A stretch of DNA of 64,000 nt, from NCBI GenBank assembly GCA_964413645.1, contig CAYPSA010000007.1:3621-67620 (forward strand). The letters are read 5' to 3'. The DNA is from an uncultured Gammaproteobacteria bacterium. GTDB lineage: Bacteria; Patescibacteriota; Microgenomatia; UBA1406; HO2-37-13b. The notes beneath the pieces were generated by a model. That model was not told the origin of the DNA. It worked only from the letters and a program-made list of their open reading frames with translations, and did no database searches. Numbering within the stretch: the first letter of the stretch is position 1; the number at the start of each line of letters is the position of its first letter. Of this stretch, positions 1 to 64,000 are shown piece after piece. A program made the translations under genes and the position numbers.

Positions 1-519
1 CCGACGACTGGTTCCATTATAGTCGATGGTCAAGACATTACCGACAAAAAATTCAACGATATGGTAAAACTCCGTCGGAAAATTGGAATGGTGTTTCAGG
101 ATTTTAAGGTGCTAACAAATCATAATGTTTTTGAAAATATTGCACTTGGCTTAAAAGTAACCGGAGTTTCTGATAAAAAAATAAAAGAGAGCGTCGATGA
201 GTTACTAAATCTTGTAGGAATCGAAGAAAAAAAATTCATGTTCCCCCTTCAGCTGTCTGCCGGAGAATTACAACGCGTCGCAATAGCTCGATCAATAATT
301 GGAGATCGTACAATTTTGCTTGCCGATGAACCTACTGGAAACTTAGATCCAAAAACAACATGGGATATTATGAAACTATTTAAAAAGCTTGAAAAAAAGC
401 GAACCATTATTATCGCCACACACAATGCAGAAATTGTTAATAGCTTCAAAAAACGTGTCATCACCCTTACTGATGGAAAGATTATTAAAGACCAACGCGG
501 AGGAGGATATCATTTATGA
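1..519 (+). CDS. ftsE: Cell-division ABC transporter ATP-binding protein FtsE (5' end outside window)
   Basis: Frame 1 is open from base 1. It carries the ABC signature LSAGELQRVAIARS and Walker B ILLADEPTGNLD. An ATGA overlap joins it to the downstream ftsX-like gene. Confidence 0.88.
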   Translation, partial: PTTGSIIVDGQDITDKKFNDMVKLRRKIGMVFQDFKVLTNHNVFENIALGLKVTGVSDKKIKESVDELLNLVGIEEKKFMFPLQLSAGELQRVAIARSIIGDRTILLADEPTGNLDPKTTWDIMKLFKKLEKKRTIIIATHNAEIVNSFKKRVITLTDGKIIKDQRGGGYHL

Positions 520-1412
520 ACTCATTCATACAATCAATTAAACGAACCCCCTACCAGTCGCTTGCCTCATTCATGATTTTATTCTTTACCTTATTTATGG
601 CGCTATTTTTTTTCACACTTACATCATTCTTCTCGAGTTTATTAAGCTACGTCGAAACTCGTCCACAAGTAACGGTATATTTCGAATCAACAACACAGAT
701 TGATCAAATTAATCGATTAAAAGAAGCAATTATGCAATCGCAAAAAGCAGATTCAATCAAATATGTTTCACGCGAAGAAGCCTTGAAAATTTATCGAAGT
801 TCCATAAGTCGAGATGAACCACAATTACAGGAACTTGTATCGGCAGAAACACTTCCTGCTTCACTTGAAATTAGTGCAAAAAAACCTGAGTATTTGAAAG
901 AGATTGCAACATTCTTACAAAAGCAGCCAGGCGTTGACGAAGTCGTCTTCCAAAAAAATATCGTCGATCGATTACATACACTTACAAATGTATTAAGAGG
1001 AGTTTCGAGTGGTATTTTTGGATTCTTAATGTTTACGTCAATTATCGTTTTAATTACAACAACAGCATTTAAAATTGCACTTAAAAAAGATGAAATTGAA
1101 TTGCTTGATCTTTTGGGAGCTTCTAAATTCTACATTCGAAAACCATTTTTAAAAGAAGGTGTCTTTTTTGGACTCATTAGTGGAACACTGGCATTCGCAA
1201 CCTTTTTTGGAACTTTTTTCGCACTCAAACCATTCTTGAGCTCATACCTAGGTAGTATTCCCAACTTGTCATTTTATGGACTAACGCATTTACAACTTAC
1301 CGTATGGCCACCAAGCCTATTTTTCATTATCCTTTCATACATATTGACCGTAGCATTCGGCATGATCATTGGACTCGTTGGAAACTACTTCGCCACGAGT
1401 AAATATATTTAA
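516..1412 (+). CDS. ftsX: FtsX-like cell-division permease
   Basis: The layout is N-terminal TM, periplasmic domain, then 3 C-terminal TMs. It is translationally coupled to ftsE. Confidence 0.8.
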   Translation: MNSFIQSIKRTPYQSLASFMILFFTLFMALFFFTLTSFFSSLLSYVETRPQVTVYFESTTQIDQINRLKEAIMQSQKADSIKYVSREEALKIYRSSISRDEPQLQELVSAETLPASLEISAKKPEYLKEIATFLQKQPGVDEVVFQKNIVDRLHTLTNVLRGVSSGIFGFLMFTSIIVLITTTAFKIALKKDEIELLDLLGASKFYIRKPFLKEGVFFGLISGTLAFATFFGTFFALKPFLSSYLGSIPNLSFYGLTHLQLTVWPPSLFFIILSYILTVAFGMIIGLVGNYFATSKYI

Positions 1413-1442
1413 AAACCCCAAGCTAAAATCCAACCTAAAATC

Positions 1443-1465
1443 CAACCTCTTAGGTTGCCAGTGCG
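1443..1465. repeat. REP-like hairpin unit (CAACCT-CTT-AGGTTG plus tail CCAGTGCG), inverted relative to the copy at 2259-2281
   Basis: Read directly from the sequence. Its reverse complement matches 2259-2281 at 22/23 positions. Confidence 0.8.
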
Positions 1466-1558
1466 TAATGAATCCCGCAGGTTGCTAAATATTTGCTATA
1501 ATGCTTTTTTTAGACTTATAGGAAGCTCTAAACTGCTCATTTAGGGACTTATAGACCG

Positions 1559-1587
1559 TAGACATTCCAACCTACTTATGCCATAGT
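1559..1587 (+). promoter_or_regulatory. Sigma70-like promoter TAGACA-17-CATAGT, 6 nt upstream of ATG 1594
   Basis: Hexamers and spacing were read from the sequence. The -35 box lies inside a 43-nt element that is repeated at 36715-36757. Confidence 0.45.
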
Positions 1588-1593
1588 ACGCGC

Positions 1594-2238
1594 ATGTCGT
1601 ACAACCAACGTGAATTTATAACAGGTAAGTATTATCACGTTTTCAATAAAACCGCCGATAATAAAACTCCTTTTCTTGATAATACAAAATGTAGTATGTT
1701 TCTACTAACTTCTTATTATTACCGCGCGTCTGACTTAAAAACGAGTTTTTCAAAATGGAAGCAATTTAATAATTCACAGAAAAACAAAATCAAAGAGCAA
1801 CTTCAAAATTCTAATAACTTCAGAGTCGATATTATTTCTTATTGTCTTATGCCAAATCACTTTCATTTTGTCCTTAAGCAAATCAGCGACCATGGAATTC
1901 ATGATTTTATTTCGAATGTTACCAATTCGTTTAAGCGCGCCTACAACATTGAAAATAATCGATTAGGAGCCCTTTTTCTACATCGTTTTCACGATGTCCC
2001 AATTATTTCTAGCGAACAACTTCTCACCGTTTCCCGATATGTTCATCGAAATCCAATAGCTCACAAAGTCAATTTCTCCGAATCCTTTCGCTCGTATCCA
2101 TGGAGCTCATATAAAGATTACTTGGAAATTAGCCCCGATCCGCTCAATCTAACAAATACCAAGCCAGTATTGAGTTATTTTAATAGCTCAAAAAGTTATC
2201 AAAAATTTGTCGAAGATGATTTTATATATGACGAATAG
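1594..2238 (+). CDS. IS200/RAYT-type Y1 (HUH) transposase-like protein
   Basis: HUH motif in CLMPNHFHFVLKQ. Catalytic-Tyr region SRYVHRNPIAHK. Length 214 aa. Confidence 0.7.
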   Translation: MSYNQREFITGKYYHVFNKTADNKTPFLDNTKCSMFLLTSYYYRASDLKTSFSKWKQFNNSQKNKIKEQLQNSNNFRVDIISYCLMPNHFHFVLKQISDHGIHDFISNVTNSFKRAYNIENNRLGALFLHRFHDVPIISSEQLLTVSRYVHRNPIAHKVNFSESFRSYPWSSYKDYLEISPDPLNLTNTKPVLSYFNSSKSYQKFVEDDFIYDE

Positions 2239-3553
2239 TCAACCTAAGAGGTTGCCCCCGCACTGTCAACCTAAGAGGTTGAACTTTTTATTTCTTTTCC
2301 TCCTACTCTTTCTTTTCCCTAACCCCGCTCATGCTGTCACAACGACCATTATCCAGACACCCGCATCCATTTCAAATACACTTTTTTCAATATCTGTAAC
2401 AATTACCGGAGCTAAAGCAGGAAAAAATTACCTGAGAGCAGACATATTTAAAGAAGGATCCACCGAGTATGCCGGAGAAACCCACAACGGACAAGAATGG
2501 TACAGTGACGAAGATGGTACCAAATACGCACCAATCGATATTATAAGCTCAGAAACGCAACTCGCCACACTATCTGCTCGACTCACAACCATTCCAACAA
2601 CCTGGAGCTCAGAAAATTCCTTTTTCCTCCGCATTCGTCGCTATACCGCTTCTGGTAGCTATACAAGCTCCGAAGCAGATGCAAGTGCAATACCAATATC
2701 AATACAATTCCCTACTAATACACCTAGTCCGCCTCCGACAAATACCCCCTCACCAATTCCCACACCTACGACAGAAGTAATAATTGACAATATTTTCATT
2801 ACCGAAGCATTTACCACGCCAGAATCGGGTCAACAAGAATGGGTGGAACTCTACAATAATAACGACTTCGCCGTTACGCTCGATTCATGGCTGATTGACG
2901 ATACGCAAAACGCAGGAAGCAATCCGCAAACTTTCTCACTCTCAATCAATGCAAAATCGTACGCTACAATCGACATGCAATCCACTATCTTCAATAATGA
3001 AGGTGACTCAGTACGACTTCTTGATGATAAAAAACAACAAAAAGATCATTTCACCTATTCCCAAACACAACAGGGAAAAAGTATTTCGCGAAACGCACTC
3101 AATTCACACGATGTCTGTATCACACAAACGACTAAGAACGAATCTAATACCCCATGCATTCCTCTTTCCTCAAGCACAATAAACACCATTAGTCCCACAC
3201 CATATGAATTAGTCTATGAAAGTGGGAATGACGACGCGAACGTTTTAGGCATTAAATCAGAAATTACAGAAAACCTGAATAAAATCAGTCCAACCGCATC
3301 CATTACTTCCTTTCAAGGAATCGGACATGATTACAATAATATCCAACCGTCAGACTATCAAGACGAGCCAATCCGATCCGCACAATTTCAACCCACCATA
3401 TTCCAGCGACCTATATGGACTGGTCTTATCAGAACCGGAACAGCCAGTGCGGCAGGTATTTCCATACTGAATATTATGTTTATTTTATATAGAATGAATT
3501 TATGGCGTCCTCATTTTCGATCAAAAATATTTTCCTTTACTGGCTTCCCCTAG
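2228..3553 (+). CDS. Secreted/anchored lamin-tail-domain (LTD) protein
   Basis: Signal-like NFLFLFLLLFLFPNPAHA, PT-rich linker, LTD-like IFITEA..EWVELYN..GDSVRLLD, and a C-terminal TM. The start is ambiguous: ATG 2207 and 2228 read through the hairpin doublet, and TTG 2279 lies inside the second hairpin. Confidence 0.6.
   Translation: MTNSQPKRLPPHCQPKRLNFLFLFLLLFLFPNPAHAVTTTIIQTPASISNTLFSISVTITGAKAGKNYLRADIFKEGSTEYAGETHNGQEWYSDEDGTKYAPIDIISSETQLATLSARLTTIPTTWSSENSFFLRIRRYTASGSYTSSEADASAIPISIQFPTNTPSPPPTNTPSPIPTPTTEVIIDNIFITEAFTTPESGQQEWVELYNNNDFAVTLDSWLIDDTQNAGSNPQTFSLSINAKSYATIDMQSTIFNNEGDSVRLLDDKKQQKDHFTYSQTQQGKSISRNALNSHDVCITQTTKNESNTPCIPLSSSTINTISPTPYELVYESGNDDANVLGIKSEITENLNKISPTASITSFQGIGHDYNNIQPSDYQDEPIRSAQFQPTIFQRPIWTGLIRTGTASAAGISILNIMFILYRMNLWRPHFRSKIFSFTGFP
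2240..2281. repeat. REP-like hairpin doublet (15-nt hairpin, 12-nt spacer, 15-nt hairpin)
   Basis: Sequence caacctaagaggttg-cccccgcactgt-caacctaagaggttg. The same 42-nt architecture occurs at 25872-25913 and 30016-30057. Confidence 0.8.
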
Positions 3554-3906
3554 TCGCCTGGATGAGTGCGATTTTCTATTTCTCTTCACATCCTCACTTT
3601 ACACTTGTTCAACAATCCACCTTTGATTTTATGCTTTTTAAGAGCCTCCATATGATCGAATATGCATTTTTATATTATCTCTGGTTTCGTGCACTTTATA
3701 AAACAAACGCCATTCCAAAAACTCACATATTTCAAGTTGCTATACTTTTAACACTTCTCTATGCTATTTCTGACGAGTATCATCAAACACTTGTTCCTAC
3801 GAGGGAAGGTAAATTACGTGATGTTCTTATCGATTTTGCAGGGATTCTATTAATCTGGTACTATATAAAAAGTAACGTTCGTTTTGTTACTAAATACCTG
3901 TTATGA
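3502..3906 (+). CDS. VanZ-like family membrane protein
   Basis: Four TMs and the motif DEYHQTLVPTREGKLRDVLIDFAG, typical of VanZ-like proteins. Confidence 0.7.
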   Translation: MASSFSIKNIFLYWLPLVAWMSAIFYFSSHPHFTLVQQSTFDFMLFKSLHMIEYAFLYYLWFRALYKTNAIPKTHIFQVAILLTLLYAISDEYHQTLVPTREGKLRDVLIDFAGILLIWYYIKSNVRFVTKYLL

Positions 3907-4871
3907 AATCATTTTTACATCGCTTTTTTGTACCTTCACATCATAATAATTTTCGGGCACACGGACTACATATCAGTTCATTGACGGTATATCTTATTGG
4001 AGCAGTTGTTTTATCATTTTCATACTCCAGCAATGCGTTCCTTCCGGCCGGCTCCGTTTTAGGTATTGCAAATGACATTAATGTTGGCGCGCTCTATTCA
4101 TTAACAAATCAACAGCGAACAAACAGTGGACTTCCCGCACTAAACTTGAATGACCAGCTCTCGTCCGCCGCTGCTGGTAAATGTAGCAAAATGCTTGCAG
4201 ATAATTTTTGGGCGCATTATGCCCCCGATGGAACTACTCCATGGTTTTTCATAGGACAATCCGGCTACAAATATGAAACAGCCGGTGAGAATTTAGCAAA
4301 AGATTTTAACGATTCAAATAGCGTTGTAAACGCTTGGATGGCATCCCCTACGCACGCTGCAAATATTTTAAATGGAAAATATCAAGATGTCGGATTTGCG
4401 ACTTGTAACGGTTCACTTACTGGCTCAGAAACAACTATTGTCGTTCAAATGTTTGCAAAACCATCAGGAAGCACCGTCGCGACTTCATTCACGACTGCAG
4501 CGAGTGCCCAAGAACCTGCTCCGACCCGTCGTCCTGCTTTACCTACCGTACAACCAACGACAGAGCCTACTCCTGAGTCGACTGTAGTCGCTCAAGAAGA
4601 GTCCATCTCTCCTTCCCCCGCCACAATTGTTTCTGGTTTACAAGCATCAACTACCGCCAAACCAGGACTCGTTGCCGGCCTCATGCGTTCGCTGCCTAAA
4701 GCCGCAACATTCACACTCTTTGGAATGCTCCTTGCGACACTGTTACTCGACTTTTATTATGGTTACAAGCTTAAGACCTATCGAGTTGTCGGTAAACATC
4801 TGGCTCACTTTATTTTCGTCGCATTTATTCTGCTCAGCTTGCTAATCGCAGCAAATGGAGTAATATTATAA
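3903..4871 (+). CDS. CAP/SCP/PR1-like (YkwD-type) secreted protein with C-terminal TM anchor
   Basis: CAP motifs FWAHYAPDG, GENLAK and AWMASPTHAANIL. It has a PT-rich linker, C-terminal TMs, and an ATGA overlap with the upstream gene. Confidence 0.75.
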   Translation: MKSFLHRFFVPSHHNNFRAHGLHISSLTVYLIGAVVLSFSYSSNAFLPAGSVLGIANDINVGALYSLTNQQRTNSGLPALNLNDQLSSAAAGKCSKMLADNFWAHYAPDGTTPWFFIGQSGYKYETAGENLAKDFNDSNSVVNAWMASPTHAANILNGKYQDVGFATCNGSLTGSETTIVVQMFAKPSGSTVATSFTTAASAQEPAPTRRPALPTVQPTTEPTPESTVVAQEESISPSPATIVSGLQASTTAKPGLVAGLMRSLPKAATFTLFGMLLATLLLDFYYGYKLKTYRVVGKHLAHFIFVAFILLSLLIAANGVIL

Positions 4872-4886
4872 AAATGTTGTCATTTT

Positions 4887-4962
4887 TGTCATTTCGAAGG
4901 AGTGTTAGCGACTGAGAAATCTCAGCTATCCGAGATTTCTCGCCTAAAGGCTCGAAATGACA
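4887..4962. repeat. 76-nt nested-hairpin dispersed repeat (outer stem TGTCATTTCGA/TCGAAATGACA, inner stem GAGAAATCTC/GAGATTTCTC)
   Basis: Both stems are perfectly complementary. A copy of roughly 85% identity (by eye) lies at 47985-48059. Confidence 0.85.
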
Positions 4963-4970
4963 TAGTAAAC

Positions 4971-5225
4971 ATGAAAAAACAAGAACATCACGCCTGGTAT
5001 TTGGTACTTGCGAGCATAGCAGCTCTCTTGCTTAGCACGCTCTACGTTACCCGTGGAAACAATCAAGTGCAGTTCTACATTATTTCTCTTTTTGTGACTA
5101 TTTACATTATTTGGGGAATCCTACACCACATTATCGATAACAGCTTGCGTTTATCGGTGGTATTAGAGTATATTTTACTCAGCGCAACTGCGCTGTTTTT
5201 ATTGAAAACAGTGTTATTAAAGTAG
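4971..5225 (+). CDS. Small membrane protein (2-3 TM), unknown function
   Basis: ORF with hydrophobic segments. The longer 4902 start reads through the hairpin repeat, so ATG 4971 is preferred. Confidence 0.5.
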   Translation: MKKQEHHAWYLVLASIAALLLSTLYVTRGNNQVQFYIISLFVTIYIIWGILHHIIDNSLRLSVVLEYILLSATALFLLKTVLLK

Positions 5226-5231
5226 TATAAT
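5202..5231 (+). promoter_or_regulatory. Promoter TTGAAA-18-TATAAT, 6 nt upstream of ATG 5238
   Basis: Hexamers and spacing read from the sequence. Confidence 0.5.
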
Positions 5232-5237
5232 CAACAT

Positions 5238-5969
5238 ATGAAAGGCGTAATACTTGCGGGCGGACTTGCAACACGACTCTACCCATTAACCCATGCTACC
5301 AATAAGCACCTACTCCCTATTTACGACAAACCTATGGTGTTTTACCCTATCCAAACACTGGTAAATGCAGGAATCACCGAAATTCTTATTCTCACTTCAG
5401 GTCCATATGCCGGCCATTTTATACGCGTACTTGAAAATGGAAAAGAATTGGGAATCACCCATTTGGAATATGCATTTCAAGGAAATCCAAAAGGGGGAAT
5501 TTGTGACGCTATTATGTACGCCGAAGATTTTGCAAAGGACGAACCAATAACGGTCATTCTTGGTGATAACACAACCGACGCCGATATTTCTGGAGCTGTC
5601 AAAAACTTCCAATCCGGAGCTATGATGTTTCTTAAAGAAGTATCTGATCCACAACGCTTTGGAGTACCTGTTTTTGACCCAACAGACCCTAAAAAAATCA
5701 TTAAAGTCGAAGAAAAACCGGCAAATCCAAAATCTAATTACGCAAGCACGGGTCTATATATTTTCGACAATCGCTGCTTTGACTTTATCCGAACGCTTAA
5801 ACCTTCAGACAGAGGTGAGCTGGAAGTCCCCGATCTTCAAAACAAGTACATTGAACGTGGGGAAATGAAATGGGCAGAACTTGATGGATTTTGGTCCGAC
5901 GCCGGCACTTTTGAAAGCTTGTTTAGATCAAGCGCCTACTGGGCAAAAAAAGCAGGCGTGACAGGATGA
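5238..5969 (+). CDS. Sugar-phosphate nucleotidyltransferase (short RmlA/glucose-1-phosphate thymidylyltransferase-like)
   Basis: N-terminal MKGVILAGGLATRLYPLT..NKHLLPIYDKPM signature. Confidence 0.8.
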   Translation: MKGVILAGGLATRLYPLTHATNKHLLPIYDKPMVFYPIQTLVNAGITEILILTSGPYAGHFIRVLENGKELGITHLEYAFQGNPKGGICDAIMYAEDFAKDEPITVILGDNTTDADISGAVKNFQSGAMMFLKEVSDPQRFGVPVFDPTDPKKIIKVEEKPANPKSNYASTGLYIFDNRCFDFIRTLKPSDRGELEVPDLQNKYIERGEMKWAELDGFWSDAGTFESLFRSSAYWAKKAGVTG

Positions 5970-6760
5970 GAAGATTATTCTTCAAATACACATTCGGGCC
6001 ATTTATTATTAATATATTTATCGTTTTATTGCTCGTATTCCCCAGTCACACTTTTGCCTTGGAAGATGATAGAAATGATGATAAGTTCTATAAAGTCGTC
6101 CCAAAACTAATTTGTGAAATTCTCGAGCTACAAAACTGCAATATTAGTCAGCCTGATCAAAACCAAAATAATCCCACTCCGTATCCCACCGGTGGACAAC
6201 CTTTTCCCACATCTAATCCCCAAATTACACCCCCTTCTGGAAAATGTATGCCGCCCGGAGGAATAATTACCTGTGGAACAGAATTCGTTCCTATTAGAAA
6301 TTGCGCGCATTGTTCTGTAAAACAATATCCCCCAGGATTTAGAAAGCGATTTTGTACTCCTGGCAGTGGAAACGCGGAAGCCATTGACATTGCCCACAAG
6401 CCTCTTGATAGTGTACCGCTACCTTATATTAACGGACATACAATATTATGGACTCATACAATCGACAAATTTTATTCCGATGGAAGCGATCCATATGCCG
6501 CATATCAAGAATATGTAGGACTAGATCTAATAGATAAGATACAATATAGAGTAAGATATATTCATACCTTAAAAGGTTCCGGACCCCCGTTAGGGAAGCA
6601 AGCCGAATCTGGAACTGAAGGTGCAAAGGTATGCCAAAAATGGGTAACATATTCAAGTGGAACAGCTAAAGTTGCTACATGCAATCATGTGCATATACAA
6701 ATATTTAATGGGTTACTTGGTAAGTGGGTTCCTGCTACAGATTATTATTGTCGCCAGTAA
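5966..6760 (+). CDS. Secreted Cys-rich protein, unknown function
   Basis: N-terminal signal/TM, Pro-rich linker and about 10 Cys. It shows only a weak LytM-like pattern (AIDIA..YIH..HVHIQI) that lacks the first His. An ATGA overlap joins it to the upstream gene. Confidence 0.5.
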   Translation: MRRLFFKYTFGPFIINIFIVLLLVFPSHTFALEDDRNDDKFYKVVPKLICEILELQNCNISQPDQNQNNPTPYPTGGQPFPTSNPQITPPSGKCMPPGGIITCGTEFVPIRNCAHCSVKQYPPGFRKRFCTPGSGNAEAIDIAHKPLDSVPLPYINGHTILWTHTIDKFYSDGSDPYAAYQEYVGLDLIDKIQYRVRYIHTLKGSGPPLGKQAESGTEGAKVCQKWVTYSSGTAKVATCNHVHIQIFNGLLGKWVPATDYYCRQ

Positions 6761-6762
6761 TT

Positions 6763-7275
6763 ATGATTGAAAGAAAAAAACTTATTTTAATTGTTCTATT
6801 TGCAGCTATTGGATTACTATTCTTCATACTCGTCATTATTTCGGCATTTTCACACCCTGAAAATATTATCGATGAATCAAGAGTTACACCGACCGCAGGT
6901 CAACTAGTTATTCCCACTTCATCTTCTATTTCTATCCCAACTGCACTTCCAGAAGCAGAAGGTATCCAACTCATCACGACAAATCCTCCTGATCAGTCGC
7001 AAGATATTGACCCAATTATGCAAATATCTTTCTCGTTCTCAAGCCCTATGAATGAAAAGCGATTTTTCTATAAAACCACTCCAGCAACTCCCACATTTAT
7101 TCATACAAAAGAAAACGCTGTGGTTATTACACCTCAAACCACATGGTCCATAGGAGAAAATACCATTACTGTTTACGAGGCTTCTGAATCAACTGAGGGT
7201 ACAAAATTAAGCACGCCATTTCAATTTACATTTCAAGTTTCAGAACCCCCTGAACCAATTCCGGGTACTGAATAA
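6763..7275 (+). CDS. Membrane-anchored protein with Ig-like (SbsA/Big_5-like) ectodomain
   Basis: N-terminal TM MIERKKLILIVLFAAIGLLFF, then a beta-rich segment ITTNPPDQSQDIDP..ISFSFSSPM. Confidence 0.5.
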   Translation: MIERKKLILIVLFAAIGLLFFILVIISAFSHPENIIDESRVTPTAGQLVIPTSSSISIPTALPEAEGIQLITTNPPDQSQDIDPIMQISFSFSSPMNEKRFFYKTTPATPTFIHTKENAVVITPQTTWSIGENTITVYEASESTEGTKLSTPFQFTFQVSEPPEPIPGTE

Positions 7276-7280
7276 TACAT

Positions 7281-7310
7281 TTGACACCATCTTCACGATT
7301 GTTCTACAAT
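7281..7310 (+). promoter_or_regulatory. Near-consensus promoter TTGACA-18-TACAAT, 9 nt upstream of ATG 7320
   Basis: Hexamers and spacing read from the sequence. Confidence 0.55.
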
Positions 7311-7319
7311 GAACTTACC

Positions 7320-9005
7320 ATGTGGATCTATTTACGCGCAGCAGCTTCTCATTATTACAAATACTTCATCCAGATAACACTTGTCGTTTCAGTGTTATTT
7401 ATCGCTATAAGTTTATTATTGCGCTGGGGCTTCCCGCCAAAACAAAGTACAATTTCCTCGTCGCAAATCATTCAGACACGCCAAGCAAAGTTATTGAAAC
7501 TTTTTGAACAACCAGTATATAAAACAAAAGAAGGTAAGCAATTAGTAGCATTTCAAAAAAGAATTCATTGTAGCCTCAGCGGGTCTCTTTGTACAGATAA
7601 TTCTGCAGATCATACAAAAAACTTCCCAAATAGCTTTTTTGGCTATACATCCAAACTCTTAGTCTTACCATTAGTCAAGCCTCCTGCTTCAGGGATAGCA
7701 TATACGCATCAGTCTATACAAGACTCAGGTCTTGTAACTCAAGCACATGCAGCACAAGGAGTGGGATTTGCAAGCTTAAATCCTTTTTTGGGAGTTTGGA
7801 AAGCATTTCGTACATTCTCCTATATCATCCTTGTAATTACTGTTATCATCCTTGGTTTCATGATCATGTTTCAATATAAAATCGATTCGCATTCCATCAT
7901 ATCCGTGCAGAATGCCCTTCCACGCATAGTTATAGTACTACTCACCATTACATTCTCATATGCTATTGTCGGTTTATTAATCGACTTTATGTATGTCTTG
8001 ATTTTACTTATGTTCCAGATCTTCTCGAAATCAAATTTACCAGCAATGGACCCTGGTATTTTGCAAGATCGATATTTGACCGCTAATCTATTAAGTATTG
8101 GAGACGTCACGGATCCGGCCATGGGAGCTGGAGGATTCATAAAATTCTCCTTTCATCTTTATAATAGGGTCCTAAATAGCATTTTACTTTTACTTCCAAC
8201 CAGTATGCAGCTCGTTATTTCTGGTGTTCTAACTGTTGTCACATACTTTTTAGGAATCAGACTTGCAAGTCAAAATATTCCGATTGCAAAAGCGCTTTTT
8301 GGAGATGTTACTCCATCTGCAGGCGCACCTGCGATTGCGGGAATTTCAGCAAATATTAGTAGTATTATTACGGCAATTCTCCAGCTTGCAATTGCATTTA
8401 ATATAGCGCATATTGTGCTCATGCTCTTTTTTTTAATAGTTGCTGTTATTGGAGTATTATTCCTCTATTTTAGAATTCTTTTCTTATTAATTGGAGCATA
8501 TATTCAAATTGTAATTAATGTTATTTTTGCTCCAATTTTTTTACTTACAGAGGTTATACCTGGACAAGAAAGCTTTATAGGATGGGTAAAAAAGATTGTA
8601 GGTAATCTACTTATTTTCCCTACTGTTATAGCATTGTTATTGGTAGTGCAAATTATTCAAGGAATAGGATTTGTTGGGACAGGTAATGCATTTTCCATGC
8701 CCCTTTTGTATGATTTTCCAACAGATGTACTAGCTTTGATTATTTCTGGAGCTATGCTTTTTGTAATTCCAGACATTGTAAAAACAATGGTGAAGCGAAT
8801 TGCCGGAGACCCAGCAATACAAGCAGGTCCCGCAACTTTATTCGGTGCTGCTGGAATTATAGGAGGTTCCGCTATGGGTGTAGTATCGCAAATCCATACG
8901 CTTCAAAAAATGACTGGAGGTGAGGCCTCTGTACCAGGTCTAGAAAAACTATTAAGCGCACTTGGACTTGTTAAACCAAAAGGGACGAAGCCGGCTGATC
9001 ATTAA
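7320..9005 (+). CDS. Large polytopic membrane protein (about 10 TM), unknown function; a VirB6/TrbL-like role is possible
   Basis: N-terminal TM, a soluble loop of about 100 aa, then many hydrophobic helices. The start is set by the promoter geometry. Confidence 0.55.
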   Translation: MWIYLRAAASHYYKYFIQITLVVSVLFIAISLLLRWGFPPKQSTISSSQIIQTRQAKLLKLFEQPVYKTKEGKQLVAFQKRIHCSLSGSLCTDNSADHTKNFPNSFFGYTSKLLVLPLVKPPASGIAYTHQSIQDSGLVTQAHAAQGVGFASLNPFLGVWKAFRTFSYIILVITVIILGFMIMFQYKIDSHSIISVQNALPRIVIVLLTITFSYAIVGLLIDFMYVLILLMFQIFSKSNLPAMDPGILQDRYLTANLLSIGDVTDPAMGAGGFIKFSFHLYNRVLNSILLLLPTSMQLVISGVLTVVTYFLGIRLASQNIPIAKALFGDVTPSAGAPAIAGISANISSIITAILQLAIAFNIAHIVLMLFFLIVAVIGVLFLYFRILFLLIGAYIQIVINVIFAPIFLLTEVIPGQESFIGWVKKIVGNLLIFPTVIALLLVVQIIQGIGFVGTGNAFSMPLLYDFPTDVLALIISGAMLFVIPDIVKTMVKRIAGDPAIQAGPATLFGAAGIIGGSAMGVVSQIHTLQKMTGGEASVPGLEKLLSALGLVKPKGTKPADH

Positions 9006-9106
9006 TAGATATCACAATTAACTCGTTAGTATGGACTCCTGTTTTGGAAAAGTTATGAATATCTCCGCATTCAAAATACAAAGCATCAAATACTTACTTA
9101 AAACTA

Positions 9107-9910
9107 TTAGCTAAAACCTGGAATCTGAAGAATATCTACTCCGATGATTCTGAGAATCAATATTGAGAACATGATCATTAATAAACCAAATATACATGCT
9201 TTAATTTGGTCTTGCGATTGACTAATCTTTTCAGCATTTCCCTGAGAAGTTTGAATCATAATAGCTGAGTAAATTATGCACCCTAACGAGAATAACCCAG
9301 CAAAACCAATTCCCAGAGTAAGGAGAAAGCCAGTTATGAAGCCTTCTATGTCTGTAGGTATACAACCTAAACCCGTCATAAATGCATTACGCTTCGAACA
9401 TTCCAAGCAGGCACCATGTTCTTTATCATCTGTAATATATTTATCACAGATTTTAACCATTGCCGTATCGGGTGGTGCTTGAACAACAGACTTCTGAAAA
9501 GCTGCGCTTGAGCAAAAACAAGGACCATCTTCAAATTCGCCAGTCGTTGGATTCTTTACTTGTGTTATCTCAGGTATTCCTGTATAGCAATCTATTTGTA
9601 ATTTCCTTGAAATGGGGTCTATTTCATAAATTAAACCGATTGTGTCAACTATATCGTCAGCAATAAAATCAAATAGAGCTCCTCGAAGAATGCTCCTTGC
9701 AGGAGTTAATACTTTTTTCTCCATATCTACCTTAGGGCAACACTTATTTGAATCTGGAGTATCTGCAAAACCACATGCTGGTCTAAATACTTCTGGAACG
9801 ATTGTTGGATTCGGCGTTGGAATAGGCGAGGGAGTTGCAGCAAAAACAGATTTTCCACTCAATAAAGCTAGGAAAAAAAACGCAAATACGGCAATCTTTA
9901 AATATCTCAT
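9107..9910 (-). CDS. Secreted Cys-rich domain fused to a T4SS-pilin-like (TrbC/VirB2-like) two-TM C-terminus
   Basis: Signal peptide MRYLKIAVFAFFFLALLSGKSVFA, at least 12 Cys, and C-terminal GFLLTLGIGFAGLFSLGCIIYSAIMIQTSQGNAEKISQSQDQIKACIFGLLMIMFSILIL. Confidence 0.55.
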   Translation of the reverse strand: MRYLKIAVFAFFFLALLSGKSVFAATPSPIPTPNPTIVPEVFRPACGFADTPDSNKCCPKVDMEKKVLTPARSILRGALFDFIADDIVDTIGLIYEIDPISRKLQIDCYTGIPEITQVKNPTTGEFEDGPCFCSSAAFQKSVVQAPPDTAMVKICDKYITDDKEHGACLECSKRNAFMTGLGCIPTDIEGFITGFLLTLGIGFAGLFSLGCIIYSAIMIQTSQGNAEKISQSQDQIKACIFGLLMIMFSILILRIIGVDILQIPGFS

Positions 9911-9948
9911 ATAACCATTATAAACATATATGATCCCGATTCGAGTAG

Positions 9949-12900
9949 TTAATGATGTCCTCCATGACCGCCTTTACCGCCTCCACCTCCCCCTCCACCC
10001 GATGTGTTCATATCTTTACTACCTTCTTTCGCGGCAAGCACTCCTAATGTTACTAATAACGCCATTAGCGCGGGTAAATAATGATATATAGCCAACTTCC
10101 CATATCCAGAATCACTCCATTCGAATAGTGCATGGTATGAAAAAGTATTCGCATGATCATGTACTTCCTTAGTATATTTAAACTTATTTTTAATGTATGG
10201 GATCTGCTTAAGTATTTTGTGTACTAAGTCTTTTTTCTCAACTGTTTTGTGTTTTTCTCCACGTGCCGCTTTTCGCTTCAATTTTCCATTATGATGTAGA
10301 TGTTCTGCCCATGCATGCTCAGTATCATGATCCCATGACCAAAGTGGGGCACCCTCATCAATTAAGTTGTCAGATAGTGAATTCTTCTTCATATTAGCCC
10401 AATATCTTTGCGGGCCAAGTTTCCACCATTTATTCGCCTCATCATCTTTCTTAAAAAAATAATTAATCAGTTGAGCCATGCGGAAGCTCATTTCATAGGC
10501 CGGCTCACTACTTAGTTCTCCTTGAACCTTACCCTTAAATGTACCAATCCATTCTTCAAGTGGTACGAAACCTTCATGAGCACCTTTTGCATGTGCTGCC
10601 TCTGCTCCTTTTTTCAAGCCTTCCCGGTACAGCACTTGAGTTTGCGTATGCATTAGTTCGGAAGTATTGGCCGCTTGGTCAGCGTCACGCGAAACAATGT
10701 CGGGGCCGGCAGCGGCCACATTAATGAACTTCATGGCAACTGATGGCTGTGTAACTGAATGACCAAAATAATTCGAATCAAGCGCATGTGCCCACCACGC
10801 AACACGACTCCTAAACAGTCCATTTTGAGCTTTTTTTTCTATTGACTCAACTCGATCAACAAGCGCCTGCTCTTTTTCATCTCGTTCTTTTTTTGATTTT
10901 GTGCGTGGACTCTTGCCTTCGGCATCTACTTTATCTACATCGACAAACAACTTATCAATAATCACATTTTTTCGAACGTCAGATAAATTAGGTGTAGCAA
11001 CAATTCGATTTTGAATCTTTGCATACAGTTTTACCACATCGGTAACACGGCTATCCGACATGCCTGTACCGGCAGCTAGTCCAAATCGTTCTTCAAGGGC
11101 TTTAACTATATAATCTTCAGTCAATCTATTTCCTTGACCTCCCAAAATTGAACTTGTTCGTTTCGACAAATCACCGTACAAACTTTGTCCATTGGCTAGA
11201 TTATCATCCATACTTCTACTTGCATCAATGCGTAATTTTTCCTGTGAATATACTAAATTTGCCAACGCATCATCAACCTTGGTCTTTGCATCCGATAATT
11301 GCTTAGCAGATGCATTTTTTGGATCCGGAAGAAAATCCGCTTGAATTTCAGATAGTAACGTTACTCCATACTCTGTCATCCGTTGTTTTTCCATCGTAAC
11401 CAAATGCGCAGGCATTTGTTCTATGGTTAATACGGTTAGTACTTTATTAATAATCGACTGTAATTCTTCTTGGCGCGATCCTTCATGATTTTTGTCTGTT
11501 AGTGTATGTTCAATGTGATGTACAAATGCGTGTTTATCAGGATACTTTTTTAAAAGTTCCCTTCCTATTTCAGTTAGATTTCCATTTCCATCTGAAAAAT
11601 ACCGATCAAAAAAGAATTCTCCTAATTTTTTGACCGCCTTAACAAACTCGGGATTCTTGCTTCCGCCTTCGGCAGCTTTATTAATAACTTGCTGTTGCCA
11701 AAAATTTTCGGTTATAGGTATTCCAACATTTTCTATTCGCTTCCATGAACGGACAAATAAATCAGGATCTCCTTTTGGATCTAAATTATTAAGTGCTCCA
11801 CTTTTAAATTCCGGCATCAACCAGGCATTATATCCTTCCCGTACTCGCCAACCCTGATTTGTTCCCCATCCGCCCGTATGTAAATAATTCCCCATGTCAA
11901 TAAATAGTCGTTCACCATCTAAAAACGTTCCTGCATATGCTGCTTGCCCCATTCCAAACGATTCTTTCCACCGTGCTTCTCCAAGTTTTCTCCATTGGGC
12001 ATGATCGTACGGTTGAGTTTCTGAAAAATTTATCGTGTACGGCAGCCACACTGCGCCTGCACAAATAAGATCCTTTTTAAAATTAAGCATCTTTGCGCCT
12101 TCCCACATATCAAAATACCCACGCATTCCTCCCAAGCCAGTAAGCGACGCCTTTCCATTGTATTGCAAGTTAGGATCTGCATATGAAACCATTTCATGAA
12201 ATCCAAAGTCGAGTCCAAAGTACATGGTTCGACCTGCCTGAAATGCCCATTCAATTGCCCAATCTGGAACATCCTCACCTTTAAACTGTTCACGCAGCTC
12301 TTCTTTTACCCTACGCTCGGCAGCAGGCATCGATTGCAAAAAACGCCCAAGCATGGAAGGATCTTTTTGCCATTTATTATCTACGAACATACGAGCATAG
12401 CTCGACTGAAATTTTTGCTTAGCGGATTGTACAACATCGTTGTACGGTAATCGAAAAGCAGTGTCAATCTTATCGGCACTAAATCGCTTTGCATGCTCTT
12501 TTATTTGTGCAAAAAATGGTTCGGCACCCTTTGGTCCCTCGCGAGGTCCTAAATTAGTCAATAACTTAAAGTTATGACCGTAGTCCATGGTGTCTTCGGC
12601 AGTATCAAATACTTCACGCAAATATTCTGCAAACTCCCCTATACCTACGCGTTGTTTGTTGGTAGAAGGTAAAACGCGTTCGACCAACTGACCAGTTGTA
12701 TCATCTTTAACTACTACCATTTCTCGAGCTAACCGATGATATTGATCTTTTTCAATGAGCGTCTTCGCTTCACCGGTCCCCATCATAGCAATAGTAGATT
12801 TTTCGCGTAGGGAATTAAGCATTTTTGAAAAAGTACGTGCAGAGGTATATGGATTATCGAACTGGTTTCCAGCACTTTGTGCCTGACGATCAAATGACTC

Positions 12901-13827
12901 TTTTGGTTCTTCGTCAAGGATTGGAGAATATATAGTAATAAGCGAATTCATAACGAATTCGGTGACTTCGTCAGATACTGCCTTTTCGGCCGACAAACGA
13001 TCGTGCACTTCACCAGGATAATTCTTTCGAGGTTTTCCAATAAGTTGCTCGGTCCTCGACGTAAAGCGAGCCGAAAACTCTTCAGCTGAATGCAATGCTG
13101 CAAACCAGTCCATATCTTTAGGCGGCATCTTTCCTTCTAAGCGTGCTTGCAAAGCATACTCATCACGATCCCCTCCTGCATTCTGTTTATTTTCGCGCTG
13201 ATTTTTTTCTTGAGGAGGTTTCTCTTTTTCTGTTTGGATTGTTGGCTCACGAACAAAATTCTCAAATTGTTGTTCAAATTTGTGTGCATCGTCAAAATCG
13301 GATGTACCTTCACGGTGCTGTAGTTTAATCCTTCCTATCGCAGCTAATACTTGCTCTCGAATTTTGGGAGCAATTTTTTTTACAAGCGCCTTATCGACTC
13401 CACTTTCATGCAAAACAATCATTCCAATACGCACGATAGTTTTATCAGCCCCCAAATAACCACTTGCTGCAGCCGACAGTAAATCGATTATTTTTCCTTC
13501 ATGCTTACCAATAAATCCATCAACGTTAATTGCATCTACAACATCTAGTAAATGCGGCGGTAAATGCTTAGCAAATTCCCCCACGGGTGTTTCTCCTTTT
13601 GCAGCGGCTTGGTCTTGCTCTTCTTTAATTTTTTTCGCGATACTTTTTAAGCTCTTAAGAACCTTGCCTCCTGTTTCCTTATCGGGATCATCTTTGACAG
13701 CATCTTTATCGGCAAATTTAGCAGCTGCTTTTCGAAGCACGTTTTTCAACCACTCCCACAAAGCATTTCCCTTTACATTTTCTGGAATCAAATTTTCCGG
13801 TATTCGTCCTTCGGTTTCAGGTGACAT
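9949..13827 (-). CDS. 1292-aa tail-anchored orphan protein with C-terminal Gly8/His-rich tail
   Basis: Uninterrupted 3.9-kb ORF with no signal peptide. It has a single TM LAIYHYLPALMALLVTLGVLAA followed by ..TSGGGGGGGGKGGHGGHH. I recognise no domain by eye. Confidence 0.7.
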   Translation of the reverse strand: MSPETEGRIPENLIPENVKGNALWEWLKNVLRKAAAKFADKDAVKDDPDKETGGKVLKSLKSIAKKIKEEQDQAAAKGETPVGEFAKHLPPHLLDVVDAINVDGFIGKHEGKIIDLLSAAASGYLGADKTIVRIGMIVLHESGVDKALVKKIAPKIREQVLAAIGRIKLQHREGTSDFDDAHKFEQQFENFVREPTIQTEKEKPPQEKNQRENKQNAGGDRDEYALQARLEGKMPPKDMDWFAALHSAEEFSARFTSRTEQLIGKPRKNYPGEVHDRLSAEKAVSDEVTEFVMNSLITIYSPILDEEPKESFDRQAQSAGNQFDNPYTSARTFSKMLNSLREKSTIAMMGTGEAKTLIEKDQYHRLAREMVVVKDDTTGQLVERVLPSTNKQRVGIGEFAEYLREVFDTAEDTMDYGHNFKLLTNLGPREGPKGAEPFFAQIKEHAKRFSADKIDTAFRLPYNDVVQSAKQKFQSSYARMFVDNKWQKDPSMLGRFLQSMPAAERRVKEELREQFKGEDVPDWAIEWAFQAGRTMYFGLDFGFHEMVSYADPNLQYNGKASLTGLGGMRGYFDMWEGAKMLNFKKDLICAGAVWLPYTINFSETQPYDHAQWRKLGEARWKESFGMGQAAYAGTFLDGERLFIDMGNYLHTGGWGTNQGWRVREGYNAWLMPEFKSGALNNLDPKGDPDLFVRSWKRIENVGIPITENFWQQQVINKAAEGGSKNPEFVKAVKKLGEFFFDRYFSDGNGNLTEIGRELLKKYPDKHAFVHHIEHTLTDKNHEGSRQEELQSIINKVLTVLTIEQMPAHLVTMEKQRMTEYGVTLLSEIQADFLPDPKNASAKQLSDAKTKVDDALANLVYSQEKLRIDASRSMDDNLANGQSLYGDLSKRTSSILGGQGNRLTEDYIVKALEERFGLAAGTGMSDSRVTDVVKLYAKIQNRIVATPNLSDVRKNVIIDKLFVDVDKVDAEGKSPRTKSKKERDEKEQALVDRVESIEKKAQNGLFRSRVAWWAHALDSNYFGHSVTQPSVAMKFINVAAAGPDIVSRDADQAANTSELMHTQTQVLYREGLKKGAEAAHAKGAHEGFVPLEEWIGTFKGKVQGELSSEPAYEMSFRMAQLINYFFKKDDEANKWWKLGPQRYWANMKKNSLSDNLIDEGAPLWSWDHDTEHAWAEHLHHNGKLKRKAARGEKHKTVEKKDLVHKILKQIPYIKNKFKYTKEVHDHANTFSYHALFEWSDSGYGKLAIYHYLPALMALLVTLGVLAAKEGSKDMNTSGGGGGGGGKGGHGGHH

Positions 13828-14087
13828 AGGCAGTGTTGTAACTGATAACCGGGTATGTAGCGACCATGAAATTGTCAGGTGTCTGGAGTAATGAGAGAGT
13901 CGTAAGGACTAAAGGCGAATAGAAAGATATCGAAATATTATTTGAGAATTTTGAAAAAGAGAAGATCTTGCGTGCCAGTAGCACTCCGGGGGTTTTTCCA
14001 ATGTTAAAGCGAACGATTAAAAATTTCATCGTACGAACATTGTAACGAATATAAGTATAGCACACAAGGTGCCGAATTGCCAATCCT

Positions 14088-14240
14088 TTGTCATTCTAAG
14101 TCCTTCGTTTACTCAGGATAAACTCCGCGAAGAATCTCCGACATATACTCCGCTCGATATCATGATTCTCAACCATGGTGAGCCCGCGTAGCAGTCTAAA
14201 ATGGTCTCTCCGCCAGCTGGCGGATCAGATATCTCGCGCC
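14088..14240. repeat. Composite of dispersed-repeat modules (GTCATTCTAAG.. / CTCAGGATAAACTCCGCGAAGAATCTCC / CCGCCAGCTGGCGG)
   Basis: The modules match 18186-18248 and 53901-53935. The palindrome CCGCCAGCTGGCGG lies at 14210-14223. Confidence 0.7.
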
Positions 14241-14351
14241 GTATTATTTGGACTACTTACTTCAATACAGATAAAAAGCATTTTCCCAAATTTAATAAGA
14301 ATTTAAGAATTGATCAGTATACTACGCACAAAGTTATAAGTTCAGACTACT

Positions 14352-14570
14352 ATGAAAGGCAATTTCATTTACAAACGCTTAGGGAATCAGATCGAAGAAT
14401 GTCGTCATACAGCCGGAATGTCGCAGGAAGATTTATCGGTAATCTGTGAAATGGATCGAGCGTTTTTAGGAAGAATTGAAAGAGGTCGCGCAAACCCAAC
14501 ATTCAAAACAATAGTGAAACTTTCCAAAGGACTGCACGTTCCCTTACGCGACTTGTTCGAAGGGGTCTAA
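14352..14570 (+). CDS. XRE-family helix-turn-helix transcriptional regulator
   Basis: 72 aa with the HTH_3 pattern AGMSQEDLSVICEMDRAFLGRIERGRANPTFKTIVKLSKGL. Confidence 0.8.
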   Translation: MKGNFIYKRLGNQIEECRHTAGMSQEDLSVICEMDRAFLGRIERGRANPTFKTIVKLSKGLHVPLRDLFEGV

Positions 14571-15038
14571 TGACGAAGCATCGTCACTAAGAAGAGAAAT
14601 AATTAGTCGACGTTCTTTTCCTTCTCCCATTGACGTTGTTCGCAAATCAGGATGCTTTAGACTTACGTATTCATGAATCAATTTTCGCTCATATGCTGAA
14701 AATGATCGCAATGATGCAGGTCGATGTTCCGCTTTTACTCGAGTTGCTACATTTTCTGCAATTTCTTCCAAACGCTCTTTTTGACGTTCTCGATAGTCGC
14801 CAATATTTACCGCCAATTCAACTTTTTTACCCATTTTTTTAAACAGCGCAGTTTCTAAAATTGTTTGTAGTGATCGCAACGTCATGCCGAATTTACCAAT
14901 TAATAGTGGGCTTTCTTCATTTTCAGAAAGCTGAACCATCCATAAATTCTCTTGTTGCGTAACAGTTACTTCATTAGTAAAACCCATTTTCTCAAGCAAC
15001 TCTGTCATTAATTGTTTAATTATTTCCTGTTCTTCCAT
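14544..15038 (-). CDS. jag: Jag/KhpB-type RNA-binding protein (KH + R3H)
   Basis: R3H segment RSFSAYERKLIHEYV. It sits immediately downstream of yidC. Confidence 0.8.
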   Translation of the reverse strand: MEEQEIIKQLMTELLEKMGFTNEVTVTQQENLWMVQLSENEESPLLIGKFGMTLRSLQTILETALFKKMGKKVELAVNIGDYRERQKERLEEIAENVATRVKAEHRPASLRSFSAYERKLIHEYVSLKHPDLRTTSMGEGKERRLIISLLSDDASSLDPFEQVA

Positions 15039-15850
15039 ATGGTTAGGGGGCTACCCTTGTATTGAAAAATAGTAAAGAGTGAAAAGATATTCCAGTAAAG
15101 TGAAAGTCCAACCGGCAACACATATGCAAAATATCCAATCATGAGTGGGAAAATATACAGCATCTGTGAAGACATCATTGACTGCATGTCAGCTTTCTTT
15201 TCAATTTCTTTTTTATGAGTTTTCTTAACAAGTGGCTGATTTTGTTCGGTCGTTACTTTTACTTGGTAATATTGCAAAACCGCCGTTAATACTGGAATAA
15301 ATAAATAATGTATGCCTACATTTTGAAAATCAGAAGGAGCAACGCCAACATTAAATCCAAAAAACCATGGATTGATTGAGGTTGTTTTCAAGAAATCAAA
15401 ATAAACGACCTTGTTAATTGCACCAGCAACTTTATCAAATGTTCCATGAGCTAAAAATAGATTTAATGCGTTATAGAGTCCAATAAAAACTGGAATTTGT
15501 ATTAAAGCATATAAGCAGCCCGCTGCCGGGTTAACTCCCATTTCTTTATACAATTTCATTTGCTCTTCTTGAAGCTTCTTTTTATCGTCTTTATGTTTTT
15601 CGGTAAGTTTATCTAAATGAGGCTTAGCTTCCTGCATTCGCTTGGCAAGTTCCAATTGCTGCTTGGAAGCTGGATTCAAAAGCATGCGAATAGCAACAGT
15701 CAAAGCAACAATAGCAAATCCAAATGATCCTGGAATGTGCAAAGAAGCAAAAATAAAGTTAAAGAAAAGGAGCGTATTTACAACTGGAATCACTAAGACA
15801 GTATTAAATAAGCTGGGAGCAATAGGTGCAAGCGGAGCGGTTGGCTTCAT
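15020..15850 (-). CDS. yidC: Membrane protein insertase YidC (short form)
   Basis: YidC/Oxa1 core (..LPVGLSLYWNIFSLFTIFQ) in the rpmH-yidC-jag context. Confidence 0.88.
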   Translation of the reverse strand: MKPTAPLAPIAPSLFNTVLVIPVVNTLLFFNFIFASLHIPGSFGFAIVALTVAIRMLLNPASKQQLELAKRMQEAKPHLDKLTEKHKDDKKKLQEEQMKLYKEMGVNPAAGCLYALIQIPVFIGLYNALNLFLAHGTFDKVAGAINKVVYFDFLKTTSINPWFFGFNVGVAPSDFQNVGIHYLFIPVLTAVLQYYQVKVTTEQNQPLVKKTHKKEIEKKADMQSMMSSQMLYIFPLMIGYFAYVLPVGLSLYWNIFSLFTIFQYKGSPLTIWKNRK

Positions 15851-15999
15851 TATTGCGTTTTACCAACTGCTAATCGGACTCGACCGGCTAGCCTTCGTCG
15901 GGCAAGAACTTTTCGTCCGCCAGCAGAAAGCATTCGCTTTAAGAAACCATGTTTTCGTACACGTTTGAGTTTTTTAGGCTGGTATGTTCGTTTGGTCAT
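15850..15999 (-). CDS. rpmH: 50S ribosomal protein L34
   Basis: Not in the ORF track. Translation is [49 protein letters not shown] (49 aa). The TAATG sequence overlaps the yidC start. Confidence 0.92.
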
Positions 16000-16008
16000 G
16001 TGTTTTTT

Positions 16009-18159
16009 TTAATTTTGTAGATTTTTATTATCTAAAATACTCATTTTTTCACCGTTAAATACTTTGTATACAGCTTCGGTAACAAAGGGCATGAACGGAT
16101 GAAGAAGGACGAGCATTTGCAAATAGACTTCTTCAAGTTTTTTGACTACTCCAATATTACCAGATTGAGCCTCGCTTTTCAACTGTTCAATATAATAATC
16201 CGCAAATCGATGCCATAAGAATTCGTATAAATTGTTGAATGACTGAGAAAATTTAAATGTTTCCATGTCTTTAATTGTTTGTTTTTGGAGAGCGCTAAAC
16301 TCTTTTTCAAGTTCGGCCAGGAGCGTACCCGCGTCCTTTTTGTCATTCTGAGGCGCAGCCTTGTCATTCTGAGCGACACTGTCATTTCGAACGGAGTGAG
16401 AAATCTCAGTCTTGTCCACATCTTTCATCATCCCCACAAACCTTCCCACATTCCAAATCTTATTCGCAAAATTTCGCATTGCCCGAACCTTGTCTTCTGA
16501 AAACGGTGCATCATTTCCCTCTGAGTTTCCAAAAATAAGCGATGCTCGAACAGCGTCAGCTCCATATTTTTCAATCATCAGCATTGGATTTACTACATTA
16601 CCCTTACTTTTACTCATTTTTGCGCCTTTACCGTCGCGAACCATTCCATGTAAAAACACCGTACTAAATGGCGACTTTCCTGTCGTATAAATACCTAGCA
16701 TCATCATCCTACACACCCACCAGGGTAAAATATCATAGCCCGTCTCCATAACTGAAGTTGGATAATAATAATCAAAGTAATCATCTCCTAAAGCTTTAAG
16801 TGTTGCCACCGGCCATTGACCCGAAGAAAACCAGGTATCAAATGTATCGACATCCTGTGTAAGCGTTTTACTTGCACATTTCGAACACTGGTCTGGAGTT
16901 TCTCCTTCAGTTATCACCCACTCGCTACATTTATTACATTTCCACGCGGGAATCCGTATTCCCCAAACAATTTGCCGTGAAATATTCCAATCATGGAAAT
17001 TTGTCAGCCAATCAAGCGCCCGGTTTTCAAATCGTTTTGGAACAATAGTGGTTTCTTTTTTTGTGAGAGCGTTAATTGCAGCATCGGTTAGTGGCTTAAC
17101 TTTCACAAACCATTGTTCCAAAGGGAGCGGTTCGAGTGTACGTGAGCATTTATAACAAGTTTTTACCACCATCGCATGCTCATAAGCTACCAGTGAAAGC
17201 TCTTCAACGAGCTTAGGACGCGCGCTAGCAACTCGAAGTCCATCATATTCAGTCCCAGTTCCAAAAATTTTTCCATCAAATCCAATCACTTGTACAGAAG
17301 CTAAATTGTGTCGTTTTCCAACCTCAAAGTCATTAAAATCATGTGCGGGGGTAACTTTTACCGCTCCCGTACCAAATTCCATTTCTACATAATCATCAGC
17401 AATTATTGGAATTTCTTTGTTAATAATAGGAATGATCGCTGTCTTTCCAATAAAATCTACATATCTTTTATCTTTAGGATTAACCATCACGGCAGTATCT
17501 CCAAACATTGTTTCAGGACGAGTTGTTGCTACAGTAATACTTCCTCCATCTTTAATGTAGTATGTTAAAGAGTATAGCGAACCGGTCGATTCTTCGTCTT
17601 TAACCTCTAAATCCGAAAACCCAGTTCCACAATGAGTACAGTAGTTAACTAATCTACTCGAGCGATAAACGAGCCCATCTTCATGTAATTTTTTGAATGT
17701 TTTATATACCGACGAAACAATCTTCTCATCAAGGGTAAAAAGCGTTTTGCTCCAATCTAATGCAAATCCAAGCGCACGCAACTGACTTTCCATCGTTCCC
17801 CGATTTTTTTCAACAAACTCCCAAATCATCTTATAGAGCGTTGTACGATCATAATCAAATCTGCTTTTACCTTCTTTTTTTAAGTGTTTTTCGAAAACAA
17901 ACTGTGTTTCAAAACCTGCATGATCAGCCCCTGCAAGCCAAAATGCTGAATATCCCTGAAGTTTTTTCATCCGAATCATAACGTCTTCATATACATACAT
18001 TGCATGTCCTGCATGGAGATCTGCGTTTGCATTGGGGGGAGGTAAAATTATACAAAACGGTTTCTTTGTCGTATCTACCCTAGCCTCAAAATACCCGTTT
18101 TTTTCCCAAAAGTCGTAGAGTTCTTTTTCGTGATCGGCGGGTATAAATTTAGTGTCCAT
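16009..18159 (-). CDS. valS: Valyl-tRNA synthetase (short form, no C-terminal coiled coil)
   Basis: PPPNANADLHAGHA (HIGH region), GADHAGFETQ and KMSKS. Confidence 0.9.
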   Translation of the reverse strand: MDTKFIPADHEKELYDFWEKNGYFEARVDTTKKPFCIILPPPNANADLHAGHAMYVYEDVMIRMKKLQGYSAFWLAGADHAGFETQFVFEKHLKKEGKSRFDYDRTTLYKMIWEFVEKNRGTMESQLRALGFALDWSKTLFTLDEKIVSSVYKTFKKLHEDGLVYRSSRLVNYCTHCGTGFSDLEVKDEESTGSLYSLTYYIKDGGSITVATTRPETMFGDTAVMVNPKDKRYVDFIGKTAIIPIINKEIPIIADDYVEMEFGTGAVKVTPAHDFNDFEVGKRHNLASVQVIGFDGKIFGTGTEYDGLRVASARPKLVEELSLVAYEHAMVVKTCYKCSRTLEPLPLEQWFVKVKPLTDAAINALTKKETTIVPKRFENRALDWLTNFHDWNISRQIVWGIRIPAWKCNKCSEWVITEGETPDQCSKCASKTLTQDVDTFDTWFSSGQWPVATLKALGDDYFDYYYPTSVMETGYDILPWWVCRMMMLGIYTTGKSPFSTVFLHGMVRDGKGAKMSKSKGNVVNPMLMIEKYGADAVRASLIFGNSEGNDAPFSEDKVRAMRNFANKIWNVGRFVGMMKDVDKTEISHSVRNDSVAQNDKAAPQNDKKDAGTLLAELEKEFSALQKQTIKDMETFKFSQSFNNLYEFLWHRFADYYIEQLKSEAQSGNIGVVKKLEEVYLQMLVLLHPFMPFVTEAVYKVFNGEKMSILDNKNLQN
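16339..16410. repeat. Dispersed-repeat heads (3x TGTCATT[CT][TC]GA) embedded in frame in valS
   Basis: The heads start at 16341, 16362 and 16380, spaced 21 and 18 nt. On the minus strand they encode ..ISHSVRNDSVAQNDKAAPQNDKK.. Confidence 0.7.
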
Positions 18160-18165
18160 AATAGT

Positions 18166-18248
18166 AGCGTTATTCTGAGCGATACCTCTGTCATCCAGAG
18201 CCCTTCGAATGCTCTCAGGGTAAACTCAGAGAGGGATCTCCGTTACGC
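18166..18248. repeat. Dispersed-repeat module cluster in the valS/DUF2298 divergent intergenic region
   Basis: Sequence ttattctgagcgatacctctgtcatccagagc..ctcagggtaaactcagagagggatctcc. It matches 53868-53896 and 14088-14150. Confidence 0.7.
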
Positions 18249-18301
18249 ACAACTATATCAAAAAGTGGTTGATATTTCAATCTAAAAAAGGTACGCTAGT
18301 A

Positions 18302-20458
18302 ATGAATTATATGAACTGGATAGTACAAACCACTAGTTGGTACTTTTTTTTATTGCTACTAGGCATTGTTGCCTTACCCGTTACGAAAAAAATCTTCGGA
18401 TCATTATTCGATTACGGATATTCGTTTTCAAAAGCGATTGGACTATTACTTGTTAGCTACAGCGCCCTCGTTTTAGGAATGTATCACATACTTCCCTTCT
18501 CACGGGGAGGGTTATTGTTCCTAACCGGGCTCTTGGGGCTCGTGGGAGCATATACACTACATAAATCAGAAAGAGGCAAGCTAACACTACCCCGAAATTC
18601 GCTTTTGCTTATCATTTTCCAGGAAATCCTCTTTATTTCAGCATTATTTTTCTGGGTAAAAGTGCGTGGGCAAGAACCATCAATTCATGGGCTTGAAAAG
18701 TTTATGGATTTTGGATTCATAAACTCAATTCTACGAAGTGAATATTTCCCCCCTAAGGATATGTGGCTGGCTGGATATCCCATTAACTACTATTACTTTG
18801 GCCATTTAACAGGAGCTGTTCTGATTAAACTCTCAAACATTGCGTCAAATTATGGTTACAACCTCATTCTAGCTACAATTTTCGCAATGGGAATAACCCA
18901 AGTATTCAGTTTAAGCTTCAATATTATCTATAAAGCATTCGGGAACAAACTACGAACATCATTTTTAGCTGGAATTTTGGGCACATTTTTAGTAAACATC
19001 GGTGGAAATTTACATACTATCTATGCCTTCACATCGGGCTATAATCCCGAAAAACCGATTGCGTTTTGGAATATATTGACAAAATTTAGCCCCACCACCT
19101 ATTGGTATCCAAATGCCACCCGCTTTATTCCCTTTACAATTCACGAATTCCCTATTTATTCATATGTTGTGGCTGATTTGCATGGACACGTCTTCGATAT
19201 TCCTTTTGTTCTTCTCACGCTAGCTTTCCTATTTACGATCATAACTTCCAAGAGTTTATCGCTCAAACAAAAGGCGTATTACGATCTATACCCTTCGTTA
19301 ACTATTGCTTTCATGTGCGCGATTCATTTCATGACAAACGCATTTGACGGCCCTATTTATATACTCCTTGGAATGTCGGTATTGTTATATTTATTTGGTA
19401 TTTCAAAGAGACTGGTGATAAACGGCGTTATTACAGCGTTTGGTTTCCTAATTTTCACATTCCCGTTTTCATCGAATTTCGTACCCTTCGTTTCGGGAAT
19501 AGGAGTAAATTGCGCACCCAATTACTTAATCCAATTCAAAAAAATCGGCCCGTTCATGTTTGAACAAGGAAACTGTCAGATGTCAGCAATATGGATGCTT
19601 CTAGTTTTGTGGGGATTTTTCTTATTCCATTTCCTTTTCCTTACCATATATCAATATTTCATGTCTAAGAAGGAGTCCGGCAAGAATTCGTTCGTACTTA
19701 CACGCATTGACCACTTCATGCTCATTATTTTCACCATTGGCACCGCACTACTTATCATTCCAGAATACTTTTACATTAAAGACATCTACCCTGCGCACTT
19801 TAGAGCGAATACCATGTTTAAACTTGGATACCAAGCTTTTATTATGATGGGAATTGCATCTACGTATACTTTTTTCCGATTGAAACAAGGATTGAGAAAG
19901 TTTAATCCCATATCGATCACCTATCTCCTTCTCTTCATCCCTCTTTTCGTACTGGTCGCAATCTACCCAACATTTGCAATCACGTCATATTACGGGCAGC
20001 TTAAAAAAGAACCACAACTTAATGGAACGGCCTGGATACGTCCAACCTACCCTACTTACGAGAAAATCATTGCGTATTTAAATACCAATGTAGATGGTCA
20101 ACCAACCATACTGGAAGCTCAAGGCGACTCATACACTGACTTTAATATGGTCTCCTCATATACCGGACTACCTACTGTTGGTGGATGGTGGGTACATGAA
20201 TGGCTATGGCGTGGAAGTTCCGATGTGATTGCTAAATTGATCCCTGATATAACAGGAATTTATGAAGGAACCGATGTGGCAACAATAAGAACGTTACTTA
20301 AAAAACATGCCATCGAATATATTGTCGTTGGTCCACATGAACGAACAAAATATGTAAATTTAAACGATACAATACTCAAATCATTAGGCGAAATAGTCTT
20401 CACAGCAAGCGATCCAAACACTGCAAGTCCAAGCTATATAATCAAAATTCAGAAATAA
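18302..20458 (+). CDS. DUF2298 / YYY-motif large integral membrane protein (GT-C-like)
   Basis: More than 15 TMs, the motif GYPINYYYFGH, and a C-terminal soluble domain. The start (18269, 18302 or 18311) is uncertain. Confidence 0.7.
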   Translation: MNYMNWIVQTTSWYFFLLLLGIVALPVTKKIFGSLFDYGYSFSKAIGLLLVSYSALVLGMYHILPFSRGGLLFLTGLLGLVGAYTLHKSERGKLTLPRNSLLLIIFQEILFISALFFWVKVRGQEPSIHGLEKFMDFGFINSILRSEYFPPKDMWLAGYPINYYYFGHLTGAVLIKLSNIASNYGYNLILATIFAMGITQVFSLSFNIIYKAFGNKLRTSFLAGILGTFLVNIGGNLHTIYAFTSGYNPEKPIAFWNILTKFSPTTYWYPNATRFIPFTIHEFPIYSYVVADLHGHVFDIPFVLLTLAFLFTIITSKSLSLKQKAYYDLYPSLTIAFMCAIHFMTNAFDGPIYILLGMSVLLYLFGISKRLVINGVITAFGFLIFTFPFSSNFVPFVSGIGVNCAPNYLIQFKKIGPFMFEQGNCQMSAIWMLLVLWGFFLFHFLFLTIYQYFMSKKESGKNSFVLTRIDHFMLIIFTIGTALLIIPEYFYIKDIYPAHFRANTMFKLGYQAFIMMGIASTYTFFRLKQGLRKFNPISITYLLLFIPLFVLVAIYPTFAITSYYGQLKKEPQLNGTAWIRPTYPTYEKIIAYLNTNVDGQPTILEAQGDSYTDFNMVSSYTGLPTVGGWWVHEWLWRGSSDVIAKLIPDITGIYEGTDVATIRTLLKKHAIEYIVVGPHERTKYVNLNDTILKSLGEIVFTASDPNTASPSYIIKIQK

Positions 20459-20543
20459 CCCTTTGAGGCTCTAGTAAGCCCCAAACTCGAATATTTTCCA
20501 GAAAGTCCTTGACAAGTTTAAAAGCGTTTGATATCGTTATTGG

Positions 20544-20633
20544 ATACCCTGCCGATGAGGTGGGGAGTTCCACGAAGAGCATTACTATACGTCGTGCCCC
20601 TTTTATACGAACGGTAGTGATGCTCTTTTTTTT
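20544..20633 (+). ncRNA. Candidate ~90-nt small RNA (or a structured 3' UTR of the upstream gene)
   Basis: Promoter-like TTGACA(20509-20514)-17-TATCGT(20532-20537) upstream. It ends in a strong intrinsic terminator, and no plus-strand gene follows. Confidence 0.3.
20577..20633 (+). terminator. Rho-independent terminator
   Basis: An 11-bp stem GAGCATTACTA/TAGTGATGCTC (one G-U pair) followed by T8. Confidence 0.65.
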
Positions 20634-20643
20634 GTGGAATTTT

Positions 20644-20796
20644 TTAAAGTCTTACTGTCATTACAGGAACTCGTAGATTCTTCTTTGCAAGTATTTTAAA
20701 TTGATCTCGCGCAAATACGTATGCCTCTTGCACATCATAAACACCTTGATCAGTAACTCGAACAGCAAGTCTTGTGAATATTTTTTTTGTAGCCAT
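20644..20796 (-). CDS. Small ORF (50 aa), unknown function
   Basis: Not in the ORF track. Translation is MATKKIFTRLAVRVTDQGVYDVQEAYVFARDQFKILAKKNLRVPVMTVRL. It is preceded by TTGACA-17-TAACAT-6-ATG. Confidence 0.4.
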   Translation of the reverse strand: MATKKIFTRLAVRVTDQGVYDVQEAYVFARDQFKILAKKNLRVPVMTVRL

Positions 20797-20802
20797 ACAC
20801 CC

Positions 20803-20831
20803 ATGTTAATTCCCCCTCATTCATTTGTCAA
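20803..20831 (-). promoter_or_regulatory. Promoter TTGACA-17-TAACAT, 6 nt upstream of ATG 20796
   Basis: Hexamers read on the minus strand. Confidence 0.45.
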
Positions 20832-20856
20832 GTCCTATAACAAAAATGTATCTTAT

Positions 20857-20872
20857 TATAGGGCGCCCTATA
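20857..20872. promoter_or_regulatory. Perfect 16-bp palindrome TATAGGGCGCCCTATA upstream of the 20831 promoter
   Basis: Self-complementary on direct reading, with flanking CTATA(A/G) boxes. Confidence 0.4.
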
Positions 20873-20996
20873 GTCTTATAGAGGGTATTTAGACTACTAC
20901 AAAAGGATTTATTAAATAGAAATATCTATGTGGATAACGCGAGTCCAGAGGCGAGATGCATTTTTTGGAGGAGAATTACCTAACCACAGAAGAGAA

Positions 20997-22181
20997 CTAT
21001 TTCAATATAGATGCGTAAAGCTCTTCTAGTCTTAAAACAACATTTTTCATATCATGCTGCTTAATAATTTCTTTCGACCATTTTGAAGCTTGTAAACGAG
21101 CTTTCTTATCTCCTAATAGCCTACACAAATATTCACTCAATTCAAAAATGTTTGAAGTCTCATACAAATACCCGTTTTTACCTTGCTGAACTAGCTCAAA
21201 TAATGCCCCTGCATGCACGGAAACTACTGGAAGACCAGTAGCCATCGCCTCCATAGTAGAAACACTCTGTAATTCTACCGGAGAAGGCATAACAAAAATA
21301 TCACCCAATCCATACATAGCTTCCATCTCTTCGTTAGGGACAAACCCTGTAAAAACAATGTTACTTGCAATCCCTAATTGATCTGCTAGACTTTCAAGGT
21401 GCGCGCGATAATGTCCTTTTCCAGCGATAACTACAGTGCAATCATATTTCTTTAAGACGCTCTTTGCCGCCAATAAGATATCCTCAATTCTTTTTTCACC
21501 ATCAATTCTTCCCAAATACATCAAAATTGGCTTATTAAGTGGTATTACATACTTCTTTGCTATACCAACATTTTTCAAATCTTGACCATACAATGTAGTA
21601 TCTATACCATTACTCACTGCGACTGCTTTTGATTCAAGTCCATGTTCTTGCAGTAAATTAATAGCTGTACCACTTGGCGAAGTAACCAGATCTGAGTTAT
21701 TACAAAAATTAACTACGAATTTCCATAATAATTCATTAAAAGGGCCTGCTAAAGGCTCCAACCGTTTCATAGAGTCGGGAGTAAGATTATGCACCAGATT
21801 CTCAGGCATAAAATGGTTCGTGCTAATAATTGGAATATCTCGCTCTTTCGCATAACGCTGGGCAGCTAAACCAATTAACAAAAAATGATGTATGTGAATA
21901 ATGTCAGGCTTAAAATCATCAATGGCTTGTTTAACTTGTGAAAAAGGAAGCGTTGCGATGCGCATATCTTGTGCAAACTTAACCAGCGGAATTGGTTTTG
22001 CCGATATATAGAAAATTGAAGGATTTGTAGCGGCTTGAGCCGCAGTAGCACTATCCTCAGAAGGCGCAATTATTCCAACGGTATGCCCTGCCTTAGCTAA
22101 TGCTTTAGCAATACGATCTGGAGCTATAGTTCCCCCGCTAATGGAAGGATAATAAACGTCGAGAACAAATAAAATACGCAT
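20997..22181 (-). CDS. Glycosyltransferase family 4 (GT-B, group 1)
   Basis: N-terminal MRILFVLDVYYPSISGG and a C-terminal E-x7-E-type region MPSPVELQSVSTMEAMATGLPVV. Confidence 0.85.
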   Translation of the reverse strand: MRILFVLDVYYPSISGGTIAPDRIAKALAKAGHTVGIIAPSEDSATAAQAATNPSIFYISAKPIPLVKFAQDMRIATLPFSQVKQAIDDFKPDIIHIHHFLLIGLAAQRYAKERDIPIISTNHFMPENLVHNLTPDSMKRLEPLAGPFNELLWKFVVNFCNNSDLVTSPSGTAINLLQEHGLESKAVAVSNGIDTTLYGQDLKNVGIAKKYVIPLNKPILMYLGRIDGEKRIEDILLAAKSVLKKYDCTVVIAGKGHYRAHLESLADQLGIASNIVFTGFVPNEEMEAMYGLGDIFVMPSPVELQSVSTMEAMATGLPVVSVHAGALFELVQQGKNGYLYETSNIFELSEYLCRLLGDKKARLQASKWSKEIIKQHDMKNVVLRLEELYASILK

Positions 22182-22214
22182 AAGGATATGATATTATACC
22201 AATAATAAGCCCTT

Positions 22215-22973
22215 TCAATCGCGATAGCTCTGTCCACCCATTTCGTAGTCCATATTCGAATTATCCATTTTACCCAATACGGTCATATAAATAGCGGAAT
22301 ACACATATGAGATAAGAGTTTTTAGTACACCACTTTGATCAAATCGACGTTGGGAAACTCTCACACGTACTGAGCGTAGAACTTTTGCTTTCGCTCCTGC
22401 TTTTTTTGCCCTATGAATAATGTCATGATCTTCTGGGAAAAACTTCTTCGAGTCTTGAGATTGATTTACCGTATACCCACCTAATGCAAAAAAGAAATTT
22501 CGATTAAAGATCATTGCGGCCTGAGTTGGAAATGGACGACTCCAATTTTGAGACAACCTGATAAAAAAATTTGAAATCATAAATACAATCCTATATAACA
22601 ACTTCGATGTTATAGGAAGAATGGTAAATAAATATATTAACGCTCTTTCCTTTTGTATTTCGTCCATCAATTTTGCAATAAACCCAGGATCTACACGTGT
22701 GTCTGCATCAAGAATTAATAGATATTCACCATGCGCCCTCTCCCCCCCCATATTTCTCTGATACGATAGATTTCTCCTAGCTACTTTTATTATTTGCATT
22801 ATCAATATTTGTTTAAAACTTTGAGCATTTTGAACCGTTTTATCTTCAGAATTTCCATCGACAATAATCACCTCAAAAGACTTGTTTGTTTGCGCGGCAA
22901 GATCACCCAGTAGTAAAGGTAAATATTTCTCTTCGTTTAGTGTAGGAATTACGATGCTTAGAATTTTTTTCAT
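22215..22973 (-). CDS. Glycosyltransferase family 2
   Basis: LSIVIPTLNEEKYL and ILDADT motifs. ATG 22973 is preferred over the longer ORF. Confidence 0.8.
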   Translation of the reverse strand: MKKILSIVIPTLNEEKYLPLLLGDLAAQTNKSFEVIIVDGNSEDKTVQNAQSFKQILIMQIIKVARRNLSYQRNMGGERAHGEYLLILDADTRVDPGFIAKLMDEIQKERALIYLFTILPITSKLLYRIVFMISNFFIRLSQNWSRPFPTQAAMIFNRNFFFALGGYTVNQSQDSKKFFPEDHDIIHRAKKAGAKAKVLRSVRVRVSQRRFDQSGVLKTLISYVYSAIYMTVLGKMDNSNMDYEMGGQSYRD

Positions 22974-22995
22974 TTTTATAAGGAAGTAGTAAGTG

Positions 22996-24078
22996 TTATT
23001 GAGTTGGATCGACTTGTTTAGGGGCTCCAATCGGCATATTCGCAATTACTCCTGCTCCTTTTCGTTTCATTTCATGTTTTAAAAGTGCATCATGCGCCAT
23101 ACCTGTCCATTCTTCCGGACGTTTAATAAACGCAGCATGAGCATCATCCACTGAATAAAAACCATCGATGAAGGTCATGTCTACGCTTTGCTGCATACTT
23201 AATTGAGGCGCAGATATGAATTGAAATACTCTCGCTTTCCATCCGGGATTTCTACGATTAAGATCTTCTTTATTAAGTTTTTTTGGTTTTATCATGGGGA
23301 AAACAACGTCGTTTACACTATGGATAACTGAAATATTAGTACCTTTATTATGAGCATGCTTCAGTAAATTACGAACACTTTGGCGAGCCATTGCGCCTCC
23401 TTCTCGGAGATTTCGCGGAATATCACTCCTTAAATATTTCAAGAATCCTTCCCCACCTGCCTTAGCTTGCCTTAAAGCTTCTTCTGACATTTCCTTTTCA
23501 TCACGATTACTCTCATTTATTATGCCTTCCGCCACGAATCGTGCTCCCAACTTAAAAAGAGTGTCCTCTCCAGAAAGCCCAGCAGGATCAATCAATATTA
23601 GATCGCTTATACTTTCAGGATGTAAATAAGCAGTAACCGCCGCAGCTATCGCTCCTTCCGAATGCCCCACAATTGCTGCCTGGTGAATTCCTTTTCCTAG
23701 CATAGCTGCACGTATTGCCGCTGCTTGATCAAGAAAATAATCGTCAATTTTTTCAATCTTTTCAACATTATCTGGCTCAAGACCATGTGGAATACCTCGT
23801 GCTTCATCCACATAAAGCACTCTTCTACCTTCTCGGGCCATTGCTAATAGATTCGCCTTGTTATGAAGAGGTGATAGAGTACCATACCCTCCAATTATAA
23901 AAACAGGAATATCACTCGTTTTATTAGGAGGATCTATATCAATTATACGGACTGCCCGCGGCGTTTCAGCATTTAACGTTTCTACATTTACAAACTGCTC
24001 ATTGAGCCATTCCTCAGAAGGAGGAGCATATGCGTGGGTATCGTAATTTTGCACTGTTCCTACTTCAACTTCTGTCAT
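22996..24078 (-). CDS. Alpha/beta-fold hydrolase
   Basis: Nucleophile elbow VGHSEGA and alpha/beta-like secondary pattern. Confidence 0.6.
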   Translation of the reverse strand: MTEVEVGTVQNYDTHAYAPPSEEWLNEQFVNVETLNAETPRAVRIIDIDPPNKTSDIPVFIIGGYGTLSPLHNKANLLAMAREGRRVLYVDEARGIPHGLEPDNVEKIEKIDDYFLDQAAAIRAAMLGKGIHQAAIVGHSEGAIAAAVTAYLHPESISDLILIDPAGLSGEDTLFKLGARFVAEGIINESNRDEKEMSEEALRQAKAGGEGFLKYLRSDIPRNLREGGAMARQSVRNLLKHAHNKGTNISVIHSVNDVVFPMIKPKKLNKEDLNRRNPGWKARVFQFISAPQLSMQQSVDMTFIDGFYSVDDAHAAFIKRPEEWTGMAHDALLKHEMKRKGAGVIANMPIGAPKQVDPTQ

Positions 24079-24131
24079 AATTATATTCTACGCCTTTACA
24101 CAACTCCTCTGTAACCATAGGCACACAAATA

Positions 24132-25859
24132 TCATTTCTTCTGACTTTTAAATATCTCTTCGATTTCCTTCAAACTCGTTATATCTTCTGGGCGTTTGTC
24201 GTCGCGAATGCGCTCAAGTCGTGGAAAACGAAGTGCGTACCCAGCCGTATGTGAAGGAGATTTCGTAAGCTCATCTGCTTTAATTTCCAAAACAATACTT
24301 GGTTTTACCCATACATCCGCTTTCATAAGGTCGGTGACTTCGTAGAGCGTGGGCTTTGTAGGAGAAATAAGTTTTTGGGATTGTTCAAACATTAATCTCC
24401 ACTCATCATCGGTGAGTCCTGTTCCCAGCTTCGCAACAGTTTTATATTTATCTTCTTTTTCATCATATATTCCCACTAAAATCGCCCCTAAACCAAATCC
24501 GGCACGCTTGCCTTTGCCGTAATCGTATCCCATAACTACTGTATCAATGGTATCGTCGATCTTACTACTGTAACTACGTTTATATTTAATCCAATTCCAC
24601 CCTCGTGCACCTGGCTGATACGGTCCATCTTCGCGCTTAACCATGATTCCTTCTAGTCCTTTTTCAATAGCGATATCAAATTCAAGCTCAATTTGATTTG
24701 CGCTCGTAATAATTCGCTCCGGAGAAAGCAAAATCGTATCCTTAACAACATCATTTGTAAGTTTCACCGTTTTATTGAGCAGTCTTCGACGATGGGTCAG
24801 TGGTTCGCCAATTAAATTCATGCCGTCCAAAAACAAAAGATCAAAAGCAAACAGTCGGAGTGGAATTTCTAAAGCCTTTGATGCTATGTCGTATTTGCGT
24901 TTTCGCTGAACCGTTTCTTGAAATGGTAAAAATCCACCTGTTTGAATATCATATCCAATAGCTTCCCCTTCAAAAATTACCGAATCTGCCTTTATTTCCT
25001 TTTGCACTCCAGCGACAATGTCAGGATACATGTGAGTAACATCATCAAGACCGCGAGAGTATAAACGTGTATCTTTTTTATTATGGTGAATCTGCAATCG
25101 GAAACCATCGTATTTTGGTTCAATAATACCTGCGGGAACTTTTTCCAAAATTGACTCAGGTGAAGAAAGTCGTTCGGCTTTCATCATAAGAATAGGAGTA
25201 AAGAGCGTTGGTCCAACAGTTGAAAGACCTTTTACACCTTTTTCTTTTATTACTTTTCCTATAAAACCAAGATCCGGATTCACTTGATACACTTTTTCAA
25301 TCGCTGGTCGAAATGATTTGTCCCCTGCGACCATATACGAAAATGCATCTAAAATGGTCATATCCGAAAATCCTAATCGAAGTGTATTAGTGGGAATGCG
25401 GGCAATAAATCTACATGAAAGTGCGTCCAGACTTTGAATGAGTTCGGTGATAATACTAAGTTTTACTTCTTGAGACCCGTTACCCGTTGCCTGAGTGATC
25501 GAGTAGAGCTTATTGTAAACCTGGACAATTGAAAGGTCAGTCTCCCCGATTGTCGAAACAGATGCACGCAAGCTTTCAATTGTTTTCCCCAAATCACCCG
25601 AGTTTTTATAAGCATTCATAAATACTTTCTCGTCAATTTGCAAACCAGTTACAAAGGCTTTTATAAGGAGCTTCTCTGCCAGTCCAAAATCGGCTTTTTC
25701 ATACAATGGCACGACCCGTCCTTGGAGTAAATATAAAACTTTATAGATCTCATCAGCGGAGACTTTTTCAAATAACTCAGCCAAAATTGAGGTCATCGCA
25801 TTGCGCGAAGGAGTATTTTCAATTTTATCGAAGTAGACTGCTAAATCATGAAACTTCAT
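24132..25859 (-). CDS. lig: ATP-dependent DNA ligase (archaeal/eukaryal-type with N-terminal DNA-binding domain)
   Basis: Adenylation motif EPKYDGFRLQIH, EGIMVK, and an OB-fold C-terminus. ATG 25859 is preferred because the longer ORF reads through the hairpin doublet. Confidence 0.88.
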   Translation of the reverse strand: MKFHDLAVYFDKIENTPSRNAMTSILAELFEKVSADEIYKVLYLLQGRVVPLYEKADFGLAEKLLIKAFVTGLQIDEKVFMNAYKNSGDLGKTIESLRASVSTIGETDLSIVQVYNKLYSITQATGNGSQEVKLSIITELIQSLDALSCRFIARIPTNTLRLGFSDMTILDAFSYMVAGDKSFRPAIEKVYQVNPDLGFIGKVIKEKGVKGLSTVGPTLFTPILMMKAERLSSPESILEKVPAGIIEPKYDGFRLQIHHNKKDTRLYSRGLDDVTHMYPDIVAGVQKEIKADSVIFEGEAIGYDIQTGGFLPFQETVQRKRKYDIASKALEIPLRLFAFDLLFLDGMNLIGEPLTHRRRLLNKTVKLTNDVVKDTILLSPERIITSANQIELEFDIAIEKGLEGIMVKREDGPYQPGARGWNWIKYKRSYSSKIDDTIDTVVMGYDYGKGKRAGFGLGAILVGIYDEKEDKYKTVAKLGTGLTDDEWRLMFEQSQKLISPTKPTLYEVTDLMKADVWVKPSIVLEIKADELTKSPSHTAGYALRFPRLERIRDDKRPEDITSLKEIEEIFKSQKK

Positions 25860-25871
25860 CCCCCTATTATA

Positions 25872-25913
25872 CAACCTAAGAGGTTGGATACGCACTGTCA
25901 ACCTCTTAGGTTG
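25872..25913. repeat. REP-like hairpin doublet
   Basis: Sequence caacctaagaggttg-gatacgcactgt-caacctcttaggttg. Confidence 0.8.
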
Positions 25914-25925
25914 CTAAATTGTAAA

Positions 25926-26108
25926 GTGAACACCAATGCTCAGGAATTCATTTATATCGCTTTTATTCTCCCTGCCCTTTTTGCCTCAACTTTTCTATGC
26001 GAAGGTGCCTACAAAATGTCCAAACACGAAGATGGATTCTTTTTATTTATTATGGGAACAGTGTTCTTAATAGTAATCACTTTCGCCTACCTCTACCTGT
26101 TTAAATAA
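25926..26108 (+). CDS. Small 2-TM membrane protein (60 aa), GTG start
   Basis: In-frame GTG 5 nt downstream of TGcTAAATT. Two hydrophobic helices. Confidence 0.35.
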   Translation: MNTNAQEFIYIAFILPALFASTFLCEGAYKMSKHEDGFFLFIMGTVFLIVITFAYLYLFK

Positions 26109-26110
26109 GG

Positions 26111-27154
26111 TTATACCATTACATACCGAGCAGCTTTTGTTTTTCCGATTTTTTTTATAATTCCCTTTTCAACTAAATCTTTTAAATCCCGCAAAGCCGT
26201 ATCATCTGAAACATCGCTAAATACTTCACCAAAACTTTGATTCTGTAAATAACCAATACTCTGAATGTATTCAATAATTTTAGTTTGACGTTCTGTTAAA
26301 AACACCTGCTTTCCTCCGAGTTTTTCTTTCAAGTATGTATCTTTTGAGAGCTTTAAAACTTTCGTCTTAATTCGTTCAAATTCAATTGCGACTCCAAGAG
26401 TAAAATATTCCAACCACGATGTTAAGTCGCCATCAGATGCTTTCTTCAAATTCTCGTAATACGCATATGCATCTTTGTCATAAAATTCTTCAAGTGAAAA
26501 AAATCGGCGAATATCATATTTTCCTAAAAAGAGAATAAGCGTTGCGACTGCTCGAGATACTCGTCCATTTCCATCAATAAACGGATGAATCCGAACCAAT
26601 TCATGATGAGCAATTCCCGCTTTTAATATAGGGTGTAAATCTTCATCATTTTGCTTATTGAACCAATACAAAAATTCTCGCATTAAAAATGGAACTTCCA
26701 CCGGCGATGGCGGACGAAACGTAATTTCACCCGTTTCACTATTGCGAATAACTACCTGTTTACTTCTATATGCTCCCGATTGTTCATCGGGAAGAATTTT
26801 ATTAACCACCACTCGATGAAGTTTCTTTATAAGCGCCTCATTCACCCGTTCAACTTCCCGGTCTGTTTCGTCTTCAATAACTTCCAAAACTCGACGATAA
26901 TTTATGACTTCCTGTACATCGCGAGCATGTCCTAACACATCTCGTCCCAAAAGGACGTCTTTTGCTTCAGAAAGATTCAACTTATTTCCTTCAATATGCG
27001 TTCCGTGATGCGCCTGCCGAATAATTGCATCTTCTCGAAATCGTTTTTCCCACAGTGGAAGTAACGGAGCGCCTGAAACCACTTCCCTGGCTGCTTCAAT
27101 AGATCCTATGTTTTTAAGAATTGCGTTGGTAATTTTGTACGAAGGTTGGAACAT
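26111..27154 (-). CDS. Fic/Fido-domain protein with C-terminal winged-helix domain
   Basis: Canonical motif HPFIDGNGRVSRA. Start ATG 27154 lies 7 nt downstream of TGtATAAT. Confidence 0.85.
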   Translation of the reverse strand: MFQPSYKITNAILKNIGSIEAAREVVSGAPLLPLWEKRFREDAIIRQAHHGTHIEGNKLNLSEAKDVLLGRDVLGHARDVQEVINYRRVLEVIEDETDREVERVNEALIKKLHRVVVNKILPDEQSGAYRSKQVVIRNSETGEITFRPPSPVEVPFLMREFLYWFNKQNDEDLHPILKAGIAHHELVRIHPFIDGNGRVSRAVATLILFLGKYDIRRFFSLEEFYDKDAYAYYENLKKASDGDLTSWLEYFTLGVAIEFERIKTKVLKLSKDTYLKEKLGGKQVFLTERQTKIIEYIQSIGYLQNQSFGEVFSDVSDDTALRDLKDLVEKGIIKKIGKTKAARYVMV

Positions 27155-27179
27155 GGAAAATATTATACATGAACCAGTG

Positions 27180-27860
27180 TTATTTTCCGAAGCGACGATT
27201 GCGCGAAGCAAAAGCGGATATTATTTTTTCGAATTCGCTATCTGTAAAATCTGGAAATAACGTATCTACAAAAAAAAGTTCGCTATACACCGATTGCCAC
27301 GGCAAAAACCCTGAAAGACGATTTTCTCCACCAGTTCTAATAATTATATCTGGATCTGGGAATTCTGCAGTATCAAGTGCTGCGTTAAATTCCTCATCTG
27401 TCAGAGTGTCTTTATGGGCAAGTTTATTAATTGCACGTATGATTTCATTTCGTCCACCATAATTAAGTGCAAAAATTACCGTAACCGCAGTATTATTTCT
27501 CGTTTCATCCTCTAATGTCGCAACAATCTCTTGTAGATCTTTCGGTAGACTCTCTATATCACCGATAAATTTAACACAAACATTCTTTTCTTGAATTTTT
27601 GGCAAATCCTTTTTAAAATGCAGTTTCATTAAACTAAATAAAACCATCATCTCTGCCGCGCTACGCCTCTTTTCATTTTCTGTCGATAAGACCCAAAAAG
27701 TAATATAAGGAATTCTCATCAGTGCCGCTTTTTCTACTAACGAAAAGAAAATATTTTCCGCAGAGTAAGCATGTCCGGCATTCTTAGGTAAATTATGCGC
27801 CCGGGCCCATCGTCGATTTCCATCACAAATTATCGCGACATGAGTAGGATTAGTGTCCAT
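27180..27860 (-). CDS. uppS: Undecaprenyl-diphosphate synthase
   Basis: HVAIICDGNRRWA, and RTGGENRLSGFLPWQ near the C-terminal end. Confidence 0.9.
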   Translation of the reverse strand: MDTNPTHVAIICDGNRRWARAHNLPKNAGHAYSAENIFFSLVEKAALMRIPYITFWVLSTENEKRRSAAEMMVLFSLMKLHFKKDLPKIQEKNVCVKFIGDIESLPKDLQEIVATLEDETRNNTAVTVIFALNYGGRNEIIRAINKLAHKDTLTDEEFNAALDTAEFPDPDIIIRTGGENRLSGFLPWQSVYSELFFVDTLFPDFTDSEFEKIISAFASRNRRFGK

Positions 27861-27876
27861 ATTATTTTAGTCGTAG

Positions 27877-28212
27877 TTGACAGTAAAAATCATTTATATT
27901 ACACTCATTTTAATGAATCCCGCCTACGCTATCGATATTAACCAAACCACCTTTGCTCCCGCACGTATTGGGTCCATTTCGTCTATTCTAAATTTGGCCA
28001 TTCCACTTGTTATGACCGCAGGAGCATTACTTCTACTTGTAATGCTTTTTATGGCTGGATATAACTTGGTAATTGCCGGCCCGAGCAGTGAAAACTTCCA
28101 GAAAGTCAAAGAGAAGCTTTTTTGGGCACTGTTTGGATTTGGTTTAATAGCAACTAGTTTTTTCTTGACAAGACTTATTGGATTTATTACAAATGTTAAG
28201 ATCCCATTATGA
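27877..28212 (+). CDS. T4SS-pilin-like (TrbC/VirB2-like) small membrane protein
   Basis: Signal peptide ..LILMNPAYA, then two TMs around AGYNLVIAGPSSENFQKVKEKLFWALFGFGLI. TTG start. Confidence 0.55.
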   Translation: MTVKIIYITLILMNPAYAIDINQTTFAPARIGSISSILNLAIPLVMTAGALLLLVMLFMAGYNLVIAGPSSENFQKVKEKLFWALFGFGLIATSFFLTRLIGFITNVKIPL

Positions 28213-28616
28213 TACTAGCCCAAAAGGTTGATGAAATATTCGGTCAAGTAACCCCTCCTCCGGGCTTATATAATACTTCTCCTGTTGCCGGCTTGAGTAA
28301 ACTTCTTAGTGTAGGAATTCAACTTTTTTTAATAGTGACCGCATTTGTTTTCCTAGCATATATACTGTGGGGAGGGCTTGACTGGGTTATGTCACAAGGA
28401 GAAAAAGAAAAAATCGAAGGAGCAAAAGAAAAGATGACTAACGCGGGTCTTGGACTTATGATCGTCGTTGCTTCACTAACTATATTTACTTATATAGTAG
28501 GTAACTTATTTGGAATTATTCGCTTTAACAAAGGATTTCAGTTTACATTACCCACCATTCAAGATCAAACCGCCCCTACACGACCGCCTTCTCGACGAGG
28601 ACCTGGTCCTATATAA
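28209..28616 (+). CDS. T4SS-pilin-like (TrbC/VirB2-like) small membrane protein, paralog
   Basis: Two TMs around WGGLDWVMSQGEKEKIEGAKEKMTNAGLGLMIVV. It overlaps the upstream gene by 4 nt. Confidence 0.55.
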   Translation: MILAQKVDEIFGQVTPPPGLYNTSPVAGLSKLLSVGIQLFLIVTAFVFLAYILWGGLDWVMSQGEKEKIEGAKEKMTNAGLGLMIVVASLTIFTYIVGNLFGIIRFNKGFQFTLPTIQDQTAPTRPPSRRGPGPI

Positions 28617-29240
28617 CTATATGAAAGGCACTCGTGATACTGAAAAAACATAGAGCGCATACGTATACGGTAAAAACCACACTCCGTAGATAATCATAAA
28701 AAATCCAGTCATTATCGCATTAGTTTTTAAGCTGAATCGTATTGCTAAATATATGAGTGTGATTTTCCAGAATAAGAGCGATACTGAAACCCCAACAAAA
28801 AGCATGCTCAAAATAGTTCCCAAAAGCGATTGAGTTCGAGGAGGAGGAAAAAATGCAAATAGCACTGCAGTCAAAAAAAACCAAATAAGCGTTGGTAATA
28901 AACCGTAACTCCAAGTCGATATAAGTGATAAAAAAGAGCCTGGAAACCTGATTAGACGCCCGCTTAAATAAAAAAATAGGGTTGTCAATGAAAATGAGAG
29001 AAGAAAATATATAAAACCATGAATATTACTTCCATAAATAAAACTCACTGAGAAGAAATACATAAATACGAGGAAGAAAATCAATAGCACCTGCTTACTA
29101 TCAAAAGTATTTGAAACTTTCCTCATTACTTTGTAAGGAGTAAATATCAGACCAGAAAAATTATTCAGAACTAAAATTGAAGAAGTAAGAATTTCTTTAA
29201 AAAAACTTCTATTAAAAGCCATATTGTAAAATACTTGCAA
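28617..29240 (-). CDS. Yip1-like polytopic membrane protein
   Basis: Five predicted TMs. It is the last gene of the sigma/anti-sigma operon. Confidence 0.45.
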   Translation of the reverse strand: MQVFYNMAFNRSFFKEILTSSILVLNNFSGLIFTPYKVMRKVSNTFDSKQVLLIFFLVFMYFFSVSFIYGSNIHGFIYFLLSFSLTTLFFYLSGRLIRFPGSFLSLISTWSYGLLPTLIWFFLTAVLFAFFPPPRTQSLLGTILSMLFVGVSVSLLFWKITLIYLAIRFSLKTNAIMTGFFMIIYGVWFLPYTYALYVFSVSRVPFI

Positions 29241-29469
29241 GACGAGTAAGTATTGCGCTATTGGTAAGTTTTGAAAGAACCCAAAAAGATAAAGTAACTA
29301 CCATCGCAACCGGAATATACCATTTAAAAGGAAATGTCTTAAGTTGCTTTGCCATAGTAACGAATACGCTATTAATTAACACCGAATTAAATCGGTTTGG
29401 TTTTAATTCATACGTTTCGTGCAATTTATTCTGTAAGAGTTGTAAAGTTGTATCAGTCATACGCTTCAT
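29212..29469 (-). CDS. Putative anti-sigma factor (single TM)
   Basis: Small ORF overlapping the sigma-factor stop, with one TM (WYIPVAMVVTLSFWVL). The call rests on position. Confidence 0.4.
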   Translation of the reverse strand: MKRMTDTTLQLLQNKLHETYELKPNRFNSVLINSVFVTMAKQLKTFPFKWYIPVAMVVTLSFWVLSKLTNSAILTRLASILQYGF

Positions 29470-30004
29470 AGGAATGAATAAAAGCTTTTCGAGCTCGGAA
29501 CAGTAAACTTTCGGTCGTTTTGAATGGCAAATGAAATTCTTGCGCAATCTCTTTTACCGACCGGCCATCTACATACTTTAGTCGTAAAATGAGCGCATAA
29601 TCATGTGGAAGTTTTGAAAGTACTATTTCTATCTTTTTTACGACTTGTTCCCTATCAAGATCATCATCGAAAAAAACCGTTGCAAAGGAATCGATAATAA
29701 ACGAAGGAACATGAGAGAAAAAAATTCGACGTATTTTTTTGCGACGAAGTTTATCGATAATTTTGTACTTCGTAATAGAGTATAAATACGTCTTCAAACT
29801 CGACTGTCCCCTAAAATCGCGTAACCCTTCAATGAAATCTAAAAAAGTATCCTGCATAATTTCTTCTGCTTCACCAGAATCTGTAATCGTTTTTTGAATA
29901 AATGAAAGTAAGGACAACTTGTGGAGGGTATAAAAACTCTTCAAAGCCCGTTCATCGCGATCAAGCAGACGTGAAAGTAGTACAGAGTCTTTTTCTGAAA
30001 GCAT
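29453..30004 (-). CDS. ECF-type sigma-70 family RNA polymerase sigma factor
   Basis: Region 2 (EIMQDTFLDFIEGLRDFRGQSSLKTYLYSITKYKIIDKLRRKK) and region 4 (RSVKEIAQEFHLPFKTTESLLFRARKAF). Confidence 0.85.
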   Translation of the reverse strand: MLSEKDSVLLSRLLDRDERALKSFYTLHKLSLLSFIQKTITDSGEAEEIMQDTFLDFIEGLRDFRGQSSLKTYLYSITKYKIIDKLRRKKIRRIFFSHVPSFIIDSFATVFFDDDLDREQVVKKIEIVLSKLPHDYALILRLKYVDGRSVKEIAQEFHLPFKTTESLLFRARKAFIHSYEAYD

Positions 30005-30015
30005 ACCTAATTATA

Positions 30016-30057
30016 CAACCTCTTAGGTTGCCTGCGCACTGTCAACCTCTTAGGTTG
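30016..30057. repeat. REP-like hairpin doublet
   Basis: Sequence caacctcttaggttg-cctgcgcactgt-caacctcttaggttg. Confidence 0.8.
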
Positions 30058-30079
30058 CCAAATAGAGTATAATACAGGC

Positions 30080-31033
30080 ATGCTAATCGACGAAGTCATC
30101 ATTGATGTATACGCAGGAAACGGTGGACATGGATCCGCTTCATTCCGTCGTGAGAAATTTATTCCTCGTGGTGGGCCTGACGGAGGCGATGGTGGAAAAG
30201 GTGGGGATGTTTATTTTATTGGGGTTTCTGACCTCGGTGCGCTTTTACAATTCCAGTCCAAAAGAAAAATAGAAGCCGAAGATGGGAAACCCGGTGCTGC
30301 CAAAAAGTGTGAAGGAAAAGGTGGAGATGATTTACTCATTCGCATTCCCATTGGAACCAGCATTATTGATTTGCAAACAAACAAAACGATTGAAATCGAA
30401 AAGGTTGATCAAAAAGTATTAATTGCTAAAGGTGGAAAAGGTGGAAAAGGAAATTTTCAATTGCGAAGTGCCAGCAATCAAGCTCCTCCAGCAGGACTTC
30501 CCGGAAAACCAGGTCAATCAACTACTCTTCAACTTAACTTGCGATTTATTGCAGATATTGGATTTATTGGACTTCCAAATGCCGGAAAAAGCAGTCTCCT
30601 TAATGCGCTTACAAACGCGCAGGCAAAAATTGGAAACTATCCATTTACAACGCTCGAGCCAAATTTAGGAAAAATGGACGATCTTATTTTGGCCGATATT
30701 CCCGGACTTATTGAAGGTGCACATGAAGGGAAAGGTTTAGGAGTGCGATTCTTAAAACATATTGCTAAAACAAAGTTGCTGGTACACTGTATTGATGCAC
30801 AGAGCGAAAATGTGTTAGGTGACTATAAAACAATCCGACATGAGCTGGAGTCGTATGATGAAGCGCTTCTTGAAAAACAGGAAATAGTTGTCCTTACCAA
30901 ATCCGACATGGTAACCGAGAAAGAAATTTCAAAGCAAGTTACAAAACTCAAATCACTCAAGAAACCAATCCTTGTCTGTTCTGTTTTAAATGAATCACAA
31001 CTGCAGGAATTAAAAAAAGCTATTCAACAATAA
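30080..31033 (+). CDS. obg: GTPase Obg/CgtA (short, no C-terminal extension)
   Basis: Gly-rich Obg fold (GGDGGKGGDV, GGKGGKGN) and G-domain motifs GLPNAGKSSL and DIPGLIEGA. Confidence 0.92.
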   Translation: MLIDEVIIDVYAGNGGHGSASFRREKFIPRGGPDGGDGGKGGDVYFIGVSDLGALLQFQSKRKIEAEDGKPGAAKKCEGKGGDDLLIRIPIGTSIIDLQTNKTIEIEKVDQKVLIAKGGKGGKGNFQLRSASNQAPPAGLPGKPGQSTTLQLNLRFIADIGFIGLPNAGKSSLLNALTNAQAKIGNYPFTTLEPNLGKMDDLILADIPGLIEGAHEGKGLGVRFLKHIAKTKLLVHCIDAQSENVLGDYKTIRHELESYDEALLEKQEIVVLTKSDMVTEKEISKQVTKLKSLKKPILVCSVLNESQLQELKKAIQQ

Positions 31034-31035
31034 CT

Positions 31036-31500
31036 ATGAGTGAAGGAGAAGAAATCTCGGCGCCAACTACGGAAGGACCAGTCGAGTCAATCGAATTTGA
31101 GCTAGATACTAAATGGCAAGAACTTATGAGGGGAGCAATGGAAGAAGGACTCGATAATTATGAGTTGTTTGGACATGTGGAAGTTTCTCCAATGATAACA
31201 GAAGCGAACAAGAGAACGTTCGAGGATCTTGCTCCCAACGAAAGAGACTGGCTGAAAAGAGAATTATTTCGACAATTGAGATTTGTCGGAGAAGATCTTG
31301 AAGTAGTAGATACATACACCTTCACAACCCCCACAGGAACTTCGCCGGAGCATGGTGCAGAGCAGGCTCGTTTACAAGGTGAGGTCCAAGTAAGAATCTG
31401 TCAGACTCCACGAATCGGTGAAGATATGTACCTCCATGAATTAACAAGACCAGATAGTTCCATAGAATACATAGTCGCTCCTCATGATTTTCGACTATGA
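31036..31500 (+). CDS. Acidic hypothetical protein (154 aa)
   Basis: ORF starting 2 nt after the obg stop. I recognise no motif. Confidence 0.5.
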   Translation: MSEGEEISAPTTEGPVESIEFELDTKWQELMRGAMEEGLDNYELFGHVEVSPMITEANKRTFEDLAPNERDWLKRELFRQLRFVGEDLEVVDTYTFTTPTGTSPEHGAEQARLQGEVQVRICQTPRIGEDMYLHELTRPDSSIEYIVAPHDFRL

Positions 31501-31539
31501 TCTACTAATGAACCCACTTTCTTGATATACTGAATTGCC

Positions 31540-32724
31540 ATGTTTAAGCAGAATAGAAATACCCTCATCGTCGCACTTGTTGCCATGGTAAACATGCTCG
31601 GGTATGGAATTATCATTCCAGTTCTATACGGATATTCTAAAAAGTTTGGACTTTCCGATTTCGACAACGGTCTCCTTTTTGCCGTTTTTTCAATCTGTCA
31701 ATTTATTTCTACCCCAATAATTGGCCGCATGTCCGACAAATATGGACGCCGTCCATTACTGCTCATTTCAATTCTTGGGACAGCCGGATCTTTTTTCATG
31801 ATGGCATTTGCCCCAAACTACTGGTTCCTATTTTTAGCCCGAGCCCTTGACGGCATTACTGCTGGTAACATTCCGGTTGTATTTGCCGTAATTTCAGATT
31901 CCACCAAACCCGAACAACGCGCAAAAGCATTTGGTCTTGTAGGAGCTGCCTTTAATTTTGGATTTATATTTGGCCCGGCAATTGCAGCGTTTACCGTTGG
32001 AACAAGCGACGCATTACCATTTATTATCGCCGGCATAATTACATTAATTGCCGCTTCACTCACCTACCTCTATTTACCAGAAACAAATGTCCACATGGGT
32101 GAAGTAAAAAAAGGAAAATTATTTGATTTCAAGAAAATGTGGCATACATTGTTTGATCCAAATGTCGGAACTACATTTATTATCTCTCTAATATTCTTTA
32201 TGGCATTTGCATGTGCGCTTATTTATGGCTTTCAACCATTCACCACTAATGTTCTAAAACTGTCTACGTCACAAAACGCAACGCTCTTCACGATTTTTGG
32301 AGTAATTGGACTTATTTCTCAAACATTTGTTGTGGGAAATGTAACAAAAGTATTCGGAATGAAGAAGGCTTTTTCGATGTCAATTTTTATTACTGCCGCA
32401 GCATTTTTAACCATGTTTTTTTCACATTCCCTATGGTTGTTCTTACCCGGAATGATTGCACTTGGCCTTGTGAACAGTATTGTACAAACACTTTTACCAA
32501 CACTTCTTTCACAAGAAGCGGATGAAAAATCGCAAGGAACAATAATGGGACTTAACGCTTCGTATCAGAGTATTGGAATGATTGTTGGACCAATTTTAGG
32601 CGGAGCCGTTGCAACAATTGCAATTCCGTACACATTCTTAACTGGATCTGTACTAGTTTTTATTTGCTTTTTACTCTCTTTCAAAGTTCTGCGACCTGGG
32701 GTTCGAAAAGAATCTGCGTTTTAA
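31540..32724 (+). CDS. MFS transporter (DHA1/tetracycline-efflux-like)
   Basis: Twelve TMs and the motif GRMSDKYGRRPLLL. Confidence 0.85.
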   Translation: MFKQNRNTLIVALVAMVNMLGYGIIIPVLYGYSKKFGLSDFDNGLLFAVFSICQFISTPIIGRMSDKYGRRPLLLISILGTAGSFFMMAFAPNYWFLFLARALDGITAGNIPVVFAVISDSTKPEQRAKAFGLVGAAFNFGFIFGPAIAAFTVGTSDALPFIIAGIITLIAASLTYLYLPETNVHMGEVKKGKLFDFKKMWHTLFDPNVGTTFIISLIFFMAFACALIYGFQPFTTNVLKLSTSQNATLFTIFGVIGLISQTFVVGNVTKVFGMKKAFSMSIFITAAAFLTMFFSHSLWLFLPGMIALGLVNSIVQTLLPTLLSQEADEKSQGTIMGLNASYQSIGMIVGPILGGAVATIAIPYTFLTGSVLVFICFLLSFKVLRPGVRKESAF

Positions 32725-32818
32725 TAATGAATTTTTAAATTTATCGCTTGTCATATAATCTATATTAGCTCTTCGCATGATTCGGTTTAGACCGTTTTTA
32801 TGCTATAATTTGAGTACT

Positions 32819-33940
32819 ATGAAACTTTCTTGTGGAATTGTCGGACTCCCAAACGTAGGTAAAAGTACCCTCTTTAATGCCCTCTTAAAGAAACAAGTTG
32901 CATATGCTGCTAATTACCCGTTTGCAACCATTGAGCCGAACGTTGGAATTGTAGAAGTTCCCGATGATCGCCTGGCGGCACTGGCGACCGTTTTCCCCAA
33001 CAATCCTCCACTTGTACCAGCCGTTGTAGAATTTTACGACATCGCAGGGCTCGTCGCTGGAGCATCTAAAGGAGAAGGGTTGGGAAACAAATTTTTGTCG
33101 CATATTCGCGAAGTTGCAGCCATTGTTCATGTTGTACGGATATTTGAAGATTCGACCATAACTCACGTTTCCGATAAAATCGATCCAGCTTCCGATATTT
33201 CAACTATTAACACCGAGCTTATACTGGCAGACTTGGCAACACTTGAGAAATTTAAAGAACCAAAAGGTAATGCTCCTAAAGAAGATCTAGCAACCTTCCA
33301 GGTGGTAAAAAAATTACGAGTAGCGCTCGATTCTGGCACCGCAGCTCGAAACGTTGAACTTGAAGACGATGAGAAGGAAGCAATAAAACAGCTTAATTTA
33401 CTTTCCATGAAACCTGTTTTATTTGTTTTTAACACATCTGAGAGCCGGTTGGAGGATAAGGTGGGGACGGAAAAAAAGATCGAGGAGATCCTGAAACAAG
33501 TTCAGGATGACCCTTCGGCAGGCTCAGGGCAGGCAGGCTCAGAATACTTATACCTCTGTGCCAAACTAGAAAATGACATTGTGGATCTTTCCTCAGAAGA
33601 TCAAAAGGAATATTTGAATCAATATGGCCTACAAGAAACCGGGCTTAATCGCCTGATACAAAAAACGTATGAATTACTTGGATTAATCTCATTTCTAACT
33701 GCAGGAGAGAAGGAAGTTCGTGCCTGGACCATTCGCCGCGGCTCAAATGCAGTGCAGGCAAGTGGAGAAATTCATACCGATTTTATGAAAAATTTTATTA
33801 AAGCCGAAATTGCCGGATTCACTGATTTTGTAGCACTCAAAGGATGGGTTGGCGCCCGCGAAAAAGGAAAAGTCACGCTTGCAGGAAAAGATTACATAAT
33901 GAAAGATGGTGATGTGGTGGAATTCAAGATTGGGGTATAA
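32819..33940 (+). CDS. ychF: Ribosome-binding ATPase YchF
   Basis: GIVGLPNVGKSTLFNAL and a C-terminal TGS-like DGDVVEFK. ATG 32819 lies 9 nt after TGcTATAAT. Confidence 0.9.
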   Translation: MKLSCGIVGLPNVGKSTLFNALLKKQVAYAANYPFATIEPNVGIVEVPDDRLAALATVFPNNPPLVPAVVEFYDIAGLVAGASKGEGLGNKFLSHIREVAAIVHVVRIFEDSTITHVSDKIDPASDISTINTELILADLATLEKFKEPKGNAPKEDLATFQVVKKLRVALDSGTAARNVELEDDEKEAIKQLNLLSMKPVLFVFNTSESRLEDKVGTEKKIEEILKQVQDDPSAGSGQAGSEYLYLCAKLENDIVDLSSEDQKEYLNQYGLQETGLNRLIQKTYELLGLISFLTAGEKEVRAWTIRRGSNAVQASGEIHTDFMKNFIKAEIAGFTDFVALKGWVGAREKGKVTLAGKDYIMKDGDVVEFKIGV

Positions 33941-33947
33941 TGAATTC

Positions 33948-34412
33948 ATGAAGGTACTTATTGCCTACGCAACTAATTCAGGAGGAACGTTTTTTGCTAC
34001 TCAAATTGTCGAGCAAGTAATCAAAAGTAACAAACACTCGGTCTTTCGAAAAGAGATTGAAGAGCTATCTGCAACAAACTTAAAAGAATATGATTTAATT
34101 ATCTTCGCTTCCCCCAGTTGGAATTACAAAGGTGCCGAAGGAGAACTACAAACAAGTTTTAAAGAATTTGTCCAGAATTTTTCAGGGAAATCCCTTGCTT
34201 CCAAAAAGTGCGCGATATTTGGCCTGGGCGACAGCACCTACTTATACTTCTGTGGTGCAGTAGATCGATTAGAACGATTCGTAAAAGATAATGGAGGAAT
34301 TGTTCTATCACCATCACTTCGTATTGACGGATACTATCGAAATGAACAACTTCATAATAAAATGCTCGAAGATTGGACAGAGAAAATTCTAACTTCCTAT
34401 TCGATTGTATAA
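33948..34412 (+). CDS. Flavodoxin-like protein
   Basis: MKVLIAYATNSGGT FMN-phosphate loop and flavodoxin-like length. Confidence 0.65.
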   Translation: MKVLIAYATNSGGTFFATQIVEQVIKSNKHSVFRKEIEELSATNLKEYDLIIFASPSWNYKGAEGELQTSFKEFVQNFSGKSLASKKCAIFGLGDSTYLYFCGAVDRLERFVKDNGGIVLSPSLRIDGYYRNEQLHNKMLEDWTEKILTSYSIV

Positions 34413-35062
34413 CCAAATCCGTATACTGTTTTTATAAGTTTATTGGGAAATGTTCCATCTACTTTATCGCGCAAATTTTTTATATGTACACAGACTATGG
34501 TGTCATATATCTCGAGATTACTCTTCCACACATGATCTAGAATCATTCCCCGTGAAATAACACGACCAGAATTTTGGAGCAAAAATTCAAGAATTCGCGC
34601 TTCTTTTGGGCGTAAATCGAGGCGAACATTTTCTCTATATGCTCGTTTTGTAGTCGTATCAAAAACCAAGTCATGCGCTCTTAGAATCGTTCTATCCCTA
34701 TCCCTTTTATACCTTCGAAGCAATACGCGAATTCGCGCATGAAGTTCTGCAACCGCAATTGGCTTTAACAAAAAATCATCTGCACCCGAATCGAGTATTG
34801 CGACTTTATATGAAACCACCCCAATCGTTCCTAGAACCAAAATAGGAATTGAACTATCATAAGATTTAATCGACTTACATAAATTCAACTTATCACGTCT
34901 GAAAAAGATGCAGTTAATAATGACCAAATCATACTTATACAGACTCTTGATATGCAAAAAGCTCTCGCTACTAAGAATGTAGGTAACATTATATTTACGT
35001 TTGAGCTTGATCTTAATTACTGGGACCTCCTTATTGGTATCTTCAATAAGAAGGACGTTCAT
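34397..35062 (-). CDS. OmpR/PhoB-type response regulator with degenerate receiver (phospho-acceptor Asp replaced by Asn)
   Basis: Receiver-like N-terminus (LLIEDT.., DLVIINC.., ADDFLLKP) plus a winged-helix C-terminus (..IKTVYGFGYTIE). The start (35062 or 35083) is uncertain. Confidence 0.75.
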   Translation of the reverse strand: MNVLLIEDTNKEVPVIKIKLKRKYNVTYILSSESFLHIKSLYKYDLVIINCIFFRRDKLNLCKSIKSYDSSIPILVLGTIGVVSYKVAILDSGADDFLLKPIAVAELHARIRVLLRRYKRDRDRTILRAHDLVFDTTTKRAYRENVRLDLRPKEARILEFLLQNSGRVISRGMILDHVWKSNLEIYDTIVCVHIKNLRDKVDGTFPNKLIKTVYGFGYTIE

Positions 35063-35269
35063 GTTAGGAAAAAATATGGACAACTAACAAGTTGGAGAAG
35101 ATTTTTTTGAATACAAAGCCTAGAGAGAATATGTATACGCCGTATTGATTACTATCCGACGAGTGTGTCATGTGAAACAAACAGTTTCAATAACCGCCCA
35201 TAGTATAGTCTTTTTAAGCACAATGTCAAGGGGTATTTACTGTTGTGACAGGCTTATTAACAAGGTGGA

Positions 35270-36478
35270 TTATTTGCGTTGCAGAATAATGCCAAATGGA
35301 GTTGCTCGTCCCTGGGGAATAATATATCCTCCATTCCACAAACCAGTCGAAGCCCCACTATCTAAATTAAGTGCATTTTGGATACCTAACGCTTTTATCA
35401 CATGTGCAGCTTCAGCAACAGTAGCATTGTGAACGACGCCGATATAAACAATAGATCCACTTGCACCAATAAAGCTTCTAGGACCCTTACTACCACGCTT
35501 TGGCTCACCATCATCACCAAACGTAATATTTCCTCCCGATAAAAGCATCGGTTGACCGGCAATCACACTATCTACACTCGTGTCCCTTCCCCATTGCGAT
35601 GATTGTCCTACAAATCGAGCCGAACCACCCGAGAAAATAACAGCAGGAACACTGCTATAAACGTTATTATCAGAATTAAAATAATGCTTCCCCTTGTTCA
35701 TTATGAGTGTGTCAAAGGAATTTGTTTTTCCCGCACATGCCGGGTATGACGCCGGGCAAAAATACGGTCCGTTAATTGCAGCAAATCCGCCACTTCGTGC
35801 AGCGTAATCGGCGAGTGAGAGTACAGGGCAATTGTCCTTACAATCACCCTCAGAAGCAGTGTCTACTATCACTCGTGTAGAGTTTAAGTCGGCAGAAATA
35901 ATATCGACTAAGTATTCCCCAATATCTGCACTCACTTTTTGCCGACGGTATCCAGCGCCAGGAGGAGCGTTATTTACAGCAACACTTGCGGGAATTGAGA
36001 ATGAAGAAGCCATGCTTGCTTGTTGGGTATTAATATCTTTTTGGAGCTTTACAAGACTTGCTTGGGCAGAGGCATATTCCCGTTTGATCAATTGATTCAG
36101 AACTGCCACATATGCTTCGTCCAATTTCGCGGTTTTAGAACTACTCTCTTTAAGTTTTATAAGCGATTCATAAACTACGACACTTTTCTTATACGCATCT
36201 TCTATGGAGGTAATTGTTTTTCCCAGTTCCTGATTAATTTTATATTGATCCTGATTTTGTAAATCAGTAAGCTCTTGTTGTGACTTCTTAAGACTATTAA
36301 GTGTTACTGCGAGCTTATTATCAAGTGATTTTTCTTGAGCAGCAAGAGTAGAAACAGCAGTGTTCAATGTAAGAGTTTTGTAAGCAAAAAAACCTGTTAC
36401 CACAACCAGTACGCCCGTAACAAGCAGGGTAATAATCATCTTTCTATCTACTTTATCGCGTAGGTCGTGCATCCCCAT
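35270..36478 (-). CDS. Membrane-anchored coiled-coil protein with phosphodiester glycosidase (NAGPA/DUF2233-like) domain
   Basis: N-terminal TM, Q/K-rich coiled coil, and C-terminal GFAAINGPYF..RSFIGASGSIVYIGVV..ALNLDSGAS. Confidence 0.6.
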   Translation of the reverse strand: MGMHDLRDKVDRKMIITLLVTGVLVVVTGFFAYKTLTLNTAVSTLAAQEKSLDNKLAVTLNSLKKSQQELTDLQNQDQYKINQELGKTITSIEDAYKKSVVVYESLIKLKESSSKTAKLDEAYVAVLNQLIKREYASAQASLVKLQKDINTQQASMASSFSIPASVAVNNAPPGAGYRRQKVSADIGEYLVDIISADLNSTRVIVDTASEGDCKDNCPVLSLADYAARSGGFAAINGPYFCPASYPACAGKTNSFDTLIMNKGKHYFNSDNNVYSSVPAVIFSGGSARFVGQSSQWGRDTSVDSVIAGQPMLLSGGNITFGDDGEPKRGSKGPRSFIGASGSIVYIGVVHNATVAEAAHVIKALGIQNALNLDSGASTGLWNGGYIIPQGRATPFGIILQRK

Positions 36479-36517
36479 ATGTACGATTATACATACTCCA
36501 ATTGATTATTTTTCCGA

Positions 36518-36685
36518 TTAATCATCCGGTGTATCATTCACCCAATCTATACTGTCGTCACAGTCGCAGTCTGAACTTTTAAACGCAAATTTGAGTTCTA
36601 CCAAGGAAACATCTTGGTTGTTTTTTTGCGCCTGATTAAGAACCTTACACACCGGACATTCATGCGAATTCATATCGTTTTTCAT
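36518..36685 (-). CDS. Small Cys-containing ORF (55 aa; CPVC..CDC)
   Basis: Not in the ORF track. Translation is MKNDMNSHECPVCKVLNQAQKNNQDVSLVELKFAFKSSDCDCDDSIDWVNDTPDD. It is preceded by TAGACA-17-TACAAT-9-ATG. Confidence 0.4.
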   Translation of the reverse strand: MKNDMNSHECPVCKVLNQAQKNNQDVSLVELKFAFKSSDCDCDDSIDWVNDTPDD

Positions 36686-36694
36686 ATGTCACGG

Positions 36695-36723
36695 ATTGTA
36701 TTAAATGAAGTTACGAATGTCTA
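36695..36723 (-). promoter_or_regulatory. Promoter TAGACA-17-TACAAT, 9 nt upstream of ATG 36685
   Basis: Hexamers read on the minus strand. The -35 box is part of the 43-nt element shared with 1525-1567. Confidence 0.5.
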
Positions 36724-36802
36724 CGGTCTATAAGTCCCAAAAGTTCTGGTTTAGAGCATTGTGATAGAATAATTTGAGCTTTATACCACTACTTCAAAGT
36801 AC

Positions 36803-37342
36803 TCACCAACCCATAAACGCTACGAATTTCTTTACGGATCGTTTGTAATAACTATCAATCATTTTTTCTAAGAGCTCATCTGGAGTAAACCATCCATATT
36901 CTGAACATTCTCGCATATCAACGACCATTTCTTGCTGAGGTTTTTTTAAAGCATAAAATAAATCGAAGTGTACTTTGCATGCCGTACGTGGGTTTTCAAT
37001 ATCAATAATCTGCATTCCAAACGGACCTTGAACATCTGAAAGAGCGATATCCAAACCGAGCTCTTCTTTAATTTCTCGAACTACATTATCTTCAGGCAAC
37101 TCGTTCGTCTCCAAATGCCCTCCCGGGAACAGCCACATACCCGCTTTTCGATGATTAACAGCAAAAACTTTTTTCTCCTTTGGATCGTATACAACAAACA
37201 TGGCGCAGAAATGAGAGATAGAATTCGTTTCACGAAGCAAATTCCCCTTATTTATTCGATTCACAAAACGTTCATGTTCAAAATCATCTATTATTTGAGG
37301 AGTCGCGAGAGCAAGAAGATGAGCTTGTAATTTCTTATCCAT
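36803..37342 (-). CDS. NUDIX hydrolase
   Basis: Nudix box GGHLETNELPEDNVVREIKEELG. Confidence 0.85.
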   Translation of the reverse strand: MDKKLQAHLLALATPQIIDDFEHERFVNRINKGNLLRETNSISHFCAMFVVYDPKEKKVFAVNHRKAGMWLFPGGHLETNELPEDNVVREIKEELGLDIALSDVQGPFGMQIIDIENPRTACKVHFDLFYALKKPQQEMVVDMRECSEYGWFTPDELLEKMIDSYYKRSVKKFVAFMGW

Positions 37343-37395
37343 ATCCTACCCTATTCTATCAGAGTTTAAGAATCTAATTGCTTTATAATATGCTT

Positions 37396-37767
37396 ATGGG
37401 AAGCATTACAGAAAATAACGACACATTGCAGATTACAAAAGAACAAGGATTCCCCGATGAACTTGTTTTGGAAACACATTTACAGATCCCCTATTCCACT
37501 GCGAATTTTGAAGGAAAAGTTTTTTCATTCAAAAATAAACCACAAATCCGAAATTATCAGCAACCTCCTGTTCGAAATTTTCTAGTAGAAAATAGAAATG
37601 GAAAGTGGATTTATTGGGGACTTATTCATGTCTTGGAGATAACTCATGATTATGAAAATAAAACAACTTCTGGAAAATTCAAAATTATTTACATCAACAC
37701 TCCCGATGAAATGAAAAAGGCATTCGAGCTCATTGACAGAAATCCGAATACAAATTATTTTAGATAA
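37396..37767 (+). CDS. Hypothetical protein (123 aa)
   Basis: ORF with ATG 37396 lying 6 nt after TATAAT (37384-37389). I recognise no motif. Confidence 0.5.
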   Translation: MGSITENNDTLQITKEQGFPDELVLETHLQIPYSTANFEGKVFSFKNKPQIRNYQQPPVRNFLVENRNGKWIYWGLIHVLEITHDYENKTTSGKFKIIYINTPDEMKKAFELIDRNPNTNYFR

Positions 37768-38463
37768 TTATCTCTTTCGAAGTGGAAGCAAAGGAGTGAT
37801 TTGCCTTTTTAGGCGATCCGCCGCATATCTAGCAGGACCAGTCTCTTGTGGCCTCTCAGGATTATGCCTATCGCTAATAATTACAGAATCGTTCGTTGTG
37901 GCATTAATATACATCCCTTGCGACCGCAGAGTACGCAACTCTATTCGAGCTCGATCAAGAAGTATCTGCGAATCAGAGTGAGGACGTCCACCTAATTGAA
38001 CATTTATATTCAAATATGTTGTCTCATCTAAAATATCATCAGTTCGCCCAGAATGAGCCAGATCGAGCTTTGTCGCTCCATGTGAATCATGATAATCCAT
38101 AGGAGCTCCAGGTTCTCGCATGCCCCCCCATCCATTGATATTAATTTCCTTATAACCCGAGACTATTTGAACCCAAATTCCTGGATCGCTACCAGCCCGG
38201 ACCCTTCGTTCGTCGAGATCACCACTAACTTTCGGCCTAATTATTACTTCAGCATTTGCAAGTTCTGCGGGTGAAAGTGTTAAATCTTTTTCGATATTTC
38301 CGAGTACATGAGTGAAATCGTCGTCATCTACTTCGTCGGCAAAAAGTCCCAATGTCTCTGCATACTGACTTAATAAAGATCCCACAAGTCTTTTCTCTTC
38401 ATGTAACTGTGGGGCACTTTCATCGCTTCGAGGTAAATCTGTCATAGAGTCATTATAAAGCAT
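37768..38463 (-). CDS. Hypothetical acidic protein (231 aa)
   Basis: Long ORF with no TM and no motif I recognise. Confidence 0.5.
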   Translation of the reverse strand: MLYNDSMTDLPRSDESAPQLHEEKRLVGSLLSQYAETLGLFADEVDDDDFTHVLGNIEKDLTLSPAELANAEVIIRPKVSGDLDERRVRAGSDPGIWVQIVSGYKEININGWGGMREPGAPMDYHDSHGATKLDLAHSGRTDDILDETTYLNINVQLGGRPHSDSQILLDRARIELRTLRSQGMYINATTNDSVIISDRHNPERPQETGPARYAADRLKRQITPLLPLRKR

Positions 38464-38520
38464 TATCTTGTAGTTTGACTACAAAATTTAATAACTCTCC
38501 TTATTTTATATAATGACCAG

Positions 38521-39252
38521 ATGGAATTCCTGAGACTTCTGTATCTCTTTCTCATGGCAGTTTATATTACCCGTGCACTTGCGTTGCGGAATAAAAGATC
38601 GCGATGGTTACTGATTACGAGTGCAATTACTATCCACGCATTCTATTTTTTCGGATGGAATGGAATACTTTTCCTAATTACTGCCGCTATAATCTCTACC
38701 TTAGCTGAACTGATGTGTTTAAAAACTCGTTTTAATGTATTCGGGGTTGCGTATAAATACAATTTAAATCACCGATATTTTTCGAGTCGAAAAATCATGG
38801 GTAGAGTACTCCCCATTGAAGTGTCAGCCACATGGGCTTTGCTTAAGTACCTTTCTTTTTTCTTAGCGTTAATCATTCTAACACCGCTTGGCATTCATGG
38901 AATTCCTAAAGCGATCGTTTCTGCTTTGATTCTCGTTTCGTTTGACTTATTACTTGACCCTCATGCGGTTGCTCAAAGAGCGTGGGAATGGAAAGGAGCA
39001 GGCTGGTTTTTTGGAATTCCGTGGCAAAACTTTTTAGGGTGGTTTATTGTTGGATTTACAATATCGCTATTATTCATAAACCTACAACCCATCGTGCCGA
39101 TCGATTTTGCAATGTCAATTCCACTTGTGATTACTGCCGCCATGTTTCCCTTGTTTATTATTAAGAAATTATGGGTACGTAATAAGTTTAAAGCAATTTT
39201 AGCATTAGCACCTCTTGCTATTGTCGTTATGGCGGCGGTACTATCATTATGA
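38521..39252 (+). CDS. Carotenoid-biosynthesis-protein-like (DUF422/CruF-like) membrane protein
   Basis: Seven TMs and the motif LLDPHAVAQRAWEWKGAGWFFGIPWQNFLGW. ATG lies 6 nt after TATAAT (38509-38514). Confidence 0.5.
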   Translation: MEFLRLLYLFLMAVYITRALALRNKRSRWLLITSAITIHAFYFFGWNGILFLITAAIISTLAELMCLKTRFNVFGVAYKYNLNHRYFSSRKIMGRVLPIEVSATWALLKYLSFFLALIILTPLGIHGIPKAIVSALILVSFDLLLDPHAVAQRAWEWKGAGWFFGIPWQNFLGWFIVGFTISLLFINLQPIVPIDFAMSIPLVITAAMFPLFIIKKLWVRNKFKAILALAPLAIVVMAAVLSL

Positions 39253-39291
39253 GGATGTGATAAAATCACACTACAAAAGGAGGTGAAACAT

Positions 39292-39507
39292 ATGGCACAA
39301 ATACATTTAGGTGATGGAAAATGGCTTTTATCAGATTGCGGTCAAATACCCAGTGAAAATAATTGCACACTAGTAATGACAGCCCCCGAAAGTCAGCGAG
39401 AAGATTTGCTCGACGCAGCGGTTGCTCATGCGGTTAAGCATCATCAACATCAAGAAACTCCAGAACTTCGAGACGAAGTAAGCAAGATGATAGTGGAACT
39501 TGTATAA
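39292..39507 (+). CDS. DUF1059-family small protein
   Basis: Pattern DCG..C..V..A..E.LL....HA...H. A strong SD (AAAGGAGG) lies 8 nt upstream of ATG 39292. Confidence 0.6.
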   Translation: MAQIHLGDGKWLLSDCGQIPSENNCTLVMTAPESQREDLLDAAVAHAVKHHQHQETPELRDEVSKMIVELV

Positions 39508-39523
39508 CCCATCCTATTTTGGG

Positions 39524-39594
39524 CTCGGGGACAAGGATTCGAACCTCGATTAACGGATTCAGAGTCCGTTGTCCTACCATTGAACGATCCCCGA
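39524..39594 (-). tRNA. tRNA-Gln (anticodon CUG)
   Basis: Manual cloverleaf: acceptor UCGGGGA/UCCCCGA, D stem GUUC/GGAC, anticodon stem ACGGA/UCCGU with loop CUCUGAA, T arm CGAGG-UUCGAAU-CCUUG. CCA is not encoded. Confidence 0.9.
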
Positions 39595-39716
39595 TTGATA
39601 GGTAATTATACTACGAATATTGAATAATTAGAAATTTTGCATTAATAGGCTCTTTATTGATTTTATATAGTTCCAATAGTATAGTGAGTGGTATATTCTC
39701 CAATTCAAATTTCATC

Positions 39717-41747
39717 ATGGTGCCTCAAATTACTTATTCAACATCCCAACCGAACCTAAAGGAACAAAGACTAAGTGGTCTAGATGGCCTACGAGGACTC
39801 GCGATAATTTTAGTCTTCTTAAATCACATAGATTCACAACACATTATTGGTTCATTTCCAATTTTTTTTAGACCAATTATTAAGGCTTTTTTTGCAAGTG
39901 GATTAAATATCGGAGTCGGGCTTTTATTTATTCTTTCCGGATTCCTTATGACATATATTTACCCACGACCCAAGAATATCCTTGACTTTCTTCAGAAAAG
40001 ATACACAAGAATTTTCCCTCTTTTTATAACAATGACGCTCGTCATGACTCTATTTAGAGTAGCGCCAACGCTTGATCCAATTTCGCGAATTGCAAGCATG
40101 ATTGTGCTCGCCGTTTCCGCACATGTATTATGGGTATACGGCGTTCAGAAATTGAATAAATTTGCTCTATCACGACTGCTTTTTTTAGGATTTATTGGAT
40201 TGCAAATATTCGCAGCTTTATTATATGTGCTAGTCATTGCGCGACAACCCGCCATAGTTTTTAATCAACTTTGGCCAATGTACATTCGTGAAGGAATTAT
40301 TACCCTTGTAAATGCTACCCTGACATTGCCGCTCGGACAATATATTCCCATACTTAATGGCGTATATTGGACATTAATTTGCGAAGTTCTATTTTATATA
40401 CTTTATCCTATTATTTGCGTGCCCTTTATCAATCTACTTTCTCACCAAAACAAAAGCATTAAAATACTGTTCCTTTTAAGCTTGCTTCCATTTTTCTCGG
40501 CTCTTACCGATATTTCAAAACAGCTTCTGGGTCTGAGCATATTGAATCTGCCATTTTTTATGTATTTTGCGACAGGAATCTCGTTAGGTTATCTTGCCAA
40601 AAATAAAGAAGATCTATTAAACTTGGTTTCGATCAAATTGAAATTCTTTACAAATATTGCGAGCTTCTTTGTCTTAATCGTATTGGCACATATATCTCTA
40701 GATAATACTTCAGGAAAATTAAACGAATGGATAGTTATGTTGTGGGCATTTCCACTAACGCTTTTTGTTGCTTTCACACTAAATACATTCACCTCAATCT
40801 CGCGTTTTTTCAGTTCTAAATATCTTATTTTTTCTGGTCTAATCAGCTACTCCATATATCTCTCACATACTGGAATCGTGGATTCGTTTCATTTAATTTT
40901 CAGGCCAAACAATCTGATACAAAATATTTTCTTTATTATTATTGTTTTTGCAGTAACAGTCTTATTAGCATCTCTGCTTTATTATTTGCTAGAAAAGCCC
41001 TATTTCAATAGAAAAGCGTATCCAAACAACCTTCAGCAAGAATCTAGATTTCTTCCTTTTCCTATTCTAACTTCAGGAATTTTTATAATTTTTATACTAG
41101 CGATTTTCTTCGCTTTTCAATCAAGTTTCAATCTGCTATCTCATGAAAAGTCTTTTGGAACAGAGACAGTCATTTCCTCAAAAATTGAAAAAAATACGAA
41201 AAGGATTTCGCTTGAAGATAATCGTGGAATTGTACTTCAAATTAAAAGCCCTCGAGACAAGCTCGGCATCATTACGGCAGATTTATCCTATGAATCGAGA
41301 CTGGAGAAAATACATAATAATAAAACACCACAACAACTCATATTTCAAATCAAACCATCATCATCGTCGGAATGGTATTCGACCTCAATGTATAAGCCCG
41401 CTGAAATAGGCCAGAGCAAAATGCATCCGTTTGGATTTCCACTGATTGAAAAATCAAAAAATATCGATTTTGATGTCAAATTAAGTTTAGCCAATTACGA
41501 TTCACCTGAGGATATTTACTTAAATATTAACAATGGAGTAGTTGTTCGAAGTGTCAATCAATTAAACAAACAAGAACTTTTTAAAAATCCCCCATTGCTA
41601 ATTTCTCTGATTTCGCAAAGACTTATGTCGATATCTACAAATATTGAAGCACAAGGCGTATTGTTAAAATTTTCACCAATTGCATTGCTCTTAATATACT
41701 TATCGTTCACTTCTCTTTATGCTCAAAATAAAAAGAAAGATTTATAG
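39717..41747 (+). CDS. Acyltransferase family 3 (OafA/YrhL-like) membrane protein with C-terminal extracytoplasmic domain
   Basis: LSGLDGLRGLAIILVFLNH, about 10 TMs, and a C-terminal domain of roughly 200 aa. The start (39657 TTG or 39717 ATG) is uncertain. Confidence 0.75.
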   Translation: MVPQITYSTSQPNLKEQRLSGLDGLRGLAIILVFLNHIDSQHIIGSFPIFFRPIIKAFFASGLNIGVGLLFILSGFLMTYIYPRPKNILDFLQKRYTRIFPLFITMTLVMTLFRVAPTLDPISRIASMIVLAVSAHVLWVYGVQKLNKFALSRLLFLGFIGLQIFAALLYVLVIARQPAIVFNQLWPMYIREGIITLVNATLTLPLGQYIPILNGVYWTLICEVLFYILYPIICVPFINLLSHQNKSIKILFLLSLLPFFSALTDISKQLLGLSILNLPFFMYFATGISLGYLAKNKEDLLNLVSIKLKFFTNIASFFVLIVLAHISLDNTSGKLNEWIVMLWAFPLTLFVAFTLNTFTSISRFFSSKYLIFSGLISYSIYLSHTGIVDSFHLIFRPNNLIQNIFFIIIVFAVTVLLASLLYYLLEKPYFNRKAYPNNLQQESRFLPFPILTSGIFIIFILAIFFAFQSSFNLLSHEKSFGTETVISSKIEKNTKRISLEDNRGIVLQIKSPRDKLGIITADLSYESRLEKIHNNKTPQQLIFQIKPSSSSEWYSTSMYKPAEIGQSKMHPFGFPLIEKSKNIDFDVKLSLANYDSPEDIYLNINNGVVVRSVNQLNKQELFKNPPLLISLISQRLMSISTNIEAQGVLLKFSPIALLLIYLSFTSLYAQNKKKDL

Positions 41748-41763
41748 ATATAATTAATAGTTT

Positions 41764-43647
41764 TTACTTTCCCACAAGCTCTGTCTTTATACGCATTACC
41801 TTCATAACAATCGCAGCTGCGTCAATGGATTCATACGCTAAAAGGTCTTCGGGTTTTCCGCTGCGAGGCATTTTAGTGACGCAAAGTGAGTGAATGGGAG
41901 TGGGAGTTTGAGCGAGAGCGGATGCGACCGCCTCCCCGATTCCGCCTGCTTTGTAATGATCTTCTACAACTATTATTGCCTTCGTTTCTTTTGCCGCTTT
42001 TTTGAGTGTTTTAATATCAAGGGGTTGAATAGAATATAAATCGATTACGCGTACATTGATCTTTTTATCCTTTAGAGTTTTTGCTGCTTTTAAAGCTTCG
42101 TGGAGGGTGATTCCTACTGCAATGATCGTGAGAAAATCCTTCCCCGATGAAACGAGTGTTTTAGATCCGCCGATTTCAAACCGATCTGCAGCTGAATACA
42201 ATACTGGTGTTTGGGCACGGGTAAGTCGCAAATACGAGATTCCTACATTTTTTGCAGTCTCCTCAACTAACTTATCACAACTCACCCCATCGCTCGGATA
42301 TAACACAACGCTATTTAAAAGTCCTCGAAACATCGCAATATCCTCAAGCCCCATCTGCGACGCGCCATCGGGCCCCATTGAAACTCCCACATGTGAACCC
42401 GCAATCTTAATGTTACTTAGAGAATATTGTGCCATGCGAATTTGATCGTGTGCGCGCGTTAAAAACGATCCGAAAGTTGAAATAAATGGCATTTTTCCAA
42501 CAGCGCTCATTCCCATTGCTACTGAAACCATATTTTGTTCCGCAATATACATTTCAAAAAATCGATCGGGGAATTTGTGTTGGAATAATTCCGAGAAAGT
42601 TGAGTTCCCCATTCCGGCGTCCATAACCACCATTTTTGGATATTTTTTCTCAATTCGTACAAGTGCGTTTCCGTACGCTTGGCGTGTTGCAATCAGTTCA
42701 CCTTTTACATACGTAACTGATTTAGTTGTATTAGAAAGTGTTTCGAGTTTTGAAAGAATTGTCTCTTCGCTGGTCTTGCGAACAAGCGGCACCGGGAGTA
42801 ATTTTCCTCGAACAGCTACATCTACATTTCCCAAATCATTAATCGCCTGTGCAAGTTCGGCCTGTGATAGCGCTTTTCCATGCCATCCGTCTTTATTTTC
42901 TAAAAATGACACTCCCGCACCTTTTATAGTCTTGGCGATAATCGCTACAGGTTTTTTATGCATTTTTTGGCGCTTCTGATATGTGTGTAGAAGCGCAGAG
43001 ATATCATGTCCATCATGGACTATTAGAGTGTCCCACCCCAGAGCTTCGAATTTATTTTTGTATTTTTTTAAGTCCCAGCCAAACATGCTTTGGCCCGCCT
43101 GTTCAAGTCGACTCACGTCAACGAGCGCAGTCAGATTATCGAGTTTATAATGAGCCGCGCAATCAACCGCTTCCCAATTTGAGCCTTCCTCAAGCTCTCC
43201 ATCACCAAGTAAGACGTAAATATGCGCGTTGTTTTTTTCTAAATATTTTGCATTAATTGCCATTCCGGCCCCTACTCCCAACCCCTGCCCCAATGAGCCC
43301 GTAGCTACATCGGTGTACGTGAAATTGAGAGTAGGGTGTCCTTCTAAATTACTTCCAAATTCACGTAAAGTACTTAATTGAGCTATATCAATCGCATCAG
43401 CCCCCGCCCACAAGGCATAAAAAAGAGGAGCTGCGTGTCCTTTTGAAAAGATAAGTCGATCATTATGGGGATTATGTTTGTTGGTCAAATCATAATGAAA
43501 AAATCCACCATAAAAAAGTGTAGAAGTAAGCTCGACTGCCGACAAGCACGACGTTGGGTGCCCGCTTCCTGCGTGCGTTGTGGTCGTAAGTACCAAATAA
43601 CGCATTAAAGTTGAAAGTTTCTGAATATGATCTATGGTTTGTCTCAT
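41764..43647 (-). CDS. tkt: Transketolase
   Basis: GSGHPTSCLS, the ThDP motif GDGELEEGSNWEA, and full three-domain length. Confidence 0.92.
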   Translation of the reverse strand: MRQTIDHIQKLSTLMRYLVLTTTTHAGSGHPTSCLSAVELTSTLFYGGFFHYDLTNKHNPHNDRLIFSKGHAAPLFYALWAGADAIDIAQLSTLREFGSNLEGHPTLNFTYTDVATGSLGQGLGVGAGMAINAKYLEKNNAHIYVLLGDGELEEGSNWEAVDCAAHYKLDNLTALVDVSRLEQAGQSMFGWDLKKYKNKFEALGWDTLIVHDGHDISALLHTYQKRQKMHKKPVAIIAKTIKGAGVSFLENKDGWHGKALSQAELAQAINDLGNVDVAVRGKLLPVPLVRKTSEETILSKLETLSNTTKSVTYVKGELIATRQAYGNALVRIEKKYPKMVVMDAGMGNSTFSELFQHKFPDRFFEMYIAEQNMVSVAMGMSAVGKMPFISTFGSFLTRAHDQIRMAQYSLSNIKIAGSHVGVSMGPDGASQMGLEDIAMFRGLLNSVVLYPSDGVSCDKLVEETAKNVGISYLRLTRAQTPVLYSAADRFEIGGSKTLVSSGKDFLTIIAVGITLHEALKAAKTLKDKKINVRVIDLYSIQPLDIKTLKKAAKETKAIIVVEDHYKAGGIGEAVASALAQTPTPIHSLCVTKMPRSGKPEDLLAYESIDAAAIVMKVMRIKTELVGK

Positions 43648-43650
43648 AAC

Positions 43651-44391
43651 TTAACTCCCTACAACTCCCACAACACAATTTCCATTCCATCCAACCCCAA
43701 TTTTTGTTACCGAAGAATTCAAAATAATGTCATGATGTGGCGGACTTTGCATCCAACCGTTAAATATTGACTCTACAGACGTATGTTGCCATCCAATCAC
43801 TTCCCCATTAGCAAATCCACTGTAGCCAGCGTCTTTTGCTCGTTTAGTAAAATCGGATCCATCGGTACCTGTGTGGCTGAAGTGGTTATTATTGCACATG
43901 TCAGCCGCATGGCGACGTGCTGCGGTAGTAAGCGCACCGTCGGTACCTAGTTGTCCTAAATTCTGTCTCCCGCGCTCAGAATTGATAAGCGAAATTGTCT
44001 GCGATTCCAGACCAGCATTGCCTGTTTGACCTGTTTGAACACTAGTTGCTGGAGCGTTGGTAGGTTCTGTAGGTTTGCTTGTAGGCGCGCTTGTTGGTTC
44101 GCCCGCTGGCGGCTTTGTCGGCGTCTTTGTAGGAGTTAAACTCGGTACTCTAACGAGAGTAAAAGTTGGAGAAATAACTCTTCGCAAAGTTGTAACCGTC
44201 TGAGTTTGAGCTTGCGCTGTAGTTAAAGTTCTTCGAGTGGGTGTATAGAATGCGCCCAATACTTTCGAATTTGTCTTTGCATCCTGACCGTAAACAAAAA
44301 AATTATTGGAAACGAATAACATTAATGAAAATGCACACGCTACTGAAGCTGCAATTTTTGCATACAAATACTTCCTGTTCATTACATTCAT
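43651..44391 (-). CDS. CAP/SCP/PR1-like secreted protein (second paralog)
   Basis: Signal/TM, PT-rich linker, and CAP motifs HFSHTGTDGS and GWMQSPPHHDIIL. Confidence 0.75.
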   Translation of the reverse strand: MNVMNRKYLYAKIAASVACAFSLMLFVSNNFFVYGQDAKTNSKVLGAFYTPTRRTLTTAQAQTQTVTTLRRVISPTFTLVRVPSLTPTKTPTKPPAGEPTSAPTSKPTEPTNAPATSVQTGQTGNAGLESQTISLINSERGRQNLGQLGTDGALTTAARRHAADMCNNNHFSHTGTDGSDFTKRAKDAGYSGFANGEVIGWQHTSVESIFNGWMQSPPHHDIILNSSVTKIGVGWNGNCVVGVVGS

Positions 44392-44408
44392 GCTACAGCA
44401 ATCAGAAG

Positions 44409-44906
44409 TTATTTTCCAGCTTTAAGTGAGTCGATGTCTTTTTGAATCTCTGCAAGTGATTTCGTGAGAATGGTCATGTTTTTTTGAATGTGCTGAAGTG
44501 CGTCTACTGTTTCGCTTTTTGCCCCTGCATCAATGTCGCCCGACAATTCTTCAACGTCTCGTTGAATCAAATCGCTATCTTCTTCCAAATCATCAACGTC
44601 TTGTTCTAGTTCATCAATATCTTCCTGAATTTCTTCAATATCATCTTCAACGTTTTCCAAACTTTCGGTATGCTGATTAACGGTCATTTGAATGAAAATT
44701 GCCAAGTAAATAGCTTCTAACGATACGGCTGTGGTAAGAATGAGTAGAATTTGATCAATTCCAAAACCTACTAAACCTAGCGCGAAAATCCCTACGAAAA
44801 GTATAGTGTGGACAAGAATAGATGTCGGAGTGCCGATCCAAATAGTAGCTTTCTTCGAAAGCATATCTACAATATTGTCTTTCTTATCATCTACTTCAAT
44901 TGTCAT
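44409..44906 (-). CDS. Two-TM protein resembling the low-affinity iron permease (Fet4-like/PF04120) family, with acidic coiled-coil tail
   Basis: IWIGTPTSILVH..ILLILTTAVSLEAIYLAIFIQMTVNQH followed by a D/E-rich C-terminus. Confidence 0.4.
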   Translation of the reverse strand: MTIEVDDKKDNIVDMLSKKATIWIGTPTSILVHTILFVGIFALGLVGFGIDQILLILTTAVSLEAIYLAIFIQMTVNQHTESLENVEDDIEEIQEDIDELEQDVDDLEEDSDLIQRDVEELSGDIDAGAKSETVDALQHIQKNMTILTKSLAEIQKDIDSLKAGK

Positions 44907-44966
44907 AGTAGTACAAAAAAACAGTATACCATACTCACATCAATAATCCTATAGGATAATTCACTA

Positions 44967-44996
44967 TTGACATTTAAGTCTTTGTTCCAGTATAGT
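44967..44996 (+). promoter_or_regulatory. Promoter TTGACA-18-TATAGT, 9 nt upstream of ATG 45006
   Basis: Hexamers and spacing read from the sequence. Confidence 0.55.
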
Positions 44997-45005
44997 GAAG
45001 AACTT

Positions 45006-45602
45006 ATGGATGATGCAACAAGTAAACAAAACGATCAGGCAGATGATCAAGTGATTGATGACCAGGTGACTGATGATTCGGTGTTGAACGAAGAAGTTGT
45101 CGATGGAGAAATCGTGGAAGACGGTATTGAGACAGTGGAAGATTCTGAAATTGAACTCGTAAGCCCCCAAGAAATTCAAGAACAGGCTAAAGAACAATTG
45201 AATGAAGCGAGTGAATTGTTAGATCTTGAACAGACCATTAAAACATATTACCAAGGAGTGCAATCTAAGCGCGAGGAAATGAAGCAATATAAAGAAATGA
45301 TTTCAGACACATTCTCAAATGATAAATCATTAGCTGAAAGTGAAGAAAAAATGAAGTCGCTTAAAATGGAATCTAATAAGATTAAGGAACAACTTGCCGG
45401 AACCAGCGCAGTTATTGAAGCCAAACAAAAACTCAAAGAACTTACAGCAGAAGTTCGCGATTTAGATAAAGCACTTTCTAAATTTTTACTCGACTATCGT
45501 GACATTGCGCAAACAAATCAAATTATGGTCCGCGAAGGAGAAATGTACCAAATTGTTCAAAGTGCAAAATTGGTAAAACAAACGGCAGTAAGTCGGGACT
45601 AG
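45006..45602 (+). CDS. Acidic coiled-coil hypothetical protein
   Basis: D/E/Q-rich ORF. The start is set by the promoter geometry. Confidence 0.5.
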   Translation: MDDATSKQNDQADDQVIDDQVTDDSVLNEEVVDGEIVEDGIETVEDSEIELVSPQEIQEQAKEQLNEASELLDLEQTIKTYYQGVQSKREEMKQYKEMISDTFSNDKSLAESEEKMKSLKMESNKIKEQLAGTSAVIEAKQKLKELTAEVRDLDKALSKFLLDYRDIAQTNQIMVREGEMYQIVQSAKLVKQTAVSRD

Positions 45603-45603
45603 T

Positions 45604-46605
45604 ATGAAAGTACTTCTGGTTATAGTGACAATATTCGCCATTCCTATCTATATTTTTTTCACATCCGATTTCTCAAAAACACCTCCTCAAATCGATACCT
45701 TTGCAGTTCCTACGCAAGCACCAATAACAAATATTAGTACACCTTTCACCATTGAATCGTTGCGAAAGAGAGAATATAAAAAAAGTGCAATAACTATTGA
45801 ATCTAAAGCATACAGCACAGATTCTTTCGTGGCACAGGTTATTTCATATGATTCAGATGGAAATAAGCTTTACGCCTTATTGAGCGTGCCAAAAAATAGT
45901 AACCCAAACACTCCATTTCTTATTTTGAATCATGGATATATCGACCCCGATGTTTATTCCACGATATCTTCGTACAAAAATTCTTTTGATTATTTTGCAG
46001 GTAAAGGATTTATTGTTTTAAAGCCTGACTATCGAGCTCATGGAAATTCTGGTGGCGACAAAAAAGATCCGTTAAATCGACTGAACTACCCGATTGACGT
46101 TTTAAATCTAATCGCCTCTCTTCCATCACTCTCACCGACAATAATACAGAGTAGTAAGCGAGACATTTTTATTTGGAGCCATTCAATGGGTGGCGATATT
46201 TCGCTCAAAGTATTAGAAGTTGCAGGTTCAAAAATCAAGCGAGCAAGTTTTTGGGCACCAGTAAGTGCGCCATACCCCGAAAGCATGCTGTATTTCCTTA
46301 AAATTCATGACGCTGCAAATTATGAAATAACAAAAGAGTTAGTGTATAAATATTTTTCCGCTGATGATTTTGTGAAATTGTCGCCAAGTAAAAATACACA
46401 TTTTATTAAATCTGAAATAATTTTACATCACGGTACAGCTGATGAATCAGTTCCCTACAAATGGAGTGTCGATCTTGTTAATGAATTAACTTCTTCAAAA
46501 ATTTCTCATAAATTTTATACATACCAAGGTGAGGATCATAATTTTACCAAAGGCGCCAACGGGACCGTGTTAAAACGGGATATAGATTTTTTTATACCAA
46601 ACTAA
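45604..46605 (+). CDS. Alpha/beta hydrolase, prolyl-oligopeptidase (S9)/dienelactone-hydrolase-like
   Basis: N-terminal TM, nucleophile elbow WSHSMGG, and HHGTADESVP. Confidence 0.7.
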   Translation: MKVLLVIVTIFAIPIYIFFTSDFSKTPPQIDTFAVPTQAPITNISTPFTIESLRKREYKKSAITIESKAYSTDSFVAQVISYDSDGNKLYALLSVPKNSNPNTPFLILNHGYIDPDVYSTISSYKNSFDYFAGKGFIVLKPDYRAHGNSGGDKKDPLNRLNYPIDVLNLIASLPSLSPTIIQSSKRDIFIWSHSMGGDISLKVLEVAGSKIKRASFWAPVSAPYPESMLYFLKIHDAANYEITKELVYKYFSADDFVKLSPSKNTHFIKSEIILHHGTADESVPYKWSVDLVNELTSSKISHKFYTYQGEDHNFTKGANGTVLKRDIDFFIPN

Positions 46606-47929
46606 TTGTTTCGTTCAAATGCGGAGTGTCGATAGTAAGATCTGCTTGAGCTTCGTTAATCTTTTGTTTCAAATGTGTGCGAGGACCATCTTCTCCATGC
46701 GTTAACACGAGTCGCTTTACTCCTTGAATCGAATTGAACCAGCTGAGTAGCTTTGGTTGATCGGCATGTGCGCTCATTCCCGAAGAATGAGTAACCGTTG
46801 CGTTCACTTGAACTTTGCGCCCCTTAATTGTTACAACCCGTGCACCATCTAAAATATCTCGACCAAGTGTTCCCTCACCCTGATATCCGACAATAAATAG
46901 CCGTGATGATCGATAACTCAAATATTCAAGTGCATGATACATAATTCTTCCACCGCTCATCATACCACTTCCCGCAATAATGACTTTTGCGCCATATACT
47001 CCCAAGATCGCCTTACTTTCATCTACAGATTCGACGAGTGATAGACCTGGGAAATCAAATGGGTCATCCTTTTTTACATGATTTGTAAGTTCTGGACTAT
47101 ATAAGTTTTTGAATTCTTTATACACTGAAGTTGTCTTTATTGCCATTGGGCTATCTAGGTAAACAGGTGTTGCGGCCAAGACTTTATTCTCTCTTTTTAA
47201 GTGGTCAATTTTATGCAATATTTCCTGCGTTCGCTCCATAGAAAAAGCTGGAATAAGTAGAACTCCCCCATTTCTTTCCACTGAATTGATCTCGTTCTGA
47301 AGCATTGTATCGGTATCTTCTACATGATGAGTTCTGTCACCGTACGTCGACTCCATAACAACTACATCCGCAGCCGCAATTCTTTCAGTTGCGTGCAATA
47401 ATTCTTCGGGACTGTTCCCTAAATCACCACTAAATATCATTTTTTGCGCACCATTAATAAGTACGCTGGCTGACCCCAAAATATGACCGGCATCATACAT
47501 CGATATTCCATATCCTCCAATTTCAAAGGGAGTATGATAATCGACAACAGAAGACATGTCGAGAACTCTCTGAACATCTTCTTCGGTATACAATGGTTCA
47601 TCATTTTGGCTATGTGAAATTTTTGCAGCATCAAGTAATACGATTTCAATAAGTTCGCGTGTTGGTTTTGTCATGTAGATTTTACCTGTGTATCCAAGTT
47701 GGGCAAGTAATGGAAGACGACCACAATGGTCTAAATGCGCATGTGTAAGTACCACGCCTTCAATATCAGGTATCGAGACATCAAGAGGAGCACGATTTAA
47801 ATTCTCAATGTGGAAAGGTCCCTGAAACATGCCCAAATCGACCATAATTCCCTTACCTGAGTCTTTTTGAATTACGTACGAAGATCCGGTTACCGTTCCT
47901 GCAGCTCCTAAAAAACGAATTGAGTCCAT
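46592..47929 (-). CDS. MBL-fold beta-CASP family RNA-metabolising hydrolase
   Basis: HAHLDHCGRLP motif, a beta-CASP length insertion, and a C-terminal His motif SAHAD. Confidence 0.8.
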   Translation of the reverse strand: MDSIRFLGAAGTVTGSSYVIQKDSGKGIMVDLGMFQGPFHIENLNRAPLDVSIPDIEGVVLTHAHLDHCGRLPLLAQLGYTGKIYMTKPTRELIEIVLLDAAKISHSQNDEPLYTEEDVQRVLDMSSVVDYHTPFEIGGYGISMYDAGHILGSASVLINGAQKMIFSGDLGNSPEELLHATERIAAADVVVMESTYGDRTHHVEDTDTMLQNEINSVERNGGVLLIPAFSMERTQEILHKIDHLKRENKVLAATPVYLDSPMAIKTTSVYKEFKNLYSPELTNHVKKDDPFDFPGLSLVESVDESKAILGVYGAKVIIAGSGMMSGGRIMYHALEYLSYRSSRLFIVGYQGEGTLGRDILDGARVVTIKGRKVQVNATVTHSSGMSAHADQPKLLSWFNSIQGVKRLVLTHGEDGPRTHLKQKINEAQADLTIDTPHLNETISLV

Positions 47930-47984
47930 TGTTTATTTATAGCATACCCGCGAGGGAAAAAGATAGAGTGCAAGCAGATACCTT

Positions 47985-48059
47985 TGTCATTTCGAAAGAG
48001 CGCTAGCGACTGAGAAATCTCACCTAGCCGAGGTTTCTCGACTACGTATCGAAATGACA
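47985..48059. repeat. 75-nt nested-hairpin dispersed repeat (second full copy)
   Basis: Sequence tgtcatttcgaaagagcgctagcgactgagaaatctcacctagccgaggtttctcgactacgtatcgaaatgaca. Both stems are conserved relative to 4887-4962. Confidence 0.85.
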
Positions 48060-48070
48060 AAGAAAACATG

Positions 48071-48934
48071 TCACCACTTGTATATCTTTCTCAATAGTTT
48101 CATCCACAAAAAATCTGGCAGTAGTTTTCGAATCCAATAATTCTTATGTGCATCCATCCCTATTCGATATCGCAACTTTGGCGATCCAGATTCAATAATC
48201 TCTGCAATCACGTCCGCTACTTGTTCAGGGCCTTTTTGCTTTGACGTTAAGCCCTTTACCTGAGCGTGCGTTTTTATATAACGCGAATCAAATGTTGTAA
48301 TCAATTTCTTGTATGGTGAATTTTCCCGATACATTAGTCCTGCATCTTTCCGATTATTAGAAAAGCTCGTTTTAAAAGAACCCGGTTCTACCATGCATAC
48401 TGAAATCCCAAAATGTTTCAGCTCAAACCATAGTCCCTCTGTTATAGTTTCAATCGCATATTTTGATGCTGAATAAATGCTAAACAAAGGAAATGAAACA
48501 AGCCCACTAATAGAACTAAAATTAATAATAAGTCCAGACTTTTGCTTTCTCATTATCGGAGATACAGCCTTTATCATTCGCAAAACTCCAAAAACATTTG
48601 TCTCAAATTGTGCTTTAACTTCATCAATCGAAAAATCTTCAATCGGTCCACGCGTTCCATATCCGGCATTATTTATGAGGACATCAATTCGAGAAGTTTT
48701 CTTAAGAATTTGAGCAATAGCATTTTTTACCGATACTTCAGAATCTACATCGAGTTTAATAATAGATATATTAAGATCGTTGCGATTGGCTAATATGCGA
48801 AGTCTTTTTGCTCCATCGCTTTGGGTATTTCGAACTCCTGCAAAAATTACGTAGTTACTCTGCGCTAAAGCCACTGCGCTTTCTAATCCAAATCCACTCG
48901 AACATCCAGTGATTAAGACTATTTTTCTTTTCAT
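48071..48934 (-). CDS. Short-chain dehydrogenase/reductase (SDR)
   Basis: TGCSSGFG cofactor motif and YSASK active site. Confidence 0.88.
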   Translation of the reverse strand: MKRKIVLITGCSSGFGLESAVALAQSNYVIFAGVRNTQSDGAKRLRILANRNDLNISIIKLDVDSEVSVKNAIAQILKKTSRIDVLINNAGYGTRGPIEDFSIDEVKAQFETNVFGVLRMIKAVSPIMRKQKSGLIINFSSISGLVSFPLFSIYSASKYAIETITEGLWFELKHFGISVCMVEPGSFKTSFSNNRKDAGLMYRENSPYKKLITTFDSRYIKTHAQVKGLTSKQKGPEQVADVIAEIIESGSPKLRYRIGMDAHKNYWIRKLLPDFLWMKLLRKIYKW

Positions 48935-49081
48935 AACGATCCAATTGTATCACGAATTTAGTCACTTGCTTTTTATATATGAAAACATCTAGAATCAATT
49001 AAAGCTGTTAAAAGTATGACGATCATCCAATCGCTTTTACTTTAAAAATCCAGCTTTAGCAAATCAAAGGAGGTGAAAAAT

Positions 49082-49300
49082 ATGGAACATAAACCACTAC
49101 ATACAGTTACGTATCTTTTGATAGTCGTCGGAGCACTTAACTGGGGACTTGTAGGTCTTTTTGATGTAAATCTTGTCGCATCACTTTTAGGCGATGGCTC
49201 AATGTCAGAAAAAGTTGTATATATTTTGGTAGGTCTTAGTGCAGTCGTTGACTTAATGATGCACATGTCTTACTGCAAGATGTGCGGTAGCAAGAAGTAA
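49082..49300 (+). CDS. DUF378-family small membrane protein
   Basis: VGALNWGLVGLF motif. SD AAAGGAGG lies 8 nt upstream of ATG 49082. Confidence 0.65.
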   Translation: MEHKPLHTVTYLLIVVGALNWGLVGLFDVNLVASLLGDGSMSEKVVYILVGLSAVVDLMMHMSYCKMCGSKK

Positions 49301-49315
49301 TCGTTACGTGATCCT

Positions 49316-50224
49316 TTATTCTTCATCAGGAACGTCCGTAGAATAATATCGCGGACTTCCTGTTGATAGGCTCATTGCCTGCGCAGAAAGATAATATATC
49401 TCATCACCCCAATGTGAATTACCCACAAATTCACCCTTTCCATCAACAACAGCCTGAAGCGGAGCGCAATATCTACATCCCATCTTATCATCGCTTATGC
49501 ATTTAAAATGATTTAGTTGGCGTGCCAATTTCAAACGTAATCCGGTTTCCATAATTTGTTTTTCACTATCTTTAGCATTAGGAAGCTGGACAGAAACAGG
49601 CTCATCATCACTTTCCAAATACCAATAACTTGCGCCAGCAACGGTTCTTTTTTGGCAATGGGTTGTTAATAGGTAATATATTGGAAGCTGAAGCGAACCG
49701 TCCTGCTCTTTCCCCTTACCTGTTTTAAAATCAATAATATATACAGAATCACTTTTTTCATCGTATTGCAGCCAGTCAATTTTTCCACACAAAATCAGAT
49801 TTTCGTCTTTTGAAATCCAGTAATACGGCAGCTGCTCCCTAATTTTGACTGCTGGGAGTTTAAGAATTCCCGGATGTTGTGCTAAACGAGAAACCATAGC
49901 TTCTCCCCGGGCTTTATACCCTTGCTCTTCTTCAAAATTTGAAAATCCACCTTTTTTTCCAGTAATAGTTTTCCATTCCTCATTAAATCGGTCAACCAAT
50001 GGAGTAGTGAAGCGATCTACTGAAGGAAGCGTAGAAATCTGATCAAGTACTGAATGCACCGCTTGACCCAACGACAATGCTGGTTTTGAAATACTTATCT
50101 TTTTACCTGTTCGGGGATTTTTATATACGTATCGAAAATAATATGCACGCGGACAATTAGTGAAGTCTTTCATTCCCGAATATGACAACCAAATAGCCTT
50201 ATATTTATCGTCATCCATGGGCAC
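49316..50224 (-). CDS. PD-(D/E)XK nuclease, Cas4/RecB-like with Cys cluster
   Basis: N-terminal Cys (FTNCPRAYYF), IIDFKTGK, QLPIYYL (QxxxY), and C-terminal C-x8-C-x2-C. Confidence 0.7.
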   Translation of the reverse strand: MPMDDDKYKAIWLSYSGMKDFTNCPRAYYFRYVYKNPRTGKKISISKPALSLGQAVHSVLDQISTLPSVDRFTTPLVDRFNEEWKTITGKKGGFSNFEEEQGYKARGEAMVSRLAQHPGILKLPAVKIREQLPYYWISKDENLILCGKIDWLQYDEKSDSVYIIDFKTGKGKEQDGSLQLPIYYLLTTHCQKRTVAGASYWYLESDDEPVSVQLPNAKDSEKQIMETGLRLKLARQLNHFKCISDDKMGCRYCAPLQAVVDGKGEFVGNSHWGDEIYYLSAQAMSLSTGSPRYYSTDVPDEE

Positions 50225-50238
50225 AAGTATACCAGAGT

Positions 50239-51258
50239 TTACGCCGACTTAGATCCTTTTTGCATTACATTTTCACGGTTCAGGAAATTTAGAATAGTTG
50301 GCATACTTGCAGCAAAAGGCAATGCAACAAAAGCTCCACTCATTCCAAAAAGGGTTGCTCCAATAACCACTGAGAGTAGACTGAGCGAGGGGGACAAATC
50401 GAGAACCTGTTTATAAATGCTTGGAGCTAAAATATTATTCTCAAATTGCTGATATAAAATGAATAGCGCCAATGTAAGCAATCCAGTAGTTGGACTCACT
50501 GCAAATGCAATGATAAGCGAAGGAACAGCACCGGTTAATGCACCAATCAATGGAAGTAAATCTAAAATACCTGCAAGGATTCCAAGTGGAATTGCAAATG
50601 GAACGTTCAATATTAACAACCCTGTGGTTATAATCGTTGCACACGTAATTGAAATAAGCAAATTCCCCCGAATATATTGACCATTAATAATGTAAAGCTC
50701 TCGAAACATTTCCAGATAATCTTGACGACGTTTTGCAGGAATAACACTGAATAAAATTCTTCGCAAACGATGAGAATCGATAAGCATGTATAACGTCATG
50801 AAAAGAATAGTAATTATGGTAGCAATAAAGCCGGTTATCTGAGCTGAAGAATCTAATAAATAACTTATGCTACTTTGAGTATATTGGGTAAAATCAATTT
50901 CCCTTAAGGAAGCTGGTAAAAATGTTGATCGTACTACAATTATATTGAGTGTTTTTAACAAACTTGGGAACTGTTGAATAAAATTAGGAATAATGACCGC
51001 AATAGTTGTAATAAGCGGAATAGTAAGCGCGGCTAACGCCACAATTGATGCGAATGTAAGTGACATCCATTTGGTTAAATATCGAACCGTTGGATATAAT
51101 GCGGAAGAGATCATCGTGGCAAGTAAAACAATAACGATCACACCGTTCAGTTTCCAGACAAGAGAAAGAGTTATACCAATAACAACAATTCGGAGTAGTG
51201 CTGTCCAGCTTAGAGTCACTTCAACGCGCTGATCGTTAGACATAAGAACATTATACAA
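50239..51258 (-). CDS. AI-2E family transporter (PerM/UPF0118)
   Basis: Eight TMs and a typical C-terminal LLDLLPLIGA..P region. Confidence 0.8.
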   Translation of the reverse strand: MYNVLMSNDQRVEVTLSWTALLRIVVIGITLSLVWKLNGVIVIVLLATMISSALYPTVRYLTKWMSLTFASIVALAALTIPLITTIAVIIPNFIQQFPSLLKTLNIIVVRSTFLPASLREIDFTQYTQSSISYLLDSSAQITGFIATIITILFMTLYMLIDSHRLRRILFSVIPAKRRQDYLEMFRELYIINGQYIRGNLLISITCATIITTGLLILNVPFAIPLGILAGILDLLPLIGALTGAVPSLIIAFAVSPTTGLLTLALFILYQQFENNILAPSIYKQVLDLSPSLSLLSVVIGATLFGMSGAFVALPFAASMPTILNFLNRENVMQKGSKSA

Positions 51259-51259
51259 A

Positions 51260-51976
51260 TTAATCTTCAGAAAGAAAGTGCTTTCTTGCGCTATTCTCGA
51301 AACTAGAATCTATTTCTGAAAGTTTAATCTCCTTTTCATACTTTTGCTGCAACGCGGTTTTAATGAACCAGTCGGCAAGAACTGGGTTTTTAGGAAGAAG
51401 TGATCCGTGCATGTAGCAACCAATTGCATTCTTATATATACACCCCTCTGTTTGATCTTCTCCATTATTTCCGTTTCCTGAAACGATTGTTCCCAACTTT
51501 GCATTTTGATCATTTAGATATGTTTTTCCGCTATGATTTTCGAATCCAATAAGCTTACCAAATTTGGAATCAACGACAATATTACCAATCATGCGTTTTG
51601 TTCCTGCTACGGTATATGCTCCAAAGACTCCAATTCCCGGTAACTTTTCTCCTTCGAAAGGCTGGTAATATTCCCCAAGTAACTGATATCCGCCACATAT
51701 CGAAAGCAACGGCACTCCTCGTTCAACTTCTTTCTTAATAAGTTTCCCTTTTATTTTTTGCAAGTCTTTGGAAACTTCAATCTGACTAGTATCTTGGCCG
51801 CCTCCGAAAAAAAGGATATCAGCATCATGAGGTTTATATGAAGTGCCAATTGAAATCATTTTTATTTCCGTTTCTACTTTGAAAAGTTTTGAACGATGTT
51901 GTAGCGCAATAATATTTCCATTATCTCCATAAATATTCATTAAATCTCCGTACAAATATCCGATCGTTAGTTTCAT
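51260..51976 (-). CDS. gatD: Lipid II isoglutaminyl synthase, glutamine amidotransferase subunit GatD
   Basis: CobQ-type GATase (SICGGYQLLG, ..CYMHGS). It overlaps murT by 4 nt. Confidence 0.8.
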   Translation of the reverse strand: MKLTIGYLYGDLMNIYGDNGNIIALQHRSKLFKVETEIKMISIGTSYKPHDADILFFGGGQDTSQIEVSKDLQKIKGKLIKKEVERGVPLLSICGGYQLLGEYYQPFEGEKLPGIGVFGAYTVAGTKRMIGNIVVDSKFGKLIGFENHSGKTYLNDQNAKLGTIVSGNGNNGEDQTEGCIYKNAIGCYMHGSLLPKNPVLADWFIKTALQQKYEKEIKLSEIDSSFENSARKHFLSED

Positions 51977-53262
51977 AAATCAACCTCCTTGTGCCATTGT
52001 TCATCTTTATAACCGTTCTCCGTCAAATACTCTTGTAGTTCCAACAAAGCGGTATATGTTGGAAGAATAAATACTCTTCCACTATTTGGTCGATTTGAAA
52101 GTTTACTCATTGTTTTCTCCAAATTGTCGTAAATATTCACATTCTCCTTCTTTATACCTGCATAGACCAAGCGAAGCGCCATATCATACCTGCGGGTGCC
52201 AGTCACAAAAATTTCGGAAAAATTTTCTAAAATCTTTTCGAAGTGTGCGTCCCAAATCCACGAAACATCAGTACCATCGGCAATATTATCATTGAGTATG
52301 ATAACCAAAACATCTTCTTTTCGAATCATTGGGTTAATAGTTTCTAAAACCTGTGTTGTTCCTGCTGGATTTTTTATAAGGGCTATTAGACCATGTCTGT
52401 TATTTAAAAGCACCTTTTCCATTCGGCCAAACGCTGGTTTAAAAGAACTTAGAGAACCCAATATATCTTCTACGGAAAATTCTAACTCACGCGCAACTAA
52501 GTATGCTGGTAGGAAGTTATATACGTTATAAATTCCAATAATTGGTAATAGTGTTTTTTGTCCAAATCCTTTATGTCCAAAAACTATTTCAGTACCATCT
52601 ATATCCGTAGAAAGGATTTGCGCTTTAATATCAAAGTTAACACGTGAAGACTTTTTCTCAAAATGTACTGGGCTTTGTGCAATTCCAAATGTCTGAATTT
52701 GTGTGTTTGAATATTTCTTAAAGTTTTCCAGGTGACCATCATCACCATTCAAATATACGGTCTTACTCCACGTTGCTTTTTCAAGCGCCTTCATCCATTT
52801 ATTAATAATTGTATTAATCTCACCATATCGATCTAATTGATCCCGAAAAATATTTAATATCACAATATGTTCCGGCTTCACCTGAGAAATAATATCGACA
52901 AAGGCAGCTTCATCTGCTTCCCAAACTCCAAGTGCAACATTGGTAATTTTCCCAAAAATAGAGCTTTTACTAAGGAGCTTTGAAGCAACGCCGCGAGACA
53001 AGTTTGAACCCGTCCCATTGTGTAAAATAGATACTTCTCTGTGTACTAGAATGTTGGCAATCATCGCTGAGGTTGTTGTTTTTCCATTAGTACCTGTAAC
53101 CACAATATTCTGAGGAATTTGCTTTGCAAATTTGCGAATTAGTTGTGGATCAATATATAAAGCAACAAGTCCGGGTGCAGCACTACCCCCTGATTGAGTA
53201 AAAGTACGGATTAAAAACGCGGTAAATTTTCCAGCTAATATGGCCAACACCAGTCGAATCAT
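51973..53262 (-). CDS. murT: Lipid II isoglutaminyl synthase, Mur-ligase-like subunit MurT
   Basis: TGTNGKTTT P-loop, a Mur ligase central domain, and a DUF1727-like C-terminus. Paired with gatD. Confidence 0.8.
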   Translation of the reverse strand: MIRLVLAILAGKFTAFLIRTFTQSGGSAAPGLVALYIDPQLIRKFAKQIPQNIVVTGTNGKTTTSAMIANILVHREVSILHNGTGSNLSRGVASKLLSKSSIFGKITNVALGVWEADEAAFVDIISQVKPEHIVILNIFRDQLDRYGEINTIINKWMKALEKATWSKTVYLNGDDGHLENFKKYSNTQIQTFGIAQSPVHFEKKSSRVNFDIKAQILSTDIDGTEIVFGHKGFGQKTLLPIIGIYNVYNFLPAYLVARELEFSVEDILGSLSSFKPAFGRMEKVLLNNRHGLIALIKNPAGTTQVLETINPMIRKEDVLVIILNDNIADGTDVSWIWDAHFEKILENFSEIFVTGTRRYDMALRLVYAGIKKENVNIYDNLEKTMSKLSNRPNSGRVFILPTYTALLELQEYLTENGYKDEQWHKEVDL

Positions 53263-53290
53263 ATACGAACGATTGTACCATAAACAGGCA

Positions 53291-53845
53291 TTATACCTCT
53301 TTGCACATTTCTATTTGATCTATATATTCATCTTTATATAAAATCCCGCCCTGAAGTCGCCCATATTCATTAAACCCAAATCGTTCATACAAATGAATTG
53401 CAGTTGTGTTTATGGCGAATACAGAAAGTGTGATTAATTTCATATCGGTTAAATTGCTTTTTGCTTCTTCTAAAAGTTTGTCCAAAAATAATCCACCAAT
53501 TCCTTTTCCACGAAATTCCTTAGCAAGTGAAATTGCCATAACACCAATGTGCGATGAGGTATGATCTTTTAAATCAATTCCTCCAACTCCTTCAATAACT
53601 CCATCAACATCGAGTAATAATAGAATTGCTTGCTTTTGATCGATTCTTTTAAGTTGATAGTCTAAAAACTCCTGTTCTTTTTTTAAAGGAATTGTTTCAC
53701 CCTGAAATGTTACATACGTTTGTTCCTTAGAGAGATTATTAATATATCGATGAAGCATTCGAACGTCATCGCTTTTTGGATATCGTATCACAAAGCTGTT
53801 CCCGTCATCGGTTTCACCTTCAAATATTACTTTTCCTTGACTCAT
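53291..53845 (-). CDS. GNAT family N-acetyltransferase
   Basis: Acetyl-CoA motif FRGKGIGGLFL. ATG 53845 lies 7 nt after TGtTATAAT, and the longer 53875 start lies inside a repeat. Confidence 0.8.
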   Translation of the reverse strand: MSQGKVIFEGETDDGNSFVIRYPKSDDVRMLHRYINNLSKEQTYVTFQGETIPLKKEQEFLDYQLKRIDQKQAILLLLDVDGVIEGVGGIDLKDHTSSHIGVMAISLAKEFRGKGIGGLFLDKLLEEAKSNLTDMKLITLSVFAINTTAIHLYERFGFNEYGRLQGGILYKDEYIDQIEMCKEV

Positions 53846-53867
53846 TTGTGGAATTATAACATGAAGC

Positions 53868-53945
53868 TTTGTCATTCAGAGCGATACCTTTGTCGTCTCG
53901 AACTCCGCCAGCTGGCGGTGTGAGAGATCTCCGCCCGCTTGCATT
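53868..53945. repeat. Dispersed-repeat module cluster (GTCATTCAGAGCGATACCTTTGTCGTCTCGAA..CCGCCAGCTGGCGG..GAGAGATCTCC)
   Basis: Its modules match 18170-18196 and 14207-14240. Confidence 0.7.
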
Positions 53946-53967
53946 TACGATATCAATCTGATACATT
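53939..53967 (+). promoter_or_regulatory. Promoter TTGCAT-17-TACATT, 6 nt upstream of ATG 53974
   Basis: Hexamers and spacing read from the sequence. Confidence 0.45.
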
Positions 53968-53973
53968 ATAAAA

Positions 53974-54108
53974 ATGCAAAAAAAACTCACCAAACTGGTC
54001 AATAAACTCTTCAGCAAAGAAACAAAACGTGAAGATACAACTCGCAAGTATACCCGTGTTATGATTAAAAAATATGGCAAAACGTTAAAACGTTTGTCGT
54101 ATGAATAA
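53974..54108 (+). CDS. 44-aa basic ORF, candidate antitoxin/partner of Doc
   Basis: Not in the ORF track. Translation is MQKKLTKLVNKLFSKETKREDTTRKYTRVMIKKYGKTLKRLSYE. Its TAA stop overlaps the Doc ATG (TAATG). Confidence 0.45.
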   Translation: MQKKLTKLVNKLFSKETKREDTTRKYTRVMIKKYGKTLKRLSYE

Positions 54109-54578
54109 TGGTTTATTTAACACTATCAGATTTTGAGGTTATCTGCAGTGAACTTGCTTCTTTTTTTAAGAAAAACAACGATCCTATTCCTGTATACAAA
54201 CATACATATTTTGATAAATTAGATGGAGTAATCGCTTCCCCCGCTCGCACCTTTGGAAAAAAAGATTTATATCCAGATATCTATACAAAAACTGCATGCT
54301 ATATGTATTTCATAAACAAAATCCACCCTTTTAATAATGGGAACAAGCGAGTTTCAATTGTCGCCGCAGGAGTTTTCTTACAATACAACGGATATGAATT
54401 TACCGCCGATGAAGAAGAAATTTATGATCTTGCAAAAAAAATTACACTATCTAAAAATAAGCAAGATGACGACATCGCCCAAACTTCTGAATTTATTAAA
54501 ACACATACGCGTCGAAATAAAGATGCTGTTCAATCACGATTTATGTTTGCAATGCTCAAGCTTTTGAGAAGAGAATAG
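54108..54578 (+). CDS. doc: Doc (death-on-curing) family Fic-fold toxin
   Basis: Doc-type motif HPFNNGNKRVS. Confidence 0.8.
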   Translation: MVYLTLSDFEVICSELASFFKKNNDPIPVYKHTYFDKLDGVIASPARTFGKKDLYPDIYTKTACYMYFINKIHPFNNGNKRVSIVAAGVFLQYNGYEFTADEEEIYDLAKKITLSKNKQDDDIAQTSEFIKTHTRRNKDAVQSRFMFAMLKLLRRE

Positions 54579-54592
54579 GTCCGGAGTCATCC

Positions 54593-54958
54593 TTACCTTT
54601 TCGGCACAAATTTCAGTGAAATTGAATTCACACAATGTCGAGTATTTTTCTCAGTAAACCGCTCTCCTTCATAGATGTGTCCTAAGTGAGCTTTGCACGT
54701 ATTGCATACAATCTCAAATCCACCATAGCCATCAGGATCTTTCGTATTTGTCACTGCTCCCGGAATTTCCTGATCAAACGCAGGCCATCCACAACCAGAA
54801 TTAAATTTGCTGTTTGAAGTATATAATGGAGTTTCACATTGACGACAGATATATGTACCCTCTCGAAAGGTCGTATCATATTCTCCCGTGAAAGGTGCCT
54901 CTGTTCCCTTATAGAGTATTACTCGTTCTTCTTCAGGAGTTAGTTTATTGAGTTTCAT
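54593..54958 (-). CDS. msrB: Peptide-methionine (R)-S-oxide reductase MsrB
   Basis: CxxC pairs (CRQCETPLY, CNTCKAHLGH) and the C-terminal catalytic RHCVNS. Confidence 0.9.
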   Translation of the reverse strand: MKLNKLTPEEERVILYKGTEAPFTGEYDTTFREGTYICRQCETPLYTSNSKFNSGCGWPAFDQEIPGAVTNTKDPDGYGGFEIVCNTCKAHLGHIYEGERFTEKNTRHCVNSISLKFVPKR

Positions 54959-54960
54959 AA

Positions 54961-55743
54961 TTAACTTTTCAAGAACTTAATTCTATCATGAATTAATGGA
55001 TGCGTTCTTAAAAATCTCGCAAAGATATTCCGATTCGTTGAACACTTTTTTCCAATTCTTTCATCCTCACTTATCATTCTTTCAAAGAATCTAACAAATT
55101 TCTCCGGGTCATCAAGTACTTTTTTAGCGTATTTATCAGCTAAACGCTCGCGCCATTGACTTATTAATAAAACCACGGGTAATAGGAGCGTTGACTCAAG
55201 TAGAGATATTAGCAAAAGAGACTTTGTTGAGCTGGAGAAAAAAGTCGTATTAACATATGACGTGCTTAAAAGAATAATATTCACTAAGACTAAATAAAAT
55301 ACTTGATCTTTATTTACATAGTGTCCAAGCTCATGAGCAACCACTCCCTCCAATTCATCATAAGGATGGCGCTCGAGAGTTGTTGAGTGAAAAACTACAA
55401 TTTTGTTTCCTCCAAATCCACATGCATAAGCATTACTACCTGTAGATTTAATTGAGAAGAAATCTTTGAGTCTGATTCCAAGTGAATTTGTAAACGACCA
55501 TAGTTCGTTTAAATGTTTTCCTTCATATTTTTTACCTCTAAACAATATCCGAATTATTTGAGGAATAAAATACGTTATCAACAAACTTGAAACAAATAAT
55601 AAGAATGAAAACTGCGCAATTCCAGCTTTTTTAACAATAAAAGAACAAATATCTATAAGCAACCATCCTAATAAATATATTACAAAGACTCTTTTAAACA
55701 TTAAATTTCGTTCAAAATTTTCAAGAAAAACTCTCCTCTCCAA
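54961..55743 (-). CDS. M48-family (HtpX-like) zinc metalloprotease
   Basis: HELGHY motif and four TMs. Confidence 0.8.
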   Translation of the reverse strand: MERRVFLENFERNLMFKRVFVIYLLGWLLIDICSFIVKKAGIAQFSFLLFVSSLLITYFIPQIIRILFRGKKYEGKHLNELWSFTNSLGIRLKDFFSIKSTGSNAYACGFGGNKIVVFHSTTLERHPYDELEGVVAHELGHYVNKDQVFYLVLVNIILLSTSYVNTTFFSSSTKSLLLISLLESTLLLPVVLLISQWRERLADKYAKKVLDDPEKFVRFFERMISEDERIGKKCSTNRNIFARFLRTHPLIHDRIKFLKS

Positions 55744-55746
55744 TTC

Positions 55747-56172
55747 TTAATAAATTAAATCTCTTAACCTCTCAGAATCTGCATTCACATACATATCAAT
55801 AACTGCCCTATGATAGGGAACAACGTTTGTTGGTAAATCTTTTGGATCAAACCATTCCCAACCATCGCAAGATTCTGGTTCTACAATTCGAGGTGTTCCC
55901 TCAAAGTCTTTACAGAGAAACGCAAAATGGACATAGGTCGACTTTCCTTCTTCTAACTCTCGGACTACTCCTAAAAAATGCAATTCGCGAGCTACAAGCG
56001 AAGATTCTTCCGTAAGCTCTCGAGCTGCTGCTTTTTTAAGCTCTTCTCTGTCTTCAAGTTTGCCTCCAGGCAAGCAACGTTCTCCAGGTCGAAAATTCCC
56101 TTTTCTGATTCCCAATAGAATCTCTTTTTGCTCGTTTTCGACAACCGTACAACAACTAATTCTTTCTGACAT
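55747..56172 (-). CDS. NUDIX hydrolase
   Basis: Nudix box GGKLEDREELKKAAARELTEES. Confidence 0.85.
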   Translation of the reverse strand: MSERISCCTVVENEQKEILLGIRKGNFRPGERCLPGGKLEDREELKKAAARELTEESSLVARELHFLGVVRELEEGKSTYVHFAFLCKDFEGTPRIVEPESCDGWEWFDPKDLPTNVVPYHRAVIDMYVNADSERLRDLIY

Positions 56173-56173
56173 A

Positions 56174-56701
56174 TTATTTCAATTTCTCCGAATATTTTTC
56201 TCGTAATTTTTGTAACTTTGGCGAAATAATTACTTCGCAATACCCATCATTTTTGTTCCGATTGTAATAATCTTGATGATATTGTTCGGCAGCATAAAAT
56301 TCTTTTAATGGTTCAATTTCCGTTACAATAGGTCCTTCATATTGATGCGAAGTTATCAACATATCACGAGCCTGTTGAGCTATGACTTTTTGCTCTTCAG
56401 TTGTATATAGGATTATTGAGCGATATTGCGTTCCTACATCGTTTCCCTGTCGATTGTATGACGTGGGATTATGCGTACTAAAAAATACATCTAAAAGATC
56501 GTTATATGGAATAACATTTGGATCAAATTCTATCTTAATAACCTCTGCATGTCCGGTTTCTCCGGTTGTTTCATCGTGATACGAAGGAGTATCCATTGTT
56601 CCTCCAGCATATCCAGACATAACAGAGATCACTCCTTTCAATTGCTGAAAAATCGCTTCTGTACACCAAAAACATCCCCCGCCAAATACTGCTGTTTCCA
56701 T
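56174..56701 (-). CDS. msrA: Peptide-methionine (S)-S-oxide reductase MsrA
   Basis: GGGCFWC active site beginning 5 aa after ATG 56701. The longer ORF upstream is implausible. Confidence 0.9.
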   Translation of the reverse strand: METAVFGGGCFWCTEAIFQQLKGVISVMSGYAGGTMDTPSYHDETTGETGHAEVIKIEFDPNVIPYNDLLDVFFSTHNPTSYNRQGNDVGTQYRSIILYTTEEQKVIAQQARDMLITSHQYEGPIVTEIEPLKEFYAAEQYHQDYYNRNKNDGYCEVIISPKLQKLREKYSEKLK

Positions 56702-56743
56702 AGTTATAGAGTATACTTGAATAACGTAAATTTGCAATTTCTT

Positions 56744-57124
56744 ATGGATATACTCTATACAATTACCGGAACCGTTATCGAAGGAAAAAAAAGAGGTAGG
56801 ATTATGGGGTATCCAACGGTAAACGTAAAACTCAATCAACATATTGAGTCGGGAATTTATACATCGCGAGTTTATATAAATGGAAAAGCACATATGGCTG
56901 CAACATTTATTGGAGATGCAAAAACATTTAATGAAAACGACTACAAATTAGAAAGTTTCATTCTAGATTTTGATGAAGAAATCTACGGTAAAGAAGTTAG
57001 GGTGGAATTATATAAAAAATTAAGAGAGAATCAGAAATATGAAAATGTCGAAGAATTAATCAAACAAATTGAAAATGATATTTCAGATACTCGTAGCTAC
57101 TTTACGAGCCCCCGGAGCTCGTAA
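56744..57124 (+). CDS. Riboflavin kinase (stand-alone RibF C-terminal-type domain)
   Basis: GTVIEGKKRGRIMGYPTVNV and 126 aa length. ATG 56744 is preferred. Confidence 0.8.
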   Translation: MDILYTITGTVIEGKKRGRIMGYPTVNVKLNQHIESGIYTSRVYINGKAHMAATFIGDAKTFNENDYKLESFILDFDEEIYGKEVRVELYKKLRENQKYENVEELIKQIENDISDTRSYFTSPRSS

Positions 57125-58049
57125 GAGATACTCTTTCTTTTGCCAACGGCCGTGTCACATTATAAATCGCGATTCCCAACAAGACTATTCCAAAAATCTG
57201 TGTTCCCGAAAGGGTTTTATTAAAATGAAAATAATCAATTAAAATTGCACTCGCTGGCCAAACTAACTCACATAATGTAGTAATTCGGGCTGGTGTTTTT
57301 TTTAGTCCATAATAATAGAATGCTAACGCAACCATTCCGGTTGAAAACGTAATTAATAATAATGTCTGCCATTGGGGTGCAGTAAGTGTATATAAGGAGG
57401 CTGTCTGATTGTTACCAAAAATAAGTAAAAAAGCAAAAATAGGTGTCAAGATAAACCGCAATGTAGTTCCAGTTAACACTGAAACTTTATTCAAAACATA
57501 TTTCGAAATCGCTGTCGATGATCCCCACATAACACCAGCTCCTAAAGCAAGGATTGCGGCCTTTGCTGTTCCTGCACCTGTTGCGAAATTTACTTGTAAA
57601 TCTTTAAACGAAATAAAATATGCAGCGACCAATGCTAAGACAGCCCAACCAATAAACTTTTTTGTAATTTTTTCTTTTAATAACAACGCTGCCATACCGA
57701 TCGCCCAAATTGGTTGAAGCTGTTGTAATAAAACGACAACAGAATATTGTGAATAATTAATATGCTGCAAAGCCGATGTATAAAATATTGTTCCCAACGC
57801 TCCTGAAAATAAGGCAATCACAGAAACTGCAGTCCATTCCTTTCGAGTCATCTTTTTCAAATCTTTAAACCATTTGAAAGAAAGAAGCAATAAGAAGAGT
57901 GCACCCAAAAGGTGTTCATAAAATACAATAACAGCGGGTGGAAGCGAGTATAAACTTACCCGTAGCAGACCGTCAAAACTCCATAAGAGCGCAGCGATGA
58001 TAATAAATATCGGACCAAATGTTTTCAACTTATTCACTGAAGTAATCAT
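57102..58049 (-). CDS. EamA/DMT-family transporter
   Basis: Ten TMs in two EamA-like halves. The start (58049 or 58073) is uncertain. Confidence 0.8.
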   Translation of the reverse strand: MITSVNKLKTFGPIFIIIAALLWSFDGLLRVSLYSLPPAVIVFYEHLLGALFLLLLSFKWFKDLKKMTRKEWTAVSVIALFSGALGTIFYTSALQHINYSQYSVVVLLQQLQPIWAIGMAALLLKEKITKKFIGWAVLALVAAYFISFKDLQVNFATGAGTAKAAILALGAGVMWGSSTAISKYVLNKVSVLTGTTLRFILTPIFAFLLIFGNNQTASLYTLTAPQWQTLLLITFSTGMVALAFYYYGLKKTPARITTLCELVWPASAILIDYFHFNKTLSGTQIFGIVLLGIAIYNVTRPLAKERVSLTSSGGS

Positions 58050-58992
58050 ACACTGCTTTTGACACCGTTGCAATACGATCTTCTGCTCCTGGTGGATAGT
58101 CGCTTAGCGACAAAATCACTATTAAATAATCTCCTTTGGGCGTATATACAATTCCAGCGTCATGCGTAAACAAACCTATCTCACCTGTTTTATGTGCAAT
58201 CACTATGTCATCCGACAACTTGGCAGGCAACTTATTGTTTAGTTTTTGTTCTTTTAAAAGCTCTATCATTTCTCTATCGCTACTGGGTGAAACAAGCTTT
58301 TGATTGTATAACTTTTCAAAAAATATCCCAATGTCATATGCAGAAACCTTTGGCGGTTGTCCAATAAATGATTCTTCTAATTCCTGTTCGCGTAGAAAAG
58401 TTTTCACATTCTTCATGCCTACTTTGCCGGAAAGCGCAAGGGCTGCATAATTATGTGAAATCGTAATCATCTGACGCAAAGCACTTCCAATAGTGAAATC
58501 TATTGTTCCTTCTTTGAGTTCCGCATCTTCTGTAGCAATTTTAAATTGTTCATTTAGTTTTGGAATGTCTGCATTCAAACCGTCGGCTACTTTAAGAGTA
58601 CCCGCATCTATTTGCTTATATGCAGTAGCCATAATCCATAACTTATACAAACTCCCCGATTCAAATGTCATATGCTCGTTATCATGATATATCTCCTCTG
58701 TTTTTAGGTTCTTAATCAATATCCCGTATTTACCTTTTGAACCTTGCATCGCTTTTTGGACTACTTCTGAAAGCTGAGACGAAGAAGTGGGAAGTGTGGG
58801 ATACGCAATAACCGGCGCAGCATTAACCTGCGTTCGTATGGGAAAATATGTATAGAGTGCATAATTAGTTCCAGAAAAAGAGATAAGTGAAGTAAGCACT
58901 AAAACAGTAAGAGTAAATATAATTCCTCGATTATTATTTCGCGATCTATGCAAATGCGTACGCCGGAGTGGAGTGTAATTTAACTGTGACAT
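58030..58992 (-). CDS. Serine hydrolase of class A beta-lactamase fold (membrane-anchored)
   Basis: SxxK (SLYK), SxN (SHN) and KTG (HKTGE) triad, plus an N-terminal TM. Confidence 0.7.
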   Translation of the reverse strand: MSQLNYTPLRRTHLHRSRNNNRGIIFTLTVLVLTSLISFSGTNYALYTYFPIRTQVNAAPVIAYPTLPTSSSQLSEVVQKAMQGSKGKYGILIKNLKTEEIYHDNEHMTFESGSLYKLWIMATAYKQIDAGTLKVADGLNADIPKLNEQFKIATEDAELKEGTIDFTIGSALRQMITISHNYAALALSGKVGMKNVKTFLREQELEESFIGQPPKVSAYDIGIFFEKLYNQKLVSPSSDREMIELLKEQKLNNKLPAKLSDDIVIAHKTGEIGLFTHDAGIVYTPKGDYLIVILSLSDYPPGAEDRIATVSKAVYDYFSE

Positions 58993-59021
58993 TCAGATAT
59001 TCTACACACTATAATTGATTT

Positions 59022-59726
59022 ATGCATACCCATAACGAACCACATACGTTTGATGCGCTCAGCTCTCTTAACTGGCTTCGCGCAGCAGTATTAGGAGCAA
59101 ATGATGGCATTGTTTCTATTGCGGGTTTAGTTGTCGGAGTTGCTGGTGCTACAAATTCCTCAACCGCAATTCTTACTGCCGGAACAGCAGGAATTATTGC
59201 TGGTGCAATTTCAATGGCAGCAGGAGAGTATGTTTCGGTAAGTAGTTCTCGCGATACTGAGCGTGCGCTTCTTAAAAAAGAAGCATACGAATTAAAACAC
59301 TTTCCTGAACAAGAATTAAGAGAACTTGCCGCTCTTTATGAAAATAAAGGATTATCAGCAGAAACCGCAATGGAAGTTGCAAAAGAATTAACAAAAAAAG
59401 ATGCGTTTGCCGCACATGTAGATATTGAGCTTGGAATAGATCCAAATAATTTAACCAGTCCTTGGGAAGCTGCGTTTGCTTCAGCAGTCTCGTTTGTTGC
59501 TGGAGCTTTGATTCCATTAGTTGCAATCGCATTGCCTCCTGAAGCGTTACGAGTTCCCACTGCATTCTTATCCGTTATCGCAGCACTCGCAATTACCGGA
59601 ACCGTTAGCGCTAAAATTGGCGGTGCACAAGTTAATCGAGCAGTTTTTAGAGTTGTTATTGGGGGTATTTTAGCAATGGGAATTACATTCGGAATTGGAA
59701 GTCTTTTTGGCGTATCGGGAGTATAG
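59022..59726 (+). CDS. VIT1/CCC1-family iron/manganese transporter
   Basis: LRAAVLGANDGIVS motif and five TMs. Confidence 0.85.
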   Translation: MHTHNEPHTFDALSSLNWLRAAVLGANDGIVSIAGLVVGVAGATNSSTAILTAGTAGIIAGAISMAAGEYVSVSSSRDTERALLKKEAYELKHFPEQELRELAALYENKGLSAETAMEVAKELTKKDAFAAHVDIELGIDPNNLTSPWEAAFASAVSFVAGALIPLVAIALPPEALRVPTAFLSVIAALAITGTVSAKIGGAQVNRAVFRVVIGGILAMGITFGIGSLFGVSGV

Positions 59727-60269
59727 CTACTTCGTATATTTCTGGATTAATTCTGTTACGCGCTCTAATTTACTTATATCCGGTTTATGAATTTGTTCAC
59801 CGAGCTTGAAATATTTCCCTTTATGATAAATAATTGGGTCGTTTTCGTGCTCCGTAAATTCTTGCACTTCCCCAATAAAAATCGGATGATCACCCATATC
59901 GATGACTTTAACCAATTTACATTCTGCATTTAAAGTTGCTCCTTCGATCATTAGAGCATTAATTGATTTTGCTTCATAAAAATTTACTCCAAGCTCTTTA
60001 AGCAAAGCAATTTTATCTACTTCTTTTCCTTGATTGTTTCCGGCAACGCTTGAAATAACATTTTGATCAACCGATGCAATATTCACGCCAAATTCTCCAG
60101 TTTCTTGAATATTTTCAAACGTCGCTTTGCCTGGTCGTATACAAACAGCAATCAGAGAAGGATCGTACGAAAGTTGATGTGTCCATTCGCACGCCATTAC
60201 ATTCTGACCCCATTTTCCATTACTGGTAATTAGTCCAACATTAGTAAGAAATGATGCGGTTGTTTTCAT
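59727..60269 (-). CDS. Flavin reductase-like FMN-binding domain protein
   Basis: NVMACEWTHQLSYDPSLIAVCI pattern typical of flavin reductase-like domains. Confidence 0.7.
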   Translation of the reverse strand: MKTTASFLTNVGLITSNGKWGQNVMACEWTHQLSYDPSLIAVCIRPGKATFENIQETGEFGVNIASVDQNVISSVAGNNQGKEVDKIALLKELGVNFYEAKSINALMIEGATLNAECKLVKVIDMGDHPIFIGEVQEFTEHENDPIIYHKGKYFKLGEQIHKPDISKLERVTELIQKYTK

Positions 60270-60286
60270 TGTTTCTAGTATTAGAA

Positions 60287-60769
60287 TTACTTCTTTCCTT
60301 TTTGAAGTGGCTTAATGAATTTTATATAGCCAAGGAGCAGTGAAATAGATAGCCCGACAGAAACAACAAAAAATAGGAATCGAGTATCTTCTGTGCTAAA
60401 ACCACGAATAGTTCCATATAACAGAGTAAGCACTCCTCCAAGTAAAATTCCATCGGCAATCAAATATATTTTCTTTAACAAAGTTAAACTGATCGCTACA
60501 AAAAATACCGCAGCTATTATTGCAATAGTAGAAACATTACGCTCATATATTTGAGACTTTTTTCTATATTCTTTTTCTTGCACATCATATATCTTTCTTT
60601 GCTCAACAATCTCCTTACTCTCCTTTACGTTTGTATCCGGCAACGGCTCGTATCGTATAACCACAGGCATTTCAGGATATTTAGGAGCAGGGTAAAATGC
60701 AGAAATTCCAACTCCTACAAAAAGCGCCAAGAAGACTCCGATAAATAGTGTGTAAATAAATCGAATCAT
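60287..60769 (-). CDS. Membrane protein (4 TM), unknown function
   Basis: ORF with hydrophobic helices. Confidence 0.5.
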   Translation of the reverse strand: MIRFIYTLFIGVFLALFVGVGISAFYPAPKYPEMPVVIRYEPLPDTNVKESKEIVEQRKIYDVQEKEYRKKSQIYERNVSTIAIIAAVFFVAISLTLLKKIYLIADGILLGGVLTLLYGTIRGFSTEDTRFLFFVVSVGLSISLLLGYIKFIKPLQKGKK

Positions 60770-60916
60770 AAGTACATAATACCATATTTAATCACAAATC
60801 TCATTTACTATTGGAAGTCGGTACTTATCAGTAGCTAACATAAGATATAACAATGAAAATTACCACATACTTTTATGTTCGCATGATGGTAAAAAATTAG
60901 GTATGATAAATACATA

Positions 60917-61333
60917 ATGATCAATTACAAGCATAAAAAATGGGATTTATTACGAATAATTTTTTTTCACAGACTTAACTATGTCTTAGCTTTTACTCTC
61001 ACCTTTACCGTGATCATAGGAATCCTTGTGACAATCATTGAAAATTCTATACCAGATGCACCAATTCAAACATTTACCGAAGGAGTGTGGTGGGCTTTTT
61101 CGACGGTTGCATCGGTTGGATACGGCGACTTTGTTCCTATTACTTTGACAGGACGCATACTCGCGGTAATACTTATGCTCGTAGGTATATCGTTATTTTC
61201 GATAGTTACCGCAAACATTGCGAGTTTTTTTGTTGAAGAAGATGAAGAAAAAGAGTTGGAAAAAATAATGAATCAACTTGATGTATTAGAACAGAAAATT
61301 GATGATCTTCAAACCAAAGTAAGGCGTGACTAA
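60917..61333 (+). CDS. Two-TM potassium channel (Ion_trans_2) with short coiled-coil tail
   Basis: Selectivity filter SVGYGD between two TMs. Confidence 0.85.
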   Translation: MINYKHKKWDLLRIIFFHRLNYVLAFTLTFTVIIGILVTIIENSIPDAPIQTFTEGVWWAFSTVASVGYGDFVPITLTGRILAVILMLVGISLFSIVTANIASFFVEEDEEKELEKIMNQLDVLEQKIDDLQTKVRRD

Positions 61334-61629
61334 ATAATTTCGATAGTCATTTTACAAACTGCATCCAACTTTATATTTTCATTTTTTCGTATTTCAGACT
61401 TTAAGGGTAATAAAAAACATTTTGCTTTATTATCGGGAAAGATTGAAGTTTTCCAACGAGACGCTCCCACTTGTACATTTACTGGAATTGATCCCCATCC
61501 TCTTTTGCGATCTGCAAATTTTTCATGAATATCAGCGGTAATAGCTATTGGTACCGAAATAAAATACCATCCAGCTTTTCCCAGATACAACCAAACCCTT
61601 GCTTCAAAGAAGTATTGGTTATATGACAT
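61330..61629 (-). CDS. DUF1905-domain protein
   Basis: WYFISVP..GWGSIPVNVQVG..WKTSIFP pattern. Confidence 0.65.
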   Translation of the reverse strand: MSYNQYFFEARVWLYLGKAGWYFISVPIAITADIHEKFADRKRGWGSIPVNVQVGASRWKTSIFPDNKAKCFLLPLKSEIRKNENIKLDAVCKMTIEII

Positions 61630-61641
61630 AAGAAATAACCC

Positions 61642-62577
61642 TTATTTATCCATCATTCCCATTACTAAGCTCGCACTGGGTAGATTATCTTGTGATATTT
61701 TAATCGCTGCTGTAGCACATGCGAAACGCATACTTTTTTGCAGGTCAAAGCCAAGAGTTTGAGCTTTAATAAATCCGGCATTAAAGCAATCGCCTGCACC
61801 AACACTATTTTTTACCTGGACATGAAACGAAGGTACATGAATGTATTGAGTGCCCTTTGATCCAATCGCGCCATTTTGAGCGTCTTTTATCACTATCATA
61901 CAATCACTGAGTCCTCTCACTTTTTCAATACCTTCTTCTATCGTTGCAGCTCCCCACAAACCTAGAAATTCATCTTTACTTGGTAGATAGTAATCTACCA
62001 AACCAATCACATCTCTAACTTTTTGTCTATCTTCCGCGCTTACTGCATTCGTAATACGTCCATGATCCAAAACAACTTTTGTCCCATGTGTACGGGCATA
62101 GCTTGCAATATCTTCATAATGAGGCAAAACTCCTGCAAGTTTGAATGCGCCACCTAAATACAAATACCCAACCTGATCACTGACTTTTCTTAATTGCTCC
62201 AAAACCTCTCCGCCCTGTAAGGCTTGGTTTGCCGATCCAATAGCGGTCATTATTGAAGCTCCAGCTTCCCCTAGATAATTTGTCCCTATGTTCGTCTGTA
62301 CGTCATCTGAAATAATAAGAGCTGGCCTAACCCCCGTTTTTTTCACTTGCTGTTCAAGCACCTTTCCCAAAGAATCATTCCCTACTTTCCCAATAAATAT
62401 TGCGTCTAAATCTAGTGCTGTACAAAAGCGTGCGAAATTAAGCGCAGAACCTCCTGCGACGATTTCATATGCTCCACCTACAACCTCCCTGCCAGGCTCT
62501 AACCCTGTGCCATAGGGAAAATTATAAGCATTAATATCCAAATACATAGTTCCCATCGAAACGACTTCATTACTCAT
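61642..62577 (-). CDS. PfkB-family carbohydrate kinase
   Basis: C-terminal signature VGAGDCFNAGF and an N-terminal GG dipeptide region. Confidence 0.85.
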   Translation of the reverse strand: MSNEVVSMGTMYLDINAYNFPYGTGLEPGREVVGGAYEIVAGGSALNFARFCTALDLDAIFIGKVGNDSLGKVLEQQVKKTGVRPALIISDDVQTNIGTNYLGEAGASIMTAIGSANQALQGGEVLEQLRKVSDQVGYLYLGGAFKLAGVLPHYEDIASYARTHGTKVVLDHGRITNAVSAEDRQKVRDVIGLVDYYLPSKDEFLGLWGAATIEEGIEKVRGLSDCMIVIKDAQNGAIGSKGTQYIHVPSFHVQVKNSVGAGDCFNAGFIKAQTLGFDLQKSMRFACATAAIKISQDNLPSASLVMGMMDK

Positions 62578-63056
62578 ATTTTGATATTATATCAATTCCG
62601 AATTTATATTTTCTTACAAACCCACATGAGAGGCTCAAAAGCTAACTAATGATTTTTTTCCAGTGATTTTCTATAAATATATTGATACATTTTTTTCGGC
62701 CTACCAAGCTAACAATTTCCAACCAATAGCATCTTTTTTTTGTAATTCAAATTCTTGAATATCACATAGTCCAACATATTCTAAGTAAAATGAGGGTGAT
62801 GGATTGGGGCTATTTTTTGAATGAGATCGTGGAGTTTCATGATACTTAATTTTCCTTCTATACCCAGTATAGTTATGCATTCTTCAACTATTAGTGAATA
62901 ACTGACATAACATGTTCGTATTGATACAATAGCATTGTAGATATCACTTTATTACAATGAATTGATTATATATTCTAATACTGACAAGTTAATTTAATTC
63001 ATGGTATTATTAGAATAGAAATGACCCATTACCAACGAACGGAAAAGGGTAAATTT

Positions 63057-63557
63057 ATGAAAACATCATATATAACAATTGGAATTATAGTCCTGGTATT
63101 AGTTGGTGGAAGGTATTTCATTCTTAATAAGCCAGACTATTCCAAAACGGGAAGTCAAGTAAAAACACAATCCGACACGATGCAGTATAAATCGGACAAC
63201 TCTCAACCAGATGTTCAAGTTAACGACGCTTCCCTTACCCAACGATACGTTGACTATTCAGAAGCAAATCTGGCAACTGCAAATAAGAATAACGGAAAAA
63301 CATTACTTTTCTTTGCAGCGCTTGCTTGGTGTCCAACGTGTCAGGCGGCAGATAAGGATATACGGGAAAACTTTCAAAAGATTCCCTCTGACGTGACGAT
63401 TTTAAGGGTAGATTATGACAAGGCGAAAGACTTAAAGAAAAAGTATGCAGTTACTATGCAAGATACATTTGTTCAAATAGATAAAATGGGTAAAGAGATA
63501 ACCCGATGGAACAGTGGAGGTCAAGGAGTGCAAACACTTTTAACTAACGCAAAATAA
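63057..63557 (+). CDS. Membrane-anchored thioredoxin-like thiol:disulfide oxidoreductase
   Basis: N-terminal TM and the WCPTC active site. Confidence 0.8.
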   Translation: MKTSYITIGIIVLVLVGGRYFILNKPDYSKTGSQVKTQSDTMQYKSDNSQPDVQVNDASLTQRYVDYSEANLATANKNNGKTLLFFAALAWCPTCQAADKDIRENFQKIPSDVTILRVDYDKAKDLKKKYAVTMQDTFVQIDKMGKEITRWNSGGQGVQTLLTNAK

Positions 63558-63619
63558 TTCGAAACTTTAACAGTCTTAAAGACGGATCGGAACAGACTTC
63601 AATGATCTACTAAAAAAAT

Positions 63620-64000
63620 ATGTTTTTACTTATACCAATTGCATTTCTATCCGGAGTACTTACTGTGTTCTCGCCATGCGTACTACCAATACTTCCAATA
63701 ATTTTAACCAGTGGAATCGATGGTAAAATATGGAGAATCAGAGGGGTAATTACAGGACTCGTCGTGAGTTTTACTATTGCTTCTTTACTTCTTGCAACAA
63801 TCGTTAGAGCATTTGGTATATCGGTTGATATTATTCGTAATTTCGCGGTAATTCTTCTCGTGATATTTGGCCTAAGCATGTTGTTCCCTATTATTTGGGA
63901 AAGGGTACAGGTTTTTATAGAAAACCATTGGAGAGTGCGTCCAATTCAGAATCAAGGTAATGGATTTGGTGGAGGATTTATAACAGGTATGAGCTTGGGC
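63620..64000 (+). CDS. ccdA: Cytochrome c biogenesis CcdA/DsbD-like transmembrane electron transporter (3' end outside window)
   Basis: Not in the ORF track because it is open to the window end. Translation begins MFLLIPIAFLSGVLTVFSPCVLPILP.., with the conserved Cys in TM1. Confidence 0.8.
   Translation, partial: MFLLIPIAFLSGVLTVFSPCVLPILPIILTSGIDGKIWRIRGVITGLVVSFTIASLLLATIVRAFGISVDIIRNFAVILLVIFGLSMLFPIIWERVQVFIENHWRVRPIQNQGNGFGGGFITGMSLG

Follow-up and report, generated by a model that had tools for sequence, protein, structure and literature searches.

A Y1/HUH nuclease gene between inverted hairpin doublets: a probable, non-canonical REP/RAYT-type system in a Patescibacteria/CPR-like genome

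A gene for a Y1/HUH nuclease stands between inverted hairpin repeats in a Patescibacteria/CPR-like genome, and the question is what kind of system the gene and the repeats make up. REP/RAYT is the best example of a transposase domesticated along with a population of non-autonomous repeats, and to our knowledge it has been characterised almost wholly in Proteobacteria, with Cyanobacteria and Bacteroidetes next. Patescibacteria/CPR genomes measure roughly 1 Mb and are thought to hold very little repetitive or selfish DNA. A literature search found no paper tying REP/RAYT to CPR; one preprint held only a match to KEGG K07491, in an archaeon. The whole stretch of DNA analysed here, called the window, is 64 kb long.

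The RAYT-like Y1/HUH nuclease gene (1594-2238, plus strand) encodes 214 amino acids and was characterised by its motifs, profile matches and predicted fold. The HUH motif (H89-F-H91 in PNHFHFV) and the catalytic tyrosine (Y149 in SRYVHRNP) were both present as the original prediction had read them, and the C-terminal tail carries YPWSSY. The open reading frame scored above the gathering cutoff of Pfam Y1_Tnp (PF01797; 29.4 bits against 23, E = 1e-6), which bore out its proposed identity as a Y1 transposase. Its sole NCBIfam match was REP_Tyr_transpos, the RAYT equivalog NF047646, for which the window protein, the only one whose score was set against the cutoff, reached 47.9 bits and stayed below the curated cutoff of 80. 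The same entry was the only NCBIfam match common to all 40 aligned family members (E <= 0.001, best 9e-17). No variation was seen at Y14, H15, N18, M86-P-N-H89, H91, Y149 or N153 across the 40 aligned sequences, and P154 and both serines of WSSY (S171 and S172) are each kept in at least 90% of them. The tyrosine motif of the window protein (YVHRNP) is of the Y---NP form, which is the signature of class 2 (RAYT), the IS200 form being Y---Q (PMC6006769).

A single-sequence phmmer search of the Y1 protein against the PDB gave no match, and the family profile reached PDB Y1 structures weakly (ISDra2 TnpA and 4ER8, E about 1e-3), its alignment with TnpA-REP taking in the Y---NP motif and the C-terminal tail; a fold search was needed. 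The AlphaFold (AF2) model was of high confidence (pLDDT 91.7), and its top Foldseek match in the PDB was 4ER8, E. coli TnpA-REP with bound REP hairpin (E = 2e-7), which outranked the IS608 and ISDra2 TnpA structures; PDB matches 1 to 21 were all Y1 transposases. No tnpB accompanies the gene. A promoter-like site precedes it (1559-1587, plus strand: TAGACA, 17 nt, CATAGT, with the ATG 6 nt further on), with 9 of 12 consensus positions and a TG before the -10, and the orthologues in L006, L021, L022 and L023 keep this block ahead of the gene. The 6-nt gap between the -10-like box and the ATG suggests that the mRNA may be leaderless or nearly so.

The repeats were far more frequent than expected. 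CAACCT-N3-AGGTTG had seven exact matches in the 64-kb window and one more at one mismatch, whereas 100 dinucleotide shuffles of the window gave an expectation of 0.10 and none of them reached eight; a relaxed scan gave nine matches against 0.28 expected. The 23-mer at 1443-1465 (caacctcttaggttgccagtgcg) agrees with the reverse complement of the one at 2259-2281 (cgcactgtcaacctaagaggttg) in 22 of 23 positions, exactly as had been proposed. The gene does lie between inverted hairpins, but the original prediction missed the actual unit, which is a 42-nt doublet of hairpin, N4, CGCACTGT and hairpin, with the two hairpins 27 nt apart at every site. The downstream flanking doublet (2240-2281, plus strand) reads CAACCTAAGAGGTTG, CCCC, CGCACTGT, CAACCTAAGAGGTTG and begins 1 nt past the stop codon. 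The upstream one (1443-1484, minus strand) comprises a decayed hairpin GAATCCCGCAGGTTG (1470-1484), ATTA, CGCACTGG and an intact hairpin, CAACCT-AAG-AGGTTG at 1443-1457 in the minus-strand reading; the CGCACTGG of that reading is CCAGTGCG at 1458-1465 on the plus strand. This is the downstream unit in minus-strand orientation, so that inverted doublets of 42-48 nt stand on either side of the gene (48 nt and 75% complementary in the repeat search). A 12-nt partial duplication, ccaacctaaaat, lies beside the upstream doublet at 1431-1442. Folded as ssDNA, the downstream doublet was predicted to form two 6-7-bp hairpins (z = -4.2), and its hairpin at 2266-2282, which is followed by a T-rich run, was flagged as terminator-like.

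CGCACTGT and the hairpin recur at 25891-25913 and 30035-30057, where the original prediction had placed them; tail and hairpin were as stated, but the 3-nt loop, AAG at the gene flanks, is flipped to CTT in three of the four solo-site hairpins. Site C (25872-25913, plus strand) is a doublet between the start of a DNA-ligase gene and a gene for a 60-aa small protein. Its hairpins carry opposite loops, AAG and CTT, so that the entire unit can be folded into one 15-bp REPIN-like hairpin (-15.6 kcal/mol, z = -8.9). Site D (30016-30057, plus strand; CAACCTCTTAGGTTG, CCTG, CGCACTGT, CAACCTCTTAGGTTG) separates the -10 boxes of two divergent genes, one for a sigma factor (minus strand) and the other obg (plus strand). 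A fifth doublet was found about 3.3 kb upstream of the window, at 1638-1679 of L001, a Logan contig from the same genome that overlaps the window, and with sites C and D it shows that the hairpin also occurs away from the gene, as had been anticipated. The tally was ten hairpins in five doublets, four in the window and one in L001, all extragenic, over about 67 kb. Two of the five bracket the Y1 gene, with a chance of about 0.004 by a rough estimate over roughly 70 intergenic regions. A GT[AG]G guide was absent from the hairpin foot on either strand, the flanks being CGCACTGT before CAACCT and YCAAAT after AGGTTG; atypical REPs of this kind have been reported for subclasses 2.6 and 3. A search of the entire window with Rfam returned one tRNA, and nothing at the doublets or the Y1-gene leader.

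We compared the locus between relatives. The Y1 gene has one copy in the 64-kb window, and the order ftsE-ftsX, Y1 gene, LTD, CAP is identical in L024, whose Y1 protein is 95% identical; the locus is also shared with L006, L007 and L008, with a Y1 protein 65% identical. The expectation of a single-copy gene was thus upheld for the window and for the same locus in these relatives, and all contigs bearing the Y1 protein or its close relatives had identical neighbours. The dN of the gene was far below dS, which indicates purifying selection. No dN/dS ratio could be computed between the window and L006 because dS was saturated; dN in that comparison was 0.23, which exceeds the values of the neighbours by a factor of 5 to 10, and amino-acid identity was 65% for the Y1 protein against 92-96% for the neighbours. 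The locus has been kept across lineages with saturated synonymous sites. A domesticated RAYT is present as a single copy at a fixed chromosomal position, and an active IS200 behaves otherwise; the single copy in the window and the fixed locus therefore match the behaviour of a domesticated RAYT and not that of an active IS200. The best reading of these comparisons is that the Y1 gene is probably inherited vertically and would not move itself.

Six more distant CPR homologues at five loci, which were all those with both flanks available, were each bracketed by a lineage-specific palindrome of their own. The palindrome was GTCCGACATCGGATGTCGGAC in L010, GCGTGCGTA..CACCTCGGAGGTG in L012 and TGCATAGGTC-CG-GACCTATGCA in L027, while the L021 homologue has flanking arrays of three and five hairpins. 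L013 has two paralogues, each paired with a separate variant of AGCTTCGCAAGG-N5-CCTTGCGAAGCT, a palindrome present 11 times in 20 kb. Each RAYT thus goes with its own repeat, which varies by lineage, L013 having two pairs of paralogue and variant; the RAYTs of the window and L023, which are 67% identical, share an identical hairpin. The flanking arrays in L006, L012 and L021 are direct, not inverted, and alignment showed that the upstream spacer at the Y1 gene is inverted in the window relative to the orthologous spacers of L006 and L021. The close relative L024 has the same upstream doublet layout, and the downstream doublet is conserved in L024 and L023.

Comparison of relatives showed doublets that occur in some and are missing from others, lie in opposite orientations, or have grown into arrays with a period of 27 nt. 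At prfA the asymmetric spacer, and with it the doublet, has opposite orientations in L001 and L006. The site D doublet is rearranged in L015; L020 has none there and retains both TATAAT boxes. At site C the close relative L015 lacks both the doublet and the adjoining 60-aa membrane-protein gene (25926-26108, plus strand, GTG start), whose L020 counterpart (72% identity) is encoded on the other strand; between relatives this gene behaves as a cassette that is present, absent or inverted. L007 has an extra 181-aa gene, absent in L006; doublets lie on both sides of it, and the hairpin at the junction is a hybrid. L024 retains three of the five doublets at the same positions, and the L006 lineage likewise retains the one at prfA, which indicates low mobility. 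The original description of the system as recently active therefore gained indirect support, from doublets that are present or absent, inverted and rearranged at orthologous sites.

The hairpin itself has changed unevenly. Among 14 distinct clade hairpins the 5' arm shows one-sided decay and the 3' arm, AGGTTG, is nearly invariant, with no compensatory pairs in the stem; covariation therefore gave no support for the hairpin. The conserved 3' arm and decaying 5' arm could mean that the element is recognised as double-stranded sequence instead. A CAACCC..GGGTTG variant in L020, outside the doublet arrays counted, has the form of a would-be compensatory change.

Three known systems were compared with the locus. 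The REPtron was taken from Nunvar 2010 (PMC2817692), Ton-Hoang 2012 (PMC3333891) and Messing 2012 (PMC3479197, PDB 4ER8). Like the E. coli REPtron, the locus has a single-copy, vertically inherited Y1 HUH gene with Y---NP, best matched in structure by 4ER8, and a hairpin repeat that brackets the gene and recurs as intergenic solo pairs, in dimers and arrays as in BIMEs. Unlike the REPtron, the window system is without a GTAG/GTGG guide, its hairpin, with a perfect stem of 6 bp and a loop of 3 nt, is much shorter than E. coli REPs, and a conserved asymmetric spacer of 12 nt links the two members of a doublet, which in most cases do not form an inverted REPIN pair. Its NCBIfam RAYT score falls below the cutoff, its host belongs to CPR and not Proteobacteria, and few copies are known in the roughly 67 kb covered.

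TIRYT/TIRtron (Di Nocera 2013, PMC3733652) has been equated with TnpA-Y1 subclass 2.1 (Quentin 2018, PMC6006769) and with Bertels Group 1 (PMC5581495). The family consensus (CLMPNHFHLL, LFQGxFK, RYIHLNP), compared by motifs alone, resembles the subclass 2.1 signature (NH[YF]H / FQ / Y[IV]HLNP), from which consensus the window protein departs with NHFH, LFLH (FL for FQ), YVHRNP and WSSY. As in TIRYT, the protein has about 215-235 aa and a C-terminal tail with an SS motif, and as in TIRtrons there are flanking repeats, which make up modest families in certain genomes, some being 'double palindromic' and in dimers. Unlike TIRtrons, the window flanks carry no GGGGWSAS motif and consist of hairpin repeats; REP-like hairpins were present in every member examined here, whereas Quentin et al. 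found none in subclass 2.1 (PMC6006769). With the IS200/IS605 TnpA proteins of IS608 and ISDra2 the locus shares the HUH/Y1 fold, an expected recognition of subterminal ssDNA hairpins, and hairpins on both sides, direct in some relatives. Unlike IS200/IS605, it has Y---NP, a longer protein, a single copy in the window at a conserved locus and no tnpB, and the window hairpins also occur without the gene.

The likeness to IS200/IS605 raises the possibility of an IS200-like insertion sequence, autonomous or recently immobilised, made of left-end hairpin, tnpA and right-end hairpin, with the solo doublets as MITE-like derivatives or footprints. Such an element would account for hairpins that tightly bracket the gene in every family member and for the direct flanking units of L006, L012 and L021, which resemble IS200/IS605 ends; the family motifs also resemble Bertels' Group 1, the most IS-like RAYT group (PMC5581495), and the 65% identity of the Y1 protein beside neighbours at 92-96% in L006 would suit such an element, a divergence that replacement of an allele could produce. 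However, there is one copy in the window, all carrier contigs share their neighbours, tnpB is missing, and the locus has persisted across lineages in which synonymous sites are saturated. The protein has Y---NP and not Y---Q, and 214 aa with a C-terminal tail against the IS200 core of roughly 150 aa (PMC6006769). We consider an insertion sequence of this kind improbable. Chance, assembly artefact or simple terminators as the source of the hairpins are scarcely credible, since there are seven exact copies where 0.1 is expected and the same elements occur in independent assemblies from different projects (L001, L024-L026, L023); the T-rich run after the hairpin at 2266-2282 is terminator-like, but most copies lack T runs and lie upstream of genes. 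A general role as terminators was rejected, the T-run being found at that hairpin only.

It is also unlikely that the doublets are regulatory or architectural dsDNA sites of the host, for a transcription factor or nucleoid protein, with the Y1 gene merely one carrier and its enzyme not acting on them. The positions of the solo doublets at C, D and prfA fit such sites, as they abut leaderless-type -10 boxes (ATTATA, doublet, then TATAAT-N6-ATG), as does the prfA doublet staying in place in three lineages, and conservation is higher in the 3' arm and its flank (AGGTTG-YCAAA) than in the 5' arm, whose changes are not compensated. Regulatory sites would nevertheless leave unexplained the unrelated lineage-specific palindromes on both sides of the Y1 gene in six of six distant homologues, and the separate variants of the L013 paralogues. 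The asymmetric spacer flips at the same site between relatives, the TTGCCA-like motif lies 5 to 12 nt from the -10, a spacing that does not suit a -35 element, and obg in L020 keeps both -10 boxes without a doublet, which indicates that the doublet is dispensable for the obg promoter. A promoter inside the doublet (in one orientation, AGGTTG followed by ACAGTG giving TTGACA, and the CTT loop giving TAGGTT 17 nt on, at two sites) was considered and rejected as a general feature: it is not conserved in relatives, whose tails are CGCACTAC and GGCACCGT, and the TTGCCA-like motif stands only 5-12 nt from the real -10 boxes.

The locus probably represents a system of the REP/RAYT type, similar to a REPtron or TIRtron, carried by a Patescibacteria/CPR-like genome. 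The original REP/RAYT interpretation was supported by the Y1_Tnp and REP_Tyr_transpos matches, Y---NP, the match to 4ER8, the single locus and the solo doublets. The further description of the arrangement as classic proteobacterial did not hold, given the missing GT[AG]G guide, the NF047646 score of 47.9 against 80 and the direct arrays in L006 and L021; we call the system non-canonical because it lacks a GTAG guide, scores below the NCBIfam RAYT cutoff and belongs to a family whose consensus motifs are like those of subclass 2.1, which reportedly has no REPs. Five doublets in about 67 kb, their low mobility, the IS200-like direct arrays of L006, L012 and L021, the uncompensated decay of the 5' arm, solo doublets that abut -10 boxes and would also suit a regulatory role, and subclass 2.1-like motifs count against the REP/RAYT reading. 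As a REP/RAYT-type system, it is a known kind of domesticated transposase with its repeats, in an atypical form and in a group for which the literature search gave no description of it.

The best explanation for the cognate DNA of the Y1 protein is the short perfect hairpin CAACCT-N3-AGGTTG, in 42-nt doublets or arrays with a 27-nt period, the hairpins being linked by the asymmetric spacer N4 + CGCACTGT. Our data established the protein family and fold, the repeat architecture, the single locus, hairpin bracketing across the family and the turnover of doublets; from these data we infer that the Y1 protein is the agent acting on the doublets, presumably by a cut-and-rejoin chemistry like that of the E. 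coli TnpA-REP and the IS608 and ISDra2 TnpA enzymes, on which the following mechanism is modelled. Hairpins would extrude in ssDNA at the replication fork, the enzyme would bind a hairpin and the adjacent guide sequence, the HUH-bound metal and Y149 would cut nearby to give a 5'-phosphotyrosyl link, and the enzyme would then rejoin the strands. The gene would stay put, and its activity would seed, delete, invert and multiply intergenic doublets over evolutionary time.

REP/RAYT logic would thereby appear in a new host group, Patescibacteria/CPR, and one cause of promoter micro-rearrangements in unculturable organisms would be identified. If the association holds genome-wide, subclass 2.1 or Group 1-like Y1 enzymes accompanied by repeats would widen the set of repeat-tied Y1 enzymes. 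A 15-nt hairpin with a 12-nt spacer would be a minimal substrate, convenient for biochemistry. Beyond being selfish repeats, the doublets might be recombination sites of the Y1 enzyme that delimit small gene cassettes. We give this extension a low probability; it is based on the Y1 gene itself lying between doublets, the 181-aa gene of L007 and the 60-aa gene that is present, absent or inverted. If true, a streamlined CPR genome would have an ssDNA-hairpin route to insert, delete and invert genes, which would land beside ready-made leaderless promoters, in a manner loosely comparable to integron attC cassettes but driven here by an HUH nuclease.

The tail and hairpin were also searched for in other collections. 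The GTDB representative genomes, a set outside which the source genome lies, gave one match, in a Planctomycetia MAG, and the JGI metagenomes gave three (L003-L005). All four were taken as chance: L004 and L005 have single hairpins in G+C-rich, unrelated-looking sequence, and L003 is without convincing genes.

The 214-aa product of the ORF at 1594..2238 (+) was searched against the Pfam Y1_Tnp profile, which it matched with 29.4 bits (gathering cutoff 23), and both motifs named in the original prediction, PNHFHFV and SRYVHRNP, were present in it. The sole NCBIfam match was REP_Tyr_transpos, at 47.9 bits against a curated cutoff of 80; this profile was matched by 40 of 40 aligned relatives at E <= 0.001 (best E = 9e-17). 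In the family alignment, Y14, H15, N18, M86-P-N-H89, H91, Y149 and N153 were invariant, and P154, S171 and S172 were conserved in at least 90% of the sequences. The Tyr motif was Y---NP, which marks class 2 (RAYT-type) proteins, whereas IS200 transposases have Y---Q (Quentin et al., 2018, PMC6006769). The AlphaFold model was confident (pLDDT 91.7, pTM 0.89), and its top PDB match was 4ER8 (E = 2e-7), the E. coli TnpA-REP in complex with a REP hairpin, followed by the IS608 and ISDra2 TnpA structures. The family profile aligned with 4ER8 via HUH, WQxRF, YIxxNP and the C-terminal W/F-S-S/T tail. By motifs alone, the family consensus (CLMPNHFHLL, LFQGxFKAV, RYIHLNP and YxWSSY; about 215-235 aa) matches subclass 2.1 of Quentin (Bertels' Group 1, Di Nocera's TIRYTs), for which those authors report no REP-like sequences (Quentin et al., 2018, PMC6006769). 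Nearly all homologues were metagenomic proteins without names. Because the named ones were mostly 'transposase' proteins of Patescibacteria, Uhrbacteria or Beckwithbacteria, with a few weak Bacteroidales/Bacteroidota matches, and the window Obg was 56% identical to a Shapirobacteria Obg, 'CPR-like' is a reasonable label for this genome.

The inverted 23-mers at 1443-1465 and 2259-2281 were reverse-complementary at 22/23 positions, as predicted, and CGCACTGT followed by the hairpin recurred at 25891-25913 and 30035-30057. Exact matches to CAACCT-N3-AGGTTG in the window numbered 7, against an expectation of 0.10 by dinucleotide shuffling, and a relaxed scan found 9 (0.28 expected). The proposed repeat unit of hairpin plus tail is real, but it covers just half of a 42-nt doublet composed of a hairpin (15 nt), N4, CGCACTGT and a second hairpin (15 nt), with a period of 27 nt. 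Doublets were located in the downstream flank of the Y1 gene (2240-2281), at site C (25872-25913) and at site D (30016-30057). The upstream flank (1443-1484) carries a doublet on the opposite strand, its second hairpin decayed to GAATCCCGCAGGTTG, so that inverted doublets bracket the Y1 gene; a repeat search of the window returned a bracketing inverted repeat of 48 nt (75% complementary). A fifth doublet lies between a LytR_C-domain gene and prfA (L001:1638-1679) on a Logan contig from this genome that overlaps the window and reaches further upstream. Since the stem is perfectly palindromic, AAG and CTT are the loops of one hairpin read in its two orientations. Site C combines one loop of each kind, and its entire unit was predicted to fold into a single REPIN-like stem of 15 bp (-15.6 kcal/mol, z = -8.9), while the other doublets were predicted to form two small hairpins. 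Among the hairpins of the clade, the 3' arm, AGGTTG(+YCAAA), was nearly invariant and the 5' arm decays; a search there for compensatory stem changes found none, so that covariation lends the hairpin itself no support.

A survey of the DNA around more distant homologues (30-68% identity) showed that two copies of a lineage-specific palindrome bracketed the Y1 gene in all cases where both flanks could be read. The flanking repeat was GTCCGACATCGGATGTCGGAC in contigs L010/L011, GCGTGCGTA-WWT-CACCTCGGAGGTG in L012 (direct on both sides) and TGCATAGGTC-CG-GACCTATGCA in L027 (Beckwithbacteria RBG_13_42_9). In L021 the hairpins formed arrays of three and of five at a 27-nt period, and the doublet downstream of the gene in L023 (67% identical) had the same hairpins as the window. 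In L013/L014, where two paralogues are separated by 6 kb, each is flanked by a distinct variant of AGCTTCGCAAGG-N5-CCTTGCGAAGCT, a palindrome present in 11 copies in 20 kb, 2 of them inside Y1 genes. This consistent pairing of each homologue with its own palindrome is the strongest argument that enzyme and hairpins belong together, and the paralogue/variant pairing in L013 adds support. L010, L012 and L027 had just the two flanking copies within 16-20 kb, and in the window clade and L013 the palindrome was dispersed beyond the gene flanks; TIRtrons are likewise flank-only in some genomes and dispersed in others (Di Nocera et al., PMC3733652). The interpretation as a REP/RAYT-type unit was essentially right, but the unit is non-canonical. 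Because it lacks the GT[AG]G guide and scores below the NCBIfam cutoff, and its motifs resemble subclass 2.1/TIRYT, we file it as a variant that would work like a REPtron or TIRtron. No paper describing REP/RAYT systems in CPR was found in the literature searched. The cognate 29-nt palindrome lay within both Y1 genes of L013, a groundwater CPR contig (L013:4054 and L013:10495), and these genes were still called full-length; palindromes inside Y1 genes have been reported for subclass 2.4 (Quentin et al., 2018, PMC6006769).

Doublets differed among relatives. A close relative (RAYT 95% and Obg 96% identical), represented by L024 and L015 of a single contig, had unaltered doublets at prfA and on both sides of the Y1 gene. 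At its site D (L015:9911-9931), hairpin 1 contained the 16-nt palindrome TCCGCCAGCTGGCGGA, perhaps another small palindromic element sitting inside the doublet, and a 14-nt stretch of hairpin 2 was duplicated. Its site C was absent along with the adjoining 60-aa gene, and both junctions read TTATAC. That gene (window 25926-26108) is conserved, has a GTG start and encodes a small membrane protein; the mechanical ORF list gives instead an 86-aa ORF reading through the doublet. In L020 (Obg 75% identical), site D was empty with both divergent TATAAT boxes kept, and at site C the small gene (72% identity) was on the opposite strand beside a different palindrome, CAACCCC..GGGGTTG. The prfA doublet was wholly inverted between L001 and L006/L007/L008, relatives with a 65%-identical Y1 gene. 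Upstream of the Y1 gene, the window, L024 and L023 had the spacer in one orientation and L006 and L021 had it in the other; the predicted inverted flanks, although present in the window, are thus not conserved. L007 had, in comparison with its near-identical sister L006, an extra 181-aa gene (L007:6098-6643; no Pfam match) bracketed by doublets; its own doublet precedes it, and the resident hairpin was altered at the junction. Hairpin-directed breakage and rejoining would be expected to leave such differences, some of which could also arise by replication slippage or by recombination at palindromes.

Many genes had a consensus TATAAT about 5-7 nt before the start codon (among others 30066-30082, 25851-25871 (-) and L001:1690-1705), and this proximity suggests that leaderless mRNAs are widespread in this genome. 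Solo doublets directly abut these -10 boxes, as would be expected of operators or promoter parts. However, this minor rival reading is opposed by the distance of 5-12 nt to the -10 boxes, which is wrong for a -35 element, and by the obg promoter of L020, which exists without a doublet; it also leaves the family-wide bracketing of Y1 genes unexplained. A conserved promoter-like site, TAGACA-17-CATAGT-6-ATG, belongs to the Y1 gene itself. A 24-nt block, GGGACTTATAGACCGTAGACATTC, with a TAGACA -35-like hexamer was common to the Y1 promoter region (1531-1567 (+)) and a site upstream of a 55-aa Cys-rich ORF (36716-36752 (-); TAGACA-17-TACAAT), and may be a common promoter or regulator site.

The single-copy status of the Y1 gene was borne out by tblastn within the window (1 copy). 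The exact protein and the 95%-identical P0209 occurred solely in the context ftsE-ftsX / gene / LTD-domain gene / CAP gene, and P0004 (65% identical) occupied the identical slot in three further assemblies. No tnpB was found with the Y1 gene, and the unit is unlikely to be an insertion sequence. Between the window and L006, neighbour proteins were 92-96% identical, whereas the Y1 gene and the adjoining LTD gene were about 65% identical. The dN of the Y1 gene was 0.23 and that of its neighbours 0.02-0.045, with dS saturated for all genes compared; a dN of 0.23 at saturated dS places the Y1 gene under purifying selection. Its divergence would reflect either much faster evolution than in housekeeping genes or a deeper allele history at the locus. 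The Y1 gene and the LTD surface-protein gene form a local hypervariable island of ~2 kb (window 1594-3553 vs L006:10001-12091), which starts at the upstream doublet.

A second repeat family, palindromic and MITE-like (~85 nt; TTTGTCATTTCGAA...GAGAAATCTC-N8-GAGATTTCTC...TCGAAATGACA), was present at 4885-4965 and 47983-48065 (89% identical). The close relative carried the element at the corresponding position (about L024:13310-13390), and L006 had a different short repeat, CTGTCATCCTGAGCAAAGCGAAGGATCTCAG, at this position. The sole Rfam match in the window was a tRNA gene at 39524-39594 (-).

Follow-up and report, generated by a model that had tools for sequence, protein, structure and literature searches.

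REPs are short palindromes, imperfect or perfect, that form hairpins and carry a conserved guide directly 5' of the hairpin foot (PMC6006769). They occur as many extragenic copies per genome, with copies beside a RAYT gene (PMC6006769), and repeats that flank a transposase gene are the arrangement that defines REP/RAYT systems (PMC5581495, PMC6006769). In the literature that we searched, RAYTs come mainly from Proteobacteria and from a few other classes, and we found no papers there linking REP or RAYT with bacteria of the Candidate Phyla Radiation (CPR). Here we describe a 42-nt doublet of hairpins at positions 25872-25913 of a 64-kb window (the whole stretch of DNA analysed, 64,000 nt long), which homologues of its ligase place in Candidatus Roizmanbacteria, within the CPR. 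Our preferred reading, to which we assign a probability of about 0.8, is that the doublet is a copy of a REP-type family belonging to a RAYT-like Y1/HUH transposase, and that it lies against a -10 box that belongs to the host.

The doublet consists of two perfect palindromes and a short spacer. Read on the plus strand from 25857, the locus begins with CAT, CCCCCT and ATTATA, followed by the first hairpin (CAACCTAAGAGGTTG, 25872-25886), which has a perfect 6-bp stem (CAACCT with AGGTTG) and a 3-nt loop, AAG. The 12-nt spacer (GATACGCACTGT, 25887-25898, plus strand) is made up of GATA and the 8-nt motif CGCACTGT, which lies directly 5' of the second hairpin. The latter (CAACCTCTTAGGTTG, 25899-25913) has a stem identical to that of the first and the loop CTT, and is followed by CTAAATT, GTAAA and GTG. 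The two loops are reverse complements of each other and are the sole difference between the two 15-nt palindromes, whose centres lie 27 bp apart. In ssDNA folding, the whole 42 nt can form one hairpin with a 15-bp stem (-15.6 kcal/mol, z = -8.9); the first hairpin by itself folds at -3.6 kcal/mol as DNA.

Both flanks of the doublet look like promoters, a claim of the first-pass annotation that is borne out by the sequence, and the coordinates given there, like the 27-bp centre spacing, are all correct. On the minus strand, 6 nt (AGGGGG) separate the ligase -10 box TATAAT (25871-25866) from the ATG at 25859. The CTAAATT flank on the plus strand (25914-25920) joins the TG of the second stem (25912-25913) to give TGcTAAATT; after the C comes TAAATT (25915-25920), then GTAAA (5 nt) and the GTG at 25926. 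It had also been claimed that the terminal CA/TG of the hairpins supplies the TG of an extended -10 box on both sides. This holds for the plus side, where TGcTAAATT fits the extended form (TGn before TAnnnT). The ligase side reads TTG-TATAAT, with the TG one position too close for the canonical TGnTATAAT. Two further candidate elements within the doublet were rejected: a perfect TTGACA, formed where hairpin and spacer meet, was discarded as a -35 element because 24 bp separate it from the abutting TATAAT, where 16-18 bp would be expected, and an internal promoter made of TTGACA, 17 nt and TAGGTT was discarded on its -10 part, which matches just 3 of 6 positions.

Promoters in this host appear to be mostly leaderless, judging from the layout of its genes. 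A -10 box lies 3-12 nt before the ATG in 21 of 43 genes (mode 6 nt), compared with 7% of random positions, and a Shine-Dalgarno-like motif precedes only five of the 43. No consistent -35 element was seen in the upstream regions. The TG of host promoters is absent, one base off, or directly abutting the hexamer, and a TG that abuts TATAAT is also found at the native promoters at 36491, 51255 and 27167. Intergenic regions are very short. With -10 boxes typically placed about 6 nt ahead of the ATG, whatever is inserted between genes comes to lie next to one.

The doublet is one of several such units in this genome. The hairpin motif CAACCTNNNAGGTTG has seven exact matches in the 64-kb window, where 0.10 would be expected; in 100 shuffles, a count of eight was never reached. 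The repeat unit comprises a 15-nt hairpin (CAACCT-N3-AGGTTG), four variable nucleotides, the conserved 8-nt CGCACTGT, and a second hairpin with the same stem. Four loci lie in the window and a fifth, an intact doublet, lies just upstream of the window start in the same genome (contig L011), giving five in about 67 kb, all intergenic. All are doublets or decayed doublets, and their spacer is 12 nt throughout, in the window genome as in its relatives. The first four spacer nucleotides vary; CGCACTGT or its reverse complement is found in every copy (in one, CGCACTGG takes its place), and the motif abuts one hairpin of each doublet. CGCACTGT is thus a candidate for the sequence that guides the transposase or that it recognises.

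The other copies in the window differ in their state and surroundings. Upstream of the RAYT-like gene, a degenerate doublet (1443-1484, minus strand) retains one intact hairpin, with the guide reversed (CCAGTGCG) and the second arm decayed. Directly after the stop codon of that gene lies a doublet with loops AAG/AAG (2240-2281, plus strand). Another, with loops CTT/CTT (30016-30057, plus strand), stands between obg and a divergent sigma-70-family gene; the sigma TATAAT (30015-30010, minus strand) adjoins it directly, and the obg TATAAT (30068-30073) follows after 10 nt. The loops AAG and CTT combine freely, and flips are independent of each other. The same-loop copies (2240 and 30016) fold as ssDNA into two small hairpins. 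Between hairpin and -10 box lie 0, 0, 10, 10 or 12-15 nt, where a box is present at all. The first-pass annotation had held that copies without adjacent -10 boxes would make the juxtaposition at 25872-25913 coincidental; the 2240-2281 doublet has no such box on either side, nor do the copies in convergent regions.

Searches of contig collections with the guide plus hairpin pattern found few further copies. Ten single matches were obtained among genome contigs, nine of which look like chance hits in unrelated, mostly GC-rich genomes, and the tenth (L002) comes from an assembly of the relative whose ligase protein is 90% identical. One contig with a pattern match, L008 (GC 34%), may be another related contig. 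The metagenome-contig collection yielded one chance match, inside a coding region. Note that short-read contigs break at doublet sites, as is expected of multi-copy DNA.

Copies of the family occur in divergent, tandem and convergent contexts, the tandem ones 4-17 nt after a stop codon and the convergent ones at L002-2348 and L016-13539. Stop codons that a copy follows within 1-17 nt are those of lytR, ftsX and the RAYT-like gene. Some REPs in enterobacteria act as transcription terminators, insulators or mRNA-stabilising hairpins, and copies placed so soon after stops would suit such a role here, as would the stable folds of the doublets (-9 to -16 kcal/mol as DNA, z from -3.5 to -8.9). The copy at 25872-25913, however, lies between two outward-facing starts, where no transcript should reach it. 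Its stems are not followed by a T-run, the scan found no terminator-like site, and Rfam has no match at the doublet. We consider a terminator, insulator or mRNA-stabilising function to be the least credible of the explanations weighed here.

Our preferred reading, a REP-type family with its own transposase, draws on the gene that two of the copies flank. This gene (1594-2238, plus strand) encodes a RAYT-like Y1/HUH transposase of 214 aa and is the presumed partner of the repeat family; the link between REP-type doublets and a RAYT-like protein, already proposed in the first-pass annotation, is upheld. The product scores 29.4 bits against Pfam Y1_Tnp, above the family threshold. Its match to NCBIfam REP_Tyr_transpos (E = 1e-12, 47.9 bits) falls below the curated cut-off of 80, and we therefore file it as RAYT-like, in a divergent CPR clade. 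Nearly all of its homologues are from Patescibacteria/CPR. Across 21 aligned homologues, the HUH motif (H89-F90-H91, in CLMPNHFH) and the residues Y149-x-H151-x-N153-P154 (YxHxNP) are invariant. The best PDB match of the alignment profile is 4ER8, E. coli TnpA-REP (E = 5.6e-5), with ISDra2 at 6e-3. The AlphaFold model (pLDDT 89) has 4ER8 as its best Foldseek match as well (E = 6e-8), with IS608 and ISDra2 at about 1e-4; a phmmer search of the protein against the PDB gave no matches. By profile and by predicted structure, the protein is closer to TnpA-REP than to IS200/IS605 TnpA.

The association between gene and repeats is also found outside the window genome. A syntenic orthologue, 65% identical, lies between ftsX and the LTD gene and has doublets on both sides. 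The order ftsX-RAYT-LTD is common to this relative and to the window, whose 64 kb hold one RAYT copy. Two more distant CPR homologues are flanked by palindromes of their own, which differ from those described here. Covariation of the stems was seen only at this level, between families, with different palindromes accompanying different RAYT homologues. Among the copies of the present family we found no compensatory changes in the stems, and variant copies show uncompensated decay only.

A comparison of relatives shows that the -10 box of the ligase gene predates the doublet beside it. The ATP-dependent DNA ligase gene (24132-25859, minus strand; 575 aa; Pfam DNA_ligase_A_N, _M and _C) starts at the ATG at 25859, the same Met at which 575-aa orthologues start. 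The relatives compared were L016 (ligase protein 96%; DNA 82-89% in ligase, Fic and sigma; uppS DNA 92%), L020 (ligase protein 90%; DNA 78-83% in the same genes; uppS DNA 57%) and L022 (ligase protein 78%; DNA 67-80%; uppS DNA 57%), and DNA identity gives the tree ((window, L016), L020), L022. In both L016 and L020 the ligase promoter reads ATGGTATAAT followed by 6 nt and ATG, with a canonical TGgTATAAT and with neither doublet nor small ORF. The relatives that lack the doublet thus carry the same box, and the suggestion that the ATTATA flank might be part of the repeat is rejected. Their upstream sequence runs into GTAATGGTATAAT, 6 nt and ATG, and the stop codon of the Fic/DeoR-HTH gene (26111-27154 in the window, minus strand, upstream of the ligase) overlaps the ligase -10 box. 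As a result of this overlap, extra DNA fits only at the box, and the abutment of doublet and -10 box at the ligase is forced.

The window has 251 extra bases at the ligase locus, with TATAA at both ends (GGTATAA-CC at one, AGGTTG-TATAAT at the other). A precise loss of the doublet at this locus would read GGTATAAT-AGGGGG. The extra bases include a small membrane-protein gene of 60 aa (25926-26108, plus strand, GTG start). It shares 73% identity with an L022 ORF over 60/60 residues, its GTG being aligned with the L022 ATG, and on this alignment it is a real, conserved gene. In L022 the ORF is on the same strand as Fic and ligase, followed by a different, longer GC-rich hairpin (also ending GGTTG-TCAAAG) and then by TGCTATAAT, 6 nt and ATG. 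The window copy is inverted relative to this orthologue and has lost the former TAGAAT promoter. The history of the locus is ambiguous: the small ORF and a hairpin may have been lost twice or re-inserted once.

A second locus provides an empty site for comparison. In L022, 46 bp separate the start codons of obg and sigma, with two back-to-back -10 boxes and no hairpin, and the sigma promoter reads TGATATAAT, 6 nt and ATG, with TGaTATAAT. The window, L016 and L020 have a doublet between the obg and sigma -10 boxes; in L016 and L020 a further palindrome, TCCGCCAGCTGGCGGA, interrupts the hairpin on its sigma side. Ligase and sigma both had canonical TGnTATAAT boxes ancestrally, and insertion shifted the TG by one position. 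Since the abutting boxes are present without the doublet in relatives, they belong to the host genes and, on this comparison, are host sequence older than the doublet. At lytR-prf, a doublet has identical flanks in two genomes, with loops and spacer reverse-complemented, and so is inverted in place. Gain, loss and inversion of doublets were thus all seen between relatives when orthologous intergenic regions were compared, as the first-pass annotation had advised.

The junction AGGTTG-TATAAT is exact at two independent loci, ligase and sigma. At the sigma locus we estimate a chance of roughly 9% for this under random placement in a 21-nt gap. The repeated junction could reflect a preference for -10-like targets, or selection for the junction itself.

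These comparisons bear directly on the proposal that the two 15-bp palindromes are paired operators at which a dimeric DNA-binding protein co-regulates divergent promoters. The perfect 6-bp half-sites, the free 3-bp centre and the fixed 27-bp spacing are typical of operator pairs, stems are conserved and loops variable across relatives, and two copies do lie between divergent promoters, one of them beside a sigma-factor gene. However, the genes beside the copies share no theme (ligase, small membrane protein, sigma, obg, class I peptide chain release factor, transposase and lamin-tail-domain protein), and copies also lie after stop codons and between convergent genes. The orthologous ligase promoter has no doublet in the 96% and 90% relatives, and neither has the obg-sigma spacer in L022. 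In L016 and L020 another palindrome breaks up the hairpin nearest sigma, and at lytR-prf the copy has been turned round within unchanged flanks. The family also stands on both sides of a RAYT-like gene, as is usual for REPs. The operator proposal, one of two readings offered in the first-pass annotation, is not supported by the copies as we find them, and we hold it to be very improbable.

The other reading offered there, that the doublets are mobile elements that carry or create promoters, is contradicted by the same relatives: the 96% and 90% relatives have the ligase box but no doublet there, and the 78% relative has the sigma box but no doublet. What survives of it concerns the plus side, where TGcTAAATT alone could come partly from the element or from a target flank. 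We therefore considered a narrower form, in which the end of the doublet and CTAAAT together form the TGcTAAATT that drives the inverted small ORF, making the doublet a portable, promoter-proximal module. Its terminal TG would also reinforce abutting TATAAT boxes, and to that extent the idea overlaps with our preferred reading. The GTG that lies 5 nt after TGcTAAATT is aligned with the orthologue's ATG. The small ORF no longer has its TAGAAT promoter and, being inverted, must have acquired a new one, which the doublet flank may provide. Moreover, a 181-aa ORF lies directly downstream of a doublet in L024, and the native promoters mentioned above attest that a TG abutting TATAAT occurs in this host.

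The flank itself can be read in two ways. A YYAR/YCAAA sequence adjoins one terminal hairpin in seven of nine independent loci (P ~1e-7 for a pattern chosen post hoc). It may belong to the element as its end, or be a sequence preferred as target. The L022 empty site, however, has TTATGG at the flank position, which favours the YYAR flank as target sequence and not as part of the element. Further, only CTAAAT yields a usable hexamer; genes next to CCAAAT or TCAAAT use a separate TATAAT 10 nt further on. The ligase, sigma, obg and prf genes all have -10 boxes that are present irrespective of the doublet, and insertion took away the canonical TGn at the ancestral ligase and sigma boxes while adding none. 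A consensus scan found no -35/-10 promoter in 25700-26200. On balance, a promoter contribution by the doublet seems doubtful to us, and the broader view of doublets as promoter carriers is not supported by these comparisons.

We also note a more speculative scheme, which we regard as somewhat less probable than a simple promoter contribution. Doublets might be more than passengers placed at random: they might insert at -10-like sequence, or be selected beside it, and might carry along or pick up ORFs as short cassettes; the flank would give a leaderless promoter, and in-place flips would switch neighbours. The observations behind this scheme are the AGGTTG-TATAAT junction shared by two independent loci, the TATAA on both sides of the 251-bp segment, the inverted small ORF, and the 181-aa ORF of L024, which is bracketed by doublets. 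A flip, be it the work of the RAYT-like enzyme or of template switching at the hairpin, would change which neighbour receives the TTGACA-bearing or the TG-bearing end. If this were true, REP doublets would be small modules for recombination and promoter activity in a genome that leaves hardly any room between genes.

On our preferred reading, a REP-type family mobilised by a RAYT-like transposase, and by analogy with E. coli TnpA-REP and with IS608 and ISDra2, the RAYT-like enzyme would recognise a hairpin and its 5' neighbouring motif on ssDNA. Cutting and rejoining at that site would allow doublets to spread into intergenic DNA, to be removed, or to be flipped. DNA just upstream of a -10 box would be almost the sole room available for inserts, and we infer that insertion there is tolerated and that it is neutral. 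Both predicted transcription starts are downstream of the doublet at 25872-25913, which is therefore unlikely to be transcribed and probably contributes little to regulation.

On sequence grounds, the doublet family is a REP/RAYT-type element in a new lineage. This would carry a partnership known chiefly in Proteobacteria into the Candidate Phyla Radiation, whose genomes are tiny and have minimal intergenic space. It also offers a natural example of repeats fitted into an apparently largely leaderless genome. Doublets placed directly against -10 boxes suggest that host promoters need little or nothing upstream of -13. Two practical points are explained as well. Gene callers run ORFs through doublets, and this accounts for an annotation artefact: the ligase is called as 589 aa from the TTG at 25901, inside the doublet, and the LTD gene from the TTG at 2207. 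The breaks in short-read assemblies at doublet sites have the same source in the repeats. Finally, a tempting regulatory story that the evidence does not support is removed.

Among known systems, the REP/RAYT pair represented by 4ER8 is close in many respects. Shared features are a short extragenic hairpin, a motif directly 5' of the stem, intergenic copies, a syntenic Y1/HUH gene flanked by repeats, the HUH and Tyr motifs, and 4ER8 as best match by both profile and structure. The host differs, being a CPR bacterium (Roizmanbacteria). The protein has 214 aa compared with 165 aa in 4ER8, with an extra helical insert (alignment A1, columns 100-130) and a C-terminal extension, and, lying below the NCBIfam equivalog cut-off, it is more divergent than curated RAYTs. 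The stem here is only 6 bp, and the 5' motif has 8 nt, whereas a tetranucleotide is described for REPs (PMC6006769).

REPINs are pairs of REPs, inverted relative to each other, that jointly form a single long hairpin. The doublets resemble REPINs in that a doublet with fixed spacing, rather than a singlet, is the recurring unit, that the copy at 25872-25913 can fold as one long hairpin, and that doublets are gained and lost between close relatives. They are not strict REPINs, however. Each REP here is a perfect palindrome, with orientation marked only by the 3-nt loop and a single 8-nt motif that occurs once per doublet. Most doublets have loops in direct orientation and form two small hairpins, and the unit is 42 nt long, compared with a REP-to-REP spacing of roughly 70-110 bp in Pseudomonas.

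BIMEs of E. coli are mosaic elements in which pairs of REPs are joined by conserved linkers; they are mostly found at the 3' ends of operons, and are transcribed. Like them, the units described here combine two palindromes with a short conserved linker and are scattered in intergenic DNA. Unlike them, the copy at 25872-25913 lies upstream of both neighbouring starts. With IS200/IS605 elements (IS608, ISDra2), the system shares the Y1/HUH fold, a hairpin with an adjacent guide-like motif and, possibly, a short target (YYAR). Here, in contrast, the transposase gene lies outside the repeated unit, in one copy in the window, and is syntenic rather than mobile.

The flipping of loops has a parallel outside bacteria. 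Minute inversions of hairpin loops in chloroplast non-coding DNA were reportedly described by Kelchner and Wendel in 1996. There, as here, the loop of a perfect stem flips (AAG or CTT in our copies) independently of its surroundings. In our family, by contrast, the whole 42-nt unit also flips, and a putative hairpin-acting transposase is present in the same genome.

Open reading frames extend through doublets, the 42-nt paired-hairpin REP-type repeats, at window positions 25860-25901, 2207-2290 and 29902-30072, with QPLRLLNC and QPKRLPPHCQPKRL among the resulting peptides. In public gene calls, TTG 25901, within a doublet, is taken as the ligase start, which makes the protein 589 aa long; this start is an annotation artefact. 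Throughout the window, a TATAAT-like box precedes the ATG by 3 to 12 nt (mode 6 nt) at about one gene in two, for example at 5226-5240, 30068-30082, 38509-38523 and 59010-59024, and few genes have a Shine-Dalgarno motif. The sequence thus suggests that the transcriptome of this Roizmanbacteria genome is largely leaderless, because such boxes are frequent close to ATG and Shine-Dalgarno motifs are few. Fic (minus strand, 27154-27167) has its own TGTATAAT, followed by 7 nt and the ATG, embedded in the 3'-terminal part of the prenyltransferase (UppS-type) gene that precedes it. There, TG natively abuts the hexamer, a layout shared with the doublet-flanked promoters. The gene for the RAYT, the presumed transposase-like partner of the doublets, lacks a strong -10 box adjoining its ATG, both in the window (1497-1593) and in another genome (L023:9903-10000). 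The same two upstream regions have only a conserved CATAGT 5 to 6 nt before the ATG, and TATAAT or TATAAG occurs about 90 nt before it. The RAYT gene could have a weak promoter or a leader atypical of the window genome.

At the ligase locus, the gene for a 60-aa membrane protein (window 25914-26110) is inverted relative to its counterpart in the relative with 78% ligase identity (L022:9749-9946), and it is missing from the 96% and 90% relatives (L016 and L020, both at 9990-10003). The extra segment that carries it has TATAA at either end. Precise deletion via microhomology could account for this pattern, as could cassette-like re-insertion. In one strain, the lytR-prf spacer holds a 181-aa ORF with its own leaderless-type TATAAT, inserted between two doublets (L024:6016-6690); the ORF had no Pfam match, and L023 and L025 lack it.

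Inside the sigma-side hairpin of two relatives (L016:6062-6079; L020:6049-6066) lies a second palindrome, (T)CCGCCAGCTGGCGG(A). This palindrome also has two intergenic copies in the window (14210-14223 and 53905-53918), which adjoin TTTGTCATTC-type repeats. A further intergenic family, TTTGTCATTTCGAAGGAG..GAGAAATCTC.., is 62 nt long, with two copies 89% identical; its members lie at window 4885-4946 and 47983-48044, and also at 14076-14110 and 53869-53900. Between the HTH gene and the 1292-aa gene, the window has an element of this family at the place where L020 has a REP doublet. At L016:6013-6040, a 14-bp tandem duplication, TTTGGCAACCTAAG, takes in the flank together with the hairpin's left half.

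Sequences resembling the family also occur on other contigs. L008 (CAZAPE010000040.1, labelled Planctomycetia, GC 34%) has CCGCACTGT-CAACCTACGAGGTTG-CCAAT at 5252-5273, with guide, stem and flank all as in the window family, and may be a mis-binned contig from a related CPR genome. In the 78% relative, the ligase TATAAT is preceded, at a distance of 7 nt, by a 34-nt perfect palindrome, TGACAACCCCGGGGGTTAACCCCCGGGGTTGTCA (L022:9951-9984). This palindrome has the outer CAACC..GGTTG and the TCAAAG flank in common with the window repeat and may represent the family in that genome.

The lytR-prf spacer doublet is reverse-complemented in place between L011, a contig of the same genome, and L023 (L011:1638-1679 versus L023:6641-6682), with identical flanks. 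Within the window, the hairpin loops (AAG or CTT) are flipped independently of one another. Together, in-place inversion and loop flips point to hairpin-mediated or transposase-mediated flipping.
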